Source: an uncultured bacterium
Lineage (GTDB): Bacteria > Zhuqueibacterota > QNDG01 > CAYUAG01
NCBI GenBank assembly: GCA_964554015.1
Contig: CAZKMO010000004.1
Location: 1-62,583 of the forward strand
Reading direction: 5' to 3'
Length of the DNA stretch: 62,583 bases
Part shown: positions 1 through 62,583 of the stretch, one piece after another
Position numbering within the stretch: the stretch's first letter is position 1
Layout: each line of letters begins with the position of its first letter
Position numbers and translations under genes: made by a program
Notes under the pieces: generated by a model
Seen by the model: the letters and a program-made list of their open reading frames with translations, nothing else
Told to the model about the DNA's origin: nothing
The model's database searches: none

Positions 1-54
1 TCTGGTGGATATTCCACAAATTTTAATTCTGGTTTTGTATTTACATTTCATCAT
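1..54 (-). CDS. trpF: Phosphoribosylanthranilate isomerase, 5' end only (runs off the window)
   Basis: Manual translation of 54->1 gives MMKCKYKTRIKICGISTR. RIKICGI is the conserved TrpF N-terminus, and it lies directly downstream of trpC. Confidence 0.85.
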   Translation of the reverse strand, partial: MMKCKYKTRIKICGISTR

Positions 55-84
55 TGTAACTTTTTTATTAATTCTACCATAATG

Positions 85-912
85 TTAAAGAATATAATCC
101 TTGGTAATAATATTGGAATCATTTGCCAAACAAGATACTTCCCGCTTCCATTGCTGTATTAATTTGCCGGGTTCTTCTGATCTCATGAATGTTTCCCCAA
201 TCAGTACACCATCGAATCCGGATTCATACAGTTTTTTTACCTGGGAAGCATGGTGAATACCACTCTCACTAATTTTGACTATATGATCCGGAATTAACGC
301 CGCTAATTGTAACGATTTCTCTATATTCACTTCAAAAGTACTTAAATCTCGGTTATTAATACCAATGATCTCAGCCCCGCAGGCAATACTCTTTTCTATT
401 TCCTGTCGGGAATGAACTTCTACCAGAGATGACATTCCCAGGTTTCTGGTTATGGATATAAATTCTTTAAGTCTTTTTTCCTCTAAAATACGGGCAATCA
501 GAAGAATACAATCTGCTCCTAAAATTTTCGATTCATGCAATTGATAAGGGTCAATAATAAAATCTTTTCTTAAAACCGGCAGCTTGATGTTATCTTTTAG
601 GAAAGAGAGATGTTTTGTTTCTCCACCAAAGAACTTTTTATCTGTTAATACAGATATACCATCAGCTCCGTTCTTTTCATACTCTATAGCAATTCTCACC
701 GGATCAAAATTTTTTTTAAAATTTCCTGCTGATGGTGATTTTCTTTTTATTTCAGCAATAATGGATATCCCTGGCATTTTCATGCTAACCGTAAAATTAT
801 TTTTACGGTTATTATACTCAGGGTACTGATTGTTTAAAGAAACAGAAACCCTTGATTTTAATTTTTCTATTTCTTTCTTTTTATAACTGACTATTGTATC
901 CAAAATATCCAT
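85..912 (-). CDS. trpC: Indole-3-glycerol phosphate synthase
   Basis: IIAEIKRKSPS, SVLTD..FFGG, LRKDFIIDPYQ, LVEVH, IGINNRDL and SESGI motifs; TGATG overlap with trpD. Confidence 0.97.
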   Translation of the reverse strand: MDILDTIVSYKKKEIEKLKSRVSVSLNNQYPEYNNRKNNFTVSMKMPGISIIAEIKRKSPSAGNFKKNFDPVRIAIEYEKNGADGISVLTDKKFFGGETKHLSFLKDNIKLPVLRKDFIIDPYQLHESKILGADCILLIARILEEKRLKEFISITRNLGMSSLVEVHSRQEIEKSIACGAEIIGINNRDLSTFEVNIEKSLQLAALIPDHIVKISESGIHHASQVKKLYESGFDGVLIGETFMRSEEPGKLIQQWKREVSCLANDSNIITKDYIL

Positions 913-1931
913 CAGTTCTCCAGATTTGTCAATTCTCGTAAATACTCGACTTTTTCTTTAGCTTTGCCGGAATCAATTGATTTGGCAGCCATTTCGATTC
1001 CTTCCAGGATAGAATTCGCCTTATCACTGAGATAGATTACCGCCCCGGCATTCAGTAATACCATATCCCGGGCAGCCCCTTCCTGTCCCTCCAAGATCTC
1101 GAGAGTGATCTGATGATTTTTAATAGGATCTCCACCTATTATTTCAGAAAAATCACATTTTTTTAAACCAAAATCTTCCGGGGATATAAAATAATTTCTT
1201 ATTTCCCCATCTTTTAACTCACTTACCCTGGTTCTTCCCGATATGGAAATTTCATCAACTCCCTCCTCACCATGAACAACCAGAACATGTGTAGATCCTA
1301 AATTTTTCAATACATTAGCCAAAAGTTCGGTCAATTCTTCCCGGAATACTCCCATCAACTGTCGGTCTGCTTTGGCCGGATTGGTCAAAGGGCCCAGTAT
1401 ATTGAAAATAGTACGCACTCCTATTTCTCTACGGGGTCCGATAGCATATTTCATGGCTTTATGCAGAAGAGGAGCGTATAAAAATCCAAATCCGTTTTCA
1501 TCTATACATTTGGCCATAGTCTGAGGATCAATGTTGATATTAATACCTAATTGAGTTAAAATATCTGCGCTGCCACAACTACTTGAAACTGATTTATTTC
1601 CGTGTTTAGCGATATAGCACCCGGCTCCAGCAGCCACAAATCCACTTACCGTGGAAACATTAAAGGTATTTTTATTGTCCCCTCCTGTACCACACGTATC
1701 TATGAGAATATTATTTTTACAGGCTATAACAGTTGCTTTTTCTCTCATAGCTTTTACAAATCCGGAAATTTCATCAATGGTCTCTCCTTTAAGTCGTAAG
1801 GATACCAACAAGGCACTGATCTGGGCATCAGTGGTTTCTCCGTTCATGATATGGGAGGCGACACTATAGGATTGATCAAATGACAAGTTCTGTGCATCTA
1901 TTACTTTTTGGATGGCTTGTTTTATATCCAT
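912..1931 (-). CDS. trpD: Anthranilate phosphoribosyltransferase
   Basis: DTCGTGGD, NVST, KHGNKSVSS..GSAD and RTIFNILGPLTNP motifs. Start moved from 1967 to the ATG at 1931 (MDIKQAI), which follows a GGAGGG ribosome-binding site. Confidence 0.96.
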   Translation of the reverse strand: MDIKQAIQKVIDAQNLSFDQSYSVASHIMNGETTDAQISALLVSLRLKGETIDEISGFVKAMREKATVIACKNNILIDTCGTGGDNKNTFNVSTVSGFVAAGAGCYIAKHGNKSVSSSCGSADILTQLGININIDPQTMAKCIDENGFGFLYAPLLHKAMKYAIGPRREIGVRTIFNILGPLTNPAKADRQLMGVFREELTELLANVLKNLGSTHVLVVHGEEGVDEISISGRTRVSELKDGEIRNYFISPEDFGLKKCDFSEIIGGDPIKNHQITLEILEGQEGAARDMVLLNAGAVIYLSDKANSILEGIEMAAKSIDSGKAKEKVEYLRELTNLEN

Positions 1932-2008
1932 ATTTCCCTCCTTTTTTATTTCTTTAATGTCTATCAATTATTTTCTCTTTTTCTTATAACCATCACATCA
2001 AAGTCAGT

Positions 2009-2056
2009 ATCGGAATCGGTATCGCTATCGCAATCGAAAGTAATTCCTATTCCGAT
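2009..2056. repeat. Imperfect inverted repeat built from ATCGGA/ATCGCT-like hexamers
   Basis: Arms ATCGGAATCGGTAT (2009-2022) and ATTCCTATTCCGAT (2043-2056) are 12/14 complementary, with further hexamer units between and beside them. Confidence 0.55.
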
Positions 2057-2134
2057 GATAATAATTCTTATATTTTCATATTTATTTTCAAATTTGCTTG
2101 CATTCATCCGTATCCCATTTATATATTTCCGCAT

Positions 2135-2170
2135 AAAAAAAGCCGTGAAAACTCTTCCGGTTCCCACGGC
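2135..2170 (-). terminator. Second intrinsic terminator in the trp leader
   Basis: mRNA GCCGUGGGAAC-cggaaga-GUUUUCACGGC (11 bp, two GU pairs) followed by U7. Confidence 0.8.
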
Positions 2171-2185
2171 TTTTAAAATATAAAT

Positions 2186-2222
2186 AAAAAAAGGTGAGAA
2201 CCTTACTGAATGTTCTCACCTT
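2186..2222 (-). terminator. trp attenuator terminator hairpin
   Basis: mRNA AAGGUGAGAAC-auucaguaag-GUUCUCACCUU with a U7 tract, about 40 nt after the leader stop codon. Confidence 0.85.
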
Positions 2223-2262
2223 ATTATTATCTAATTATTTAGCTGTATTATTTACCTGCATT

Positions 2263-2337
2263 TCAGGTGAGACACTCTATAAAAAAGCGCCACCACCAAG
2301 ACAAACAATCTAATAAAATTTGTGAATAATACTGCAT
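2263..2337 (-). CDS. trpL: trp operon leader peptide (24 aa, MQYYSQILLDCLSWWWRFFIECLT)
   Basis: Three consecutive TGG codons followed by Arg; GGAGA RBS upstream; lies between a sigma70 promoter and the terminators upstream of trpD. Not in the ORF track. Confidence 0.9.
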   Translation of the reverse strand: MQYYSQILLDCLSWWWRFFIECLT

Positions 2338-2368
2338 CAATAATCTCTTTCTCCATATTTAACTGCAA

Positions 2369-2397
2369 ATAATACTAAAATTTTTTTAAAAAAGCAA
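2369..2397 (-). promoter_or_regulatory. sigma70-type promoter of the trp operon
   Basis: TTGCTT-N17-TATTAT on the minus strand, about 30 nt upstream of the trpL ATG. Confidence 0.65.
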
Positions 2398-2573
2398 GTT
2401 TTTTTTAATTTTTTTTTTTAATTTGTGCATAAATATAATAATGTTAACAAATAAAAAGTCTATAGAAAATAGTCTTCATATAAAAAATTCTTGAATATTG
2501 CGTATATTATATGTAGATTTTTATGGATAACAATTTACATTACATATATAATCTTATTAAATAAGGAGTAGTT

Positions 2574-4067
2574 ATGGCTGATAAAGAAATTATAATTATC
2601 GGAGCCGGACCAGGAGGCCTGGCTGCAGGTATGCTTCTTGCTCATCAGGGATACAATACTACCATTTATGAAAAACAGGAATATATAGGGGGACGAAATT
2701 CTTCTTTTAAATTAGGTGAATACACCTTCGATTTAGGTCCCACTTTTTTTATGATGACAGATGTACTGGAAACCATATTTCATACTACCGGGAAAAACAT
2801 GGAAGATTATTTTGAAATCAAACACCTTGATCCCATGTATCGATTAAAATTCAGCGGCGGACGGGAACTTTATCCCTCTCAGGATAAAGAAAAAATGAAA
2901 AAAACTCTGGAAGCATTTGCTCCGGGAAGTTTTTCAGGATATCTGAAATATTTAAGAAAAGAGGAAAGAAAATACGGTAAACTCATTCCCTGCCTTTCCA
3001 TGCCTTACGGAAAACTCAGTGACTTTTTGTCCTGGCAGCTTGTAAGTTCTCTTCCCTATCTGGATGCACATACCAGCCTCTATAATGTTCTGGGTCGTTA
3101 TTATGATGATCCGGATGTCCGCATTGCTTTTACATTTCAGGCCAAATATATCGGCATGTCTCCCTGGAGTGCTCCCGGCTTGTTCAGTATCATTTCCTAT
3201 ATTGAACACGGAGGCGGTATTTACCATGTAACCGGTGGCCTTAACCAGCTTGCGCAGGGTATGAAGAAAGCCTTTGAAGAAGATGGCGGTACTGTACAAA
3301 CCGGAACTCCGGTGAAAGAAGTGTTGATTCAAAATAAAAAAGCAACTGGAGTCCGATTAAAAAACGGTAAGGAAGTAAAATCTGATTATGTTATTATTAA
3401 TGCAGATTTTGCCCAGGCCATGAAAACCTTGATCCCGGTAGAACATCGGAAAAAGTATACTGATAAAAAATTAGACAAGAAAAAATATTCCTGTTCCACT
3501 TATATGCTCTATTTGGGAGTAAATAAAACCTATCCTCATATCCCTCATCACAGTATTATTTTTGCGGATGATTACAAAAAAAATGTGGAAGAAATCACTG
3601 ATTCCAAGATATTATCAGAGGATCCTTCCCTATACGTACAGAATGCTTGTGTTACAGATTCAACCCTGGCTCCCAAGGGAAAATCCACTCTTTATGTTCT
3701 GATTCCTGTACCCAACAACAAAAGCCATATCGACTGGAACCAAAAGAAAAAAACATTTCGGGATAATATCATTAATCTGCTGGAAACCCGGGGAGGATAT
3801 AAAGGATTAAAAGAGAGTATAGAACAGGAAAAAATAATTACTCCCCTTGACTGGGAACAGGAAAAGGATGTCTTTAAGGGAGCAACCTTTAATCTGGCTC
3901 ATAATATGGGACAAATGTTATTCTTTCGTCCTCATAACCAATTCGAAGAGTTTGGCAACTGCTATCTGGTAGGAGGTGGTACCCATCCCGGCAGCGGACT
4001 TCCCACTATTTATGAATCCGGTAGAATTACTGCTGAGCTTATAAGAAAAAAAGATGGAATTGAGTAA
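2574..4067 (+). CDS. crtI: Phytoene/dehydrosqualene desaturase family (CrtI/CrtN-like) FAD oxidoreductase
   Basis: IIGAGPGGLAA FAD-binding motif, FDLGPTF, YLVGGGTHPGSGLPTIYESG C-terminal signature; AGGAG RBS. Confidence 0.85.
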   Translation: MADKEIIIIGAGPGGLAAGMLLAHQGYNTTIYEKQEYIGGRNSSFKLGEYTFDLGPTFFMMTDVLETIFHTTGKNMEDYFEIKHLDPMYRLKFSGGRELYPSQDKEKMKKTLEAFAPGSFSGYLKYLRKEERKYGKLIPCLSMPYGKLSDFLSWQLVSSLPYLDAHTSLYNVLGRYYDDPDVRIAFTFQAKYIGMSPWSAPGLFSIISYIEHGGGIYHVTGGLNQLAQGMKKAFEEDGGTVQTGTPVKEVLIQNKKATGVRLKNGKEVKSDYVIINADFAQAMKTLIPVEHRKKYTDKKLDKKKYSCSTYMLYLGVNKTYPHIPHHSIIFADDYKKNVEEITDSKILSEDPSLYVQNACVTDSTLAPKGKSTLYVLIPVPNNKSHIDWNQKKKTFRDNIINLLETRGGYKGLKESIEQEKIITPLDWEQEKDVFKGATFNLAHNMGQMLFFRPHNQFEEFGNCYLVGGGTHPGSGLPTIYESGRITAELIRKKDGIE

Positions 4068-4215
4068 TAGACAGCATTCTGGAAAAAGCCTGATTATTTC
4101 TTTCTTGTTTTATTAATTATTATTATGTATATTAATTTCTGATTTTAATAAATAATTTTCAACTTAATATTTTCTAGGATGTTGCGACCTATTTATAAAA
4201 ATCTGGTAAATCCAG

Positions 4216-6720
4216 ATGAAGCCAAAAATAATTAAAATTCTTAGTGTTTTTTTAAGTTTCCTTTTTTTAACTACAGGTATATATGGAATTTATAATACAT
4301 CCCAAAGAGGTGGATTCCCTTTTAACGGAAAAATTATTCAAAAAAACTTTGTAATAACTAAAATAATTCCAGATTCAAAGAATACGGCTATTCAACTAAA
4401 ATTAAATGATATTATTTTATCCTTAGATGGATGGGAAATAAATGAAAATATTGATGTTAATTATATTTTAGATAGTAAAAAAGCAGGCGAAACCATCCAG
4501 GCTATCATTCAAAGAGATAAACATCTTTTTTCAATTCCGGTCAATTTAATTCACTTTCACAAATCCTGGAGTTTATGGCTTCACTTATGTTTCGGTTCCT
4601 TTTTATGGCTAATAGGAATATTTGTTCTCTTAAAAAAAATTACCTTCAAACCTGCGCAGGTTTTTTGGGGCTTGTGTATGACCGTATCTCTGTCAGCTAT
4701 GTTTATATGGAACGGGTATCCCTATAACCACAACTTTGTTGAATTTATTCATCCGGTTTTAAATTTTATAGTTTATCCTCTTGTACCTCCTTTTGTCCTC
4801 TGGTTCACCCTTATATTTCCCACTCCTAAAAAAATTATTAAAAAAAAATTTTTCCATATTATATATATATTCCTGCCCAGCTTCTTATTTACCATGTTAC
4901 TAGAAAGATATTATTTAGATTATATACTTACCCACAGTTTTAGTTCCTATCTGGTCTATAGTAGATTTTATAATGGATTCCGCTTATTACTCATCTGTTA
5001 TCTCATAGCCAGCATGGCCATATTAATACATTCTCTTATGGTGTCCGATTCCAAAGAAAACCGAAACCGGGTGTTATGGATTTTGGGATCATTCATATTC
5101 GGAAACATCCCTTTTCTCTTTTTCTGGACTTTACCCCTCATATTGGGAATTAAACCCCCTCTTATAGAAGAAATTAATTATATATTTTTATTGCTTATTC
5201 CCCTTGCCTGTGCCATATCAATAGTTAAATATCAATTATTTGACATTGATTTTATTATTAACCGTGGAATCGTCTATTCCATAATTACAGGAATTATAAT
5301 AGCACTATATTTAATTATTGTTGTTGGTATAAGCCATATTCTCTATACTAAAAGCCCTCAAACCAGCAACCTCCTTGCCATTGTCTTTACCGTTGTTATC
5401 GCCATCCTTTTCGCACCCTTAAAACAAAAAGTTCAGGTTTTTGTAAATAAAACATTTTACCGGGTGAGATATAATTATCAACTGGCCATGCAGAATTTCA
5501 GCAAGGTATTAACCCTTGCTCAAAATTCAAATACATTACCTTCCCTGGTAATTGACCATATAAACAAGGCTATCCCCTGTGAAAAAATTGCCCTTATTAT
5601 AAATGCAAAGAAACAGTACATTTTACAGGGATCTACCGGTATACCGAAAGAAAATCAACAATGTCTGATCTTTACCGAATCTGATGATATTATTCAACAG
5701 ATAAAAAAAGAAAAAAAAGGTTTAATTAAGAAAGGACGCGGAGATTTATTGGATGCATCCTTTTTATCTGATAACTCCTGTCTGGAATTTCTGGATATAG
5801 AACTCATAGTACCAATATTCGTACAAAAAAAATTAAAGGCATTTTTACTTTTAGGAAGAAAAAGGGCTGGCACCAGATTTACCTATCAGGATCTTGAACT
5901 GATTGTACCCATGGCAGAAGAAGGTATTCTCACCATGGATCGCTTAAACATTCAGGCTACCATGCTTTTGGAAAGATCCGCCAAGAAAAAATTGGCAGAG
6001 TTGAATCGCTTAAAATCCGAATTTGTATCTCATGTCTCGCATGAATTAAAAAATCCTTTAACCTCAATTAACTTCTCAGTTAATAATTTGCTGAAGGGAA
6101 TCCCAGAAAAACCCAAACCAGGAGTGGAAAACTATTTAAAAATGATTCAAGAATGCGGCAACCATCTGGAACGCATGATTACCAATCTTTTAGATATAAC
6201 CAAAATCGAGGCCGATAAGATCGATATTCATTTAGTAAAAATCCAATTAAGTGATCATATTAAATCTATAAAAAAATTTATGTTACCCCTGGCTCAGGAA
6301 AAAAATATCCATTTCCAGACAAAAATCTCAAAAAAAATCTGGGTATTTGCCGATCAAGTTTGGTTACGCACAATTTTCATAAATCTGATTGACAACGCCA
6401 TCAAATACACCCATGAAAAAGATACAATTGTTATTAAAACCGAATTTTCACCCCCTGATGGGAAAGATGATGCCCCTAAATCTGTTGGGATCTCAATTAT
6501 TGATCATGGAATGGGCATACCAGCATCCAAGCATAAAATTATATTCAAACAATTTGAACGGGTTAAAAATAAATCACAACAGCCTATCCACGGCCTTGGG
6601 CTGGGATTGTACATTATAAAAAAACTGATTTCCCTGCATGGTGGAGACATTAAAGTTAAAAGTAAGGCAGGTGAAGGAACCACCTTTACTTTCAGCCTTC
6701 CCGGGGGTAATAATATTTAA
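4216..6720 (+). CDS. Membrane sensor histidine kinase (PDZ-like domain, about 8-9 further TM helices, GAF-like domain, HisKA, HATPase)
   Basis: LKLNDIILSLDG PDZ-like segment after the first TM; H-box FVSHVSHELKNPL; N-box NLIDNAIKY; DHGMGI and GLGLGLYI G-boxes. Confidence 0.88.
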   Translation: MKPKIIKILSVFLSFLFLTTGIYGIYNTSQRGGFPFNGKIIQKNFVITKIIPDSKNTAIQLKLNDIILSLDGWEINENIDVNYILDSKKAGETIQAIIQRDKHLFSIPVNLIHFHKSWSLWLHLCFGSFLWLIGIFVLLKKITFKPAQVFWGLCMTVSLSAMFIWNGYPYNHNFVEFIHPVLNFIVYPLVPPFVLWFTLIFPTPKKIIKKKFFHIIYIFLPSFLFTMLLERYYLDYILTHSFSSYLVYSRFYNGFRLLLICYLIASMAILIHSLMVSDSKENRNRVLWILGSFIFGNIPFLFFWTLPLILGIKPPLIEEINYIFLLLIPLACAISIVKYQLFDIDFIINRGIVYSIITGIIIALYLIIVVGISHILYTKSPQTSNLLAIVFTVVIAILFAPLKQKVQVFVNKTFYRVRYNYQLAMQNFSKVLTLAQNSNTLPSLVIDHINKAIPCEKIALIINAKKQYILQGSTGIPKENQQCLIFTESDDIIQQIKKEKKGLIKKGRGDLLDASFLSDNSCLEFLDIELIVPIFVQKKLKAFLLLGRKRAGTRFTYQDLELIVPMAEEGILTMDRLNIQATMLLERSAKKKLAELNRLKSEFVSHVSHELKNPLTSINFSVNNLLKGIPEKPKPGVENYLKMIQECGNHLERMITNLLDITKIEADKIDIHLVKIQLSDHIKSIKKFMLPLAQEKNIHFQTKISKKIWVFADQVWLRTIFINLIDNAIKYTHEKDTIVIKTEFSPPDGKDDAPKSVGISIIDHGMGIPASKHKIIFKQFERVKNKSQQPIHGLGLGLYIIKKLISLHGGDIKVKSKAGEGTTFTFSLPGGNNI

Positions 6721-6737
6721 AGAAAAGAGGATAAAAA

Positions 6738-8087
6738 ATGGGAGTAGAAAAAATATTGGTTGTTGATGATGATCCCAAAATATGCAAATCACTAACCGAT
6801 CGTCTCAAAGCCGAGGGATTTGATACTCTTCAGAGCTTAAATGGAACCGATTGTCTGGAGATTATTAAAAATCAAAAAATTGATCTTGTACTTCTTGATT
6901 TAATGCTGCCGGATATGGATGGAATTCAGGTAATGAATCGTATTCAAAAACTGAATTCCGAGCTTCCTATCATTATTTTAACCGGTCATGGAACCATTGA
7001 AAATGCGGTGGCAGCTATGAAAAAAGGTGCTTCCGATTTTCTTCTAAAACCTGGAAATCCTGATCATATACTCATTGTAGTCAAAAAAACCCTGGAACAT
7101 AAAAATCTTCAGAAAGAGAATAAATTACTGCGCCAGGAAGTGGAAGATAAATATACGATGGTAGTGGGAAAGAGCCAAGATATGCAAAAAATTATGGATC
7201 TGGTAAAAAAGGCTGCACCCAGTATGACCACAATATTGATACAGAGTGAAAGTGGAACCGGCAAGCAGTTATTAGCCAGAACCATTCATACCTTAAGTGA
7301 TCGTAAAGATAGACCTTTTATCCAGGTTACCTGTACCACTTTATCGGAGCAACTGCTTGAATCCGATCTTTTTGGTCATGAAAAAGGGGCATTTACGGGT
7401 GCGATCAAACAAAAAAAGGGACGTTTTGAATTAGCTGACCAGGGAACGATTTTTCTGGATGAAATCGGGGATCTTTCTCCAGCCATACAGGCAAAGCTTC
7501 TTCACGTGCTTGAGTACGGTGAATTTCAACGTGTGGGAGGTACTGATACTATTAAGGTCGATGTTCGCTTTATAGCAGCAACTAACAAAAATCTTCAAAA
7601 TATGATCAAAAAAAATTTATTCCGGGAAGATCTCTTCTACAGATTGAATGTAATGAGTATACACCTTCCTGCCTTACGGGAAAGGCCGGGAGATATTGAG
7701 TTATTGGCTGAACATTTTTTACAAAAACATAGCCAAAGAATGCAGAAAAATATTACTGAAATCTCAACAAAAGCTTTTGAAATCCTAAAAAAATATCCCT
7801 GGCCGGGTAATATCCGCGAACTGGAAAATGTTATCGAAAGAGCAGTGGTGCTGACCACCAAATCTGAATTAACTCCGGAAGTTTTGCCAACATTATCTGA
7901 AGATCATTCTGCAGAAGAAATTAAAACCGGAATACCTTTGGAAGAGGCCCAAATGAAATTCAAAAAACAGTATATCGAGAAAACACTGCGTTTTGCAAAT
8001 AAGAGCCAAACCAAAGCAGCCGAAATGCTGAAAATCCAGAGAACCTATCTCAACCGGCTTATAAAGGAACTGGACATTAATCTGTAG
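6738..8087 (+). CDS. sigma54-dependent NtrC-family response regulator (REC, AAA+, Fis-type HTH)
   Basis: VVDDD and DLMLP receiver motifs, ESGTGK Walker A, GAFTGA loop, C-terminal HTH (AAEMLKIQRTYL). Confidence 0.95.
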   Translation: MGVEKILVVDDDPKICKSLTDRLKAEGFDTLQSLNGTDCLEIIKNQKIDLVLLDLMLPDMDGIQVMNRIQKLNSELPIIILTGHGTIENAVAAMKKGASDFLLKPGNPDHILIVVKKTLEHKNLQKENKLLRQEVEDKYTMVVGKSQDMQKIMDLVKKAAPSMTTILIQSESGTGKQLLARTIHTLSDRKDRPFIQVTCTTLSEQLLESDLFGHEKGAFTGAIKQKKGRFELADQGTIFLDEIGDLSPAIQAKLLHVLEYGEFQRVGGTDTIKVDVRFIAATNKNLQNMIKKNLFREDLFYRLNVMSIHLPALRERPGDIELLAEHFLQKHSQRMQKNITEISTKAFEILKKYPWPGNIRELENVIERAVVLTTKSELTPEVLPTLSEDHSAEEIKTGIPLEEAQMKFKKQYIEKTLRFANKSQTKAAEMLKIQRTYLNRLIKELDINL

Positions 8088-8382
8088 ATATTGATTTACA
8101 ATGAAAACAGTACCTTTCCTTATATAGTTATATTTTCCATCATATCCATTAAAAAAGATTCATAAGTTTTCAATTATTGTTATATAATCCTAACTGAAAA
8201 TTTTCTCTTTTATATTACACACTTATAAAATTTTATAACTCCCTGTATACTTTATTATAACTTTTCTTCATCAACCATGCACACCTTATTTAATAGGGTA
8301 AGGAAAAAAGTACATCATAAAGTATTGATAATTAATAATTTAAAATATTACTAATTTTATACAAAACCAAAAAATATAATTT

Positions 8383-8397
8383 TGGAACAAGATTTGT
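8383..8397 (+). promoter_or_regulatory. Possible sigma54 promoter with a non-canonical -12 element
   Basis: TGGAACAAGATTTGT: GG-N10-GT spacing with TTTG, about 55 nt upstream of the 8452 start and just downstream of a sigma54 activator gene. The -12 C is missing. Confidence 0.3.
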
Positions 8398-8451
8398 CTT
8401 AAAAATCAAGTGAAAACAGATAATATCGATAATAAAATAAGGAGGATGGTG

Positions 8452-9108
8452 ATGAATACTAATAAAAAAACCGTAAATATAATCAAAAAACGTATGTCTT
8501 TTGATTATAATAGACAAGATATTTTTCTGGGGAAAGTGGTGTTCTCTTTGCTTTTTTTCTGGATTATATTTTCTTCTCCTGTTCATGCCCAGGAGAAAGT
8601 TACTGAAACTGTTATTGTATCCTGTAACAGCAAACAGCACGTCGGTAGATTACTCTATGTTACTGATACTGAACTTGTACTCTGGCAAAGTAATCAAACC
8701 TATAATCCCGAACAATTAAACAATTTTGCACTATCATTCTCCGGGTCTCAAATCGACCGTATTATTATTGACAAAAAGGGTAAATTCTGGACTGGAGCTG
8801 GCTATGGATTAGCAATTGGTGGAGGAGGTGGTGCTATTGCTGCTATTACCCAACAGAATAAGGAAGATGAATATTTCTTTTGGACTTTAAATTCCGGGAG
8901 AAGGGCACTTAAGAGAGGTTTAATGTTAGGTGTTCCTTCCGCAATAATTGGTGGTATCATCGGTGCAACGCTTAGTGCTGATGAAAATTTTGATATTCAG
9001 AAAAACGATAATATCTATCAATCACTGGTTCCTGAACTGAAAAAGAGAGCCATATTTCCCTTTCTACCTCCACCTGAATTACAAGAATTTGTAGCTCAAA
9101 ATAATTAA
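8452..9108 (+). CDS. Exported hypothetical protein with a glycine-zipper-like hairpin
   Basis: AAGGAGG RBS before the ATG at 8452 (the track starts at 8410); signal peptide ending PVHA-Q; GAGYGLAIGGGGGAIAA and GVPSAIIGGIIGA segments. Confidence 0.7.
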   Translation: MNTNKKTVNIIKKRMSFDYNRQDIFLGKVVFSLLFFWIIFSSPVHAQEKVTETVIVSCNSKQHVGRLLYVTDTELVLWQSNQTYNPEQLNNFALSFSGSQIDRIIIDKKGKFWTGAGYGLAIGGGGGAIAAITQQNKEDEYFFWTLNSGRRALKRGLMLGVPSAIIGGIIGATLSADENFDIQKNDNIYQSLVPELKKRAIFPFLPPPELQEFVAQNN

Positions 9109-9158
9109 GAACTTCACTGGACTTATCTGGAAATTTATTTAAAGAAAGGATAAATAAA

Positions 9159-9917
9159 ATGTTTAGAAAAAATATAAATTTTATTTTCTTTTTCCTAACT
9201 ATACTCATTCTGGGGATAAATCCTTTTTTATGTAAAAAAGCACTTACCCAGGAGAGAACAAAGCTACATGCAAATAATGAAAGAAGGGAAAAAGTAAATG
9301 ATTATGCAGACAAGGATTACCATAACAATCTAGTTTCTAATATCGAGAACTTTCACTCCGCTCTATTTTTAGAAAAATCCCATATCCAATATGAAAAAGC
9401 ACCTTATCGAAAAAGCGGAAAGATTATTGGCGAAATTTTAATAGGTTCAATCGGATCTCTGGGAGGTGGAATAGCGGGTGCAACCATTGGTTCTCATGCC
9501 CTTGGTACTAAAGATGATTTTATTGATACAGGTGCTATAATAGGTCTTATAATTGGTTCAGGTTTTGGTAATGCCATTGGAGTATATCTAATTGGTACTT
9601 CGGGAGGTGAAACCGGCTCCTTTTTAGCCACTGTAGGAGGAGGTATATTAGGAACTGCAGTTGGTATTGGCGGGCTGTTTATATTTGATAATCCAAGTAT
9701 GGTGCCAATTGTTTTCATACTATCTCAATCTATAGGATCAACAATTGCCTATAATGCTACTGCAAAAAAAAGAGAAGAGTCTATTTCAAACGAGGCAGTA
9801 TTACATTTTAAAGAAGGCAAATGGAGCATTTCAAATCCTAAAATACAAATCAAATCTCATCCTCTGCAACCTGGCCAATTTATAAAAACAGTAAACGTGG
9901 TAAGCTTAGAGTTTTAA
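9159..9917 (+). CDS. Exported hypothetical protein with several glycine-zipper helices
   Basis: Hydrophobic N-terminal signal; GSLGGGIAGATIG, GLIIGSGFGNAIG and GGGILGTAVGIGG segments; ends in Phe (VVSLEF). Confidence 0.75.
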   Translation: MFRKNINFIFFFLTILILGINPFLCKKALTQERTKLHANNERREKVNDYADKDYHNNLVSNIENFHSALFLEKSHIQYEKAPYRKSGKIIGEILIGSIGSLGGGIAGATIGSHALGTKDDFIDTGAIIGLIIGSGFGNAIGVYLIGTSGGETGSFLATVGGGILGTAVGIGGLFIFDNPSMVPIVFILSQSIGSTIAYNATAKKREESISNEAVLHFKEGKWSISNPKIQIKSHPLQPGQFIKTVNVVSLEF

Positions 9918-10023
9918 ATACTAAGGATCCCAAGATATGATTTGTCCCGGATACTTGTCAAAGAACCATCTTTCCCAACAAAAAAGTAATTAAGAATCAA
10001 CAATCAAAAAAGGAGAACAAATC

Positions 10024-10911
10024 ATGAAAAATTTAATAAATATCTTTTTGGCCTTGATGATCATTATTTTAATTAGTGCATGTGATAATCCCACAAAACC
10101 AGAACCTGGAAAAAATTCACTAATTGGTAAATGGTTTTTTTACACAGATGGATATTTTATATATGATCCGACCTTTGATAATTATTATAGCGCAGAAATT
10201 GTGGAAATAACTAAAGATAAAATAATATTCTATATGAATGAACCAGATACTAGTTATGATGCCTACGTGTCTATCAATTACATATTAATTGCTGATATGA
10301 TAATTCCTGATATAGAGGAATCTCGGGGATCAATTTACTACTCTTTTGAAGATGATATGTTAGTATTGGAATGGAGTGATTCAAGCAAAGATTATTTGAA
10401 AAAATATACAGGTGATTTTCCTCCTACTAGCTGGACAACTGCTTTAGAAAACGATGATTATGAGCCTGATAATAACTACTCAGATGCAAATTCCCTTATA
10501 GTGGGAGCAGATTCCCAGAAGCATACTATTACTATTTATGATGCTGACTGGTTTAAATTCCAGGCAACCAATAATAATACCTATATGATTAAAATTTTAG
10601 GCTACATGGATAATGTTCTGACCTTATATGATAAAGACGGCCAAACCTATATCACCGAAGATGATGACAACGATTGGGGTATTGATACAGATACCTGGTA
10701 TTGGTTATCACCAGTTCTGGTATGGAATTGTGAATCTACCGAAGAATATTATTTTAAAGTAACAGGTTGCTGGGAAGACTATGATACAGGTTATTATACG
10801 GTGAAGGTATCTTTAACTGATATTGAATCACCCTTGTATACCTTAAAAAAAAATGGGCCGAAAAGAAAAATTAAGGGAGGATTGAAAAAATATTTACAGA
10901 TAATCCAATAA
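10024..10911 (+). CDS. Lipoprotein with an acidic PPC-like (pre-peptidase C-terminal) beta-sandwich domain
   Basis: AGGAG RBS; lipobox ISA-C at Cys20; DDYEPDNNYSDA...DADWFKF...LTLYD...EDDD pattern typical of PPC-like domains. Confidence 0.7.
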   Translation: MKNLINIFLALMIIILISACDNPTKPEPGKNSLIGKWFFYTDGYFIYDPTFDNYYSAEIVEITKDKIIFYMNEPDTSYDAYVSINYILIADMIIPDIEESRGSIYYSFEDDMLVLEWSDSSKDYLKKYTGDFPPTSWTTALENDDYEPDNNYSDANSLIVGADSQKHTITIYDADWFKFQATNNNTYMIKILGYMDNVLTLYDKDGQTYITEDDDNDWGIDTDTWYWLSPVLVWNCESTEEYYFKVTGCWEDYDTGYYTVKVSLTDIESPLYTLKKNGPKRKIKGGLKKYLQIIQ

Positions 10912-10967
10912 TAAAGCCTAACTTTATATTAGAATTGATAATATTCTGGTGACAGATATAATTTTTT

Positions 10968-10995
10968 GGTTCCCAAACTCCAGGGTTTGGGAACC
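10968..10995. repeat. REP-like palindrome
   Basis: Perfect 11-bp arms GGTTCCCAAAC-tccagg-GTTTGGGAACC. No U tract follows the stem on either strand. Confidence 0.6.
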
Positions 10996-11120
10996 TCTAT
11001 CTGTCAGGAAAATTTTTACTTCCCAGAACAAAGAATTTACAGTATAAGAAAATTTTATTACCATTGATTATCTTTAATAAATGCTGTATTTTAAATATAT
11101 ATCTAAATGAAGGGGAAAAT

Positions 11121-12221
11121 ATGAAAAAGGAAATTAAGGACCTGGTTATATTAATTATTACACTTTTGTTGATTTCTGAACAGGTAATCTCTAATCCCGT
11201 GGAAAAACTTGAACCCGAGAAAGAAAGAAAAACCTCTATCAGTGTTTTTCCCATACTCATGTACGATTCTGATATTGGTTTCGGTTTCGGGGGAAAGGGA
11301 GTGATAAAAAACCATTTTCAAAAAAACGAATCCTTTGATCTTATGCTGTTCGGGAGTACCAAGGGTGAGCAGCGCTATGCCTTTGTGTTTTCAGTACCTG
11401 ATTTTGAAATTCGGCAGGGAACATACTATCCCCTGGCCTTTGACCTTAAAATCGAATACAATAAACTACTCAACAGTAACTTTTTTGGATTTGGTAATGA
11501 TTCCCCTGACAATGAATTCCAATTTCCCCGGGAAGTGACCCGAATGGAACTCACCCTGAGTCATACTTTCACACCCCGATTAGTAGGTGAAATCTGGCTG
11601 CGGCAAAACCACTACAGTGTCTATGGTTTCAAACCGGAATGGCAGACTATCACTTCCGAGACGCCCGGTGCCGGCGAAACCGATATAACCGCCTGTTCTG
11701 TACGTTTTCGTTACGACAGCCGCAACAGTCAAATCCATCCCCAAAAAGGTATAAAAGTCGATGTACAGGGAGAAGTGGCATTTCCGGTGTTCACCTCAGA
11801 ATGGAACTTCCAAAAACTGAGGTGTGAATGCAGCTTCTATAAGCAATTGTTTTTAAAAAATCACATATTGGCACTGCGCTATTGGATGCAGCATCTGGAA
11901 GGAGATGCACCCTTTTACGAGATGAGTTTCATCGGGGGCGGTTGGACTGCACGCGGTTTCAAGGCTGAACGCTTCCTCGATCATACTATGGCTTTATTAT
12001 CTCTGGAATACCGATTCCCCATTTATAGCAAATTGGGAGGAGTTCTATTTGTGGACAGTGGACGAGTCTGGCCTTCACTGCAAGATTACAGTTTTACCAG
12101 TTGGCACTCTAATATGGGCTCAGGTCTTCGTTATTATTTAACCAATTTTGTTGTTCGTTTTGATCTGGGACATAGTCAAGAAGGTACACGTATATTTTTT
12201 AATTTTGGTCATGTCTTTTAA
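11121..12221 (+). CDS. Omp85/BamA-TamA family beta-barrel lacking POTRA domains
   Basis: Signal peptide; barrel starts almost immediately (PILMYDSDIGFGFG); loop-6 motif GGGWTARGF; ends FFNFGHVF. Start moved to 11121 after an AGGGG RBS. Confidence 0.85.
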   Translation: MKKEIKDLVILIITLLLISEQVISNPVEKLEPEKERKTSISVFPILMYDSDIGFGFGGKGVIKNHFQKNESFDLMLFGSTKGEQRYAFVFSVPDFEIRQGTYYPLAFDLKIEYNKLLNSNFFGFGNDSPDNEFQFPREVTRMELTLSHTFTPRLVGEIWLRQNHYSVYGFKPEWQTITSETPGAGETDITACSVRFRYDSRNSQIHPQKGIKVDVQGEVAFPVFTSEWNFQKLRCECSFYKQLFLKNHILALRYWMQHLEGDAPFYEMSFIGGGWTARGFKAERFLDHTMALLSLEYRFPIYSKLGGVLFVDSGRVWPSLQDYSFTSWHSNMGSGLRYYLTNFVVRFDLGHSQEGTRIFFNFGHVF

Positions 12222-12236
12222 CCAGGTATAGTATCT

Positions 12237-13382
12237 ATGATTAATTATCAAACTAAAAAATATTCAATCAAAACAATCATACTTTTTCTATTCTTAATAC
12301 CTCTAATAACCTACAATTATCTAACTGCCCACAATGGTAAAGCTGATAAAAGAAATAATTTACTTCGAATTCTTGATATAAATGTGTGGTCAGGACTTAC
12401 GTATAAAGGCATACTAATAATGGGAGAATACGATTCCCCGCAATTTCGAGAAAAAAGATATAAAGCACTTATTCCCCAGATCAAACAATTGGATCCAGAC
12501 ATTATTGCCATACATGAAGCCAACAAATTACCCCATTATGCTAAAAAACTTGCTCATACTTTAGAATATGACTTTTTTTATCATATTGGACTGGGAGGGG
12601 TCAGATTAGGTAAATTAGGATTGCCTTGGAATTTAAGAGAAGGAGATGTTATTCTCACCAAAAAATACCTTCAGGCTGAATGGGTAGGCCGCAGACAATT
12701 ATTGGGCGGGTATATTGGTAACTGGGCCAGTTTTCATTTTTCCGATGCCAGCCAGGTTATAGCTGTTAAAATAACCTATAAAAATCAATCTTTTTTTATA
12801 TTTGCAACCCACTGGCATACCTCCCTATCTGATTCGCCTCTGCTTCTCTCCACAATCAAGGAACAGTATAATAGAGACGAAATTAGCAAAGCCGAGTTTG
12901 ATGATATTACAAAAAAAATTAGAAAAAATGTAAACCAGAGAATAGGAGAAGCTAAAAAAACACTTGACTTCATTCACCACATAACCAACAATCATGCATT
13001 TATATTAATGGGAGATTGTAATGCAGAGCCTAATTCATCAGAAATAAAAACTATTTTAGACAACAACATTGTGGATACTTTTACTGAAATTAATCCTGAT
13101 TCATCCGGTTTTACCTGGGATCCGAGAACAAATAAAAACATTAAAACATATTACCAATTAAAATACTATCCTGAAAAAACCGAAAATGTCTATCAAAAAT
13201 TAGGGTATTTTTCCAGAAAAATCCCTAAAAGGATTGATTATATCTTTTTAGGGCCCTCATCATATTTAAATTCCCAAAAAATTATAATTAAATCAAGCCG
13301 AGTAGTAATGAAGAAAATAATCAATGAAGTCCAGGCTAGTGATCACTATGGTATTTTAACTGAGATCCAAATAAATCCCTAA
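12237..13382 (+). CDS. Exported endonuclease/exonuclease/phosphatase (EEP) family hydrolase
   Basis: LRILDINVW, DIIAIHEA, THWH, MGDCNAEP, RIDYIF and SDHYGI catalytic motifs; N-terminal signal or anchor. Confidence 0.88.
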   Translation: MINYQTKKYSIKTIILFLFLIPLITYNYLTAHNGKADKRNNLLRILDINVWSGLTYKGILIMGEYDSPQFREKRYKALIPQIKQLDPDIIAIHEANKLPHYAKKLAHTLEYDFFYHIGLGGVRLGKLGLPWNLREGDVILTKKYLQAEWVGRRQLLGGYIGNWASFHFSDASQVIAVKITYKNQSFFIFATHWHTSLSDSPLLLSTIKEQYNRDEISKAEFDDITKKIRKNVNQRIGEAKKTLDFIHHITNNHAFILMGDCNAEPNSSEIKTILDNNIVDTFTEINPDSSGFTWDPRTNKNIKTYYQLKYYPEKTENVYQKLGYFSRKIPKRIDYIFLGPSSYLNSQKIIIKSSRVVMKKIINEVQASDHYGILTEIQINP

Positions 13383-13586
13383 TATCCGATTTAATAAAAA
13401 GCAATCTCTTAAATAGTAAAATTCTAAGATTGTCTTGACTTATTCCTTTAAAATAGTTTTATTATGGTCAAAAAAGTTAAAATTCCATTATTACTCTTTT
13501 TATCACCTGGAATAATAAGAATTTATTAATATATCCTTTGAAAAAGTAAAATACCATCCTTCGTATTATAAACCGGAGAAAACATT

Positions 13587-14612
13587 ATGAAAAAATTTTT
13601 TATAATTACTATTAGCATCCTTCTCATAGTCACCCTAAGTATCTATTTTGTAAGCGGTATTATTTTCGAAGCAGCCGGTCATGAAATCATAGCAGCATTA
13701 AAACCATTATTGAAAAATCAGGGGATTATCATTAATGATTATACGTATAAAAGTATAAGATTCTCTTCCCTGAGGACTATAACAGTATATGATTTACATG
13801 TCATGGTCAAACTACAACTGCCCCACCTGGATAACAAATCTTATTCTGCTTATTTTTATGCTGAAAAACTAAATTTGCATTTAACAGACTTAACCAGAAC
13901 TGCTTTTGATGTCTCCTGCTCAAATTTTAGAATTTATGTTGAAAATTTAAAAAACATCCCAGGTACTTCTTTTGCCCGTTTAGATCAGGGATATATAAAG
14001 TTTAACCAACCTATTTTTCTTTCTCAGCTGCATCTCGGATTAAAAAACAATTTTCAAAATATGACCAATTTATTTGATGAGAATGAGCTTAGCACTCACA
14101 TTATCATGCATGCGCTGGTAACCATAAACCTCAATAGTAAAAATTCCCAGGCTCATTTGTATACCATACAAAAAAAAGGGAAAACAGCACTGCAGTTTAA
14201 ACCAGAGGATATCAAAAATATGGCTTCGACTTTTGAACTGGAACTCTCGGATGAGGAAACAGCCATAATTGCCCAATATCCTCTCCGTGCCTCCACGATC
14301 GTACAAATTACCTGGGATGCCCAACAAACTTCCCGCAAAGCAAAAAAAATAAACCGTTCTGTTCCTGAAGATGCCTACCGGCATGTACTCTGGAGTTTCT
14401 TACTTACTCAGAAATTCGGACCTGTCTTTGCTCAAAAAGTCACCGATGCTCACGAAATCCTACCTACCAATACTTCTGCTCAGCGTACAATGGACTTTCA
14501 TAATAACCGAGTCGGTCGTGACTATGCTCTGCAAGGAGTAAGCCGGGACAGAATCTTATGGCTGGTAAAGAATGACAAAAATGTGATTAAATATCCTAAA
14601 GAGGTAACCTAG
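13587..14612 (+). CDS. Membrane-anchored hypothetical protein with a C-terminal DUF6973-like domain
   Basis: N-terminal TM helix; DAYRHVLWS...DAHE...MDFHNNRVGR motif; GGAGA RBS. Confidence 0.65.
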   Translation: MKKFFIITISILLIVTLSIYFVSGIIFEAAGHEIIAALKPLLKNQGIIINDYTYKSIRFSSLRTITVYDLHVMVKLQLPHLDNKSYSAYFYAEKLNLHLTDLTRTAFDVSCSNFRIYVENLKNIPGTSFARLDQGYIKFNQPIFLSQLHLGLKNNFQNMTNLFDENELSTHIIMHALVTINLNSKNSQAHLYTIQKKGKTALQFKPEDIKNMASTFELELSDEETAIIAQYPLRASTIVQITWDAQQTSRKAKKINRSVPEDAYRHVLWSFLLTQKFGPVFAQKVTDAHEILPTNTSAQRTMDFHNNRVGRDYALQGVSRDRILWLVKNDKNVIKYPKEVT

Positions 14613-14639
14613 ATAGATTTAGATATTTGTTTTACAGAA

Positions 14640-15545
14640 TTATATGAATAATTCCTGTTTTACATTAGAAGGATAGAGGGGCATTGCCCCTTTTTGAGTA
14701 CAAATAAAGGCTGATAACTTTGTTGCTTTTTGATGCAGTATTTCAAGAGGCCACTTATTAAGAATCCCCATACAAATCCCGGCGGTGAAAGCATCACCAG
14801 CGCCCACAGTATCAACCACCTTTACTGAAGGAGCAGAAATTACTGATTTTAGCTTTGGTGAATAGAGAACACTTCCTCTTTTACCCCTGGTTACAGCCAC
14901 AAGTATTAAATCATAGGTAGTAATCAATTGTTTTACTACACGCTCCTCATTCCCGGTAATATGACAATATCCGGCAATATCCTTTAACTCATTTTCATTA
15001 CATTTAAGTATAGTAGCCAGTTTTAATGACTGTTTTATTGTGTCATTACTATGATATTTCTGTCGTAAATTTACATCAAAAATCCTAGGACAGGCTGGAT
15101 TTGTATTTATTAAAAATTTCTTAATAGTATGCTGAGATATAGGTGATCGCTGGGCTAAAGATCCAAAACAGACTGCTTCCGTTTTTTTGGCCAGCCTTGA
15201 GAAAGAATGATTCCAGGGAATATAATCCCAGGCTACCTTCTGATGGATAGTATAGTCCGGAGTTCCCTGGCTATCCAGTTTCACTGACACCGTGCCGGTT
15301 GGGTGCTTTGCATCCAATTCTATAAAATTAATCCCCAGATTCATATCCTTTACCTTATTACGAATATCCCGACCCAGAACATCATCTCCTATGGCACTGA
15401 CAATCTCTCCTTTGGCTCCAAGACAGTGAGCATGATAAGCAAAATTAGCCGGTGCTCCGCCTAATTGCTTTCCTTCTGGCAGGAGATCCCAGAGAATTTC
15501 ACCTATGCCCACCACAGTGAATTCTTTTTTCTTTTTAGATATCAT
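14640..15545 (-). CDS. PfkB-family carbohydrate kinase (fructokinase-like)
   Basis: GEILWDLLP, GGAPANFA, FDVNLR and VDTVGAGDAF PfkB signatures. Confidence 0.92.
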   Translation of the reverse strand: MISKKKKEFTVVGIGEILWDLLPEGKQLGGAPANFAYHAHCLGAKGEIVSAIGDDVLGRDIRNKVKDMNLGINFIELDAKHPTGTVSVKLDSQGTPDYTIHQKVAWDYIPWNHSFSRLAKKTEAVCFGSLAQRSPISQHTIKKFLINTNPACPRIFDVNLRQKYHSNDTIKQSLKLATILKCNENELKDIAGYCHITGNEERVVKQLITTYDLILVAVTRGKRGSVLYSPKLKSVISAPSVKVVDTVGAGDAFTAGICMGILNKWPLEILHQKATKLSAFICTQKGAMPLYPSNVKQELFI

Positions 15546-15582
15546 TTTTAAAGCGTTAAAAAAAATAATTCTATAATATTTA

Positions 15583-17661
15583 CTAATCAGAATAATTCAC
15601 TTTAAACCACCCTTCCCATTTTTTAACATTATTAACTCTATCCTTTACTATAATTTCGAGGGAATGAATACCGTTTTTCAGTGGCTCTCCCAGCAGACCA
15701 TAACACTGCTCTTTCTGCGGATCATACTCCACGATTATTTTTATGCTGTCCACCCGGATAATATAACAATTTTCTCCCCCTATCCCGGAAAGAGTATCTC
15801 TGAGACCGACCACGATTTTGGGATTATTATTGATTATGGTTTCTTCGTGATCTGGACTGACAAAGTCTATTTCCGGAGCTACTGTATCCTGCAGAAGAGT
15901 AAAACTACCTAACTGATCTGACCAAGCAGAAATAAAATCAGTATTCCAGGTATTCCCCAGAAAAGAAAATCCTTTTTCCCCTACAGCATAGATAGCAACT
16001 TTGGAATTATGGTTATTAAGGAGAGAAGAATCAAATCTAATGTTAATCGGATTCTTAAGCGGCACAGTCTGAGGAAAAAAACTATACTGATACCCCAGTA
16101 TACAATCCGGGTGGTTGAATTTTCTCTTTTTACAATAACCTTTTAAGGATTGATATAAACTCCTGTCCGGAAAATAAATACTACATTTCATATCCCGAGA
16201 ATTGAGTATATATGACCTTTCTTTTTTTATGGAATGTACCATAACAGTATCTCTATAAAAAGTTTTCTTACCTGAATTCTTCCCAATATCAGTATTAATA
16301 ATTAATATTCCGGTATAATCTTCTGGTAAAGGTAATTGTCCCTTGTAGGTATTTCTATTCTGCTGTAGCAAAGGGAAGGAAATATTCTTCCACGGTTCCA
16401 TTTCTACTGTTACTATAGGATTTTGGGTAATTGTATTTTCTGTGAAAAAAGAAGAGTATAAATAGTTCTGTATAATTTCCCAATAAAAACGAACTCCTGA
16501 TGAATCACATGAGTTCCCATCAGATAAGAAACTTCTAGACCAGCAGGAATCAGAAGTGGATCCAGTAAAATCACTATTATATAAGATTCCGGAAACAAAG
16601 GAAATATTATTATAAAAATCAGACACTATAATCTTGATTTCATGAATTCCGGGGGCAAGTAAAACAGAACCATCATCATTAACCATAATTTTGTTATTAC
16701 CAGATAGTTGCTCCTCCGGACAGCCTATAATTCCGGCTTGATTTCCTCTACCATAATAAATATTTAGAGTATTTCCTTCTTGACGATATAAATTATGGAA
16801 ATATCCCTTATCCATTTTCATCAGTCTATAATTTCTATCTAAGCAAATTTGCTGAGTTTGGCAAAAAGAAAAACTATCATATGTGGTGGAAAAAATTATA
16901 TTATCATCTATGAAAAAAGATAATCTATAAGGGGCAAACTCATTATCAGCTCCATTGGCCCTATCATAGGCTGCCAGGGAAAATCCAATATATCCTTTGC
17001 AAAAAACCGTATCAGCTAATCTATAATGATCAGATCCTTGGGAAAGAAGGGGAAATGTAATAGGAATGAAATCTCCGTTTACCTGGGAACCACTGGCCAA
17101 AGGAGTTACAGCAAGTGAGGTTATGGTGGGGGAAATAGTATCGGTAATAGTAAATCCGGCAATAAAGGGATTGAAGGGTTGATTATTTTCATCTCGAACT
17201 TCAAAATGTAAATGAGGTGCTTTGGTTCCGCTTCTTCCGGTATATCCTAATACATCGCCTTTTTTTACCAAAAGCTGCCCATCAGGAATATGTATATCAA
17301 TGGAATATCTGCCTAATCGTTTCTGTTCATCACTAACCAGGGTTTCAATATCAGGTGAAAAATTTGAAAGATGGCCATAAACAATTCTCATATCATTTTT
17401 TAACTTAAGAAATAATACTCGACCATAATTATAGGGAGAAGTTTTGATTCGTATTACAGAACCATCTCCAACCGCAAAAATTTTGTATCCTGTTTTTGAC
17501 CAGGTTTTTATATCTATACCGGCATGAAAATGTCCGGAACGATATTCACAAAAAGTGGAAGTAATAAGATGGCTGGCATCGGTAGGCCACAGTAAATCCT
17601 GTGAGAACAATAAACCGGTCAATCCCAGAAAAAAACAACAAAAAAATCTTCTTACAAACAA
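15583..17661 (-). CDS. Exported M23-family metallopeptidase with C-terminal Ig-like domains
   Basis: HAGIDI (HxxxD) and PHLHFE (HxH) zinc motifs; signal peptide; TTG start. Confidence 0.85.
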   Translation of the reverse strand: MFVRRFFCCFFLGLTGLLFSQDLLWPTDASHLITSTFCEYRSGHFHAGIDIKTWSKTGYKIFAVGDGSVIRIKTSPYNYGRVLFLKLKNDMRIVYGHLSNFSPDIETLVSDEQKRLGRYSIDIHIPDGQLLVKKGDVLGYTGRSGTKAPHLHFEVRDENNQPFNPFIAGFTITDTISPTITSLAVTPLASGSQVNGDFIPITFPLLSQGSDHYRLADTVFCKGYIGFSLAAYDRANGADNEFAPYRLSFFIDDNIIFSTTYDSFSFCQTQQICLDRNYRLMKMDKGYFHNLYRQEGNTLNIYYGRGNQAGIIGCPEEQLSGNNKIMVNDDGSVLLAPGIHEIKIIVSDFYNNISFVSGILYNSDFTGSTSDSCWSRSFLSDGNSCDSSGVRFYWEIIQNYLYSSFFTENTITQNPIVTVEMEPWKNISFPLLQQNRNTYKGQLPLPEDYTGILIINTDIGKNSGKKTFYRDTVMVHSIKKERSYILNSRDMKCSIYFPDRSLYQSLKGYCKKRKFNHPDCILGYQYSFFPQTVPLKNPINIRFDSSLLNNHNSKVAIYAVGEKGFSFLGNTWNTDFISAWSDQLGSFTLLQDTVAPEIDFVSPDHEETIINNNPKIVVGLRDTLSGIGGENCYIIRVDSIKIIVEYDPQKEQCYGLLGEPLKNGIHSLEIIVKDRVNNVKKWEGWFKVNYSD

Positions 17662-17869
17662 ATTATATTTACCTAAACCTGTTTTATATAATTACTCTTG
17701 TGGTCTATTCTTCTTAAATGAACATCTATAAGTTTAATCACTAAGGTCACAGAGTATATCCAAAGCTCATAAAGATTAATTGAATTTATTAAACATTTAT
17801 TATTCTCTGTGGCTTAATATTAAAATAAGTATACATACACCATAGGACTAATTTTGATATCCTGCAGAG

Positions 17870-18940
17870 TTAGAAATTTTTAATCTCCTCAACCAAGGTT
17901 TCAATTATTTCCTTTTCTTTGATCTTCCGTATCACTTTACCCTTTTTAAACAAAAGAGCACTTTTTTTACCACAGGCCACGCCGATATCTGCTTCTTTAG
18001 CTTCACCCGGTCCGTTTACCGCACACCCCATAACTGCTACAGTTATGGATTTTTTTTCATGAATAAGCTGCTTATCCAATTCTTCCACTAAAGGAATCAG
18101 ATCAACCTGAATCCGTCCGCAGGTCGGACAGGAGATAATATTTACTCCTCGCTTTCGAAGTTTCAAAGATTTTAGAATTTCATAGCCAATTCTGACTTCC
18201 TCTACCAGCTCTCCGGTAAGAGACACCCGTATAGTATCTCCGATTCCTTCTGCCAGCAAAGTACCTATACCCACTGAAGAATGTATAATCCCCCTTTTGG
18301 GAATACCGGATTCGGTTACTCCCAGATGGAGGGGAAAATCAGTAGTCCGGGCAAATATCCGGTTTGCTTCTATCATCATTTTTACATCCGATGCTTTCAG
18401 GGAAACAATTATATTCTGAAAATCCATTTTCTGGAAAAATTCTGTAAAATATAATGCACTCTCTGCCAGTCCCTGGGCAGTAATTCCTCCGTATTTATTA
18501 ATAATCTTTTTATCCAAAGATCCACTATTCACTCCGATTCTGATGGGTATATTTTTTTGTTTGGCTTGCTTAAGAATAGTTTTAACTCTCTCTTTAGATC
18601 CAATATTACCCGGATTGATACGGATTTTATCAGCTCCCCTATCCAGAGCTTTTAAGGCTAATTTATAATTGAAATGAATATCTGCTACCAAGGGAATAGT
18701 AATACTTTTTTTGATATCTGATATGGCCTCTGCTGATTCTATATCCGGTACAGCAACCCGGATTATTTCACAGCCTGCTTTCTCCAAATTAGTTATTTGC
18801 TGTACTGTTGCTTCAATATCCCGGGTTTTAGTGGTAGTCATGGATTGAACCGAAATAGATGCGTCTCCCCCAATGGGAACATTTCCAACCATGATCTTTT
18901 TAGTGTTACGTCTTGATATTGTTTCTTGCTTGTCAATCAT
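17870..18940 (-). CDS. ispG: (E)-4-hydroxy-3-methylbut-2-enyl-diphosphate synthase
   Basis: VQSMTTT, PLVADIHF, RINPGNIG, IRIGVNSGSL, CPTCGR and GCAVNGPGE motifs. Confidence 0.97.
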   Translation of the reverse strand: MIDKQETISRRNTKKIMVGNVPIGGDASISVQSMTTTKTRDIEATVQQITNLEKAGCEIIRVAVPDIESAEAISDIKKSITIPLVADIHFNYKLALKALDRGADKIRINPGNIGSKERVKTILKQAKQKNIPIRIGVNSGSLDKKIINKYGGITAQGLAESALYFTEFFQKMDFQNIIVSLKASDVKMMIEANRIFARTTDFPLHLGVTESGIPKRGIIHSSVGIGTLLAEGIGDTIRVSLTGELVEEVRIGYEILKSLKLRKRGVNIISCPTCGRIQVDLIPLVEELDKQLIHEKKSITVAVMGCAVNGPGEAKEADIGVACGKKSALLFKKGKVIRKIKEKEIIETLVEEIKNF

Positions 18941-18972
18941 ATTTTTTTTTCTGTCTTTCCTGATATCTGAAT

Positions 18973-20511
18973 TTAATATGCCCGGGCAAAGACAACTCTT
19001 CCCATACTCTGTTTACCACATAAAATACATTTCCCCTTATCTGATTTCTCCTTAGACAAAGGAATACAACGGATGGAAACACTGAGATCCTCATTTATTT
19101 TATTTTCACATTCTGTACTTCCACACCAGTGAGACAAGGCAAATCCTCCAAAAATCTCTAAATCACTCTTTTTATGAGGAGTGAAAAATTGTTGAAAAGA
19201 TGTATAATCATCAATCTCTCTGGTGTGTTCATTCCTGAAGGCCTGGGCCCGGTTAAAAAGGGCATTCTGTATAGTATCCAGTACATCTATAATTTCATCT
19301 ATAAAAATATCTCTCTTCTGGCTGTATCGTTCTGGACGAGTTTTATCCCGACGGTAAACAAATACACTGTCATTTTGAATATCCCGGGGGCCTATTTCAA
19401 GAATTACCGGTACTCCTTTTTTGATCCATTCCCAGCTTTTTTCTCCAGCATTCATCTCTCTGGTATCCAGACTTACTTCAATCTGTTTATCATAATACTG
19501 TTTTTCCTGTAATGCCACCGCAATTTTATTACAGTAATCGAATACGTACTCTTTTTCACTATCATTTTTTATAATTGGTAAAATGACTACCTGGGTGGGA
19601 GCTAAACGAGGGGGCAGACACATTCCATTATCATCCCCATGCACCATTATAATCCCTCCGATAAGTCTGGTTGATACTCCCCAGGAGGTGGTCCAGACAT
19701 AGGATAAGTCACCATTTTGATCTTGAAACTGAATATTTGAAGCTTTGGCGAAATTCTGTCCTAAAAAGTGACTGGTTCCGGACTGCAGTGCCTTTCTATC
19801 CTGCATCATGGCCTCAATACATAAGGTCTTTATCGCACCGGGAAAACGCTCATTTTCAGTCTTTTCTCCGGTTAATACCGGTATCGCCATATATTCTTCA
19901 GCAAAATCCTTATAAATATCCAGTATAGTTAAAGTCTCTTCCCAGGCTTCTTTTTCAGTTTGATGGGCTGTATGTCCTTCCTGCCATAAGAACTCAGTTG
20001 TTCGCAGGAAAAGCCTGGTTCTCATTTCCCATCTTACAATATTAGCCCATTGATTAATCAGGAGTGGTAAATCCCGGTAGCTTTGTACCCACTTTGCAAA
20101 CATTTCCCCTATGATGGTTTCGGAGGTAGGACGGATCACCAGAGGTTCTTCCAATTTACCAGCAGGTTTCAATCCATGCTTTTGGTCAGATTGTAGCCGA
20201 TGATGAGTCACCACTGCACATTCTTTGGCAAAACCTTCCACATGTTCCGCTTCTTTCTCCATTAGGTGAAGAGGTATAAAAAGAGGGAAATAGGCATTGA
20301 CATGACCTGTTTTTTTAAATTTTTTATCCAAAACATTCCGTATATTTTCCCATAAAGTATAACCCCAGGGTTTTATAACCATGCATCCCCGAATTGGACT
20401 ATTTTCAGCCATGTCTGCTTGCTTGATGACTTGCTGATACCATTCCGGAAAATTTTCTTCTCTTTTAGGTTGTATTGCTGTTTTCTTTTCCTTACTCACT
20501 ATAATCTCCAA
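18973..20511 (-). CDS. proS: Proline--tRNA ligase, archaeal/eukaryote type
   Basis: RPTSET, RWE.R.R.FLRT.EFLWQEGHT and QSGTSHFLGQNF motifs; C-terminal zinc-binding domain ending FARAY; no INS editing domain. Confidence 0.96.
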   Translation of the reverse strand: MEIIVSKEKKTAIQPKREENFPEWYQQVIKQADMAENSPIRGCMVIKPWGYTLWENIRNVLDKKFKKTGHVNAYFPLFIPLHLMEKEAEHVEGFAKECAVVTHHRLQSDQKHGLKPAGKLEEPLVIRPTSETIIGEMFAKWVQSYRDLPLLINQWANIVRWEMRTRLFLRTTEFLWQEGHTAHQTEKEAWEETLTILDIYKDFAEEYMAIPVLTGEKTENERFPGAIKTLCIEAMMQDRKALQSGTSHFLGQNFAKASNIQFQDQNGDLSYVWTTSWGVSTRLIGGIIMVHGDDNGMCLPPRLAPTQVVILPIIKNDSEKEYVFDYCNKIAVALQEKQYYDKQIEVSLDTREMNAGEKSWEWIKKGVPVILEIGPRDIQNDSVFVYRRDKTRPERYSQKRDIFIDEIIDVLDTIQNALFNRAQAFRNEHTREIDDYTSFQQFFTPHKKSDLEIFGGFALSHWCGSTECENKINEDLSVSIRCIPLSKEKSDKGKCILCGKQSMGRVVFARAY

Positions 20512-20583
20512 TCCTATTCATTTTAACTTCTATTACATCATAAAAAAATTTTTTATTTATTTCAATAAAAAATACCAGAATGA

Positions 20584-22677
<2,094 letters not shown>

Positions 22678-22691
22678 TTAAATGTATATAT

Positions 22692-22730
22692 AAAAAAGGG
22701 GTTATCCAAATATATTATTTGAATAACCCC
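22692..22730 (-). terminator. Intrinsic terminator of the ArsR-family gene
   Basis: mRNA GGGGUUAUUCAAAU-aauau-AUUUGGAUAACCCC followed by U6. Confidence 0.75.
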
Positions 22731-22749
22731 GATAATGTCACGTCATTAA

Positions 22750-23046
22750 TTAACCGAGATTCTTTTTAAGTGCCTCAAGTATTTTAGGAAACTTTTTATC
22801 CACAAGACTATAATAAATCTGGGTACCATCTCTTCGGTTGGCTAAATATCCCGCATTTTTTAAATATTTCAATTGTTGAGATATGTAAGATTGTTTTGCT
22901 CCTAAAAATTTCTGAATTTCACCAACCCGTCTTTCACCAACATTTAAAATACATAAAATTTTAAGACGGGTTGTATTGGATACATCTTTCAGAAATGGTA
23001 TAATCTTATCACTTTCATTAAGAACTTTTTTTATTTTAGCATCCAT
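22750..23046 (-). CDS. ArsR/SmtB-family transcriptional regulator (HlyU/BigR-like)
   Basis: RLKILCIL..GE, SQQL..LK..G and RRDGTQIYYSL winged-HTH motifs; GGAGG RBS. Confidence 0.9.
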   Translation of the reverse strand: MDAKIKKVLNESDKIIPFLKDVSNTTRLKILCILNVGERRVGEIQKFLGAKQSYISQQLKYLKNAGYLANRRDGTQIYYSLVDKKFPKILEALKKNLG

Positions 23047-23102
23047 TAAAACCTCCCCTACATTATTAAATTATATAATTGACTATCAAATTTTTCCTTT
23101 CT

Positions 23103-23131
23103 AATATATAAAATTATTAATTTAAAGTCAA
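23103..23131 (-). promoter_or_regulatory. sigma70-type promoter of the ArsR-family gene
   Basis: TTGACT-N17-TATATT, about 57 nt upstream of the ATG. Confidence 0.6.
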
Positions 23132-23154
23132 GTAAAAAAACATTTTTTCATTAA

Positions 23155-24740
23155 TTACCAATTTATATTAATCTTAAAAAGGATCTCCCAACCCTTTTTA
23201 TTATTCTGACTCTTATTCTGAAAATCCTTAACCTTTAAATAGCTGACATCACAGCAGAATCTGCAGTCTTGTCGTATCTCACCAGTAATCCCTGTACTCA
23301 GTTTGTTATACCTTTCGACTATTCCAGATAAAAATTCTTTTTGTTCATTATCAGTCGTTTTATGGGGTTCCCTACGGTTACCTTCACCGTGACGGGCATA
23401 TAAATATTTTATATGAGAATAAAAGAATGAATCTATAAATTTTCTGAATTGCACAATAAAACAATCTGAATTAGGCTGAAGAAAACTTCCCAAACCGATG
23501 TTATAATTTTCAAATATATTAACTTCCTGATCATGAGTATAAACATAGGGTTCTATTCGAGTATATTCCATACGTAAATCTGAATCTTTAATTAGTAAAG
23601 GATTAATATAAAAAGCACCAAGATTCACTGCAAATTTATTACCCCAATAATCTGAAAATAATTCCCAGGGGGCAAAGAGATCATCAATAAACAATTCACC
23701 GTATACTTTACATCCCTTCAGGAGATTCAAAGCACAATCAAATCCTAAACTTACATTATCTTTATCCCCCAAAGTATGTTCGGCTATTAAATAAGGCATT
23801 ATGGGATTGAGATAGGCAACCTCTAATCCTCGTTCTCCGTAAATAACTGATTCATTTAAGCCAAGGTCAATTCTATCAGTTAGCGACACTGCTAACCGAT
23901 GAGCAGATATCCATTTGGAGGAAAAATCACTCCGCAAAGAACCATGTAACCAAATAAAGGTCACCGGTTTTAAAGTAACAGTCATTTTGAGTTGGTCAAA
24001 ATCAGGTGCTAAACCGGAAAACATCAAGCTTCCGTACTTTGATGGTCCCCACTTGACATTTTCTCTTCCAAATAAAAATTGTATTTTTTTAATATTAAAA
24101 CAAAAATAACTTTTGGAGACATCCCAGGTTGCTCCGGAACTGTCTCTGGTCGTATTGATGGGATATCCCTGGGAAGGATTATAATGTTGTATATAGGGAT
24201 CTCTTCCCCATTCAGAATAAATTCTGTTATCAGAATAAAAATGAATATTCGAGTATGATCCTCTTAAAACTGCTCCATAATAAGGTTGAAAGATATTTTC
24301 AGTTGATATTTGATTCAACTGCCTTAGAGATGATAGACCGGCTAATAAATCCAAATATAGATATGATCCTACTTGATTCCTTAAGGAATAGAAATGAATT
24401 TCCTTTAAATTTTTATCAATCTTTATTTTTTTATCAGTAATATCATCCTTAAATTCACCCTTCAGTCTTTCAAAATATTCCTTCTCAATCTGGGAAAGAC
24501 AATCCGGATGCAAATGATAATATTTATCCAGTTCAATTATATAATCAACAAACCTATTTCTGCTTAGGGGCCGGATATCATTATTAACAGATTTTAGAAT
24601 ACCTTTAGCCTCCAATCTTTCCACAAAATCATAGGCCCAATGATCTAAGGGTACATTTACTGATTGGGAATAAATAAATTGATATAGAATTAGGAAAGAT
24701 AATATTAAGATTATATATCTATTTTTTAAGATATTTTCAT
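23155..24740 (-). CDS. Capsule assembly Wzi-family outer-membrane protein with an apparent 1-nt frameshift just after the start codon
   Basis: FGRENVKWGP, ISAHRL, ESVIYG and VYGELFIDD Wzi-like motifs. The frame stays open upstream of the track start (24624) through a signal peptide and PLDHWAYDF up to 24735, but the ATG at 24740 is one base out of frame. Confidence 0.72.
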
Positions 24741-24960
24741 CCTCATGTTTAAAGTATAAATTTTAACCAATATTTATTGATTTCTTAAAATATACAAAGG
24801 AAGTAATTAATTTACAAATTATTTTTATTAAGTAATAAATAAAACATATATATAATCTTAAAATATCTCATGTAATACTCAAGTCATAAAATTAATAATA
24901 TATTTAATAAAAAATTTTTAGGGGTTTCCCGTATTTCATGAAAAATATAATATTTGAAGT

Positions 24961-27900
24961 TTAATTATCCTCCTGGTGAATGGCTTCATACACCTTGTTT
25001 AAAAGATCATTTAAGGTATATGGTTTTTCCAAGAACAAATATCCCTTTTCCATTATTGTAGGCCAACGAGACTTATGATCTGTATAACCACTGCTTAGTA
25101 AAATAGCAATATCCGGCTTTTTTTTCTGGAAATCCTCAACAATGGTAATACCACTTGTATCAGGTAAAACAACATCACTTAAAACAAGATCTAATTCATC
25201 CTTCTTTTGGGAAAATATTTTTTCAGCTTCACATCCATCAGCAGCAGTAAAAACTTTATACCCGTTTCTTTCCAAGGCATGTGAGGTGAATTCACGTACT
25301 TTATCCTGATCTTCTATTATAAGAACAACTTCCCCCTGACCTTTTTGGCGATTATCATATACATGTTTTTCTGCATATTTGTGTTTCACTTCTTCTGAGG
25401 CAGTAGGAAGATAAATTTTAAAAACCGTTCCTTTAGATAATTCACTTTCTACATCTATCCAACCACTATGCTGTTTTATAATACCGTATACAACTGATAA
25501 TCCCAGACCAGTTCCTTTTCCAGGCTCCTTAGTACTAAAAAAAGGATTAAAAATGTGTTCAAGAATCTTTTTACTCATACCTATTCCACTATCTTTTAAT
25601 GTAATGCAAACAAACTTTTCAGGGGTAAATTGGGGAAGATTTATATTTTTATCCTTAATGGTTAAATTTTCAGTTGTTATAACTAATTCACCCCCGTTAG
25701 GCATGGCATCTTTGGCATTCACTGCCAGATTCATTAAAACCTGCTCTATAGTGCCCTGATCAGCATAAAGTTTCCAAAGACCATCTGCTAATTGGACAGA
25801 AACTTTGATATCCTCACCAATAACCCTATATAACATCTTACTTAAATTATCAATTAAAATATTAGCATCAAAAACTTTATATTCCATAGGATGTTTTCTG
25901 CTAAAAAGAAGTAACTGACGAATCAATCGGGAAGCACGATGTGTACACTTCTTAACTTCCATAAGATCTGAGTAAACATCTTCTTCTCGACGGACTTGCA
26001 TTAGTGCTAAATCCATACTTACTTGAATTGCTGTTAATATATTGTTAAAATCATGAGCTATACCTCCGGTAAGAACTCCGATTGCCTCCATTTTCTGGGC
26101 CTGAATGAGTTGTGCTTTTATTCTTTCATTTTCCTGTTCACTATTAACTCTATCGGTAATATCTCTGACAATTGCATATCCCTCAATAAAATTACCAGCC
26201 TGATCAAAGTGAGGTGTGGCAGTAATTATAACCTGACGATTTTCACCATCCGGCCGGTTAATCTCTATTTCATAGGAATGTGTGCCAGCCGATTTTCTAA
26301 TTTCTATCTGTTTCACAAAAAATTTATAAGTTTCAGCAGACATGTAATCTTTTACATTCTGTCCTACAAATTCCTTTTCATTAACACCAAAAATTTCACC
26401 ACCGGCTTTATTGGAAAATAAAACAGTCTGATTGCTATCAATAATTATAATTCCTTCACCTGTATTCTCAACCAGTAACCTATACTTTTCTTCACTCTCC
26501 TGCAATGCTTCTTCAGATTTTCTTTTTTCAGTAATATCTTCTAGAACCCCATCATAAAACTCAATTTCATTATTTTCATTTCTAATTGCAGTTGCTGTTA
26601 CTGAACATATTATAGGAGTTCCATCCTTTCTACACAGAAATATTATTTCATCTTTAATAAAACCAAAATTTTTCAGTATATTCTCAATAAATTCTCTATC
26701 TTCTGGTTTTTGATATAAAGACGATACTTTCTGTTTTAAGAATTCATCTTTATCCTTAAAACCAAATATAGTAAGCATACCGGAATTAACTTCAATAAAA
26801 GTGCCATCTTCTCCAGGCTCATTCCTATAAATACCAATATTAACATTTTCGGTTAAGGTTCTATATTTTTCTTCACTTTCCTTCAACTGCCTTTCTGTTT
26901 CTTTTTTGGCCTTAGCTGTTCTTAAGGTTGTAATACCAAATGCCAAGTCATCAGCCATTTCTCCTATAAGTTTTACTTCTTCTTCATCATATCCGTTGAT
27001 ATCAGCAGAGCATATATCAAGAACCCCTAACTTTTCCGATTGATATATTAATGGTAAACTTATTGACCAACAAAACCCGCATTTAGCTGCTACTTGCTTC
27101 CACTGAACTTTATCATCAACTCTACATTTTAGGTTTTGAATGTACATTTTAGAATTCACAAAAGCTTTTAGGGGAGGTGGTGGCTTTTTCCCGGAGTGAG
27201 TAATTAAATCCCAATCCAAGCTATCCAGATATCCGTTATCCTCTCCTGCTTGAGCGACAGGGATGATTTTATCTTTATCATTTTTATCCGGGAATCCGAC
27301 CCAGACAAATTTATATCCTCCGATACCGACTAATAAATTACATATATCACGTAATAAAGTCTCCTCCTTATTGGCTCTTACCAGAGAACGGTTACAGGCT
27401 CCCAATGCTTTTATGGAACGGTTCAGACGCAGCATCTTCTTTTCATTTTCCTTACGTTCAGAAACATCTTTAAACACTAAAACCATACCATTAACATTTC
27501 CATCATCATCTTTAATGGCGGCCACACTATTATCTATGGGGATCTCTTTATTATCTTTACTGATGAGAAGAGTATGATTTGCTAAATTCCATATAATTCC
27601 TTGTTCAATAACCTGTTTTATGGGTGACTCCACAGGTTTACGATCCCTTTCACTGATGATTTTTATATAATCAGTCAAGTGCTTTTTATAAACCTCTTTT
27701 AAGCTCCAACCGGAGAGTCTTTCAGCCATGGGATTCATAAAGGTTATGTTACCCTGAACATCAGTGGATATAACAGCATCCCCGATACATTTTAAAGTAA
27801 TGGAAAGACGTTTTTCATTTTGCCGGATTCTTTTCTGGGTTTCATATTTATACAAAGCAATTTCAATAGTAGATTTTAATTCACGTTTAGTATATGGTTT

Positions 27901-28215
27901 AATCAAATAACCATAGGGATCTGCATTTTTAACCCGATTAACAGTGGACTCATCCGAGTAAGCAGTTAAAAAAACTATAGGCAAATCATATTTTTTATTA
28001 ATGCTCTCGGCTGCCTTAATACCATCTACCTTCCCTTTTAATTTAATATCCATTAAAATAAGATCCGGATATAACTCATCAACCTGTTTAATGGCATCTT
28101 CTCCATAGTTTATGGTATCACAAACTGCATATCCAAATTCATTTAACTGATTGCTCAGTTCCATAGCCACAATGTCATCATCTTCCACAATAAGTATTTT
28201 CTTTTGTTCACTCAT
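24961..28215 (-). CDS. Cytoplasmic hybrid sensor kinase (REC-PAS-GAF-PAS-PAS-HisKA-HATPase-REC)
   Basis: N- and C-terminal receiver domains (VEDD/DIKL and IEDQ/DVVLP); H-box GGIAHDFNNIL; NLAVNAKDAM; GKGTGLGLS; no TM segments. Confidence 0.93.
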   Translation of the reverse strand: MSEQKKILIVEDDDIVAMELSNQLNEFGYAVCDTINYGEDAIKQVDELYPDLILMDIKLKGKVDGIKAAESINKKYDLPIVFLTAYSDESTVNRVKNADPYGYLIKPYTKRELKSTIEIALYKYETQKRIRQNEKRLSITLKCIGDAVISTDVQGNITFMNPMAERLSGWSLKEVYKKHLTDYIKIISERDRKPVESPIKQVIEQGIIWNLANHTLLISKDNKEIPIDNSVAAIKDDDGNVNGMVLVFKDVSERKENEKKMLRLNRSIKALGACNRSLVRANKEETLLRDICNLLVGIGGYKFVWVGFPDKNDKDKIIPVAQAGEDNGYLDSLDWDLITHSGKKPPPPLKAFVNSKMYIQNLKCRVDDKVQWKQVAAKCGFCWSISLPLIYQSEKLGVLDICSADINGYDEEEVKLIGEMADDLAFGITTLRTAKAKKETERQLKESEEKYRTLTENVNIGIYRNEPGEDGTFIEVNSGMLTIFGFKDKDEFLKQKVSSLYQKPEDREFIENILKNFGFIKDEIIFLCRKDGTPIICSVTATAIRNENNEIEFYDGVLEDITEKRKSEEALQESEEKYRLLVENTGEGIIIIDSNQTVLFSNKAGGEIFGVNEKEFVGQNVKDYMSAETYKFFVKQIEIRKSAGTHSYEIEINRPDGENRQVIITATPHFDQAGNFIEGYAIVRDITDRVNSEQENERIKAQLIQAQKMEAIGVLTGGIAHDFNNILTAIQVSMDLALMQVRREEDVYSDLMEVKKCTHRASRLIRQLLLFSRKHPMEYKVFDANILIDNLSKMLYRVIGEDIKVSVQLADGLWKLYADQGTIEQVLMNLAVNAKDAMPNGGELVITTENLTIKDKNINLPQFTPEKFVCITLKDSGIGMSKKILEHIFNPFFSTKEPGKGTGLGLSVVYGIIKQHSGWIDVESELSKGTVFKIYLPTASEEVKHKYAEKHVYDNRQKGQGEVVLIIEDQDKVREFTSHALERNGYKVFTAADGCEAEKIFSQKKDELDLVLSDVVLPDTSGITIVEDFQKKKPDIAILLSSGYTDHKSRWPTIMEKGYLFLEKPYTLNDLLNKVYEAIHQEDN

Positions 28216-28271
28216 CAATTGTTACCCTATATTTAATTAATCATTACATATTTATATTGTATCATTTGATT

Positions 28272-28826
28272 TTATATATCAGTTACTGTATAGATCACCG
28301 TTGTTTGATAGGTATCACTGTCAACTACACCCGAGAGAAGTTGGAGCTGGAGCTGATTTTCAATCCCCTTGAGTTTTTTATCCCCTTGGAAAAATTCTGT
28401 ATCTGTAGTTGTGATTTCTTGATAGGAGGTTCCTCCGGTAACAGTGCCCCCTCCTGCACTCCCATCACTGGTTCTTCTTACATTAAGACGAAAATCACTA
28501 TTCCAGGTAATATCACTTCGTCTGACATATAAAATCCATCCATTAACTTTCTTCCCGTCAATATCTATTATAATCTGATCTACTAAACTCTCATAGCTGT
28601 TATTAAGTGGTGAACCAGGTCCTCCAAGTAGATCGGTCACACTAATGTTAAGTGCCCAGCTCCCGGTTACGGTTACGCCAGCCTGGGCTCGCAGAGTAGA
28701 AGGAAGTACGATGCATAAACTGATTAATATAATCCCTAAAGAGAATACCTTTACTTTTAGGTTATAAATTCCAGAGAAACTTGATATAGCTGACTTCCTA
28801 TTACATATGTTTTTTCTTCCATACAA
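28272..28826 (-). CDS. Putative minor fimbrial subunit (paralog of 32532..33080)
   Basis: Signal peptide ending LRA-Q; shares GGTSY..ITTTDTEFF.G and C-terminal TY.TT..YT..D with its paralog. TTG start uncertain. Confidence 0.6.
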   Translation of the reverse strand: MYGRKNICNRKSAISSFSGIYNLKVKVFSLGIILISLCIVLPSTLRAQAGVTVTGSWALNISVTDLLGGPGSPLNNSYESLVDQIIIDIDGKKVNGWILYVRRSDITWNSDFRLNVRRTSDGSAGGGTVTGGTSYQEITTTDTEFFQGDKKLKGIENQLQLQLLSGVVDSDTYQTTVIYTVTDI

Positions 28827-28849
28827 TTATTACATCCACTAATAGATTT

Positions 28850-31723
28850 TTACTCATAATTAAATTTAAGGCCAGCACTTTTTTCTCTGGTTCTCTTTTC
28901 AATTTCTTCCTTGGATTTTTGTTTTAAAGTACCGCCCGAATTCTTAAATCTAATTGTTCTCTTGATTTGAAATACTCTCAACTGAATTTCCTTGCTCTCT
29001 CCGGGATTAAGTTCAACATTCAGCACTTCCTTTTCAAATTTATGATAGGGCGGCAAATTATCATCATACAACTTGACTCTCCAGGTCCCGGGTTTCAGTT
29101 CCCTGAACTCAAATTTTCCCAGTGCATCCGTAATATTTCTTAACACTTTATCACCATTCTGTATTTCCACAATAATATTGGGCACTCCCCCGTTTCTATA
29201 AAGAGAGCTTCCGTCTTTCCCTTCACCTACCAGATAATATTTTCTTTGAGAATCTTGATTATCCTCAATAATTATTTGTTTTTTATATAATGAATCTTCC
29301 TTGCTGACATATTTAAAAATATTGATCTTACCTGATATGACTGCCCCTTTTACAATATCAATCTTAAATTCATTTTCTTGGGATGGATGCACTTCCAGAG
29401 TAATGGGGGTATCCGGAACAGTTACCTTATCCAATCCGATAGTGGCCCTGTCAATACTTAATAGATATTTACCCGGATTTAAGGCAGGAAATTTAAATTT
29501 ACCCTTGTCATCGGTTACTACCGAAAAATTATTAAGTCGAATAACTACATTTTTTAAAGGCTCTTGCGTTTCCATATCATATACATGTCCGGATACTGAT
29601 CCTACATAGGTTTTTAATCCCAGAGGAATATGAAAGGGAGCTTGATAGTTGAACAGGATAGCAGTTTCTTTCTTATCGATGGAATTTTTAAGCAGAGTCT
29701 GTCTGCATTGCAGGGATATTCTGTGATTATTGGGAAATTTGTATCTAATATAACCTTCCAATAAATCACGGTTGGTGTAATAATCTTCCGTGGAGGCATT
29801 GGTTTTATAGCGGAGAGAGCAATATAGTTTATCTGAAATGGTAATATCACAATCCACTCCCAGAGTCCAGCGCTTACTGTTACCAATTCTATATATCGAA
29901 CTTTCATCATACATGGCATAAAAATTATATTTTTGCCATTTGTTTACATAGAGTAAAGATGAAAATCTATACCGACTCATTTTTGAGGTTTTATCAGTTA
30001 TTTTATTATAGGACTCTCCTAAATTGGTATAGAAAGAAAATCCAAAATAATTAAATCGGGAATTCATTTGAAACACCAATCCGCTTTCGTCATAATCAAA
30101 AAGACGGGCAGGTAATCGATCCTCACTGCTTCTTTTTCTGGCCAGACAACTTAATCGTAAACTCGACCGCAGGTTATAATTAATACCAAATGAATACTGT
30201 TTGGTATAAGGAGCTGAATAGCGAGTGGTATCAAGTTCAAAATTTCTTTTTTGATTCTGTATTCTTCCGGTTAAGCGGAGGTTATTTATTACGGGTACAC
30301 TTAAATTTGCCGTGACATACTTTGTATCCCGGTAATAACCGGGGAAATCCCTGGTAGCATAAATATAGCGCAGGGAATAGGCAAATCCTTTTTCCAAACC
30401 GGTCAGATCAAGAAGGTGAGCATATTCTGTATTGCTGTTTTTATTACTGAAAGCGGTTTCAAGCTTAATATCAGTATCCTTTAACACTCTAAAATTCCCT
30501 TCCACACTGTAAATATCATTGACCTGCTCTTCTTCCTTTTTATTTAAATAATTGATACCAATTATGTTTTTTTTATTAATAAAAAAATCTACAAATCCGG
30601 CAATTTCTCTGGTGGGCCCGAACATCCACCTTGATTTCTCATAATACCCGCCCATCTGAAACCTACCCAAACTCACACTGCCCTCTGCCCCTCTACCATA
30701 CCGTGAGTTTTCAGTTAAATTGGACAGGGAATATCGAAAATCACCCACTTTAATACTATAGGCATCAGTATGATAATGAACATTATATTCATCATATTTG
30801 GCTAAAACTGACTTACCGTACGCACTGGGACTTCTAATGTGAAAAGCTAGATTTTTCTTTCCTTTTTCATCCAATTCCCCCTCTCCTTTCACATCGAATT
30901 GATACCCGTATTTTTCTTTCTGATTAAAGGTACTGAAAGCTCTTACAGCAGTATGAAGGGGAAAATATCTGTAGGGCAATGATCGTTTTATATTCTTGGG
31001 AATTATTATGACCTGGGAAGAAACCATGGTCATCACTTCTTCCTTGGCTTTTGAGAGTATCTTGGCAAAAATTACCTGTTTGATTTGTTTCTTAATATTT
31101 TTATCTGATGTTATCTTAACCGGTATCTCAATACTTTCACCAGCATTTAGTGAATATTCATAGGTATCTATTACCAGTTCAAGATCATCATGATTGCTAA
31201 TCGCAATCCTGAATTCTTCGGTTTGATTACTCCAGTTTTTAACTCGATAAAGGATAGAATAGATATCACCAGCAATAGCATAATCGGTCTTTTTAATTAC
31301 CTTTATATCCAATTTCCTCACTGACATCACCACCACGGTAAATGAGTATAGATCACTAATAGAAGGATTATCTCGGGAGTGAACTCTATAGGTTAGGGTA
31401 TATTTACCGGCCAGGGCAAAACTTGGAATATGAAAGCTGACAAGTTTTATTTCGGTCTGATTTTCGGACAAGGAAAACGGAAACTCTCTGGTAATTATTT
31501 TCCATCCCTCCGGAAGCTTTAATTCTGCTATAAACTCTTGTTCCGGACTGGAGATATTAGTTACCCGAAAAGCAGTAGTAACCACACTTTTGGGTTCAGC
31601 TTCAATAAGTTCTTCTCCGGTCGGTCTTACTTCGATTTCATTTGAGTTTTCCCCTCTAAGCTCGGAATAAGAAAGCAAAGCCATTAAAAAGAAAAGAAAA
31701 AATTTTGCAACTGTTCTGATCAT
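28850..31723 (-). CDS. Large outer-membrane usher-like protein (N-terminal Ig-like domains, beta-barrel, C-terminal carboxypeptidase-regulatory/Cna-B-like domains)
   Basis: Signal peptide; two FRVTN/YRVKN Ig-like repeats; long amphipathic beta-strand region; GSVSGHVYD..T..PL...VIRL...TDDKGKFKF..L.PGKY and TDALGKFEF..LKPGTW domains. Confidence 0.65.
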   Translation of the reverse strand: MIRTVAKFFLFFLMALLSYSELRGENSNEIEVRPTGEELIEAEPKSVVTTAFRVTNISSPEQEFIAELKLPEGWKIITREFPFSLSENQTEIKLVSFHIPSFALAGKYTLTYRVHSRDNPSISDLYSFTVVVMSVRKLDIKVIKKTDYAIAGDIYSILYRVKNWSNQTEEFRIAISNHDDLELVIDTYEYSLNAGESIEIPVKITSDKNIKKQIKQVIFAKILSKAKEEVMTMVSSQVIIIPKNIKRSLPYRYFPLHTAVRAFSTFNQKEKYGYQFDVKGEGELDEKGKKNLAFHIRSPSAYGKSVLAKYDEYNVHYHTDAYSIKVGDFRYSLSNLTENSRYGRGAEGSVSLGRFQMGGYYEKSRWMFGPTREIAGFVDFFINKKNIIGINYLNKKEEEQVNDIYSVEGNFRVLKDTDIKLETAFSNKNSNTEYAHLLDLTGLEKGFAYSLRYIYATRDFPGYYRDTKYVTANLSVPVINNLRLTGRIQNQKRNFELDTTRYSAPYTKQYSFGINYNLRSSLRLSCLARKRSSEDRLPARLFDYDESGLVFQMNSRFNYFGFSFYTNLGESYNKITDKTSKMSRYRFSSLLYVNKWQKYNFYAMYDESSIYRIGNSKRWTLGVDCDITISDKLYCSLRYKTNASTEDYYTNRDLLEGYIRYKFPNNHRISLQCRQTLLKNSIDKKETAILFNYQAPFHIPLGLKTYVGSVSGHVYDMETQEPLKNVVIRLNNFSVVTDDKGKFKFPALNPGKYLLSIDRATIGLDKVTVPDTPITLEVHPSQENEFKIDIVKGAVISGKINIFKYVSKEDSLYKKQIIIEDNQDSQRKYYLVGEGKDGSSLYRNGGVPNIIVEIQNGDKVLRNITDALGKFEFRELKPGTWRVKLYDDNLPPYHKFEKEVLNVELNPGESKEIQLRVFQIKRTIRFKNSGGTLKQKSKEEIEKRTREKSAGLKFNYE

Positions 31724-31726
31724 TTT

Positions 31727-32539
31727 CTACTTTATCTCTAAGGTATAATCTAATCCAAATAAATCGTCCTCTCCGCAGTCGGCAATAATAATGGTTTTAT
31801 AGGTTCCTGGCTCAACTTCGCTGATATCCATTCTTTTTCTAATGGAAGTCCCTGGAAAAGTACGGGCCACTTCTGCTTCAAAAATACCGATTTTTTCCCC
31901 GGTAGAGTCGTAGAGTTCCGCCCATACAGATGGCCGCACTAACCGTTCTCCTGTATTCTTAATATCGACCAATAAAATTCTTTTCTCGTTATCCTTCATT
32001 AGATTCACATCAAAAAACTCAATATTTTTCTCTCCGGTATTGCCGATATTGGTAACTATCTGTATACCGTACCGGATAACAGTATTAACCGTTACCCCTT
32101 CCTTCTGTTCCGGTACTATTTCTTTGGCCGGTTCCACCAATAACATGCTCCAATACGTACCCGATAAAGTATCAATAACAGGTACCTGTACAATATAGTT
32201 TACAGTAACCTCTGAATTACCCGGAATGTAAAAACGGGTGGGTGTATAGGTTATCCAGGCTGCATTGGACCGTTCAATAGTTCCTGGTGCCGGATAATCT
32301 GAGGTCCCATCATAATAAAATACATAATCTCTCTGATATACCCTTACCAAGGCTGAATCCGGTCCAATATTACGTACAGTAATGGTACCACTCTCACTAT
32401 TCCCGGATAAAATATTTTGTTCATAAGTCAATTCTCCGGCAATGACAACCTGACTTTGAGAAAACAGCGCCGAATTAATTACAAATAAGAAACAAAAGAT
32501 TATATGCTTTATAAAAATTTTTTTATTCATTTTACTCAT
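31727..32539 (-). CDS. Putative periplasmic fimbrial chaperone (two Ig-like domains; PapD/DUF916-like)
   Basis: Signal peptide; GTITVRN..., SNAAWITYTP, GTYWSMLLVEP, RYGIQI and NTGER...RP pattern; overlaps the upstream stop codon. Confidence 0.7.
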   Translation of the reverse strand: MSKMNKKIFIKHIIFCFLFVINSALFSQSQVVIAGELTYEQNILSGNSESGTITVRNIGPDSALVRVYQRDYVFYYDGTSDYPAPGTIERSNAAWITYTPTRFYIPGNSEVTVNYIVQVPVIDTLSGTYWSMLLVEPAKEIVPEQKEGVTVNTVIRYGIQIVTNIGNTGEKNIEFFDVNLMKDNEKRILLVDIKNTGERLVRPSVWAELYDSTGEKIGIFEAEVARTFPGTSIRKRMDISEVEPGTYKTIIIADCGEDDLFGLDYTLEIK

Positions 32540-33080
32540 CTCTTATAGTATAATAAATTGTTGTAGAATAGGTTTGAGAAGGCAGAGTTGCTGATACACC
32601 TCTGATGCGATATTGTATGGGAATATCTGTTACCGAAAATGAGCCCAGCCATCCTAAATTTCCACTTATCTGACCTGAAAAAAATTCAGTATCAGTAGTA
32701 GTAATATTCATATAACTTGTCCCTCCGGAAATGGAATAACTACTTTGATTGCATGTGCCGTCTCCGGTTCTTCTCGCATCTATTAATAAATCTGTATGCC
32801 AGACAACATCTTGTCTATGTATATCAACAGCCCAATTCCAGGTTTTATATCCTGGGAATAAATACAATCTATAAATTTCCACTAGTACCGGATCTCCCGG
32901 ATCACTTGTATACGTACCATTTAAATTACTTCCGGCTCCTCCTTGCAGATCTGCCTGGGTTATATATAGATCCCAATCACCGGTTATGGTAAGAGTTGTC
33001 AATATTTGCGATTTTACCTCACCTGTACAGAACAATAACAGAAGAAGAATTAATAAAAATTTTTTACTACTTTCATACAT
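32532..33080 (-). CDS. Putative minor fimbrial subunit (paralog of 28272..28826)
   Basis: Signal peptide ending VKS-Q; GGTSYMNITTTDTEFFSG; C-terminal TYSTTIYYTIRDE. Alternative start at 33086. Confidence 0.62.
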   Translation of the reverse strand: MYESSKKFLLILLLLLFCTGEVKSQILTTLTITGDWDLYITQADLQGGAGSNLNGTYTSDPGDPVLVEIYRLYLFPGYKTWNWAVDIHRQDVVWHTDLLIDARRTGDGTCNQSSYSISGGTSYMNITTTDTEFFSGQISGNLGWLGSFSVTDIPIQYRIRGVSATLPSQTYSTTIYYTIRDE

Positions 33081-33099
33081 ACACATTCACCCAATCTTA

Positions 33100-33154
33100 A
33101 AAAGGGGAAGTATTTGATCCATAAACTTATCAACATAAACACTTCCCCTTTTTA
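33100..33154 (-). terminator. Intra-operon stem-loop after the major subunit gene
   Basis: Perfect 13-bp arms AAAAAGGGGAAGT / ACTTCCCCTTTTT; ends in U5 on the coding strand. Confidence 0.7.
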
Positions 33155-33179
33155 GCTGCAGTATTCTTCTTAATAAGAA

Positions 33180-33749
33180 TTATTCATCAACTATAGTATA
33201 AGTAATAGTATGAGTAGTATTTGATGTCTCCAAAGAACTAGGATCAGCAGGAATATCTACAACATAATCCAGATTAGCACCACTGGTATTATTAACTCCG
33301 GTCCAACAACTTTCAATACTGGTTATAAGATCCATAGCTGCTCCGCCGTCAAGTGTCTGGGTACTGCCAGTCCCCTGATCACCGGCACCGTCACCGCCGA
33401 TGGTAGCAGTTACATTAAGATCAATTGCAGCAGGCACGGCATCACCAGCCGTAATTTGAGATGTAATTTTTTGAGGTGTTGAAGATGCGGTTAATACAGT
33501 ATAGCGTAAATATAAACTATTGTCAGATGGATCTGTAATAGCATCTCCGGGATTAGAGGGGTCAGCTACGGTAATGGTCAGGGTTTGTCCTGAAAAGCTG
33601 GAACCATCGCTGCCATCATATACACCCAGAAGTCGAATTGTGGGAATACTGATGGTTACATCATGATTATCTGATTGGGCAAAAACACCGCCAGCAAAAC
33701 ATACTAGTAATAATGCGGCAGTAACCAAATAAGTAAATCTTTTCTTCAT
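33180..33749 (-). CDS. Putative major fimbrial subunit
   Basis: AAGGAGGT RBS; signal peptide ending VFA-Q; alternating N-terminal strand HDVTISIP; rich in Thr, Gly, Asp and Ser; C-terminal TITYTIVDE; first gene of the cluster. Confidence 0.65.
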   Translation of the reverse strand: MKKRFTYLVTAALLLVCFAGGVFAQSDNHDVTISIPTIRLLGVYDGSDGSSFSGQTLTITVADPSNPGDAITDPSDNSLYLRYTVLTASSTPQKITSQITAGDAVPAAIDLNVTATIGGDGAGDQGTGSTQTLDGGAAMDLITSIESCWTGVNNTSGANLDYVVDIPADPSSLETSNTTHTITYTIVDE

Positions 33750-33869
33750 CGGTTTTACCTCCTTGTTAATGAGTTCGTTATACATTAAATTCAAAGTTGT
33801 CACCTCCTTCCAATTTTTTATTTTTCATTATCTCTTTACATTTACTTTTTTTACCTTCACTCCCATATC

Positions 33870-33885
33870 ATCAAATAGTGTGCCA
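33870..33885 (-). promoter_or_regulatory. Probable sigma54 promoter of the fimbrial cluster
   Basis: TGGCACACTATTTGAT: perfect TGGCAC -24 element and correct GG-N10 spacing, with GA instead of GC at -12. Confidence 0.5.
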
Positions 33886-34499
33886 AACTTTATTTTTTAC
33901 CAATTTATTACGTAAATGTAACAATTCCTTACTAAATAAATTTCCAATTATTTTAATAAGTAAAATTTATCAATATAATGAGTAAATAGATAAAATTGAA
34001 CAGGTTAGGGAAAATTTTATCCTTCTAATAATTAAATAATTAATTATATTTAAGATATTAAAAAATAGATACTTATTAAACATATTATTAAAATAATATT
34101 AAAAATGAATATTATATAATATAAGTGTAAATCTTTTATTTATATTAGGGAGAAATATTTACCTGATTTAAGGAATTGAGGATATATAAAATAAATTTTA
34201 CTAAATTATGAATTCTTTTTTGGTAAACTTTCAAAATGAATATTTTTCTTTCACTTTGAAAGTCAATCACTTTTTATGATTATTGATAAATATCTGATTC
34301 TAAAGATATTATACATAAAATTGTAAACTCAAATTTCTAAAAAGAAAATTGCATCACCTAGACAAAAACCTGGTTCCTGCCGGAGAGGAAAATCCAAAAT
34401 CAATATAAACTAAGAAGATTGCTTCCCTCTCCTTGTTCTATCTTAAAGTAAGAGAGGAATCATTAATATCCCCTAAATTTACTAAACCAGTTTCCTGTT

Positions 34500-35918
34500 T
34501 TATTGGGAAACATTCCTTAACTGATTTAAAAAAGTTGGATCATTTTGAAGGCTTTTACCTTCTGCTACTAATTTATTTCCCCTGCTAGTAAGGGTACGTA
34601 AAGCAATAAATTTATTATAATTATGCTTATGTAAGGGAAAAATGGAATTATTAGTTAAAATAGGATCGTTGGTTTCAGATAATAAACCAATCTTGATGGA
34701 CTCATACCAGTATTTTGTACCTGGTATAGGTGAATACGATGCCAAGGAAACCTTGATATCCTGTTCATACACAAATAGCATACTATCAATTATTTCATGA
34801 AAATCTTGATGTGGGAGCCCCATTAAAATATAGGCACTGATATCTTTATTTTTAAATCCGGCTTTTATTAAATTATCTATAGCCGTACATAAATCGTCAT
34901 TAGTTACTTTAGAACATAATTCTTTTTGCCTTTTTATATTTACCGATTCATAACTTAAATTAATTTTTTTGAATCCGGCAGTTTTCATTAAACTGGCAAC
35001 GGATCTGTCAACCTCACGAGTTTGTATACCATTGGGAATGTGAAAATGAATATTTAAATTTTTATCAATTATTTCCTGTAATAAGGGAATAATATGCTCA
35101 TCTTTTTTATAAAGAAGAGCATCATCATAAAAGGCAAATTCAACGACTCTCAGTTCACAATTTAAATATATAATTTCCTGAATAATTTTGTTAATACTTC
35201 TCCTACGATATTTACCGGAAAGAATATTGGAAGCACATACCGGACAATTAAAAGGACACCCTCTTGAACTCAATAAAGCCACACTCTCAAGAGAAGTATA
35301 CAAATCATAAGCAGGAATAGGATAGTCATCCAAACCTTTATATTTTTCCCAAGCGGAGGAATTTCCGGTTAACTGATCCACTATTTTTAAAGTTTCGACT
35401 TCACCTTCACCTGATATAACATAATCAGCTCCGGATACTTTTTGAGCATGTTCATAACACAAGGTTACATAAATTCCTCCCAGAACCACTGGAATCTTAG
35501 GAAAGATACTTTTTAACAGTTCTATAATTTGTATAACACCAGGATACCAGTAGGTCATGGAAGAAGAAACTAAAATAACATCAGGAGAATTTAAATTTTT
35601 TATCTGATTGCGAACTAAGGTATAGGGTAAGCCATATCTGCTGTAATAGCGAGGTACCCATTTTAGGGAAGCAGGTTTTTCAATATTTGTTTTTAAAAAA
35701 TGCCCGGTTCCATCTCTTTTTAATCTCTTGTTTCTATTGAGATTAGATAATAAATTAGAATTACGATCCAAACAATCAAGAAGAGTTACCTGATAATTAT
35801 TTTCCCGAAGAATATTAGCAATAATAAGAAAACCAAGGGGTTTGATCCAGAAATCATAGGCGGCAAAATCAATAATCCAGGGATTAACCAGAAGAATATT
35901 TGCCTTATAAAAAGACAA
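34500..35918 (-). CDS. B12-binding domain radical SAM protein
   Basis: N-terminal cobalamin-binding fold (SSSMTYWYPGV, VVLGGIY); SRGCPFNCPVC (CxxxCxxC). Confidence 0.88.
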   Translation of the reverse strand: MSFYKANILLVNPWIIDFAAYDFWIKPLGFLIIANILRENNYQVTLLDCLDRNSNLLSNLNRNKRLKRDGTGHFLKTNIEKPASLKWVPRYYSRYGLPYTLVRNQIKNLNSPDVILVSSSMTYWYPGVIQIIELLKSIFPKIPVVLGGIYVTLCYEHAQKVSGADYVISGEGEVETLKIVDQLTGNSSAWEKYKGLDDYPIPAYDLYTSLESVALLSSRGCPFNCPVCASNILSGKYRRRSINKIIQEIIYLNCELRVVEFAFYDDALLYKKDEHIIPLLQEIIDKNLNIHFHIPNGIQTREVDRSVASLMKTAGFKKINLSYESVNIKRQKELCSKVTNDDLCTAIDNLIKAGFKNKDISAYILMGLPHQDFHEIIDSMLFVYEQDIKVSLASYSPIPGTKYWYESIKIGLLSETNDPILTNNSIFPLHKHNYNKFIALRTLTSRGNKLVAEGKSLQNDPTFLNQLRNVSQ

Positions 35919-35921
35919 ATG

Positions 35922-36290
35922 CTACTCCTGTTTTACTTTTTCTTGTTCCGTTGAAGTCACCTCTCTATCTCTTTCGGTATCTTTCACAATAAGCAATATA
36001 CCAATAATTATCATTATAATAGGAAATAAGGGTAAATCATAAAACCAATCCAAACTCTCCCCCAACCAAAGCACACCCAAACATATAAAAATCACTCCCC
36101 AAATAAAGGAATGTTTTGGTTTATGTTTCCTAATTCTTTTGGATACACTATTTGCTTTTTGCTCAATGTCTTTAGAAAATTTTCTTCCTTCTTTATCAAT
36201 TTTTTGACCAATATCCTCTATTTTCTTTTCTAATCCTTCAAGTTTTTCCTGTAATATTTCTTCCCATGATTTATTCTTATTATCACTCAC
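35922..36290 (-). CDS. Small membrane protein, coiled coil plus LiaF/DUF5668-like two-TM module
   Basis: WGVIFICLGVLWL...FPIIMIIIGILLI; GAGGAG RBS. Confidence 0.7.
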   Translation of the reverse strand: MSDNKNKSWEEILQEKLEGLEKKIEDIGQKIDKEGRKFSKDIEQKANSVSKRIRKHKPKHSFIWGVIFICLGVLWLGESLDWFYDLPLFPIIMIIIGILLIVKDTERDREVTSTEQEKVKQE

Positions 36291-36418
36291 GATCCATATC
36301 TCCTCTTAATTCTATCAATTATTATAACAAATGTTTTCTGATTTGCAAAATAATATATCTCAAATCAATAATATCCTTAACATCATTACTGTAAATAGAT
36401 GACTTATAGGAAGTAACT

Positions 36419-36769
36419 TCAACTAATAAACTTAATAGTAAAAGGATAGTTATATTCCTCATTATTATTTATTTTAACAATAGCGACCACCACCAAAACA
36501 ACATCCACAATAACAATCAAAGGAAGAAGAATAAAACCTATAAAAACTACGATGAGAATCATAGAAATGATAAAATATAGAGTCATGGATATTTGAAAAT
36601 TTAATGATTTTTTACCTTCTTTATCCACAGAAGGAAATTCGTCCTTTTTGATTGCCCATATTATAAGTGGTCCTAATATATTCCCAAAAGGTATACCTAT
36701 AAATATGGACAAAGCAGTAATATGGCATAGATTAATCCATAAGTTCTCATTATTTTTTTTCTCAGCCAT
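36419..36769 (-). CDS. DUF4870-family membrane protein
   Basis: LCH.TAL, GPLIIWAIKKDE, GKKSLNFQIS and YNYPFTIKF motifs. Confidence 0.85.
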   Translation of the reverse strand: MAEKKNNENLWINLCHITALSIFIGIPFGNILGPLIIWAIKKDEFPSVDKEGKKSLNFQISMTLYFIISMILIVVFIGFILLPLIVIVDVVLVVVAIVKINNNEEYNYPFTIKFIS

Positions 36770-36950
36770 AATTGCACCTCATTTTTACCATGGTATACGG
36801 TATAATACACTTAATAGTTACATTATTAATAATTTTCATCAGGTTTGACTTCCTTACAGTTTCTACTACATCATTAAATAATTAATTAAAGAAATTTTTT
36901 AAATTTATATTAAAGTAGATATAGATCCAAGTAGAGATTACAAAAGATGA

Positions 36951-37808
36951 CTAATTAGCATCCATTTGCTGTAAATAATTAATTATTCTTTTTTTCAATT
37001 TTTCATTTTCTGTGGATTGGGCCAGAGAACGTAAATATGATTTGGTAATCGTATTATGATCAATTTGTTCATATTTTATGTACCGCATTAACCAGGATAA
37101 CATATTTTTAACATAACGGGGACACCCCTCTTTATCAACAGCTTGTAAAATAAATTCAACAGATTTGGCTGGATTTTTTTTATACATCCACTCAATCCAA
37201 CCTAAATAAAAAGGAAACTTCCATGAATCTTTATTTGCCGCAAGTCCTTTTTTTAACAGATTATATGCTTTATCAATCTCAAATGTATCTAATAATAAAT
37301 ATACTCCTCCGAAAATGTAAGGAAACTCAAAATGAGGATCTATGGTAGTTACTCTATCCAGTAAGGGGTAAATATATAATACGTTCTCACTTCGCTTATT
37401 TCCCCGAACTACTTTTTTGCTTATTTCTTCTGTTATATTCCACAGTGAATCATTTTCACTTGTTTTTAACCTGGTATCCTGATTATTTGTAAAAGTTGAA
37501 TCTGCTACTTCTGTACTGGGATAAATATCCTGTCCGGTTTTGAGTGCATATCTGTAATAAGCATTATCATGATCAATGGTTCTTCTCCCATAATACAAAA
37601 CACTCCTGATCCATAAATAATCAGCTGTTACTCCTCTAAATCCCATACTCAACCATTTTAAAATTTCACCATCCGGCAAAAAAACCGGATTTAAATCAAG
37701 AAACTTTATTTCTTTATAGGTGTCAAAATATTTTTGTATGCTAAATATGCTAAATACCAGCAAAAGGCAAATTACTAATAAAATAATTTTCTTCAAAATA
37801 TTATTCAT
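36951..37808 (-). CDS. Membrane-anchored TPR-like protein of pilin-associated ABC loci (XapA-like)
   Basis: SMGFRGVTADYLWIRSVLYYG and LDRVTTIDPHFEFPY motifs; helical-repeat C-terminus; co-transcribed with an ABC permease and ATPase. Confidence 0.65.
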   Translation of the reverse strand: MNNILKKIILLVICLLLVFSIFSIQKYFDTYKEIKFLDLNPVFLPDGEILKWLSMGFRGVTADYLWIRSVLYYGRRTIDHDNAYYRYALKTGQDIYPSTEVADSTFTNNQDTRLKTSENDSLWNITEEISKKVVRGNKRSENVLYIYPLLDRVTTIDPHFEFPYIFGGVYLLLDTFEIDKAYNLLKKGLAANKDSWKFPFYLGWIEWMYKKNPAKSVEFILQAVDKEGCPRYVKNMLSWLMRYIKYEQIDHNTITKSYLRSLAQSTENEKLKKRIINYLQQMDAN

Positions 37809-37813
37809 GATTA

Positions 37814-38578
37814 CTATTTAAAATCTTTTCTATTGAATATAAAACAAGTTATTATTAATATTAGACTTATATATAATAATCCATACAAAATACCAAAAAT
37901 TAAAAAATGAGGAGGCATCCCAAGTTTCTCCACTACAGCTATTTTCAAATTTAAATTTTCAAGATTAGGTAGCACATAATAAATTATTTTAAGCAACCAA
38001 TGGAATCCTTTATCAGGATAAATTACTACATAATCTCTTAAAAAGGGAGAAATATGCCCTACAATAAAAATAACGAAGGTATAAATCGCACTCAGGGTGG
38101 GAGAAGTAAAGGATGAGAAAAGAAGAGCGAAAGCAATAATTAAAAGAATCTCAATGTAGATAAGAATTACTGCAGGAATAAGTGAAAAATCAATATATCC
38201 TTCCATGATATAACTAATGCACCATAAAGCAATACTCATAAATAAAATATTTATAAGAAGTGTTATACTTAAACCCCAATATTTACCAATAACAATTTCC
38301 CATCTTTTTATCGGTTTGGAAGCAATCAAATAAATTGTTTTTTCTTTCAGTTCCTGAATGACTAGTTGAATACCAATAAAAATTGCTATCAATAAACCAA
38401 ATATTGACATAGCCGAAAGTCCTATATCCTTGATTACTTTTATCTGATGCCCTATTGACCAGTCACCGACAATAAATGAAAATAAAATAAGAAATATGGC
38501 AAAAATAAGTATATTCAATAATACTTTATTACGAAGAGTTTCCTTGAAGGTATTAATGGCCACAGCCCAAATACGCAT
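37814..38578 (-). CDS. ABC transporter permease (PilI/XapB-like)
   Basis: AINTFKETLRNK, KTIYLIASKPIKRWEIVIGKY and YYVLPNL motifs; six TM helices. Confidence 0.85.
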   Translation of the reverse strand: MRIWAVAINTFKETLRNKVLLNILIFAIFLILFSFIVGDWSIGHQIKVIKDIGLSAMSIFGLLIAIFIGIQLVIQELKEKTIYLIASKPIKRWEIVIGKYWGLSITLLINILFMSIALWCISYIMEGYIDFSLIPAVILIYIEILLIIAFALLFSSFTSPTLSAIYTFVIFIVGHISPFLRDYVVIYPDKGFHWLLKIIYYVLPNLENLNLKIAVVEKLGMPPHFLIFGILYGLLYISLILIITCFIFNRKDFK

Positions 38579-38579
38579 G

Positions 38580-39506
38580 TTATTCCCTCCCTAACTCTTT
38601 AATAAATATGTCTTCAAGGCGATCCCGATGAGGAATAATTGAAACAATTTCACCCTTAAGATTGATAACCCTGGTTACTAATTCTTTTACTTCCTGTTTA
38701 TTGGATACAGTAACCAAGAAGGTATCACCGTTTTTAATGATTTCATCTTGATTTATATGAATCTCAGAAAGTTTATCACTTGCTAAAGAGAAGGTAAGCT
38801 CAACTGAAGATGTCTGCTTATAGATTATTTCATCAAGCATATCAGTCTTGATCAATTGGCCTTTGTTTATCATAGCGACCCTGTCAGCAATCATCTCAGC
38901 ATCGGAAAGAATATGAGAGCTGAAAAAGATAGTTTTTCCCTCCTTCTTCAATCTCATAATTAAATTTCTGAAATCTCTTCTCCCTACCGGATCTAATCCG
39001 GACATAGGTTCGTCTAAAATTAAAATATCCGGATCATTAATTAGAGCCTGGGCTAAAGCTAATCTCTGAACCATTCCCCGGGAATATTTTTTAATTAATT
39101 TATCAGCATTATCATCTAATCCAACCAGATCTATTAAGGCTGAAATCTTGGATTTTTGTTCTTTAGAATCTTGCTTGAATAATCTGGCAACAAAGTGTAA
39201 AAACTCTCGTCCCTTTAAATAACCATAGATATTCGGATGTTCAGGTAAATATCCTACTCGCTTCATAGATAAATGAGAAGTGTTTTCTTGGCCAAAAATA
39301 AAAATTTTTCCCTTGGTGGGAAATATCAATCTGGTTATTAATTTGATAGTGGTTGTTTTACCTGCACCGTTTGGTCCGATGAAGGCAAATACTTCCCCTT
39401 CCTCTATGGTACAATTTAAATCTTTTAGAGCAAGAACATCCTTGGCTTCCAGACCACCTTTATACACTTTGGTTAAGTTTTCAATAACAATGGGTTTAAT
39501 TGCCAT
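38580..39506 (-). CDS. ABC transporter ATP-binding protein (PilH/XapD-like)
   Basis: GPNGAGKTT, YSRGMVQR, ILDEP and SSHIL motifs; start moved to the ATG at 39506 (MAIKPIVIE). Confidence 0.92.
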   Translation of the reverse strand: MAIKPIVIENLTKVYKGGLEAKDVLALKDLNCTIEEGEVFAFIGPNGAGKTTTIKLITRLIFPTKGKIFIFGQENTSHLSMKRVGYLPEHPNIYGYLKGREFLHFVARLFKQDSKEQKSKISALIDLVGLDDNADKLIKKYSRGMVQRLALAQALINDPDILILDEPMSGLDPVGRRDFRNLIMRLKKEGKTIFFSSHILSDAEMIADRVAMINKGQLIKTDMLDEIIYKQTSSVELTFSLASDKLSEIHINQDEIIKNGDTFLVTVSNKQEVKELVTRVINLKGEIVSIIPHRDRLEDIFIKELGRE

Positions 39507-39799
39507 AATCCCCTCGCAATAATATTTTACTAAAAAAAAGTAATAAAATAATGCAAAAAATGCAATAATAATGATCAATAAAAATTATATTTCAATATTT
39601 TGCTTTTAATTACTAAACGTTAAATCGAAATAATTACGTTGAGATACTTTTTATAAATTCATCATACCCTTTGCTGTATTTTAAAATACTACTCCATGAT
39701 GTAGAAGATTTTCTGCATATTTTTATTATCCCTTAAAGATTTATTTTTTTAATTTTATTATGGTAAAAACTCATTAATATACTTTTTACTTACCAATAG

Positions 39800-40699
39800 T
39801 TAACCTTTCAAGCCGGATTCTTCTAATACCAATGGGGTTATTTTTTCCCACATAAGGGGCATAAGATGTATTCCCCTTATACCGGATATCTCTCGTATCT
39901 CTTGAATTATTTCGCTGGCAATTTTAACTCCTTCTGATTGTTTTTCTTCTTTTCCTCCGGCATTTTTCATTCGATTTATTAATTTTTCCGGTATTACCAT
40001 TCCGGGAACATCCCTTTTCATGTTTTCCAAAGCTGTTTCCGATTTAACCGGCATTACTCCGGCCAGAATTGCTGCTTTTTCATGCAACCCTTTTTCTCTC
40101 ACTTGTTGCATCCATTCCTTAAAAATAACAATATCAAAAACCGGTTGAGTTTGGATAAATCGGGCACCAGCTTTAATTTTCTTTCCTAGCCGTAAAATCC
40201 TCATTGCCATAGGCGGAGCAAAAGGATTTGCTGCCGCTCCTACTAAAAAATCCGGTGGGGTTTTTATCGATCCTCCGGAAATAAATCTCCCTTTATTCAT
40301 ACGATCAACTGTTGCTACCAGTTGTATGGAATCCAAATCAAATACTGGTTTTGCCTCCGGGTGATTTCCAAATTTTTGAAAGTCGCCAGTCAAACATAAG
40401 ACATTATTAATGCCACAGGCTGCAGCCCCCAACAAATCACTTTGAATAGCTATACGATTACGATCTCTGCAGGTCATCTGGATTATCGGTTCCAAACCTT
40501 CCTGAATAGCAATAACCGCAGAGGCTATACTGGAAAGTCTGACAATTGCAGTCTGATTATCTGTAATGTTCACGGCATCAACATTATACTGAAAATACTT
40601 TGCTTTCTTTCTGATTATATTTCCGTTAGCACTCTGAGGCGGGCCTAATTCCGCAGTTACAATAAATTTTCCTGTATTAATCTTCTCATGTAAAGTCAT
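39800..40699 (-). CDS. metF: Methylenetetrahydrofolate reductase (MetF, anaerobe type)
   Basis: AELGPP, NITDNQTAIVRLSS, QMTCRDRNRIAIQSDLLGA and QTQPVFD motifs. Confidence 0.92.
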   Translation of the reverse strand: MTLHEKINTGKFIVTAELGPPQSANGNIIRKKAKYFQYNVDAVNITDNQTAIVRLSSIASAVIAIQEGLEPIIQMTCRDRNRIAIQSDLLGAAACGINNVLCLTGDFQKFGNHPEAKPVFDLDSIQLVATVDRMNKGRFISGGSIKTPPDFLVGAAANPFAPPMAMRILRLGKKIKAGARFIQTQPVFDIVIFKEWMQQVREKGLHEKAAILAGVMPVKSETALENMKRDVPGMVIPEKLINRMKNAGGKEEKQSEGVKIASEIIQEIREISGIRGIHLMPLMWEKITPLVLEESGLKG

Positions 40700-41126
40700 T
40701 ATAATTGTTCCTTTTATTCATGAAAAATGTAGGGGGTTTAATTCGTTTAGTAAATACATTTAACCAAGCTGAGGTCTTTTCCAGTTTCCAGTTATGTATA
40801 GATTCAATTCTATACAAAAAAGGCATTCTTCCCAATAATTTTGATCGCTTATAAACAAGATACCAGATACATTTTCTCTCCGGATAAACTTCACAATATC
40901 CACCTTCTCTGGTTCCTCCACAGGGCCCATTTCTTAATCGTTTAGGACAGCGCTGAGAACAGACAAAACCGGTATGACTTAACAGACATTCACCGCAATG
41001 ATGACATTTAAATATTGGAACCTTAATTACATCCTCAAAAAATAACATGATCCGGGATAAAATTCTTTCCCATATAGTACGATCCTCCTTATCAATTCTA
41101 CATAATTCCACTGTATTGTCAACCAT
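40686..41126 (-). CDS. metV: MTHFR C-terminal-domain Cys-rich partner protein (MetV-like)
   Basis: CHHCGECLL..TGFVC..RCPKRLRNGPCGG...CEV...RKCIW; overlaps the metF start; AGGAGG RBS. Confidence 0.8.
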   Translation of the reverse strand: MVDNTVELCRIDKEDRTIWERILSRIMLFFEDVIKVPIFKCHHCGECLLSHTGFVCSQRCPKRLRNGPCGGTREGGYCEVYPERKCIWYLVYKRSKLLGRMPFLYRIESIHNWKLEKTSAWLNVFTKRIKPPTFFMNKRNNYNDFT

Positions 41127-41212
41127 GTAGCCTCCTCATGTTTTCTTATTCTGTTGTTCTAATAATATATAATTGATAGGTTTCAATTACAAGAAAAATC
41201 TAAATTAAAAAA

Positions 41213-41229
41213 TGGTCTAATTATTGCAT
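41213..41229 (+). promoter_or_regulatory. sigma54 promoter upstream of the type IV pilin gene
   Basis: TGGTCTAATTATTGCAT: canonical GG-N10-GC with TTGCA, about 80 nt upstream of the pilin ATG. Confidence 0.6.
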
Positions 41230-41310
41230 AAACAAAATATTATTGCAATAGAACAAAAAAATTGCAATATTTAAACAGTGAATTTCAAGATGAAGTGTTA
41301 AGGGACCGGT

Positions 41311-41655
41311 ATGTTATCTGAAGAAAGCGGATTTTCCTTTATTGAACTGATTATAGTGTTAATCATTATGATAATACTGCTAACCTCAATTAATGCTTAT
41401 TTCATCAATCTGCAGGAACAAATTAATGCCTCAGCCTGTAAAGCAAACCAATTGGGACTCGTACAGGCCCAGAATTTATATTATGTCGACTTATATATGC
41501 ATGAAGGTGAAGGTGATTATGCTGAAGAGTTGGAGGACTTGATCCCCTATATTGATAATGAAGAAATTCCTGTGTGTCCTTCACAAGGTACATATCTGAT
41601 ATTAGAATTCGGCGATATTGACTGCACCATACCCAGCCATAAAAGAATTAATTAA
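41311..41655 (+). CDS. Type IV pilin or pseudopilin with a class III signal peptide
   Basis: G|FSFIEL prepilin cleavage and methylation site with Glu5; hydrophobic alpha-1 helix; C36, C82, C98 and H103 in the mature chain. Confidence 0.9.
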   Translation: MLSEESGFSFIELIIVLIIMIILLTSINAYFINLQEQINASACKANQLGLVQAQNLYYVDLYMHEGEGDYAEELEDLIPYIDNEEIPVCPSQGTYLILEFGDIDCTIPSHKRIN

Positions 41656-42779
41656 TTTTCTTTTAAATTTGATAAAGAAGAATAAGCATGAACTGCAAAA
41701 CTTGCTAACCAATGTTCTCCCTCGTAATTTCCACTTAAAATATTCAAGGATCCAGTTTTAAGATGTGCAAGTCCTGCTTTGATTAAGGTTGTTTTTTTAG
41801 GATCCTCGTCTGGCAATACAGATGCAATACCAAACATACACCAAGCCCTACTTAAATTCAATCCATCCAGATGCACAATTTTGGGATCGGAACGATCGGA
41901 AACAGTTACAGGCTTTAATATATTTTCTGGGATTTGAGGTAGAAACAGATCAAACCATTTCAAAAACTGATCCTTGGTAAGCACTCTTCTCATAAGATCC
42001 GCTTCTATCAAAGAAGGTGAGAGAAAATCATCTCCACCTGGTTCCCAGCTTACAGGATAATTTTTATCAAGAAAATAATATTTTTTTGTTATCTTGATTA
42101 AAAGATCTTCCAGTCTTTTATCTTGACTAATTCTGGCATAATCAAGTGCAAAACCTAATCCAAAAGCAGAATTAGCATGAACACCCCGTCGAATGGGATA
42201 GGTCTGTTTTGGAAAGAAATCACAATATCTTTTACTAATCAATCTTGCCAATGGTAATAAATTTTCTTTCCACTTTTGTCCCTGGGGATCATTCCAGGTC
42301 TGTAATTCTGAAAAGAGTTTTAGCAACCAAGACCACCCATAAGTCCTTTCAAAAGATTTACGATTTTCCTGCTGAAAATAGAAAACCTCCTTATTAATAT
42401 TTTTGGCTGTCAAATTTATATCCAATACCTTCCTGATTTGATTAACATTTTCAATGTCAGGAAACATTTTTAACAGTTTTACCAGCATCCAGTGGCCATG
42501 TACAGCAGAATGCCAGTCAAAACATCCGTAAAAGGCTGGATGCATTTCACTGGGAAGATGTATATCCTCAGCACTATTTATCACATGACCTGGTTTATTG
42601 GGATATTCTTTTTGTAGGCAACTGAGGGCTAAATAAGATAAATTATAGGCAATATCTCGATTAAGCTGAAAATTTTGCATCTCTTTTTTAACTTTTTTAT
42701 AATCACAATTCTCTCTTCCACAGCAAAATAACAATCCCAATATTAAAAATGATATCATAAATAATGATTTTTTACCCAT
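41652..42779 (-). CDS. DUF2891-family protein (possible lipoprotein)
   Basis: HPAFYGCFDWHSAVHGHW, FERTYGWSW, HLDGLNLSRAW and YEGEHWLASFA motifs. Confidence 0.88.
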   Translation of the reverse strand: MGKKSLFMISFLILGLLFCCGRENCDYKKVKKEMQNFQLNRDIAYNLSYLALSCLQKEYPNKPGHVINSAEDIHLPSEMHPAFYGCFDWHSAVHGHWMLVKLLKMFPDIENVNQIRKVLDINLTAKNINKEVFYFQQENRKSFERTYGWSWLLKLFSELQTWNDPQGQKWKENLLPLARLISKRYCDFFPKQTYPIRRGVHANSAFGLGFALDYARISQDKRLEDLLIKITKKYYFLDKNYPVSWEPGGDDFLSPSLIEADLMRRVLTKDQFLKWFDLFLPQIPENILKPVTVSDRSDPKIVHLDGLNLSRAWCMFGIASVLPDEDPKKTTLIKAGLAHLKTGSLNILSGNYEGEHWLASFAVHAYSSLSNLKEN

Positions 42780-42873
42780 ATTTATTCCTTATTGGATTCT
42801 ATATAAGTATAGAAATAATAAAAACCTGTTCTTTCCCGTAAAGTAGCGTAAAGATTTAAATGAAAATCAGTTG

Positions 42874-42947
42874 TACGCCCGTTGGGATTTGAACCCAAAA
42901 CCTCAGGCTCCGGAGGCCTACGCTCTATCCAATTGAGCTACGGGCGC
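42874..42947 (-). tRNA. tRNA-Arg (CCG); CCA end not encoded
   Basis: GCGCCCG/CGGGCGT acceptor stem; D arm AGCTCAATTGGATAGAGC; anticodon loop CT-CCG-GA; T loop GGTTCAAATCC; 74 nt. Confidence 0.95.
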
Positions 42948-43099
42948 CAATAAGACACCAGTAGAATTTATCATAGTAAAGATATAAAGATTTTGTTATT
43001 ATGCAAAATTTTTTTATTTTATAAAACAATATTTTCTATTCAACCATCCTAATAATTTAGGTCTTTAAATATATATTTATTTAAAAAATGGAGATACTA

Positions 43100-43762
43100 A
43101 TGAAAAAGACAATCGGTATAATTGGTGGTATGACCCCAAAATCCACTGCTCTGATTTATAATAACATTATAGACATATATCAGAAAAAATTTAATGATTA
43201 TGCCTTTCCGAAAATAATAATTTACAGCGTGTCTTTTCAAAATTACATCGATGGAATGAAAAAGGATAATTGGGACTCTATTGCCGAGGAACTGCTTAAA
43301 ATTACCCATTCACTTAATAAAGCTGGGGCTGATTTCTGTATCATAGCAGCTAATACCATGCATAAAGTATTTGATAAGATTGAGAACAGATCCCCCCTTC
43401 CCATATTAAACATTATTGATGCCGTGGCTGAAAAAATCACTGATGCCAAAATAAAAAATGTTACCCTGCTTGGTACCCGATATACCATGATTGACTCTTT
43501 CTACCGGGATAGATTAAGGAAATTTGGAATTAAAACTCTGGTCCCGGACAAAAATTATATTGATATAATTCATGATATCATTTTAAATGAGCTGGGAAAA
43601 GAAATAATCAATAATGAATCCAGAAAGATAATTATTAATATTATCGAAGGTTTAAATGCCAAGGGATCTCAGGGATTGATTCTGGGATGTACTGAACTGC
43701 CTTTAATAATTGATACGGTTAAAATATTGTCATCCCAAGCTCTTGCTTACTCCTTGAATTGA
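43100..43762 (+). CDS. Aspartate/glutamate racemase family protein
   Basis: IGIIGGM, ANTMH, LLGTRYTM and ILGCTELP motifs; start at 43100 after a GGAGA RBS. Confidence 0.9.
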   Translation: MKKTIGIIGGMTPKSTALIYNNIIDIYQKKFNDYAFPKIIIYSVSFQNYIDGMKKDNWDSIAEELLKITHSLNKAGADFCIIAANTMHKVFDKIENRSPLPILNIIDAVAEKITDAKIKNVTLLGTRYTMIDSFYRDRLRKFGIKTLVPDKNYIDIIHDIILNELGKEIINNESRKIIINIIEGLNAKGSQGLILGCTELPLIIDTVKILSSQALAYSLN

Positions 43763-43866
43763 ATTCCTTAGTTATTAAAGTTAATTTCATTAATCCATAA
43801 ATATATTTTTTAATAACAAAAATTATTTTTATATGTATTACTCAAATTAATAATAAGGAAAATTTC

Positions 43867-45057
43867 ATGAAAAATATATTCATTGCTGCAACCGGGAAAG
43901 ACGTGGGAAAATCTACAATTTCTTTTGCTTTACTGGATTTATTAATACAAGATAACAAGGAAGTAGCCTTTATGAAACCGGTGGGACAACGTTGGCTGCA
44001 TTCAAAATGGGGAAAAATAGATGAAGATGTAATTTTAATGAAACAAATATTTCAGTTTCCAGACAGTCCTCCCTTTATGAATCCAATCGTGGTTGAAAAA
44101 GGATTTACAGAAAATTACTTAAACAAGATAGTCAAACCAAACCATACCCGAAAAATACTAAACGCATATCAGAAAATTTCAGAAAATAAAGAATATGTGA
44201 TTATTGAGGGTACCGGACATGCAGGAGTAGGTTCCGTTTTTGATACTTCCAACGCTAAAGTAGCTAAAATTCTGGATGCAGATGTTGTATTAGTGGTAGA
44301 CGGAGGAATTGGAAGTGCAATTGACAAACTGGAATTAAATCGATCTTTTTTTATTAATCATGGCGTTAAGGTTATTGGAGTAATGGTTAATAAAGTAATA
44401 CCGGAAAAATCTGAGAAAATTAAAAAAGCTATTCGTAATTATTGTAAAATTCACAAAATTAAATTTCTGGGAATTATACCCTATTCTCCCATTTTAAGTC
44501 ATCCCACTCTGGGTCAAATTATCAATGAGTTAAATCCCAAAATTATTTACGAAACAAATGGACGAAAAACAGTTATTGACTCTTTTGCCATTGGTGCAAC
44601 TAATCTTGAGGAATTCATCGAATATATAAAAAATATGCGAGGTAATATTTTGTTAATTTTACCTTCTCTTAGATTAGACATGATTTTTACTATTCCTAAT
44701 TTAAAAAATTTCTTTGAAAATGAAAACACCAAAATCCATACTATTCTTTTTACCGGTAAACACCAACCATCCCCAATTGCAGTCCAAATTCTGATTAAGG
44801 AAAAAATAAACATTCTGTGGATACAAGGAGATACTTATAAGGTAGTATCTCAACTATCTACCATTTCCATTAAAACAAGACCGGAAGATAGCTACAAAAT
44901 CGAAGAAATAAAAAATATTGTTATTAGTAACATATTTTATAAACAATTATTCCAATCAGTCTCACAATCAAAAATAATAATATCATTTTTAACCAAAGTT
45001 ATAAATAAACTGATTGCAATATGGGAAAAAATAAGGACTTTCTTTAATAAAATATAA
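43867..45057 (+). CDS. Stand-alone BioD-like/AAA plus DRTGG domain protein (phosphotransacetylase N-terminal-like)
   Basis: TGKDVGKS, FMKPVGQR and IEGTGHAGVGS motifs; degenerate DRTGG region; no catalytic PTA domain. Confidence 0.8.
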   Translation: MKNIFIAATGKDVGKSTISFALLDLLIQDNKEVAFMKPVGQRWLHSKWGKIDEDVILMKQIFQFPDSPPFMNPIVVEKGFTENYLNKIVKPNHTRKILNAYQKISENKEYVIIEGTGHAGVGSVFDTSNAKVAKILDADVVLVVDGGIGSAIDKLELNRSFFINHGVKVIGVMVNKVIPEKSEKIKKAIRNYCKIHKIKFLGIIPYSPILSHPTLGQIINELNPKIIYETNGRKTVIDSFAIGATNLEEFIEYIKNMRGNILLILPSLRLDMIFTIPNLKNFFENENTKIHTILFTGKHQPSPIAVQILIKEKINILWIQGDTYKVVSQLSTISIKTRPEDSYKIEEIKNIVISNIFYKQLFQSVSQSKIIISFLTKVINKLIAIWEKIRTFFNKI

Positions 45058-45284
45058 ACTAAAATAAAGTACATATTTTGGCGAAGGCATATAAAACCAG
45101 ATGTAATGATCATATCCAATATCCTGTACCTTTTGTATCAATTAAAATAACCGGAATCATTCTGCTACCCTCCTGCCCTCCTCACAACCACTTGAAGTAA
45201 CTGTGTCTCTTTTGAGGAAATCCTTTTTTCAGGGCTGACTAAATAAATTTCAAAAAGTATATACAAAAATTAATCATACCTACA

Positions 45285-48200
45285 CTACTCAGCATTTTCT
45301 GAAAAAATAACCGTAAATTGAGTTCCATATTTTCTTTTAATTTCTAACTTCCCCTCAATTTGTTCGGTAAGTAAATTGATTAATTTCAATCCCAGTGTTT
45401 TTACTTCATCTATATCAATATTCTCAGGAATACCAATACCATTATCCTTTACCCGAAGTTCATATGTATGGTCTTTCATACTGAATTCAATAGATATTTT
45501 CCCTGTAATACGATTTGGAAAGGCATGCTTTAAGGCATTAGTAATAATTTCATTCAACAGCAAACCGCAGGGAATAGCTTTATTAATATCCAAGAAAATA
45601 TCTTTAACATTCATATCCAGAGTTATTTTTTTACTTTTGGAAAAACTGGATAACAATCCCCTTACCATTGTTCGTATATAATTATTCATATTAATATGGG
45701 AAAAACTATCCGATTTATAAAGCTGATCATGAACAAGTGCCATAGAATAGACTCGATCTTTGGTTTCATTAAAAGCAGTAAGGGCTTGTTTTTTATTCTC
45801 TATTTGATTACTCTGGAGATTAAGTAAACTAACAATTACATTAAGATTATTTTTTACCCTATGATGTATTTCCTTAAGAAGTACTTCTTTCTCTTTCAAA
45901 TCCTTTTTAATCTGTTCTTTTGCTTTTTGCTGATCAGTTATATCTACACAAGCACCAATCCTTTTACATGGTCGTCCTTCATCATTTAACAAGGGAACAC
46001 CTTGGTCTACCCAGTATCGCCAAGAACCATCTTTCTTTCTGATTCGGTATTCATCTTTACCCGGGATAAAAGATGTTCTATACTTATCTACTGCTTTCCT
46101 TATCTTCTCCCTTTCGGTAGGATGAATAAGTTCAAACAAACCCTGTAATGTATATTTAATTTCTCCTTCTTTATACCCTAAGGTTTTTTCCAAACTGCCA
46201 AACCAGTTCAAAGTATCAGTTTTAAGATCCCACTCATAAACCATATCACTAACAGCCTCTGCAGCCAAACGGAATCGTTCTTCACTAACTTCTAAAGCAC
46301 GTTCAATTTGTCTGCGATGTAATATTTCAGATAAATGGCTGGTTATAGTTTCAATGGCTGATTTATAACAGATATCTTGTCCCCTAGCAGTAAGGATGGT
46401 TATTCCTCCATAGGGTTTATCTTTTAAGGCAAATCCAACTGTATAACATTTATCAATTCCTAAAAGTTTCTCGGCAGCACGACATATAACCTTGGGTATT
46501 TTTTCTTCCATTAAAACATAGAGCCCTCCAGGGATATTTTCCAGTTTTCCTGAGGTATAAAGATTGACAATTGAATCCATCTCACCCGGATGGAAAGCTA
46601 TTGAAATCAGATCCTTACCAGTCATGTCAAATAAACGATCAATATACTCTTCAAAACCTACTAAGGTTCTAATGGTTACTGCCTTCACTTCGGGGTCATA
46701 AAGAGAGACAGCAACGTATGAATTTGGATTAAGCTTACGTATTACATTTCCAATATATTCACATATTTTATTAATACTTTGCATACGACTGATCTTGATA
46801 ATAGTTGTATTAATAAAATTTAATTCCCGGAGTATCTGCTTTCGTCTTTCTTCTGTTTTCTTTTGTTCGGTAATATCATGAGCCATACTTAAAAATAATT
46901 TTCTCCCCTTTTCATCCCGATCCAGGGGAGAAGAGCTAAAATGCCATACCAGATTCTTCCCACCTTTGGTTTTTATAGTATATTCTCCCTCATAAACCTT
47001 TTTATTTTGCTTATACAATTTTTCAATATCTTTTTTTACTTTTTTCTTTTCTTGCCCATAAACTTTTTCAGTCCAATTAGAAACTGTAGGCATTTCCTTT
47101 AATCTATACCCGCTTATAGTTTCCCATACCTTATTAACCAGAATAACCTCTCCGTCTTCTGCATGTACCATCACAGGAAAAGGTGCTTTCATTATCGATT
47201 TTCTAAACCTTTCTTCACTTTCCCTTAAGGCATTCTCAGCCCTTTTACGACCGGTAATATCAGTGAACACACCATATGCATACCTTTCTTCATTCTCTTT
47301 TAGCACAACATCAGCTAAATCATGTATCCATATCCACTTGCCATCTTTTCGTTTAATTCTGTATTCAACATTATACTTCTTTCCTTTAGTAAATAATTGC
47401 TTGAATCTTTTTTTTACTTTTTCTATATCGTCCTGGTGAACTCTTTCAAACCAATATTTATAACCTGCTTTATAAATTTCTTTAGGTGTATAGCCATATA
47501 CTTCCTTTATATTTGAACTAATAAAAACAGTTATGCCTTTCTCACTGGTTTTCCATAAAACAGAGGGAACATTTTCAACTAGTAGTTGGTATTTCTCATC
47601 GCTTTGCTGTAAATCTTTTTCTACATCCGTACGTTCAGTAATATCATGAACCATACCCATCGATATACAAATTTTTCCTGATCTATCCGCAATATGTTCA
47701 CATTTTTCCTGGACAATACGGACAGTATCATCCGGACGTAAAATGCGATGTTCTATACTGTAGGGTTGTTTGTTTTTTACTGATTTATTGTAAGCTTGAT
47801 CAACTTTTTCTCTATCCTCAGGATGAACTGCTGCCAAAAAATTTTTATAGCTTGGTTCAAACTTCTGGGGATCTAATCCAAAAATCCTGAATACCTCATC
47901 CGACCAAGTGAGGTGATTATTTTTTAAATCAAAACACCAGCTGCCTATATGAGCAATCTCCTGTGATTTTTTTAGTAATTTAATTACTTCTTCCTGTTGC
48001 TTTTCTACTTCAATACTATATATTGCAAAACTAATATCACTGGCAACTTCACTGAATAATCCCTGTCCCTCTTCATCAACCGCAAAATGAGCAGGAAGAA
48101 TTACAGATAAAAGACCATAAATTTTTCCTTTATATTCTAAACGCACTATCATAGCTTTTTTATTTTTTGTCTGCTCAAAAATAGGACACTGCCTGCAATC

Positions 48201-48902
48201 TTTCTTAGTATTATCAATTAAGATAACTTCACTTTTTTCTAAAGCATGACTACAACACCTATATATTCTCCCTTTTCTCATTTGAGTTATAAATTCAGTA
48301 AATTTCTTCCCCATACCTATTTCTGCAGACAGTGTAGGCTTGTTATTTTCATCCAAAACTATTATCCAGGCTTTTTCAAATCCTCGGGTTTCTGTAAGAA
48401 GTTTACAGGCTCGATTAATAAGTTTATTCTTATCTTTTTCTCTGGTAATAAACTGATTCACATTACGCACTGCCCTAAGCACCTGGGTCAGATAATTGAT
48501 TTTCTCTCCTGATTTTTTCTTCTCTGTGATATCTTCCCCAGAACTCAAAGTACCGATTATGTTTTTTTCTTTATCCCGTAAGATGGCATTATGCCAGGCT
48601 ATAATTTTTTCCTTCCCACTTTTGGTGAGAACTGGGTTCTCATAATATTCAGCTGGCTTAATTTTTCCAGTTATTAATTGATTATAGACCTTTTTAACTT
48701 CTTCTCTATATTGTCGGGGTAGAAAATAATTGAACCAAATTTTCCCTAGAATATCCTTTTCAGGATATTCTAAAATTTTACATCCTTTCTTGTTGATATG
48801 ACGAATCCTCCCCTGTTTATCAAGTACTATAAACATGACTCCTGCAATATTAAAGAAAGATTCGGTTTTAATATCAAAAAATTCAGCTGATTTCTTTCTC
48901 AT
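45285..48902 (-). CDS. Cytoplasmic multi-PAS/GAF histidine kinase, HisKA_2 type
   Basis: EIHHRVKNNL H-box; NEIITNALKHAF; DNGIG; TLGLKLI; five PAS/PAC and two GAF-like segments. Confidence 0.92.
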   Translation of the reverse strand: MRKKSAEFFDIKTESFFNIAGVMFIVLDKQGRIRHINKKGCKILEYPEKDILGKIWFNYFLPRQYREEVKKVYNQLITGKIKPAEYYENPVLTKSGKEKIIAWHNAILRDKEKNIIGTLSSGEDITEKKKSGEKINYLTQVLRAVRNVNQFITREKDKNKLINRACKLLTETRGFEKAWIIVLDENNKPTLSAEIGMGKKFTEFITQMRKGRIYRCCSHALEKSEVILIDNTKKDCRQCPIFEQTKNKKAMIVRLEYKGKIYGLLSVILPAHFAVDEEGQGLFSEVASDISFAIYSIEVEKQQEEVIKLLKKSQEIAHIGSWCFDLKNNHLTWSDEVFRIFGLDPQKFEPSYKNFLAAVHPEDREKVDQAYNKSVKNKQPYSIEHRILRPDDTVRIVQEKCEHIADRSGKICISMGMVHDITERTDVEKDLQQSDEKYQLLVENVPSVLWKTSEKGITVFISSNIKEVYGYTPKEIYKAGYKYWFERVHQDDIEKVKKRFKQLFTKGKKYNVEYRIKRKDGKWIWIHDLADVVLKENEERYAYGVFTDITGRKRAENALRESEERFRKSIMKAPFPVMVHAEDGEVILVNKVWETISGYRLKEMPTVSNWTEKVYGQEKKKVKKDIEKLYKQNKKVYEGEYTIKTKGGKNLVWHFSSSPLDRDEKGRKLFLSMAHDITEQKKTEERRKQILRELNFINTTIIKISRMQSINKICEYIGNVIRKLNPNSYVAVSLYDPEVKAVTIRTLVGFEEYIDRLFDMTGKDLISIAFHPGEMDSIVNLYTSGKLENIPGGLYVLMEEKIPKVICRAAEKLLGIDKCYTVGFALKDKPYGGITILTARGQDICYKSAIETITSHLSEILHRRQIERALEVSEERFRLAAEAVSDMVYEWDLKTDTLNWFGSLEKTLGYKEGEIKYTLQGLFELIHPTEREKIRKAVDKYRTSFIPGKDEYRIRKKDGSWRYWVDQGVPLLNDEGRPCKRIGACVDITDQQKAKEQIKKDLKEKEVLLKEIHHRVKNNLNVIVSLLNLQSNQIENKKQALTAFNETKDRVYSMALVHDQLYKSDSFSHINMNNYIRTMVRGLLSSFSKSKKITLDMNVKDIFLDINKAIPCGLLLNEIITNALKHAFPNRITGKISIEFSMKDHTYELRVKDNGIGIPENIDIDEVKTLGLKLINLLTEQIEGKLEIKRKYGTQFTVIFSENAE

Positions 48903-49137
48903 AATTTCCTCACTGTTTAACAGAGAAAAAACATAATTATGTCAATATTTGTATTTTTTTAAAATTTTATGTTCAATTTTAATTACTATTCATATGAGTA
49001 ATGAATAAACTGAAATGCTGCAAGAAATAAACCAATGTTTAAATTATTCAGGTTTTAATGATAACCATAACCTTTATTGATTTAATTATTTTTCTAAAAA
49101 CTTATTCTACTAGAATTAATATTTTACATTTCTTAAT

Positions 49138-49182
49138 AAAAAAAAATCCCTACTAATAGGATTTCATCCTAAAAGTAGGAAT
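49138..49182 (-). terminator. Intrinsic terminator of the KamA-family gene
   Basis: mRNA UUCCUACU-uuu-AGGAU-gaa-AUCCU-auu-AGUAGGGAU followed by a U tract. Confidence 0.7.
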
Positions 49183-49207
49183 TCATTAAATAAAATTGAC
49201 ATTAAAA

Positions 49208-50572
49208 TTAAGCTATATCTCTGTAATCAAAATCAAAACGTTTAATACCTTCTTCCTGGGTTTCAAAAAAGAATTTCTGTTCAAAGAAGGCTGGGGAAAG
49301 ATCATTAAGCCAGATAGCATCTTCATTAAACTGAGCAAAAAATAAACGATCCACCCAATCAGGATTTTTCCCCTGAATAAATCTCAACCCTATAACTCTA
49401 TCTCCTAAAACATCCACTTCACCTAAAATTTGAATTTTCCCATATTTAGTTGACATACAGGGTCCTCTTACTGTTCGGCATATCCCACTAACTCTTTTAT
49501 ATGCTTCTCTATAAATTTTCCATGATTCCACCAGGGGGATACTGAAATAATGCTGTGCTCCTGTATTTCTGGCAATAAACATATAATAAGGAATTAATCC
49601 TAAATTAACCTGTTCCTTCCACATAGTGGACCATATTCCTTCATTATCATTGATATGACGCATAATCGGAGATTGGGTACGGATATTGACTCCTGTACTC
49701 CTTATCTTATCTATGGCTTCTACAACAACATTAGTACTTAATTCATTGGGATGACTAAAATGAGCCATAAGAGTTAAATGTTTACCTTTACTTTTTACAT
49801 ATTTAAATAAATCAAGTAATTCATTTGCATCATGATCGGTTAAAAATCTATAGGGCCAATATGCTAATACTTTTGAACCAATACGAATATTTTTAACTGA
49901 AGGTACTTTTTCAACAATAGGTTTTATATAAACAGCAAGTTTATCCGCCTTCATTACCAGGGGATCACCACCAGTGAATAATACATCGGTAACTTCTTCA
50001 TGTTGTTGTAAATAGTCAACTAATAATTTTGCTTCCCTCATGGCAAATTTAATAAGATTCATACCCGTAAATTGAGGCCACCTGAAACAAAATGTACAAA
50101 AAGCATGACAGGTTTGTCCGGCACTGGGGAAAAATAACAATGTTTCCCTGTATTTATGCTGTATCCCCATTAACTTTTTATCCTGTAACATGGGAACATT
50201 TTTTAATTGATCAGCTGGATGTGGATTTAACTGATAACGTATTTCATTTACAACCCTATCGATTTCTTCTCTGCTGGAATCATTTTTTATTAAATTCGCT
50301 ATCCTGCAGAAATGATGTGGTGTTAACATTTCTTTTTGGGGAAAGGTCAAGTGAAAAATTGGATCATTAGGCAAATCATCCCAGTTTATTAATTCATCCA
50401 CTACATAGTTATTTACTTTAAACGGTAAAACCTGGCCTACAACCTCAATATTAAACCGTTCCTGTTCCGAAAGAGTATTAATCTGGGGAATGTTTTTAAA
50501 ATTTTTCAATCCATATGATTTATATATTTTGGATTTAAGATTTTTACCAATTTTTAAATAATTTTTCTTCAT
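49208..50572 (-). CDS. KamA-family radical SAM enzyme (lysine 2,3-aminomutase-like)
   Basis: QHKYRET, TCHAFCTFCFRW, LFTGGDPL, HFSHPNEL and PYYMF motifs; AGGAGGT RBS before the ATG at 50572. Substrate not established. Confidence 0.88.
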   Translation of the reverse strand: MKKNYLKIGKNLKSKIYKSYGLKNFKNIPQINTLSEQERFNIEVVGQVLPFKVNNYVVDELINWDDLPNDPIFHLTFPQKEMLTPHHFCRIANLIKNDSSREEIDRVVNEIRYQLNPHPADQLKNVPMLQDKKLMGIQHKYRETLLFFPSAGQTCHAFCTFCFRWPQFTGMNLIKFAMREAKLLVDYLQQHEEVTDVLFTGGDPLVMKADKLAVYIKPIVEKVPSVKNIRIGSKVLAYWPYRFLTDHDANELLDLFKYVKSKGKHLTLMAHFSHPNELSTNVVVEAIDKIRSTGVNIRTQSPIMRHINDNEGIWSTMWKEQVNLGLIPYYMFIARNTGAQHYFSIPLVESWKIYREAYKRVSGICRTVRGPCMSTKYGKIQILGEVDVLGDRVIGLRFIQGKNPDWVDRLFFAQFNEDAIWLNDLSPAFFEQKFFFETQEEGIKRFDFDYRDIA

Positions 50573-50793
50573 CGTCACCTCCTCTCATAACAAACGTATA
50601 ATCATATATATAAACATACTACTGGTATCAAAAAGTAGAATTACTTTTAACCCACTGTCCTTCTTTTATGGCAAACCACCCTTGGTGATTTTAATCATTT
50701 ATAGATAAAACTTAAATTTTTTTACCATGTTAATGGTATTTAAGAGGCAATGAAACTTAAAAAAAATAAAATGAATTGTTTCTATTGCTATAA

Positions 50794-50822
50794 AATATAG
50801 TAAATTGTAGCAAAAAAAGCAA
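50794..50822 (-). promoter_or_regulatory. sigma70-type promoter of the KamA-family gene
   Basis: TTGCTT-N17-TATATT, with the same -35 hexamer as the trp promoter. Confidence 0.5.
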
Positions 50823-51120
50823 ATTTTTTAAAAAAAAATGTGATCCTGATTTCCTTTTTCAGAAGTTGAAAAAATTTGCATATAAATATCAAAATTATTA
50901 CCTTTGTATTGTTTATTTAACCTTAATATATAGGGATAAATAAGGAGATTACTTAAATTTATAAGGCAATTCTTTATAATCTGAATCTACAATATACAAA
51001 AGAGATTACTATTATTTCTGGACCTGTTTAATCTTAGCAGTTGTTTTAAATTTATTGAGAATAAAAGTTTATATACCGGGAAGGTAGAAAATCACTTTTT
51101 TTATATAAAGGGAAAATAAA

Positions 51121-52644
51121 ATGTTTTCACTTCGTCAAAAAATTGGTCTATTGATTGGATTTCCCCTTTTTTTAATAATACTTTTATTACCTACACCGGG
51201 AGAAATGACCCCGGAAGCACATAAAACTTTGGCTGTTACTATTCTTATGGCTTTTTGGTGGATTACTGAAGCCCTGCCCATAGCTGCCACTGCTCTTCTT
51301 CCTCTTATTCTTTTTCCTTTACTTAAAGTAAATACAGCCCTATCAATAGCAAGCCAATATGGAAACCGTAACATTTTCCTTTTTATGGGTGGATTTTTCC
51401 TGGCTTGTGCCATTGAAAAATGGGGACTTCATAAAAGGATAGCCTTAAGATCCATTACTATCTTAGGTACCAGTCCGAGAAAAATCATATTCGGTATGAT
51501 GGCTGTTACAGCTTTTCTATCTATGTGGATCTCAAATACTGCCACCACCCTGATGATGCTCCCCATAGCCATAGCCGTGGCTAAACATGCTGATTCACTA
51601 ACTGATAACTCGATTAAGAATAAACAGGTATCTAATTCTTTTGGTATAGTCTTGTTATTAGGAATTGCCTATGCCGCTAATATCGGAGGCATAGGTACTC
51701 TTATTGGAACCCCCCCCAATATTATTTTTGTTTCCCAGATACAAAAACTATTTCCTGATGCTCCGGAAATCAGTTTTTTACAATGGTTGGTAGTAGGATT
51801 TCCACTTGTACTTATCTTTATTCCTCTTACCTGGTTTTATCTTACCAGAATTGCTCATCCAGTAAAAATCAAATCACTTCCGGGTGGTAAAACCATTATT
51901 CAAGCCAAATTAAAAGAACTGGGAAGTATGAAAAGAGGGGAAAAATTTGTATTATTAGTTTTTACCCTTACTGCTCTGGGTTGGATATTTCGTTCAAATA
52001 TCATAATTGGTTCATTTATTATCCCGGGCTGGTCCAACCTTTTAGGTATTCAAGAATCAGTACATGATAGTACTGTAGCCATGATGGCAGCCATTCTGTT
52101 GTTTATAATTCCAGTAAATTTTAGTAAGGGTGAATTTCTTTTGGATTGGGAAAGTGCGGTAAAAATACCCTGGGGAATTCTTCTTCTTTTCGGAGGTGGG
52201 TTAGCACTTGCTTATGAATTTCAAACCAGCGGACTGGCACAGTGGATAGGATCCCATATGAAAGTTCTGGAAAAAGTTCCTATAATTATTGCACTTATAA
52301 TGGTTATTGGGACGATTGATTTTTTAACTGAAATTACCTCTAACACAGCCACAGCCAGCATCTTTCTACCTGTTTTAGCTGCATCTTCTATAGCATTAGA
52401 GGTCCATCCTTACCTGTTAATGATTGCTTGTACAATTGCTGCTTCCCTGGCATTTATGCTGCCGGTAGCAACTCCACCCAATGCAGTAATTTTCAGTTCA
52501 GGGTATATCAAACTTCCTCAAATGGCAAAAACCGGTTTCGGCATGAACATTTTGGGCATTATTATTACCACAGTCATTATATATTTACTGGCAGTTCCGA
52601 TATTTCGGATCACCTTGACTAAGTTGCCGGATTGGGTAAAATAA
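51121..52644 (+). CDS. DASS/SLC13 sodium:dicarboxylate or anion symporter
   Basis: WWITEALPIAATALLP, SMWISNTAT, GTLIGTPPN, EITSNTATA and FMLPVATPPNA motifs. Confidence 0.95.
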   Translation: MFSLRQKIGLLIGFPLFLIILLLPTPGEMTPEAHKTLAVTILMAFWWITEALPIAATALLPLILFPLLKVNTALSIASQYGNRNIFLFMGGFFLACAIEKWGLHKRIALRSITILGTSPRKIIFGMMAVTAFLSMWISNTATTLMMLPIAIAVAKHADSLTDNSIKNKQVSNSFGIVLLLGIAYAANIGGIGTLIGTPPNIIFVSQIQKLFPDAPEISFLQWLVVGFPLVLIFIPLTWFYLTRIAHPVKIKSLPGGKTIIQAKLKELGSMKRGEKFVLLVFTLTALGWIFRSNIIIGSFIIPGWSNLLGIQESVHDSTVAMMAAILLFIIPVNFSKGEFLLDWESAVKIPWGILLLFGGGLALAYEFQTSGLAQWIGSHMKVLEKVPIIIALIMVIGTIDFLTEITSNTATASIFLPVLAASSIALEVHPYLLMIACTIAASLAFMLPVATPPNAVIFSSGYIKLPQMAKTGFGMNILGIIITTVIIYLLAVPIFRITLTKLPDWVK

Positions 52645-52920
52645 AAAAGAAAAATGAAAATATGATTCCTACTAAAGAGTAATTAGTGATTAGGGGTGAA
52701 AGTAGGGAATATGGAATTTAGGAAGAAAAGAGGGAAGTAAGCAGAATGAAAAGGTAATATGATAATTAGGTTATTATGGATACATATTTATAAGGGGAAA
52801 CAATTTTCCAAGTATAAAACGGAACAATTGTTTAAACATAGTTCAGATGTAAATCCAAGCATCAAATAATTACTTTCTTTACAATAATCGAATAAAAAAT
52901 CATTAAATATTTTAAAATGA

Positions 52921-52964
52921 CCGCTGCCTGCCAAGGCACAAAAAAATTAATCTGCAGACAGCGG
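52921..52964 (-). terminator. Stem-loop downstream of the porin-family gene
   Basis: CCGCUGUCUGC / GCAGGCAGCGG 11-bp stem with one GU pair, between convergent genes; weak U tract. Confidence 0.5.
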
Positions 52965-52974
52965 CTAAGATTAC

Positions 52975-53562
52975 TTAAAATAATATGCCAAAATAAATTT
53001 GGGCTACTTTATTTTTTGCCCCTTCGATTAGGGATACATCACTTTCAATAATTTCACTTAATCCAAACGAATACCGTCCTTCAGCATAGGCACTTTTTCC
53101 CAAAAGTGAAAATTCTATTCCTCCTCCAATCACAATACCTGTATCACTGGATTTTACCTGTTTTTTTATATTTTCCCCACCTGCTTTGGCTGAGAGAAGA
53201 AAACTGAATTCTGGGCCGGCTAAAAGGTAAGGATGAATGCCTACCGGGAAAAAACTTTTTTTCAATACTACCGGAATTGAAAAATAATTTAATTTTGTAT
53301 CTTCACCAGCAACAGTTACACCTTTGGGTGAATATAAAAAATCACCTTGAACAGCAAGAAGATTTAATACTTTTAATTCCAGACTAAATCCAAAAGTCAA
53401 CGCATTTAAGGATTCAACCTTATCCAAATCAACATTACTTATAGTAGCCCAATTTGAGCCAACTTTAATACCTTTCCTAAATCCAATTTGTGCTTGAGCA
53501 GTACTCATTGACATAAGCAAAACTAAAATCAATAACCAAATAATCATACTGTACTTTTTCAT
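52975..53562 (-). CDS. Small outer-membrane beta-barrel (porin/PorT-like family)
   Basis: Signal peptide ending AQA-Q; GIKVGSN, YFSIPVVLK, AGPEFSFLL and EGRYSFGL motifs; C-terminal Phe. Confidence 0.85.
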   Translation of the reverse strand: MKKYSMIIWLLILVLLMSMSTAQAQIGFRKGIKVGSNWATISNVDLDKVESLNALTFGFSLELKVLNLLAVQGDFLYSPKGVTVAGEDTKLNYFSIPVVLKKSFFPVGIHPYLLAGPEFSFLLSAKAGGENIKKQVKSSDTGIVIGGGIEFSLLGKSAYAEGRYSFGLSEIIESDVSLIEGAKNKVAQIYFGILF

Positions 53563-53621
53563 ACTTTCCTCCGTTTTTTTTAATAATTATAAAAATTTAC
53601 CAACTTATCACGCAATTAACA

Positions 53622-55148
53622 CTAGGTATAAAACCGCTCTTCATTTGCGTTGGTAAGATAAATACCTTTTTCTCCTTTCAAAGGACAGGTTTTAACACAA
53701 ATACCACAACCAATACATAAACTCTCATCAACATAGGGAAGTTTTACTTCCTCTTTTTCTCCGTCTATTCTGATTACTTCTCTGGTTACAAACTTAATTG
53801 CCTTATCAGGCAGAGGACAGTGTTCTTCACACACCATACAATTCTCACCATAATACCAGGGGATACAACGGGTTTTGTTAAAATAAGCAGTTCCAATTCT
53901 CAATTCCTGACGTTTTTTCAAATCTAAGGCATGAATTGCTCCCGTAGGACATACTTTACCGCAGAGATTACAATTATATTCACAATATCCGACTTCAGGT
54001 CTTAATATGGGAGACCATAATCCTTCTAAACCAGCTTCTAGAACAGCTGGTTGTAGACCGGCACCAGATGTCGAACATACTTTAATACATTCTCCGCATC
54101 GAACACACCGATCCAAAAATTTTCTTTCGGTTAAGGAACCGGGAGGCCGTACAACTTTACTTTTAGAAACCGGATCAGTAAATCCGGCTTTAAAAAAACC
54201 GATTGTAAAAATACTTAAACCAGCAGTTTTTAAAAATCTCCTTTTATTAAAATCAATATCTTTTGCTTTCTTTGCTTTAATAGTACTGGTTTTATAAAAA
54301 CCAAATGAGATGGCATTAACCGGACAAATTTGCAGGCAATCCATACAGTTGATACATTCAGCTTTATTGGTATTGATAAAATCTTCCTTAATTGCATTCA
54401 TGGGACATATCTTTTCACATAATCCACAGGAAGTACAATCCTCTGAAACTTTTCTTTTATACAATCGTTTTCCTGAAAATAATGCTAATAAAGCACCCAA
54501 AGGACATAAATTCTTACACCAGAATCTCCTATCCAAGACTCCAGCAAACAAAATCGCAAAGAAAATAATACTGATCAATAAGAAACCGCTGAACATTACT
54601 GCATTCAGAGGAAGTAAAGTTCCCTTAAGAATATCATATACGTTAAATAAAAAATTCTCTAAAAATCCAATATCCAGGAAAAATCCCAGTAACCCTTCCA
54701 AAATAAAAACAAATACAGGATAAAGAAACACAGTAACACTTCTGGTTAATAAAGGGATGGGATCAAGAAAACCGGTCAATTGGATTGACAGGATTGCAGC
54801 CATAAGAACAATAACAAGTAGAGAAAATTTTACCCAGGGGAAATATACCATTTTTTTATCAGAAGATACAGTAAAGGTATCAGAGGCATCAATAAGTGTT
54901 CCTAAGGGACATATCCATCCGCAAAAAATTCTTCCTAACACCATGGTTAAAATAATAACCATAACCGCAGGAATGGATATAATTAAAATATTTCGGGCAG
55001 CAATAGCTGCCGTAATCGATAAAAGTGGATCCAGTTTTAAGAAAAAATCAACCGGGATAACGGAAGTTAAGGGATAAGAGGCAAGAAAAAATAATAAAAA
55101 GAATAATATTAAAAATAAAACCTGTGAGACAATTCTGATTTTTTTCAT
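53622..55148 (-). CDS. Membrane polyferredoxin (NapH/MauN-like domain fused to a NapG/MauM-like domain)
   Basis: GRIFCGWICPLG and RFWCKNLCPLG motifs; several CxxCxxCxxxCP motifs; VRPPGS...CVRCGECIKVC; internal KRRFLK. Confidence 0.88.
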   Translation of the reverse strand: MKKIRIVSQVLFLILFFLLFFLASYPLTSVIPVDFFLKLDPLLSITAAIAARNILIISIPAVMVIILTMVLGRIFCGWICPLGTLIDASDTFTVSSDKKMVYFPWVKFSLLVIVLMAAILSIQLTGFLDPIPLLTRSVTVFLYPVFVFILEGLLGFFLDIGFLENFLFNVYDILKGTLLPLNAVMFSGFLLISIIFFAILFAGVLDRRFWCKNLCPLGALLALFSGKRLYKRKVSEDCTSCGLCEKICPMNAIKEDFINTNKAECINCMDCLQICPVNAISFGFYKTSTIKAKKAKDIDFNKRRFLKTAGLSIFTIGFFKAGFTDPVSKSKVVRPPGSLTERKFLDRCVRCGECIKVCSTSGAGLQPAVLEAGLEGLWSPILRPEVGYCEYNCNLCGKVCPTGAIHALDLKKRQELRIGTAYFNKTRCIPWYYGENCMVCEEHCPLPDKAIKFVTREVIRIDGEKEEVKLPYVDESLCIGCGICVKTCPLKGEKGIYLTNANEERFYT

Positions 55149-55151
55149 TAA

Positions 55152-56045
55152 CTATAATTCTATTTTTTTAATATTTAATTTATTAATATCTTTAATTCCA
55201 AGCCCACGTTTACTTGCTTCTGTAATAAATCCAATTGTATTGCTATCTAAACCAAAAAGATGGGCTCCATAACTATCCACTGCTACTGGATCAGTACCAC
55301 ATACGATGGTTTTGGCAAGTTTGACATCATTCACACTTCCTCCACTGGGTCCATTTCGCACTAACATTCTATATGAATCCAATATTATTAAATCAGCTTT
55401 AAAGAATGTATTTATATCGGTTATTTTTTTATCAAAATCTCTATGCAGCTCCCCTCTTCTCCCTCCCAAAAATCCCATAAAATTTTTCATACCTAAGGAA
55501 ACCTGACTGAGACTATGATGCTTGGCAATAGGTATATTTATTATTTTATCCGCTTCCAGAACATCTTCGTATACTTCCCAGGATTTAACCAATTCACCTT
55601 CCGGAATATTAACTCTCTTGAATTTTCTAGAATAAACATGCTTTACATCAGCTCCGGCCTCAGAGGCAGCTTCTGCGATTCCACTTCTTTTATAACACCG
55701 TTTGGCTTCATTAAGAGTATGATCAAATATTTTTACCTCTTTTGCTCCTGCTTCCAAACACATTTTTACAACTTCAGCTACAACTTGAGGATTGGTAGTA
55801 GCAGCCTGCTCGGGTACCCGATCCCAGGAAATATTAGGTTTTAAAACAACAATATCACCTTTACTGACAACCGTTTTCATTCCTCCCAATTCTTCAATCG
55901 CTTTTCTGACTAATACCTCAGGCTCGGCATTTTGTACAACCACTAAATCATTTTTTGCAGATCGTGAAAATACTGACGTATTTTTCATAAAAAGAAAAGC
56001 TGCCCCCAGGGCAGCTGAATTCTTTAAAAAATCTCTTCTTTGCAT
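55152..56045 (-). CDS. Tat-exported DUF362 domain protein
   Basis: MQRRDFLK Tat signal; VVLKPNISW, AKHHSL, LGMKNFMG and DPVAVDS motifs. Confidence 0.88.
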   Translation of the reverse strand: MQRRDFLKNSAALGAAFLFMKNTSVFSRSAKNDLVVVQNAEPEVLVRKAIEELGGMKTVVSKGDIVVLKPNISWDRVPEQAATTNPQVVAEVVKMCLEAGAKEVKIFDHTLNEAKRCYKRSGIAEAASEAGADVKHVYSRKFKRVNIPEGELVKSWEVYEDVLEADKIINIPIAKHHSLSQVSLGMKNFMGFLGGRRGELHRDFDKKITDINTFFKADLIILDSYRMLVRNGPSGGSVNDVKLAKTIVCGTDPVAVDSYGAHLFGLDSNTIGFITEASKRGLGIKDINKLNIKKIEL

Positions 56046-56053
56046 GTATTCCT

Positions 56054-58546
56054 CTAATTTAAATGCGATTTTTTATGGTCAATCTCTTCAGGATGGATTT
56101 CAGAACCTTTCTTTTTTTGTTTTTCTTCTAATTGACTAAATTCCAATTTATTCCCTTTCTTGGTTACCTGAATTCTGCTTCCATCCGAAAATTTACCTTT
56201 AAGCAGTTGTTCAGCTATAGGATCCACCACATATCTTCTCAAAACTCGTTTGATTTGCCGTGCTCCGTATTTAGGCTCAAATCCTTTATCAATAAGATAT
56301 TTTTTAGCGTTCTCAGTGAGCTTTATGGTAATATTTCTCTCTTCACTAATCTTTAAAAGTTCATTTATAGCTATATCAATAATTTTGGTAATATCTTTTT
56401 TCGATAAAGGGCGAAAAACCATAATCTCATCAATTCTATTAAGAAATTCCGGAGTAAATAATTTTTTGGTTTCCTCCATCATGGTAGATTTCATAGTCTT
56501 ATAATCAACCTGACCCTCGATTTTTCCAAAACCATATCCTTTATCCAGAATTGATCGTGATCCCAGATTTGAGGTAAGTATTAATACCGTATTTCTAAAA
56601 TCGACCTTTCTTCCTAAACCGTCGGTCAAATGTCCTTCATCTAAAATCTGCAGTAAAACATTAAATACATCAGGATGGGCTTTTTCAATCTCATCAAATA
56701 AAATTACGGAATAGGGATGTTTTCTGACCTTTTCAGTGAGTTGTCCACCTTCTTCATATCCTACATATCCGGGAGGAGCACCGGTCATTCTGGATACGGA
56801 GAATTTTTCCATAAACTCTGACATATCAACCCTAATAAGGGCATTTTCATCCTGAAAAAGATATTCTGCTAGTACCTGGGCAAGATAGGTCTTACCCACT
56901 CCGGTTGGGCCTAAAAATATAAACGATCCAATCGGACTTCGGGGATCTTTTAATCCGGCTCTGGTTCTGCGTATTGCCTTGGCCAGTGATTCAATCACTT
57001 GATCCTGACCAATGACCGATTCCTTAATTATATCCGACATTTTTAATAATTTTTCGGACTCTGATTGGGCAACCTTGGAAACCGGTACACCTGACATCAT
57101 AGAAACAACCTGGGCGATATCCTCTTCTGTAACATAAGCCAGAACTTCTTCTTCATCTTTTTCCCAACGTTCTTTTGCCTTAGATAAATCCTGCAACAGT
57201 CTTTTTTCTCTATCCCGCAAAACGGCCGCTTTCTCAAACTCTTGATTCTTAATTACATTATTCTTCTCCTGGCTGATAACTCTTAATCGTTCCTCTAGCA
57301 TTACAATTTCCCTTGGAACTGAAATATTAGCAAGATGTACCTTGGAGCCACTCTCATCCATAACATCGATAGCCTTATCAGGAAGAAATTTATCAATAAT
57401 ATATCTGTCGGAAAGTTTAACCGCAGAATCAATGGCTTTATCTGTATACCTGATCCTATGGTACTTTTCATATCGATCCTGTAATCCTTTTAAGATCTTA
57501 AGTGTCTGTACTACTGAAGGTGGATCTATCAATACTTTTTGAAATCTTCTTTCCAAAGCTCCATCCTTTTCAATATATTGCCTGTATTCATCAAGGGTAG
57601 TAGCTCCGATACATTGAACTTCTCCTCTTGCTAAGGCTGGCTTAAACATATTAGATGCATCCAGAGATCCGGAAGCACCACCAGCACCCACAATTGTATG
57701 CAACTCATCAATAAAAAGAATAATTTCCTGCTGTTTTATTAATTCTCCCATTATTGCTTTCATTCTTTCTTCAAACTGACCTCGGTATTTGGTTCCCGCT
57801 ACTACTGAACCGAGATCAAGTGTTATCACTTTTTTATTATGTAATACTCTAGATACCTTTTTTTCAACTATTCTCATGGCCAGACCTTCGGCAATTGCAG
57901 TTTTTCCAACACCGGGTTCTCCTATTAATACTGGATTATTTTTCTTACGCCGCGATAAAATTAAAGCTACCCGATGAATTTCATTTTCTCGTCCAATGAC
58001 CGGATCTAATTTATTTTTCTTGGCCAATTCAGTTAAATCTCTTCCGAAATGGTCTAAAGCAGGAGTTTTCGATTTCTTCTTATACTCTCTCATGGAAGTA
58101 TTTGTCGAGCCTTTCAAAATGTTCTCCAATTCTTTTTTTACAATATCATAATAAACATCAAAATTATTTAATACACTGGCGGCAATCCCTTCTGCATCTT
58201 TCAGTAACGCCAGTAATAGATGTTCGGTTCCAATAACATTAAATTTAAATTTTTCTGCTTCTGATGAAGCAACCCGTAATATTCGTTCCGCTCTTTTAGT
58301 AAAAGGAATATTACCCATGGTAATAGTTCCACCCGTAGATCTAACTGCATCCTCTATTGATTTCTTTAATTCCTCAAGATTAACATTAAGATTCTGTAAA
58401 ATTTCAACCGCTAATCCGCTTCCTTCCCGAATTATTCCCAGAAGAAGATGTTCAGTACAAATATAATCATGACCTAAGCGTAAAGCTTCTTCTCTGGAAA
58501 GTTGTATTACAACCTGAACCTTTTGAGAAAAATTGTTTCTGATCAT
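56054..58546 (-). CDS. clpC: ATP-dependent Clp protease ATP-binding subunit ClpC
   Basis: Clp N repeats; GEPGVGKT and GPTGVGKT Walker A motifs; UVR-like middle domain; GAPPGYVGYEEGGQL. Confidence 0.96.
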   Translation of the reverse strand: MIRNNFSQKVQVVIQLSREEALRLGHDYICTEHLLLGIIREGSGLAVEILQNLNVNLEELKKSIEDAVRSTGGTITMGNIPFTKRAERILRVASSEAEKFKFNVIGTEHLLLALLKDAEGIAASVLNNFDVYYDIVKKELENILKGSTNTSMREYKKKSKTPALDHFGRDLTELAKKNKLDPVIGRENEIHRVALILSRRKKNNPVLIGEPGVGKTAIAEGLAMRIVEKKVSRVLHNKKVITLDLGSVVAGTKYRGQFEERMKAIMGELIKQQEIILFIDELHTIVGAGGASGSLDASNMFKPALARGEVQCIGATTLDEYRQYIEKDGALERRFQKVLIDPPSVVQTLKILKGLQDRYEKYHRIRYTDKAIDSAVKLSDRYIIDKFLPDKAIDVMDESGSKVHLANISVPREIVMLEERLRVISQEKNNVIKNQEFEKAAVLRDREKRLLQDLSKAKERWEKDEEEVLAYVTEEDIAQVVSMMSGVPVSKVAQSESEKLLKMSDIIKESVIGQDQVIESLAKAIRRTRAGLKDPRSPIGSFIFLGPTGVGKTYLAQVLAEYLFQDENALIRVDMSEFMEKFSVSRMTGAPPGYVGYEEGGQLTEKVRKHPYSVILFDEIEKAHPDVFNVLLQILDEGHLTDGLGRKVDFRNTVLILTSNLGSRSILDKGYGFGKIEGQVDYKTMKSTMMEETKKLFTPEFLNRIDEIMVFRPLSKKDITKIIDIAINELLKISEERNITIKLTENAKKYLIDKGFEPKYGARQIKRVLRRYVVDPIAEQLLKGKFSDGSRIQVTKKGNKLEFSQLEEKQKKKGSEIHPEEIDHKKSHLN

Positions 58547-58856
58547 ATATTTATTTCCTTACCTCTTAGTTACTATTTTACCATTATAAATTTTCATACA
58601 CTTCGACTCTTAATAATTTAAAGTAATACATATAAAATAAAAAATCAAAATAATCAATATTTTTTTTTCTAAAATACCTAATTACTTTATTAATCTCAAG
58701 CCTCTTTCCTTAATACTGTAAGAATTTCAACCATTTTTTTTATTAACAAATTATTCTGATTTTGTTTTAAAATTAAGCAAATTTCGAGCCACATTTTTAA
58801 AATAAATAAATTTTCTTAAGTTTATTTTAACTTTATATTTTTTAAACTCTTTTTAG

Positions 58857-59318
58857 CTATTCATTCCCTTTTTTTAATTCAATAATTCTATCTCTTAATT
58901 TCGCTGCAAATTCATAATTTTCTTCTTTAACTGCCAGATCTAATCTCTTTTGAAGATTCAAAATAGAAATCTCAATCTCAGATAGTTTGCCATTTAGTCT
59001 CTTTCCCCCATGCGATTCATCATTAATAAATTGATTTTCATATGTATCAAATTCTAATAAATCATCATCATCACTTTCCCAACTAAATGATTCACTTTCA
59101 TTAGTTAATTTATCTTCCTCAGTTTGACTGGAAAGGTATTCAGAAAGTAAACCAATTATTATTTCTACATACATGGAAGAAATATCATTAAATACTGGTG
59201 AATTAAGTTTTAATTGTTCTAAACATTTATCACAAAGATATACAGAAATACTCTTATCATTGGTTATAACTGTAATTTTAATAATTGGATCTTGTTTATG
59301 ACAATTATCACACAACAT
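58857..59318 (-). CDS. UvrB/UvrC-motif protein, McsA-like (shortened)
   Basis: MLCDNC...LCDKC N-terminus and C-terminal LDLAVKEENYEFAAKLRDRI. Start moved to 59318 so it follows the lolD stop. Confidence 0.8.
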   Translation of the reverse strand: MLCDNCHKQDPIIKITVITNDKSISVYLCDKCLEQLKLNSPVFNDISSMYVEIIIGLLSEYLSSQTEEDKLTNESESFSWESDDDDLLEFDTYENQFINDESHGGKRLNGKLSEIEISILNLQKRLDLAVKEENYEFAAKLRDRIIELKKGNE

Positions 59319-59319
59319 T

Positions 59320-60000
59320 TTATTTTTTAACCTTTCCATCAAATAATTCAATGATTCTATCTGTTTTATTGGCCAGATCTTTTTCATGGGTGACAATAAC
59401 AAATGCTTTATTTTTTTCCCGAACAAGTTCCCACATTATTTCATGTAAAAATTCACTATTTGCCTGATCAAGGTTTCCAGATGGCTCATCTGCTAAAATC
59501 ATAAGGGGTTCATTCATCAAAGATCTGGCAAATGCAACTCTTTGATTTTCCCCACCAGAAAGTTCATTTGGTTTATGGAGAAGTCTCTGTTGTAAATTAA
59601 CTTTACCCAAAAGATATTCAGCTCTTTTAAAGGCATCAATTCTATTTTTCCCACTTATCAGTCCTGGCATGGCAACATTCTCCAAAGCAGTAAATTCTGG
59701 TAATAGATAGTGAAATTGAAAAACAAATCCAATTTCCTGATTTCTAAAATAAGCTAACTTTTTATCCAACATAGAATAAATATTCTGATTATTAATTATC
59801 ACATCGCCCCTATCTGGTTTATCTAAGGCTCCCATTATATGAAGTAAAGTACTCTTTCCAACCCCGGAAGGACCAATAATGGATAAAATTTCACCACTTT
59901 TAATAGAAATATTTATCCCTTTTAATACCTCCAGCCGTTTATCTTTCCCAACCGGATAGCTTTTAAATATATTTCTAGCATTAAGAATGTATTTGTTCAT
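59320..60000 (-). CDS. lolD: Lipoprotein-releasing ABC transporter ATP-binding protein
   Basis: GPSGVGKSTLL, GFVFQFHYLLPEFTALENV, LSGGE and ADEPSGNLD motifs. Confidence 0.92.
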   Translation of the reverse strand: MNKYILNARNIFKSYPVGKDKRLEVLKGINISIKSGEILSIIGPSGVGKSTLLHIMGALDKPDRGDVIINNQNIYSMLDKKLAYFRNQEIGFVFQFHYLLPEFTALENVAMPGLISGKNRIDAFKRAEYLLGKVNLQQRLLHKPNELSGGENQRVAFARSLMNEPLMILADEPSGNLDQANSEFLHEIMWELVREKNKAFVIVTHEKDLANKTDRIIELFDGKVKK

Positions 60001-60014
60001 ATATTTCCCAGTAT

Positions 60015-61250
60015 CTATTCATATCTAATTGCCTTTATAGGATCTAATTTAGCTGCCTTACGAGCTGGATATAATGATGCTAATATGCATAATAAAATAG
60101 CTGCTAAACCAATCATAATGAAGTCTAAAGCCTGCATCTTAATGGGGAGATAATTAATAAAATAAACATCACCAGGTAAAGAAAAAAATTTATATTTCAA
60201 CTGAGACCAACAAAGTGAGAAACCAATCAAGAAACCAAGTAATGATCCTATTATACCCACTACCATTCCTTCAAAAAGAAAAATTCTGGTAATACCCTTG
60301 GAGGTTACTCCCATTGATTTCAATATCCCGATTTCTTTTGTTTTTTCCATAACCACCATTATTAAGGTACTAATTATATTAAAAGCAGCAACCAAAATTA
60401 TTAAGGATAAAATAATAAACATAGCCCATTTTTCCAGCTGCATCCAGGAAAATAAATTTTTCCGTAAATCGAACCAGGTTTGGGAAAAATATGGATATCC
60501 AAGTATATCCTCTATCTTTTCTCCTATTTGACTTGCCTTATATAGATCATCAAGCTTAATCTCAAGACCAGTAACAGTATGATCCATTCGAAACAAGGAT
60601 TGTGCTGATTCGATTGAGATATAAGCATAGGCATTATCATATTCAAACATACCGGTTTCAAAAAGTCCGGTAACAATAAACTGTTTAACGGGTGGTTGAC
60701 GAAATACGGTATAAACACCCGCAAGGCTAACTAATATTACTTCATCACCAATATCCAGTAAAAGACGATCAGCTAACCATCTACCTAAAACAATACCTGG
60801 CCGATTTCTGCCCTGCTCATCCTTAATTTCATCTAAATTAAACTCACCATAATACATATTGTTTCCGATATCTGAAACTTTAAACACAGTCGCAGGATCT
60901 ACACCCCGAACAACAATCCCATCACTGTATCGACCTGCCCTAATCATAGCCTCATCTAAAATATAAGGAGAAATTCCTATGATATGATCGATATTTGATA
61001 TTTCTTCTGCAATTGTTTTATAGTCCTCTATTTTTTCAAAATGAAATTTACGTACCCTGAGATGGGTATCAAAACCAATTATGCGGGAACGTACCTCTGA
61101 CTCAAGTCCATTCATGACCGAAAGTGTAATAATAAGAGCTGCCACTCCAATGGCAACCCCAAATATGGAAATATAAGAGATTATATTAATAAATCTGGTC
61201 TTCTGTCTGGCACTTAAATATCTTTTGGCAACAAAAAATTCAAAATTCAT
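60015..61250 (-). CDS. lolE: Lipoprotein-releasing ABC transporter permease (LolC/LolE family)
   Basis: IGVAALIITLSVMNG, VAAFNIISTLIMVVMEKTKEIGILKSMG and LYPARKAAKLDP motifs. Confidence 0.92.
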   Translation of the reverse strand: MNFEFFVAKRYLSARQKTRFINIISYISIFGVAIGVAALIITLSVMNGLESEVRSRIIGFDTHLRVRKFHFEKIEDYKTIAEEISNIDHIIGISPYILDEAMIRAGRYSDGIVVRGVDPATVFKVSDIGNNMYYGEFNLDEIKDEQGRNRPGIVLGRWLADRLLLDIGDEVILVSLAGVYTVFRQPPVKQFIVTGLFETGMFEYDNAYAYISIESAQSLFRMDHTVTGLEIKLDDLYKASQIGEKIEDILGYPYFSQTWFDLRKNLFSWMQLEKWAMFIILSLIILVAAFNIISTLIMVVMEKTKEIGILKSMGVTSKGITRIFLFEGMVVGIIGSLLGFLIGFSLCWSQLKYKFFSLPGDVYFINYLPIKMQALDFIMIGLAAILLCILASLYPARKAAKLDPIKAIRYE

Positions 61251-61266
61251 AATATATCCAAAAATT

Positions 61267-62583
61267 TTATTCCTTTTTAGGTCGCATCTGGGGAAAAAAT
61301 ATCACATCTCTGATCGATTGAGAGTCGGTTAAAAGCATTACTAATCGATCAATACCTATACCTAATCCCGCTGTTGGAGGCATGGCATACTCCATGGAAC
61401 AAAGAAAGTCTTCATCGATTTGCATGGCTTCTTCATCTCCTTCAGCTCTCATTTTGGCCTGTTCCGTAAACCGTCTTCTCTGATCGGTTGGATCATTTAA
61501 TTCACTGAATGAATTACATAATTCTTTCCCTGCCACATATCCCTCAAATCTTTCGGTAAGACCTTCCCTAGAGCGGTGTTTTTTAGCCAAGGGTGATAAT
61601 TCAATAGGATAATCCAATATAAAAGTTGGTTCCATCAGTTTAGGCTCGACATACTCTCCAAAAATTGCATCTAGCAGTTTGCCTTTCCCGGAAAGATCTT
61701 CTATGTCAATATTTAACTGGCTGGCAGCTGTAGCAATCTGATCCTCCTTCTTTTTATACAGATCAAAACCAGTATATTTTTTAATAGCTTCAAAAAAAGA
61801 TAATCTGTTCCATTTTTTATTAAAATGCAGAGGAATTTGATTATAGAATAATTCTGATTTCTTAAAAACCTTGCCGCAAATATAGCCGATCATTTCTTCC
61901 ACCAAATCCATCATATAAAAATAATCTTTGTAGGCAACATATAATTCCATCATGGTAAACTCTGGATTATGTTCTAAATCCATACCTTCATTACGAAAAT
62001 CCTTTGATATTTCAAAAACACCATCAAATCCACCTACGATTAACCGTTTCAAATACAACTCATCCGCAATACGAAGGTATAGATCTATATCAAGGGTGTT
62101 ATGATGGGTAATAAATGGTCTGGCATAGGCGCCGCCATAGAGTGGCTGTAAAACCGGTGTTTCCACCTCCAGAAATCCTTTTTGCTCTAAATAGGCTCGC
62201 ATTTCAGAAATTATTCTAGATCTTTTTATGAATACTTCTTTAACTTCTTGATTTACCATTAAATCCACATAACGCTGTCTGTATCGCATTTCTTTATCAG
62301 CAAATTGATCATAAACAACTTTTTCATTCCCCTCATCTTTCTCTTTTACAATTGGAAGAGGGCGTATTATTTTGGATAGAAGCATCAGTGTTTTTACTAA
62401 TATGGTTATTTCACCGGTTTTAGTCATGAATACTTCACCAGTAACACCAATAATATCACCAATATCCAATAAAGTAAATACTTGATAATCCTTTTCTTCC
62501 AATTTGTCTTTTCGTATATAGAGTTGAATTTTACCGGTTTTATCTCTCAAATGAGAAAAACTTGCTTTTCCCATCTTTCTGAT
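61267..62583 (-). CDS. lysS: Lysine--tRNA ligase, class II (5' end outside the window)
   Basis: [24 protein letters not shown]...HNPEFT and GLGIGIDRL motifs; the frame is open to the window edge. Confidence 0.97.

What the first reader, a model, noticed from the sequence alone, without database searches (positions are those of the whole stretch)
2135..2337. trp attenuator with two tandem terminators that can be disabled in relay
Seen in sequence: the WWW leader peptide is followed by two U7 terminators that look like diverged duplicates (GGUGAGAAC/GUUCUCACC and CGUGGGAAC/GUUUUCACG). The segment UCUCACCU at the leader stop (2272-2265) is complementary to the 5' arm of terminator 1 (AGGUGAGA). 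The freed 3' arm of terminator 1 (GUUCUCAC) can pair over 8 bp with the 5' arm of terminator 2 (GUGGGAAC). Established: a ribosome stalled on Trp codons exposes a downstream antiterminator, and the spacing fits here (Trp codons at 2298-2290). Inference: one stall event could switch off both terminators in a domino relay, giving tighter repression than the classical single terminator.
Basis: partly seen in the sequence, partly recalled or inferred. Interest (0 to 1): 0.7.

Follow-up and report, generated by a model that had tools for sequence, protein, structure and literature searches.

The report
Tryptophan attenuator with two linked terminators
Upstream of the tryptophan genes trpD-trpC of an uncultured salt-marsh bacterium sits a Trp-sensing leader peptide followed by two transcription terminators wired so that one stalled ribosome can probably switch both off in a chain, which combines two textbook designs in a way that I did not find described.

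Summary
A conserved promoter precedes a 24-codon leader ORF with three Trp codons (2298-2290). Two intrinsic terminators follow, T1 (2222-2186) and T2 (2174-2135), and then trpD-trpC.

The relay idea is supported by comparison, not by experiment. I recovered the same layout in 11 further loci from seven lineages whose TrpD is 61-85% identical. In every lineage the 3' arm of hairpin 1 pairs with the 5' arm of hairpin 2 (7-12 bp). This 4:5 helix covaries as strongly as the terminator stems themselves. It often extends into the loop of T2, where terminator formation imposes no constraint. In two lineages hairpin 1 has no U tract, so the relay is the only visible link between the leader and the single terminator.

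The wiring (1:2, 3:4, 5:6 against 2:3, 4:5) is that of the Salmonella his attenuator. What differs here is that the middle hairpin is itself a terminator.

No Rfam family matches, and no paper I found describes this design. No RNA data exist, and my kinetic simulation failed its E. coli control.

Verdict: a real trp attenuator and a new variant of a known kind, of moderate interest.

The parts
2369..2397 (-). Sigma-70-like promoter: -35 TTGCTT (2397-2392), 17-nt spacer, -10 TATTAT (2374-2369)
   Evidence: Read from the sequence. The same TTGnnn-N17-TAnnnT arrangement lies at the same distance upstream of the leader in L001, L002, L003, L163, L169, L173, L174, L168 and L175. The consensus scan did not list it because the -35 matches only 3 of 6 positions.
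2263..2337 (-). Leader peptide ORF, 24 codons plus UGA: MQYYSQILLDCLSWWWRFFIECLT
   Evidence: Every related lineage has a short ORF with WWW or WWWW while the rest of the peptide is diverged.
2290..2298 (-). Three consecutive Trp codons (UGG UGG UGG), the sensing site
   Evidence: Invariant in alignment A2.
2284..2297 (-). Segment 1 (GGUGGUGGCGCUUU), which pairs with segment 2 when no ribosome is present
   Evidence: 13-bp 1:2 hairpin in the MFE structure. Intramolecular dG -15.7 kcal/mol.
2265..2278 (-). Segment 2 (AGAGUGUCUCACCU), overlapping the end of the leader ORF and its stop codon. It pairs either with segment 1 or with the T1 5' arm.
   Evidence: The 2:3 helix has 12-13 bp and dG -12.7 to -16.4 kcal/mol. 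It is the best upstream partner of the hairpin-1 5' arm in all 10 loci that include the leader.
2186..2222 (-). Terminator T1 (segments 3 and 4): 11-bp stem, 10-nt loop, U7 run (2192-2186)
   Evidence: -15.0 kcal/mol. Recovered by RNAalifold with compensatory changes.
2194..2202 (-). Segment 4 as used in the relay helix (GGUUCUCAC): the T1 3' arm plus one loop G
2159..2167 (-). Segment 5 as used in the relay helix (GUGGGAACC): the loop-proximal part of the T2 5' arm
   Evidence: 9-bp 4:5 helix, duplex energy -15.1 kcal/mol and intramolecular dG -11.7 kcal/mol. Covariation.
2135..2174 (-). Terminator T2 (segments 5 and 6): 15-16-bp stem, U7 run (2141-2135)
   Evidence: -20.3 kcal/mol. RNAalifold consensus with 6 of 8 pairs changed on both sides.
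1964..2134 (-). Variable spacer between T2 and trpD. It holds a lineage-specific insert with a 47-codon ORF (2107-1964) and a GAT-hexamer repeat (2038-2003). It is probably not part of the switch.
   Evidence: Absent from L001, L003, L169, L173, L168, L172 and L174, where T2 lies 22-86 nt from the trpD start. The only promoter-like match in it scores 9 of 12, no better than background. No Pfam hit.
912..1931 (-). trpD, anthranilate phosphoribosyltransferase, the first regulated gene
   Evidence: Pfam PF00591 (1.5e-95) and PF02885.
85..912 (-). trpC, indole-3-glycerol-phosphate synthase, overlapping the trpD stop codon
   Evidence: Pfam PF00218 (1e-79). In relatives the order continues trpF then trpB.

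Best explanation
This is a ribosome-mediated, leader-peptide transcription attenuator of a trpD-trpC(-F-B...) operon. It has six alternately complementary RNA segments and two intrinsic terminators in series.

When charged tRNA-Trp is plentiful, the ribosome runs to the leader stop codon and covers segment 2. Segments 3:4 then fold into T1 and segments 5:6 into T2. An RNA polymerase that leaks through T1 meets T2.

When charged tRNA-Trp is scarce, the ribosome stalls on the WWW codons and leaves segment 2 free. Segment 2 pairs with the 5' arm of T1 (2:3). The freed 3' arm of T1 pairs with the loop-proximal half of the 5' arm of T2 (4:5). Neither terminator forms, and transcription enters trpD.

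Without translation, 1:2 forms and both terminators fold.

Because 4:5 can form only if T1 did not, T2 should stop polymerases that leaked past a folded T1 but pass those that were properly antiterminated. That would lower the basal level without lowering the induced level.

Shown here: the sequence elements, their conservation, and covariation of 3:4, 5:6 and 4:5. Inferred: ribosome positions, the kinetics, and the effect on expression.
For: 1. Anatomy. Promoter, WWW leader, 1:2 hairpin, T1, T2, then trpD-trpC.

2. Recurrence. The same layout occurs in L001, L002, L003, L162, L163/L164, L169/L170, L173, L175, L174, L168 and L172. TrpD identity between lineages is 61-85%. Loops and spacers are diverged. 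The hairpin-1 to hairpin-2 spacer stays at 10-19 nt.

3. The 4:5 helix. It has 7-12 bp in every locus. It beats a null that permutes the H2 stem columns (fraction at least as good 0-0.038). The T1 3' arm is the best upstream partner of the H2 5' arm in 10 of 11 loci. Of the 4:5 pairs, 4-7 use nucleotides outside the H2 stem in L163, L169, L173, L175 and L174. In L169 and L175 the helix is more stable than T2 (-20.1 against -11.3, and -14.4 against -13.7 kcal/mol).

4. Covariation of 4:5 on MAFFT alignment A2. 87.9% of cells pair, 5 of 9 pairs change on both sides, and the score is 0.372 against 0.214 for shuffles (0 of 500 reached it). Slid controls gave 32-50% paired. This is comparable with H1 plus H2 themselves (94.2% paired, score 0.330).

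5. Relatives without a first terminator. In L168, L172 and L174 hairpin 1 has no U tract, and the leader can reach the single terminator only through 2:3 and then 4:5.

6. No room for a second promoter. T2 lies only 22-56 nt from the trpD start in L169, L173, L168, L172, L174 and L001, so both terminators must be read through.

7. Energetics. In the window 2:3 is -12.7 and 4:5 is -11.7 kcal/mol, against -10.9 for the proven E. coli trp antiterminator. Findpath barriers are 8.7 kcal/mol (2:3 to T1) and 15.5 (4:5 to T2), against 5.8 in E. coli. Before segment 6 is made, 2:3 plus 4:5 (-24.4) is more stable than T1 alone (-15.5).

8. Strain variant. It has 18 substitutions, none in segments 2-6.
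Against: - There is no transcript evidence. No RNA run holds this locus.
- At equilibrium T1 and T2 form whatever ribosome mask is applied. The E. coli control behaves the same way, so this is uninformative rather than contrary.
- In the window T2 (-20 kcal/mol) is much more stable than 4:5 (-11.7).
- Between the T1 decision and the emergence of segment 5, T1 (-15.5) could displace 2:3 (-12.7). That would re-arm T2.
- Positions 3-9 of the 4:5 helix also lie in the T1 and T2 stems, so part of the covariation is shared with those hairpins.
- The lineages are related, so their agreement is not fully independent.
- In the window a 206-nt insert separates T2 from trpD, and a promoter there cannot be excluded.
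Confidence: 0.7

Rival explanations
1. T1 is a classical Trp-regulated attenuator, but T2 is an unregulated back-up terminator. Under this view the T1/T2 complementarity is only a leftover of a duplication.
For: T1 and T2 arms are 7 of 9 identical. At equilibrium T2 always folds. In the window T2 is 8-9 kcal/mol more stable than 4:5.
Against: - The 4:5 helix extends into the T2 loop and the T1 loop in five lineages, where a hairpin-only constraint would not conserve complementarity.
- The helix covaries.
- It is stronger than T2 itself in L169 and L175.
- A constitutive T2 placed 22-56 nt before trpD would permanently throttle the operon.
- L168, L172 and L174 need the 4:5 link for any regulation.
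Confidence: 0.12
2. T2 is antiterminated directly by segment 2 (a 2:5 pairing) rather than through the T1 3' arm. For example, this could happen when T1 folds but fails to terminate.
For: Segment 2 has partial complementarity to the T2 5' arm because segments 3 and 5 resemble each other. The 2:5 duplexes range from -5.9 to -13.2 kcal/mol.
Against: - In every locus 2:5 is weaker than or equal to 4:5. The window has -8.0 against -15.1 kcal/mol, and L172 has 4 bp against 7 bp.
- The top-ranked upstream partner of the H2 5' arm is segment 4 in 10 of 11 loci.
- The loop-extension pairs match segment 4, not segment 2.
Confidence: 0.06
3. In this genome trpD is transcribed mainly from a promoter inside the 206-nt insert downstream of T2. 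The leader with its two terminators would then yield only a short RNA, possibly a trans-acting attenuator-derived sRNA like Sinorhizobium rnTrpL.
For: The insert (2134-1932) is lineage-specific. It contains a promoter-like match, TTGAAA-N16-AAGAAT at 2091-2064, scoring 9 of 12. Attenuator RNAs can act in trans (PMC6614838).
Against: - The match is no better than background (8 found against 7.3 expected).
- It is not conserved. Most relatives have no room for a promoter.
- The attenuator stems are under purifying selection in strains that carry the insert.
Confidence: 0.07
4. This is not a regulatory element. Under this view a chance small ORF lies next to two ordinary terminators.
For: None beyond the absence of an Rfam match.
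Against: WWW or WWWW leaders with matching alternative pairings recur in seven lineages directly upstream of trpD. The fold z-score is -7.4. No converging gene needs these terminators.
Confidence: 0.01

Closest known systems
Salmonella / E. coli his operon attenuator (six segments A-F; Johnston et al. 1980, as described in PMC4046918)
   Same: A leader peptide with a run of regulatory codons. Three hairpins (A:B, C:D, E:F) in the repressed or untranslated state, against two alternative hairpins (B:C, D:E) when the ribosome stalls. The signal passes along a chain of alternately complementary segments. The window's 1:2, 3:4, 5:6 against 2:3, 4:5 is the same logic.
   Different: In his, only E:F is a terminator. 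Here the middle hairpin (3:4, the C:D position) carries its own U6-U7 tract in five of seven lineages, which gives two termination points. The regulatory codons are Trp, not His. There is no sequence similarity. The his comparison rests on the published description and was not recomputed here.
E. coli trp operon attenuator (trpL; Rfam Trp_leader RF00513)
   Same: Tandem Trp codons in a short leader. A 1:2 hairpin, a 2:3 antiterminator and a 3:4 terminator with a U run. The stop-codon-proximal segment 2 is masked by a terminating ribosome. The helix energies are similar.
   Different: No Rfam model matches, even at E up to 10. There are three Trp codons instead of two, and the regulated operon starts at trpD, not trpE. 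A second terminator and a second antiterminator (4:5) are added.
Tandem sensor-terminator units, as seen here in Flavobacteriaceae loci L021 and L038 (two leader+terminator units). Tandem riboswitches and tandem T-boxes are cited from general knowledge.
   Same: Two intrinsic terminators in series before one biosynthetic operon, presumably multiplying the repression.
   Different: Those systems repeat the whole sensor, so each terminator has its own leader, T-box or aptamer. Here one leader peptide controls both terminators through RNA-RNA coupling.
Three-hairpin attenuators (terminator, antiterminator, anti-antiterminator), for example Corynebacterium glutamicum ilvBNC (PMC11857589)
   Same: Leader-peptide control with overlapping alternative hairpins.
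   Different: A single terminator and a shorter chain of alternative hairpins.

Membership tests
Ribosome-mediated (leader-peptide) transcription attenuators | A short ORF with consecutive codons for the amino acid made by the downstream operon | tested here: met
   24-codon ORF with WWW at 2298-2290 upstream of trpD-trpC. WWW or WWWW is conserved in all related leaders.
Ribosome-mediated (leader-peptide) transcription attenuators | An intrinsic terminator between the leader ORF and the first structural gene | tested here: met
   T1 (-15.0 kcal/mol, U7) and T2 (-20.3 kcal/mol, U7). Both are conserved with compensatory changes.
Ribosome-mediated (leader-peptide) transcription attenuators | An antiterminator mutually exclusive with the terminator, whose upstream strand is covered by a ribosome at the leader stop codon but free when the ribosome stalls at the regulatory codons | tested here: met
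   Segment 2 (2278-2265) overlaps the stop codon and pairs with the T1 5' arm over 12-13 bp. It is the best upstream partner in all 10 loci. It lies 12-33 nt downstream of the last Trp codon (2290), outside a stalled ribosome's footprint. The footprint size is taken from general knowledge.
Ribosome-mediated (leader-peptide) transcription attenuators | Amino-acid-dependent termination and read-through in vivo or in vitro | not testable with these tools
   No RNA run holds the locus and the organism is uncultured.
his-type six-segment relay attenuators | Six alternately complementary segments, giving A:B, C:D, E:F or B:C, D:E | tested here: met
   In the window 1:2 is -15.7, 2:3 -12.7, 3:4 -15.5, 4:5 -11.7 and 5:6 -19.6 kcal/mol. 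The 4:5 helix is conserved and covaries.
his-type six-segment relay attenuators | The middle hairpin (C:D) is a plain hairpin and not a terminator | tested here: not met
   Hairpin 1 is followed by U7 in the window clade, by U6 in L163, L169 and L175, and by UUUUCUUUUU in L173. The feature is met only in L174, L168 and L172.
Rfam Trp_leader (RF00513) or any other Rfam leader family | A covariance-model match at or above the gathering score | tested here: not met
   No leader family matched even at E up to 10. The only matches were sub-threshold hits to sRNAs with terminators. The only gathering-level hit in the window is a tRNA.

The most novel reading that the evidence does not exclude
A single-sensor, two-terminator 'checking' attenuator. 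The second terminator reads the folding state of the first one through the 4:5 helix. It therefore kills only transcripts that leaked past a correctly folded T1 and passes those that were genuinely antiterminated. This would multiply the dynamic range without a second sensor. It would define an undescribed trp-leader RNA family in a largely uncultured clade whose nearest named TrpD relative is candidate division WOR-3. Natural variants of that family gain or lose the U tract on the middle hairpin.
Probability: 0.45. Interest if true: 0.6.

Novelty: new variant of a known kind. Interest (0 to 1): 0.48.

Why it matters
Leader-peptide attenuation is a textbook mechanism studied almost only in Proteobacteria and a few Gram-positive bacteria. 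This locus shows it in an uncultured sediment lineage. Its wiring merges the his-type relay with tandem termination, so that one ribosome stall would control two termination points.

If the relay works, it is a compact natural way to lower leaky expression without adding a sensor, which could be useful for synthetic RNA switches. The family also offers a natural experiment, because sister lineages differ only in whether the middle hairpin carries a U tract. Finally, it supplies about a dozen sequences for a new RNA family model that genome annotation currently lacks.

Tried and rejected
1. Rfam, at gathering scores and at E up to 10. No leader family matched. The sRNA hits only reflect the two terminators.

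2. The consensus promoter and terminator scan. It missed T1, T2 and the conserved promoter because of its rule limits, so it cannot be used against them.

3. Collection scans with TrpD. The genome scan gave only three close loci and the metagenome scan gave one identical locus. The wider family was found only by looking up individual TrpD homologues. Two of those (L167, L171) have trpD inside larger operons without a leader.

4. RNA-seq runs. None is available.

5. Equilibrium folding with ribosome masks. It always shows T1 plus T2. The same test on E. coli trpL also shows its terminator under a stalled-ribosome mask. The test therefore cannot detect a kinetic switch, and I discarded it.

6. 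A home-made co-transcriptional heuristic that combined MFE, findpath barriers and Arrhenius jumps. It failed its E. coli positive control: the results changed erratically with the rate constant and were sometimes inverted. I draw no conclusion from its output for the window.

7. The small hairpin ACCUG/CAGGU just after the stop codon. It is not conserved in L001 or L003, so I ignored it.

8. The idea that the likeness of T1 and T2 proves a duplication. I rejected it as unnecessary, because alternating complementarity forces that likeness.

9. Literature searches for two-terminator leader-peptide attenuators. They found nothing. The library is incomplete, so this is weak evidence of novelty.

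Full report
**What is there**

On the minus strand of window 2400-1900 I read the following elements, in order.
- A promoter-like TTGCTT-N17-TATTAT at 2397-2369.
- A 24-codon ORF at 2337-2263, MQYYSQILLDCLSWWWRFFIECLT, with three Trp codons at 2298-2290.
- Terminator T1 at 2222-2186: an 11-bp stem, a 10-nt loop and a U7 run.
- An 11-nt A/U spacer.
- Terminator T2 at 2174-2135: a 15-16-bp stem and a U7 run.
- A 206-nt spacer.
- trpD (ATG at 1931; Pfam PF00591 and PF02885) and trpC (PF00218).

The 221-nt leader folds far better than shuffled versions, with z = -7.4. That fold also shows a 13-bp hairpin between the Trp codons (segment 1) and the segment at the stop codon (segment 2). The T1-3'arm:T2-5'arm helix is 9 bp rather than 8: GGUUCUCAC (2202-2194) pairs with GUGGGAACC (2167-2159).

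**Where it comes from**

The window belongs to an uncultured, low-GC (about 33%) bacterium found in salt-marsh and marine-sediment metagenomes. TrpD has only a few close relatives, all from unnamed MAGs. It has hundreds of relatives at 59-67% identity, one of them labelled candidate division WOR-3.

No Rfam family matches the leader, even at E up to 10.

**Relatives**

Collection scans and twelve look-ups of TrpD homologues gave upstream regions in seven lineages.
- The window clade: L001, L002, L003, L162 and L081.
- L163/L164.
- L169/L170.
- L173.
- L175.
- L174.
- L168/L172.

TrpD identity between these lineages is about 61-70%.

All share the same plan:
- a sigma-70-like promoter;
- a short ORF with WWW or WWWW whose remaining residues are diverged;
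- two hairpins separated by a 10-19-nt spacer;
- trpD after the second hairpin.

In six loci the second hairpin ends only 22-56 nt before the trpD start codon, which leaves no room for another promoter.

Hairpin 2 always has a U run. In L173 the run is interrupted (UUUCUUUU). Hairpin 1 has a U run in five lineages: U7 in the window clade, U6 in L163, L169 and L175, and UUUUCUUUUU in L173. It has none in L174, L168 and L172.

Two other homologues, L167 and L171, have trpD inside larger operons without a leader.

**Tests of the relay**

1. Best partner. In each locus I scanned the whole leader transcript for the best partner of each 5' arm. For hairpin 1 it is always the segment at or just after the leader stop codon. 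For hairpin 2 it is the 3' arm of hairpin 1 in 10 of 11 loci, with a near-tie in L174.

2. Strength against a null. The 4:5 duplex has 7-12 bp and -9.3 to -22.3 kcal/mol. It is better than 96-100% of hairpin-2 variants made by permuting stem columns and shuffling the loop. The alternative 2:5 pairing is weaker or at best equal everywhere.

3. Extension beyond the stems. The 4:5 helix uses 4-7 nucleotides that lie outside the hairpin-2 stem in L163, L169, L173, L175 and L174. It also uses 1-3 nucleotides outside the hairpin-1 stem in most loci. Terminator formation alone would not conserve complementarity at those positions. In L169 and L175 the helix is more stable than T2 itself.

4. Covariation.

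| Structure tested | Alignment | Cells paired | Pairs changed on both sides | Covariation score | Shuffled mean | Shuffles reaching it | Slid controls, paired |
|---|---|---|---|---|---|---|---|
| 4:5 helix | A2 (MAFFT, 11 leaders) | 87.9% | 5 of 9 | 0.372 | 0.214 | 0/500 | 32-50% |
| 4:5 helix | A1 (hand-registered) | 87.5% | 5 of 9 | 0.417 | 0.200 | 0/500 | 29-50% |
| H1 + H2 stems | A2 | 94.2% | 8 of 14 | 0.330 | 0.210 | 0/500 | 43-60% |

Examples of the changes in 4:5: A-U becomes G-U and then G-C at column pair 110/139, and G-C, A-U and U-A all occur at 104/145. Part of this signal is shared with the terminator stems, and the lineages are related, so it is supportive rather than conclusive.

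5. A natural control. In L168, L172 and L174 hairpin 1 is not a terminator. The only visible path from the leader to the single terminator is 2:3 and then 4:5.

6. Within-species variation. A strain variant in run X9 has 18 substitutions and a 3-nt spacer insertion over 234 nt, and none lies in segments 2-6. If substitutions fell at random, the chance of this is about 0.003 by my own estimate.

**Energetics**

Intramolecular free energies in the window, compared with E. coli trpL, whose sequence I confirmed at 100% identity in 5,422 genomes:

| Helix | Window (kcal/mol) | E. coli trpL (kcal/mol) |
|---|---|---|
| 1:2 | -15.7 | -17.5 |
| 2:3 | -12.7 | -10.9 |
| 3:4 | -15.5 | -14.0 |
| 4:5 | -11.7 | none |
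| 5:6 | -19.6 | none |

Direct-path barriers:

| Transition | Barrier (kcal/mol) |
|---|---|
| E. coli 2:3 to 3:4 | 5.8 |
| Window 2:3 to T1 | 8.7 |
| Window 2:3+4:5 to 2:3+T2 | 15.5 |

Before segment 6 is transcribed, 2:3 plus 4:5 (-24.4) is more stable than T1 alone (-15.5). The secondary antiterminator is therefore at least as credible, by these measures, as a proven primary one.

Equilibrium folding with ribosome masks always gives the terminators, but it does the same for E. coli. It is uninformative. My own kinetic heuristic failed the E. coli control, and I discard it.

One weak point remains. About 25 nt are transcribed between the T1 decision and the emergence of segment 5. During that time T1 could displace 2:3 and re-arm T2. 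The 2:3 helix covers the whole T1 5' arm plus two loop bases and leaves no free toehold. This may slow the displacement, but that is inference.

**Mechanism proposed**

With ample Trp-tRNA, the ribosome at the stop codon masks segment 2, and T1 and T2 fold. With scarce Trp-tRNA, the ribosome stalls on WWW, 2:3 forms and then 4:5, and both terminators are prevented. Without translation, 1:2 forms and both terminators fold.

T2 can be antiterminated only when T1 did not fold. It should therefore remove leaky read-through of T1 selectively.

**Comparison with known systems**

The alternation of three hairpins against two is the published his-operon scheme: A:B, C:D, E:F against B:C, D:E (PMC4046918). 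The relay as such is therefore known.

The first four segments work like the E. coli trp attenuator.

What I did not find described is a middle hairpin that is itself a terminator, which puts two terminators under one leader peptide. Four full-text searches found nothing. The library is incomplete, so this is only weak evidence of novelty.

Systems with two terminators in series normally duplicate the sensor. Two Flavobacteriaceae loci fetched here, L021 and L038, show exactly that, with two complete leader-terminator units.

**Verdict**

I class it as a new variant of a known kind, in an RNA family not yet catalogued. Interest is moderate (0.48). Confidence is about 0.9 that this is a Trp-responsive leader-peptide attenuator, and about 0.7 for the full two-terminator relay.

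Noticed in passing
window 1964-2107 (minus strand); repeat at 2003-2038; also L002 2930-2975: A lineage-specific insert of about 150 nt lies between T2 and trpD. It carries a 47-codon ORF (MNASKFENKYENIRIIIIGIGITFDCDSDTDSDTDFDVMVIRKRENN) with a GAT-hexamer repeat. A similar GATAGCGATAGCGAAATCGATACCGATACCGAT stretch sits just before trpD in L002. At 80% likeness the repeat attracts many unrelated metagenome contigs (depth up to 70). It has no Pfam hit. Whether it is a gene, a mobile repeat or just low-complexity DNA is open.
   Followed up: partly
L021 745-1000 and L038 about 750-1000: Flavobacteriaceae (Mesonia, Haloflavibacter) have two complete leader-peptide plus terminator units in tandem before trpE. 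The first has a WW leader and the second a WWW leader, each with its own hairpin and U run. This is a different route to two terminators in series.
   Followed up: partly
window 2251-2265, in run X9: A marine-sediment strain variant changes the leader stop codon from UGA to UGC and creates UAA four codons downstream. It has 16 further substitutions and a 3-nt insertion in the T1-T2 spacer. Segments 2-6 are untouched.
   Followed up: partly
L162 100-250; L163 300-520; L002 2660-2990: The spacer between T2 and trpD varies widely between relatives (22 to 350 nt). The long versions contain different short direct repeats, for example ACACAAAG in L163, GCTGATAGCTGATAGCTGA in L163 and CACAGAGATCACAGAG in L162. 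This suggests repeated insertion at this site.
   Followed up: no
L002 2461-2542 and 3001: The L002 leader has no in-frame AUG and probably starts at UUG. Its TrpD was called 42 residues too long (P0004, 381 aa) by reading through the acidic repeat.
   Followed up: no
L019, L020, L022-L025, L027 at about 860-990: Marine Flavobacteriaceae single-cell genomes share a conserved trp leader (MKKLQLNMWWWKHEIFIS) with one terminator. The second T run downstream has no hairpin before it.
   Followed up: partly
L161, L165, L166: Several assemblies of related TrpD genes break within 20-55 nt upstream of trpD. This may be because the variable or repetitive spacer, or the twin hairpins, hinder assembly.
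   Followed up: no

What the first reader, a model, noticed from the sequence alone, without database searches (positions are those of the whole stretch)
28272..33885. Five-gene non-canonical chaperone-usher-like fimbrial system
Seen in sequence: a tightly packed minus-strand operon. It encodes a secreted 189-aa subunit (QSDNHDVTISIP...TITYTIVDE), a second secreted subunit, a two-domain chaperone-like protein, a 957-aa outer-membrane protein and a third secreted subunit. The two minor subunits are clear paralogs (GGTSY..ITTTDTEFF.G), and all three subunits end in T-x-x-Y-T-[IV]-x-D-[EI]. Established: chaperone-usher pili polymerise by donor-strand exchange using an alternating N-terminal strand and a conserved C-terminal strand. 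Gram-positive WxL proteins end in a similar strand (TITWTL) and pair with DUF916 chaperones. Inference: this is a diderm pilus or surface-fibre assembly system between those two families, with an usher I cannot match to FimD/PapC/CfaC. It is the best candidate for an undescribed system in this window.
Basis: partly seen in the sequence, partly recalled or inferred. Interest (0 to 1): 0.85.

Follow-up and report, generated by a model that had tools for sequence, protein, structure and literature searches.

The report
Usher-like surface assembly operon, WxLIP-type chaperone
This five-gene operon looks like an undescribed, widespread kind of outer-membrane export and assembly system for small surface proteins, in which the periplasmic partner is a distant relative of a Gram-positive cell-surface protein (WxLIP/DUF916) and the outer-membrane pore has the shape of a pilus usher.

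Summary
Five tightly packed minus-strand genes (A 33180-33749, B 32532-33086, C 31727-32539, D 28850-31723, E 28272-28826) all carry signal peptides.

B and E are paralogues (34% identity, E 6e-25). A joins them only at profile level (hhalign 93%). All three end in T-x-T-[YFW]-T-[LIV]-x-[DE].

C is a remote but significant homologue of Gram-positive WxLIP (DUF916+DUF3324):
- Its family profile hits PDB 9i25_C/9i1y at E 2.4e-5.
- hhalign gives 93% over both domains.
- It lacks WxLIP's membrane anchor.

D has no usher sequence signature. Its AlphaFold2 model (pLDDT 84) shows 2 β-sandwich domains, about 24-26 barrel strands, then 2 more β-sandwich domains. Its best PDB matches are FimD and PapC ushers (E 1e-15 to 1e-8; TM only 0.3-0.43).

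The order subunit(s)-C-D recurs in at least 295 species genomes from many diderm phyla. A terminator-like hairpin after the first subunit gene is typical across loci.

None of the parts belongs by sequence to the classical chaperone-usher families, and I found no literature on this system. Fibre formation and donor-strand exchange remain untested because the subunit model failed (pLDDT 44).

Verdict: a new variant of the chaperone-usher kind, linked by evolution to WxL clusters.

The parts
33871..33885 (-). Sigma-54-type -24/-12 promoter-like element (TGGCAC-N5-TTGA), about 120 nt upstream of gene A
   Evidence: Read. It matches the consensus at 9 of 10 positions. Similar elements lie upstream of the first subunit gene in 15 of 71 related loci, against a background of 0.014 per region. 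An NtrC-like response regulator is adjacent in 21 of 79 loci. Function is inferred only.
33180..33749 (-). Gene A: major, a-type secreted subunit, 189 aa. The signal peptide ends at VFA|QSDNH. It has a conserved N-terminal strand H-x-V-x-I-x-I-P and ends in THTITYTIVDE.
   Evidence: RBS plus ATG; homologues and invariant residues; motifs. It has no Pfam, NCBIfam or PDB sequence match. It is the first gene and is followed by an attenuator hairpin.
33098..33154 (-). Terminator or attenuator-like hairpin with a U-run, between A and B
   Evidence: RNA fold gives dG -29.2 kcal/mol and z -5.2, with 0 of 200 shuffles as good. A hairpin plus T-run occurs in the gap after the first subunit gene in 35 of 43 related loci, against 11 of 31 for other gaps.
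32532..33086 (-). Gene B: minor, m-type secreted subunit, 184 aa. It has an N-terminal T-G-D-W-D-L motif and ends in YSTTIYYTIRDE.
   Evidence: paralogue of E; homologous to a-type at profile level; C-terminal strand resembles the second motif of WxL domains, z 8.9.
31727..32539 (-). Gene C: periplasmic two-domain Ig-like protein, 270 aa. It is a remote homologue of Gram-positive WxLIP (DUF916+DUF3324) without the C-terminal membrane helix, and is the proposed chaperone.
   Evidence: a large family; PF06030 and PF11797 weak hits; PDB 9i25_C/9i1y_A, E 2.4e-5; hhalign 93%, 227 columns. It shows no PapD signal.
28850..31723 (-). Gene D: 957-aa outer-membrane protein with usher-like architecture
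   Evidence: The AF2 model has pLDDT 83.9. Foldseek's top hits are FimD and PapC ushers at E 1.4e-15 to 1e-8. It has no Usher Pfam hit and no hhalign signal to E. coli ushers.
31001..31636 (-). D residues 30-241: two tandem N-terminal beta-sandwich domains, presumed periplasmic
   Evidence: Secondary structure. The two domains are duplicates (hhalign 93%). The second resembles domain 1 of C (81%, E 1e-5). Weak FixG_C and NPCBM_assoc hits.
29615..30973 (-). D residues 251-703: beta-barrel of about 24-26 strands. The family's most conserved stretch, GDxxYSLSxLTExxRYGRG, lies near residues 327-345.
   Evidence: DSSP strand list, invariant columns, conservation print. The best pore-only matches are FimD 3ohn_A (TM 0.43) and PapC 2vqi_A (TM 0.39).
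28967..29602 (-). D residues 708-919: two C-terminal transthyretin/CarboxypepD_reg-like beta-sandwich domains
   Evidence: Pfam PF13620, PF17802 and PF17210. Secondary structure. The two are duplicates of each other (hhalign 97.5%).
28272..28826 (-). Gene E: second m-type minor subunit, 184 aa, a paralogue of B. It is lineage-specific.
   Evidence: It is absent from the 74%-identical relative, whose operon is A-B-C-D followed directly by the kinase.
24961..28218 (-). Hybrid sensor kinase (REC-PAS-GAF-PAS-HisKA-HATPase-REC) immediately downstream. It is a possible regulator, and the association is tentative.
   Evidence: Pfam. It is conserved as the gene right after D in the close relative L097/L098. 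It is not part of the conserved core in distant loci.

Best explanation
The operon encodes a chaperone/usher-type export and assembly pathway for small beta-rich surface subunits, built from parts that are not sequence relatives of the classical Fim/Pap parts.

Proposed steps:
1. A, B and E are exported by Sec.
2. In the periplasm they are captured by C, a soluble two-Ig-domain relative of Gram-positive WxLIP. C probably stabilises them by lending a beta-strand to an incomplete sandwich. The candidate donor is the near-invariant RYGIQIVT strand that ends domain 1.
3. C-subunit complexes dock on the periplasmic beta-sandwich domains of D.
4. D, a 24-26-stranded outer-membrane barrel, passes the subunits to the cell surface.
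5. On the surface, A (made in excess thanks to the attenuator after its gene) forms the bulk of a fibre or surface array. The m-type subunits B and E act as minor parts, such as tip, adaptor or anchor.

Shown: the homology of C to WxLIP, the usher-like predicted fold of D, the subunit family and its C-terminal motif, the conserved gene order, and the attenuator.

Inferred: strand donation, passage through D, polymerisation, and the role of each subunit.
For: - C is homologous to WxLIP.
- WxLIP is predicted to insert a strand into a gap of the WxL sandwich (PMC10599100). A WxL:WxLIP complex is deposited as PDB 9i25.
- D: the model has pLDDT 83.9 with an Ig-Ig-barrel-Ig-Ig layout. The eight best PDB matches are all FimD, and PapC follows. 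They are 4-8 orders of magnitude better in E-value than LptD or porins.
- Synteny of subunit(s)-C-D holds in 71/75 and 66/69 loci across many phyla.
- There are several paralogous small subunits per operon.
- All five proteins have signal peptides.
- An attenuator follows the first subunit gene here and in 35 of 43 loci, as expected for a major structural subunit.
- The Gram-positive cluster order, small WxL then WxLIP then large WxL, mirrors subunit then C.
- The m-type C-terminal strand resembles WxL motif 2 (z 8.9).
Against: - There is no usable subunit structure (pLDDT 43.7), so an open donor-strand groove is unproven.
- TM-scores of D to ushers are modest (0.29-0.43). No plug domain inserted in the barrel is evident.
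- There is no sequence-level link to PapD, Usher or Fimbrial families: hhalign is at most 2%, equal to reversed controls, and Pfam finds none.
- Subunit-to-WxL similarity is limited to about 24 residues. A broader HMM enrichment proved compositional.
- No two-domain adhesin-like subunit was seen in any locus.
- There are no experimental data for any member.
Confidence: 0.6

Rival explanations
1. It uses the same export route through C and D, but the product is not a polymer. The subunits form a defined hetero-oligomeric cell-surface complex, a diderm version of the Gram-positive Csc/WxL complex. This would sit on or near D and serve in adhesion or substrate binding.
For: - The closest sequence relative of C belongs to a system described as a surface complex rather than a fibre (PMC10599100, PMC9772566).
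- All subunits are small single-domain proteins.
- There is no evidence of polymerisation.
Against: - The attenuator after the first subunit gene in most loci implies a large stoichiometric excess of one subunit.
- An usher-like pore is otherwise known from fibre assembly.
- The subunit number varies from 1 to 6 per locus.
Confidence: 0.22
2. D is a large uptake or export channel for a non-protein substrate such as a polysaccharide or nutrient. C and the small proteins would then be periplasmic or surface accessory binding proteins, and the usher likeness would be convergent.
For: - D also matches LptD, AlgE, OccK porins and TonB-dependent receptors at E around 1e-6 to 1e-7.
- A Wzi-like capsule-assembly outer-membrane protein lies nearby.
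- TM-scores to ushers are below 0.5.
Against: - Full-length ushers rank clearly first.
- No glycosyltransferase, polysaccharide-export or TonB-system gene is conserved next to the core.
- C's homologue binds WxL proteins, not glycans alone.
- The tight coupling with several paralogous secreted proteins is typical of protein assembly systems.
Confidence: 0.08
3. It is an ordinary member of an already described chaperone-usher clade (alpha, beta, gamma, kappa, pi or sigma) that is simply too diverged for quick recognition.
For: - The overall operon logic matches: major subunit, attenuator, minors, chaperone, usher, extra subunit.
- JGI named one C homologue 'PapD'.
- There are marginal profile hits of the subunits to CfaE and FimG (E 2e-3 to 0.085).
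Against: - No Usher, PapD_N, PapD_C, Fimbrial or SCPU Pfam hit appears in 78 C, 31 D and 113 subunit sequences, even at E 0.1.
- hhalign against E. coli chaperones, ushers and pilins is no better than reversed controls.
- C instead matches WxLIP significantly.
- The CfaE alignment does not put the C-terminal strands in register.
Confidence: 0.05

Closest known systems
Gram-positive WxL / Csc cell-surface clusters: small WxL, WxLIP (DUF916+DUF3324) and large WxL, as in E. faecium locus A and PDB 9i25/9i1y
   Same: - C is a significant remote homologue of WxLIP over both Ig-like domains.
- A small secreted partner gene sits directly upstream of it in both systems.
- The partners are 160-190 aa, beta-rich, and end in an aromatic-x-[LIV] strand: STLTWTLxDAP in WxL against TVTYTLTD or TVTWTLTD here.
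- The m-type subunits also carry an N-terminal G-x-W-x-L motif.
- W-to-Y variants also exist in a Gram-positive cluster (L089).
   Different: - C has no C-terminal transmembrane helix and lacks the NQIDKxxxYFDLK motif.
- The diderm operon adds a 957-aa outer-membrane usher-like protein.
- There is no LPXTG protein and no large multi-domain WxL protein.
- The subunits do not hit Pfam WxL, and their profile similarity to WxL is limited to the last 24 or so residues.
- The hosts are environmental diderm phyla rather than Lactobacillales and Bacillales.
Classical chaperone-usher pili: FimC/FimD/FimA-H and PapD/PapC
   Same: - The operon logic is the same: major subunit first with an attenuator, then minors, a two-Ig-domain periplasmic protein, a large outer-membrane barrel flanked by beta-sandwich domains, and extra subunits downstream.
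- D's predicted structure matches FimD and PapC best in the PDB.
- The subunits have a beta-strand right at the mature N-terminus and a T/hydrophobic alternating C-terminal strand.
   Different: - There is no detectable sequence homology for the chaperone, the usher or the pilins.
- D has two N-terminal and two C-terminal domains of other families (CARDB/FixG_C-like and CarboxypepD_reg).
- D has about 26 predicted strands rather than 24, and no inserted plug domain.
- There is no two-domain adhesin.
Archaic (sigma) chaperone-usher pili: Csu, CupE and spore-coat-U (SCPU) subunits
   Same: - The phylogenetic distribution is wide and extends beyond Proteobacteria.
- The subunits are small, and several paralogues occur per operon.
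- From my own knowledge, the C-terminal strand has an aromatic-x-x-T-h-T-h pattern.
   Different: No SCPU, PapD or Usher Pfam hit appears in any member scanned. I did not test this by structure.

Membership tests
Chaperone-usher pathway (as defined by the usher, Pfam PF00577, with PapC_N/PapC_C) | The outer-membrane usher is detectable as PF00577 or by profile similarity to known ushers | tested here: not met
   There is no Usher hit at E<=1 for D or at E<=0.1 in 31 family members. hhalign of D against 6 E. coli ushers gives 1%, equal to the reversed control.
Chaperone-usher pathway | Usher architecture: a large (24-strand) barrel with periplasmic N- and C-terminal beta-sandwich domains and a plug | tested here: inconclusive
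   The AF2 model shows Ig-Ig-barrel (about 26 strands)-Ig-Ig. FimD and PapC are the top Foldseek hits at E 1e-15 to 1e-8, but TM is only 0.29-0.43. No inserted plug domain is seen. I could not inspect coordinates.
Chaperone-usher pathway | PapD-like periplasmic chaperone (PF00345/PF02753) | tested here: not met
   PapD_N and PapD_C are not among the families reported for the 78 members at E<=0.1; the 25 most frequently hit of 35 families were listed. hhalign of C against 8 E. coli chaperones gives 0.8%. C is two Ig-like domains by homology to WxLIP.
Chaperone-usher pathway | Subunits with an incomplete Ig fold completed by donor-strand complementation or exchange | not testable with these tools
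   The only subunit model had pLDDT 43.7. Covariation was uninformative.
WxL cluster (WxL + WxLIP) | WxLIP protein with a DUF916 (PGBD) domain followed by a DUF3324 (HBD) domain | tested here: met
   PF06030 hits 21 of 78 members (best 3.2e-6) and PF11797 hits 5 of 78. The family profile hits PDB EfmWxLIP1 at E 2.4e-5. hhalign gives 93%, E 3e-7, over 227 columns spanning both domains, against 0.4% for the reversed control. The homology is remote, below Pfam gathering thresholds for the window protein itself.
WxL cluster (WxL + WxLIP) | WxLIP C-terminal transmembrane helix | tested here: not met
   C ends at ...DYTLEIK directly after domain 2, and family members are 260-285 aa. Gram-positive WxLIPs are 333-376 aa with a hydrophobic C-terminal helix.
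WxL cluster (WxL + WxLIP) | Partner proteins carry a WxL domain (Pfam PF13731) with two W-x-L motifs | tested here: inconclusive
   None of 113 subunits hits PF13731. hhalign aligns only the C-terminal motif, at 12% for m-type and 1-2% for a-type. That motif match is well above block-shuffled nulls for m-type (z 8.9) but not for a-type (z 2.1). The m-type has G-x-W-x-[LE] near its N-terminus.
WxL cluster (WxL + WxLIP) | Monoderm host, with peptidoglycan-associated display and often an LPXTG partner | tested here: not met
   The loci carry an outer-membrane protein and come from Planctomycetota, Bacteroidota, Desulfobacterota, Ignavibacteria, Zixibacteria, Spirochaetota and other phyla. No LPXTG gene is conserved nearby.
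Type V (FimA/Mfa) pili, TasA/camelysin fibres, curli | Family-specific Pfam domains (P_gingi_FimA, Peptidase_M73, Curlin_rpt/CsgG), and a lipoprotein signal for type V | tested here: not met
   No such Pfam hit appears. The subunit signal peptides end in A|Q-type signal peptidase I sites without a lipobox cysteine.

The most novel reading that the evidence does not exclude
This is a seventh, deeply branching chaperone-usher-type pathway. It polymerises WxL-like subunits by strand complementation, and its periplasmic chaperone shares ancestry with Gram-positive WxLIP. If so, the enigmatic WxL/DUF916 clusters of Lactobacillales and Bacillales would be the monoderm counterpart of a diderm fibre-assembly machine: an usher-less version with a membrane-anchored chaperone. 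Donor-strand-type assembly would then span the monoderm/diderm divide.
Probability: 0.4. Interest if true: 0.9.

Novelty: new variant of a known kind. Interest (0 to 1): 0.78.

Why it matters
- It would add a widespread surface-structure assembly system that is so far unannotated. It occurs in at least 295 species genomes and has hundreds to thousands of protein clusters. The hosts are environmental phyla whose adhesion and biofilm biology is poorly known: Planctomycetota, Ignavibacteria, Zixibacteria, KSB1, Desulfobacterota and Prolixibacteraceae.
- It gives a concrete mechanistic hypothesis for Gram-positive WxLIP/DUF916 proteins, namely that they act as strand-donating chaperones or anchors. 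Their role in enterococcal, listerial and lactobacillar surface biology is still unclear.
- It shows an usher-like pore that arose with, or diverged to, entirely different flanking domains. That is useful for understanding how ushers gate and hand over subunits.
- Two cultured carriers make the system experimentally testable: Draconibacterium sediminis JN14CK-3 and Tangfeifania diversioriginum DSM 27063.

Tried and rejected
1. AF2 model of subunit A from an 11-sequence MSA. It gave pLDDT 43.7 and is unusable, so I ran no fold search on it.
2. First hhalign run. It was in global mode with signal peptides left in, which inflated the scores (the C-versus-subunit control reached 47%). I discarded it and redid it trimmed and in local mode.
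3. WxL-HMM rank enrichment of subunits among 2584 locus ORFs. It looked striking (21 of the top 25), but reversed-HMM controls were nearly as enriched. The effect is compositional and I rejected it as evidence.
4. Subunit-profile hits to the CfaE pilin domain (E 2e-3) and FimG (0.085). Domain i-Evalues are 0.02-0.06 and the alignment is not in register with the C-terminal strand, so I treat it as inconclusive.
5. hhalign of C, D and the subunits against E. coli K-12 chaperones, ushers and pilins. There was no signal above reversed controls.
6. Mean-field DCA on a-type and m-type subunit alignments (Meff about 100 and 50). The top pairs were alignment or subfamily artefacts, with no strand ladders.
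7. PDB sequence searches with the single proteins found nothing.
8. Taxonomic labelling of the window through cluster names gave no names. The closest assembly is an unnamed MAG.
9. The generic promoter and terminator scan was not enriched over shuffles, and it missed the long-loop hairpin.

Full report
**Observation**

- Gene A is best started at the ATG at 33749, which follows an AAGGAGG ribosome-binding site.
- Gene E has only one in-frame start, TTG 28826.
- The genes are tightly coupled: B and C overlap by 8 nt, C and D are 3 nt apart, and D and E are 23 nt apart.
- All five products begin with signal-peptide-like sequences.
- B and E are clear paralogues (34% identity, E 6e-25).
- A is related to them only at profile level (pairwise E 0.05; family-to-family hhalign 93%, E 4e-7).
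- The shared C-terminal motif is real. Across related loci it generalises to T-[VIL]-T-[YFWL]-T-[LIV]-x-[DE], and some members read TWTL.

**Databases**

Pfam and NCBIfam recognise nothing in A, B, C or E. In D they find only generic beta-sandwich domains: weak CARDB/FixG_C-like hits at the N-terminus and CarboxypepD_reg/SpaA/SdrD_B at the C-terminus. The central 450 or so residues are unassigned. Single-sequence searches of PDB sequences find nothing.

**Distribution and synteny**
- C has 84 close homologues, and D has 34 over a wider range of identity. Almost all come from metagenomes or MAGs labelled only 'bacterium'.
- A profile of C finds 7060 representative clusters at E<=1e-3 and 799 at E<=1e-30.
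- A scan of one genome per species finds 295 matches. They come from KSB1, Zixibacteria, Ignavibacteria, Planctomycetota, Desulfobacterota, Spirochaetota, Armatimonadota, Krumholzibacteriota, Verrucomicrobiota and a few 'Clostridia/Bacillota' MAGs, and above all from Prolixibacteraceae (Bacteroidota). The Prolixibacteraceae include the cultured Tangfeifania diversioriginum DSM 27063 and Draconibacterium sediminis JN14CK-3.
- In the 79 loci fetched, iterated HMMs recover the same parts in the same order: 1-5 subunit genes, then C, then D, then 0-2 more subunit genes.
- D follows C in 71 of 75 evaluable loci, and a subunit gene precedes C in 66 of 69.
- A 74%-identical relative has A-B-C-D and then the same hybrid kinase, with no E. 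So E is a lineage-specific extra copy.

**What C is**
- Scanning all 78 aligned C homologues against Pfam gives recurrent weak hits. PF06030 (WxLIP_PGBD, formerly DUF916) is hit by 21 members (best 3.2e-6). PF11797 (WxLIP_HBD, formerly DUF3324) is hit by 5 members. No PapD family appears.
- The C profile hits exactly one kind of solved structure, EfmWxLIP1 (9i25 chain C and 9i1y, E 2.4e-5).
- I fetched ten Gram-positive WxL clusters from plasmids. After trimming signal peptides and membrane anchors, hhalign of the C family against WxLIP gives 93% probability and E 3e-7 over 227 columns covering both domains. The reversed control gives 0.4%.
- C therefore belongs to the WxLIP superfamily. It lacks WxLIP's C-terminal transmembrane helix, so it should be a soluble periplasmic protein.
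- The literature describes WxLIP as two perpendicular Ig-like domains. AlphaFold predicts that one of its hairpin strands inserts, in parallel, into a gap of the WxL beta-sandwich (PMC10599100).
- PDB 9i25 also contains a 'WxL domain surface protein' chain, so a complex structure exists.

**What D is**
- An AlphaFold2 model built on a 31-sequence MSA is confident (pLDDT 83.9, pTM 0.57).
- It shows a signal peptide, two N-terminal beta-sandwich domains (residues 30-132 and 138-241), 26 consecutive strands (251-703, two of them short), two C-terminal beta-sandwich domains (708-806 and 840-919), and a short terminal helix.
- Foldseek against the PDB ranks FimD in the first eight places (E 1.4e-15 to 2e-11), and PapC follows (5e-10 to 1e-8). 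These are ahead of LptD (about 2e-7) and the porins (about 1e-6).
- TM-scores are modest: 0.29-0.38 for full-length ushers, and 0.43 and 0.39 for the FimD and PapC pore domains.
- At sequence level D is not an usher: it has no PF00577 hit, and hhalign against six E. coli ushers equals the reversed control.
- The two N-terminal domains are duplicates of each other, and so are the two C-terminal domains. The second N-terminal domain resembles domain 1 of C (81%).
- I conclude that D has an usher-like architecture. I do not conclude that it is a member of the usher family.

**What the subunits are**
- Individually and as a profile they match no Pfam family, including WxL.
- Their profile gives only marginal PDB hits, to the CfaE pilin domain and FimG. 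I regard these as inconclusive because the alignment is not in register.
- Against real WxL domains, hhalign aligns only the last 24 or so residues...Y-S-T-T-V-x-Y-T-V-x-D against ...Y-x-S-T-L-T-W-x-L-x-x-x-P. The probability is 12% for m-type and 1-2% for a-type.
- That local match is far above block-shuffled nulls for the m-type (z 8.9; global z 3.8) but not for the a-type (z 2.1).
- The m-type subunits also start with ...T-G-x-W-x-[LE]-x-I, which is reminiscent of WxL motif 1.
- One genuine Gram-positive cluster protein has Y in place of W in both motifs.
- A seemingly strong enrichment of subunits among WxL-HMM hits vanished under a reversed-HMM control, so I discarded it.
- The AF2 model of A failed (pLDDT 43.7), so the fold is not established and neither is the presence of an open groove. 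Covariation analysis was uninformative.

**Regulation and stoichiometry**
- A strong hairpin with a U-run lies between A and B (dG -29.2 kcal/mol, z -5.2).
- Across loci, the gap after the first subunit gene is long (median 120 nt, against 21 nt for other gaps). It carries a terminator-like hairpin in 35 of 43 cases, against 11 of 31 for other gaps.
- This is the arrangement expected when the first gene encodes a major structural subunit that is needed in excess.
- A sigma-54-type -24/-12 element lies about 120 nt upstream of A. Similar elements occur upstream of the first subunit gene in 15 of 71 loci, where about 1 is expected by chance. NtrC-like regulators are adjacent in 21 of 79 loci.

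**Mechanism proposed**
1. Sec exports the subunits.
2. C captures them in the periplasm and, by analogy with WxLIP and with PapD-like chaperones, completes their fold with a donated strand. The candidate is the near-invariant RYGIQIVT strand that ends domain 1.
3. D's periplasmic domains receive the complexes, and its barrel passes the subunits outward.
4. A forms the bulk of a fibre or surface array, and B and E are minor components.

Only the component identities, the architecture, the synteny and the attenuator are shown. Strand donation, translocation and polymerisation are inferred. I put 0.6 on the export and assembly pathway as stated, and about 0.4 on true donor-strand polymerisation into a fibre.

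**Comparison and novelty**
- The system works like a chaperone-usher pathway but fails every sequence-based membership test for it.
- Its chaperone-like protein is a member of the WxLIP superfamily. It lacks the membrane anchor, the host range and the LPXTG or large-WxL partners of WxL clusters.
- Literature searches for WxL, DUF916 or WxLIP together with ushers, donor strands or diderms returned only Gram-positive work.
- I therefore rate it a new variant of a known kind. It is of high interest because it links two systems that had not been connected, and because it is widespread and testable in cultured strains.

Noticed in passing
window 33871-33885 (-); loci L009, L011, L016, L017, L022, L039, L053 and others: A sigma-54-type -24/-12 element lies upstream of the first subunit gene in the window and in 15 of 71 related loci (background 0.014 per region). 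NtrC-like response regulators are adjacent in 21 of 79 loci. No sigma-54 activator was identified in the window itself.
   Followed up: partly
window 24961-28218 (-): A hybrid REC-PAS-GAF-PAS-HisKA-HATPase-REC kinase starts 53 nt after E. In the 74%-identical relative it starts 30 nt after D, so it may be co-transcribed with the operon or regulate it.
   Followed up: partly
window 33180-33749 (-), residue His29 of A; a-type subunits in L001-L079: The a-type subunits keep a histidine 4-6 residues after the signal-peptide cleavage site (S-D-N-H-D-V-T-I...; H29 is invariant in the A4 alignment). The reason is unknown. It might bind a metal or be a processing or recognition cue.
   Followed up: no
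window 28850-31723 (-), D residues 275-345: The most conserved stretch of the D family (Q275, G280, G282, L284, F294, P299, Y313, G327, D328, L336, G343, R344, G345; GDxxYSLSxLTExxRYGRG) includes two short strands between barrel strands 2 and 3. It could be a lumen-folded gating hairpin standing in for the usher plug. I could not inspect coordinates.
   Followed up: no
window 28850-31723 (-), D residues 136-245 versus C (31727-32539): D's second N-terminal domain resembles domain 1 of C (hhalign 81%, E 1e-5) and, weakly, the N-domain of FimC (23%). The two N-terminal domains are duplicates of each other, and so are the two C-terminal domains.
   Followed up: partly
L041 1518-11489: One MAG contig carries two tandem, near-identical copies of the whole a-m-C-D unit.
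   Followed up: no
L017, L043, L059, L078: Loci labelled Clostridia or Bacillota MAGs also carry the outer-membrane protein D. They are either diderm Bacillota or mis-binned contigs.
   Followed up: no
hit H1, CP069367.1 101767-102277: A plasmid record labelled Klebsiella pneumoniae encodes a protein 94% identical to Enterococcus faecium WxLIP1, with no annotation there. It is probably a mislabelled or contaminating enterococcal sequence.
   Followed up: no
window 23155-24624 (-): A Wzi-like capsule-assembly outer-membrane protein lies two genes downstream of the operon. It is conserved in the close relative L097 and supports a diderm envelope.
   Followed up: no
window 33804-34499: A roughly 700-bp, very AT-rich non-coding stretch separates gene A from the upstream B12-binding radical SAM gene (34500-35918). 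That is unusually long for this gene-dense window.
   Followed up: no
L089 4021-4608 (L. plantarum plasmid): A Gram-positive Csc-cluster 'cell surface protein' in the small-WxL position has Tyr instead of Trp in both WxL motifs (GYTI..., IDYNIS). So the W-to-Y change seen in the diderm subunits also occurs inside bona fide WxL clusters.
   Followed up: partly
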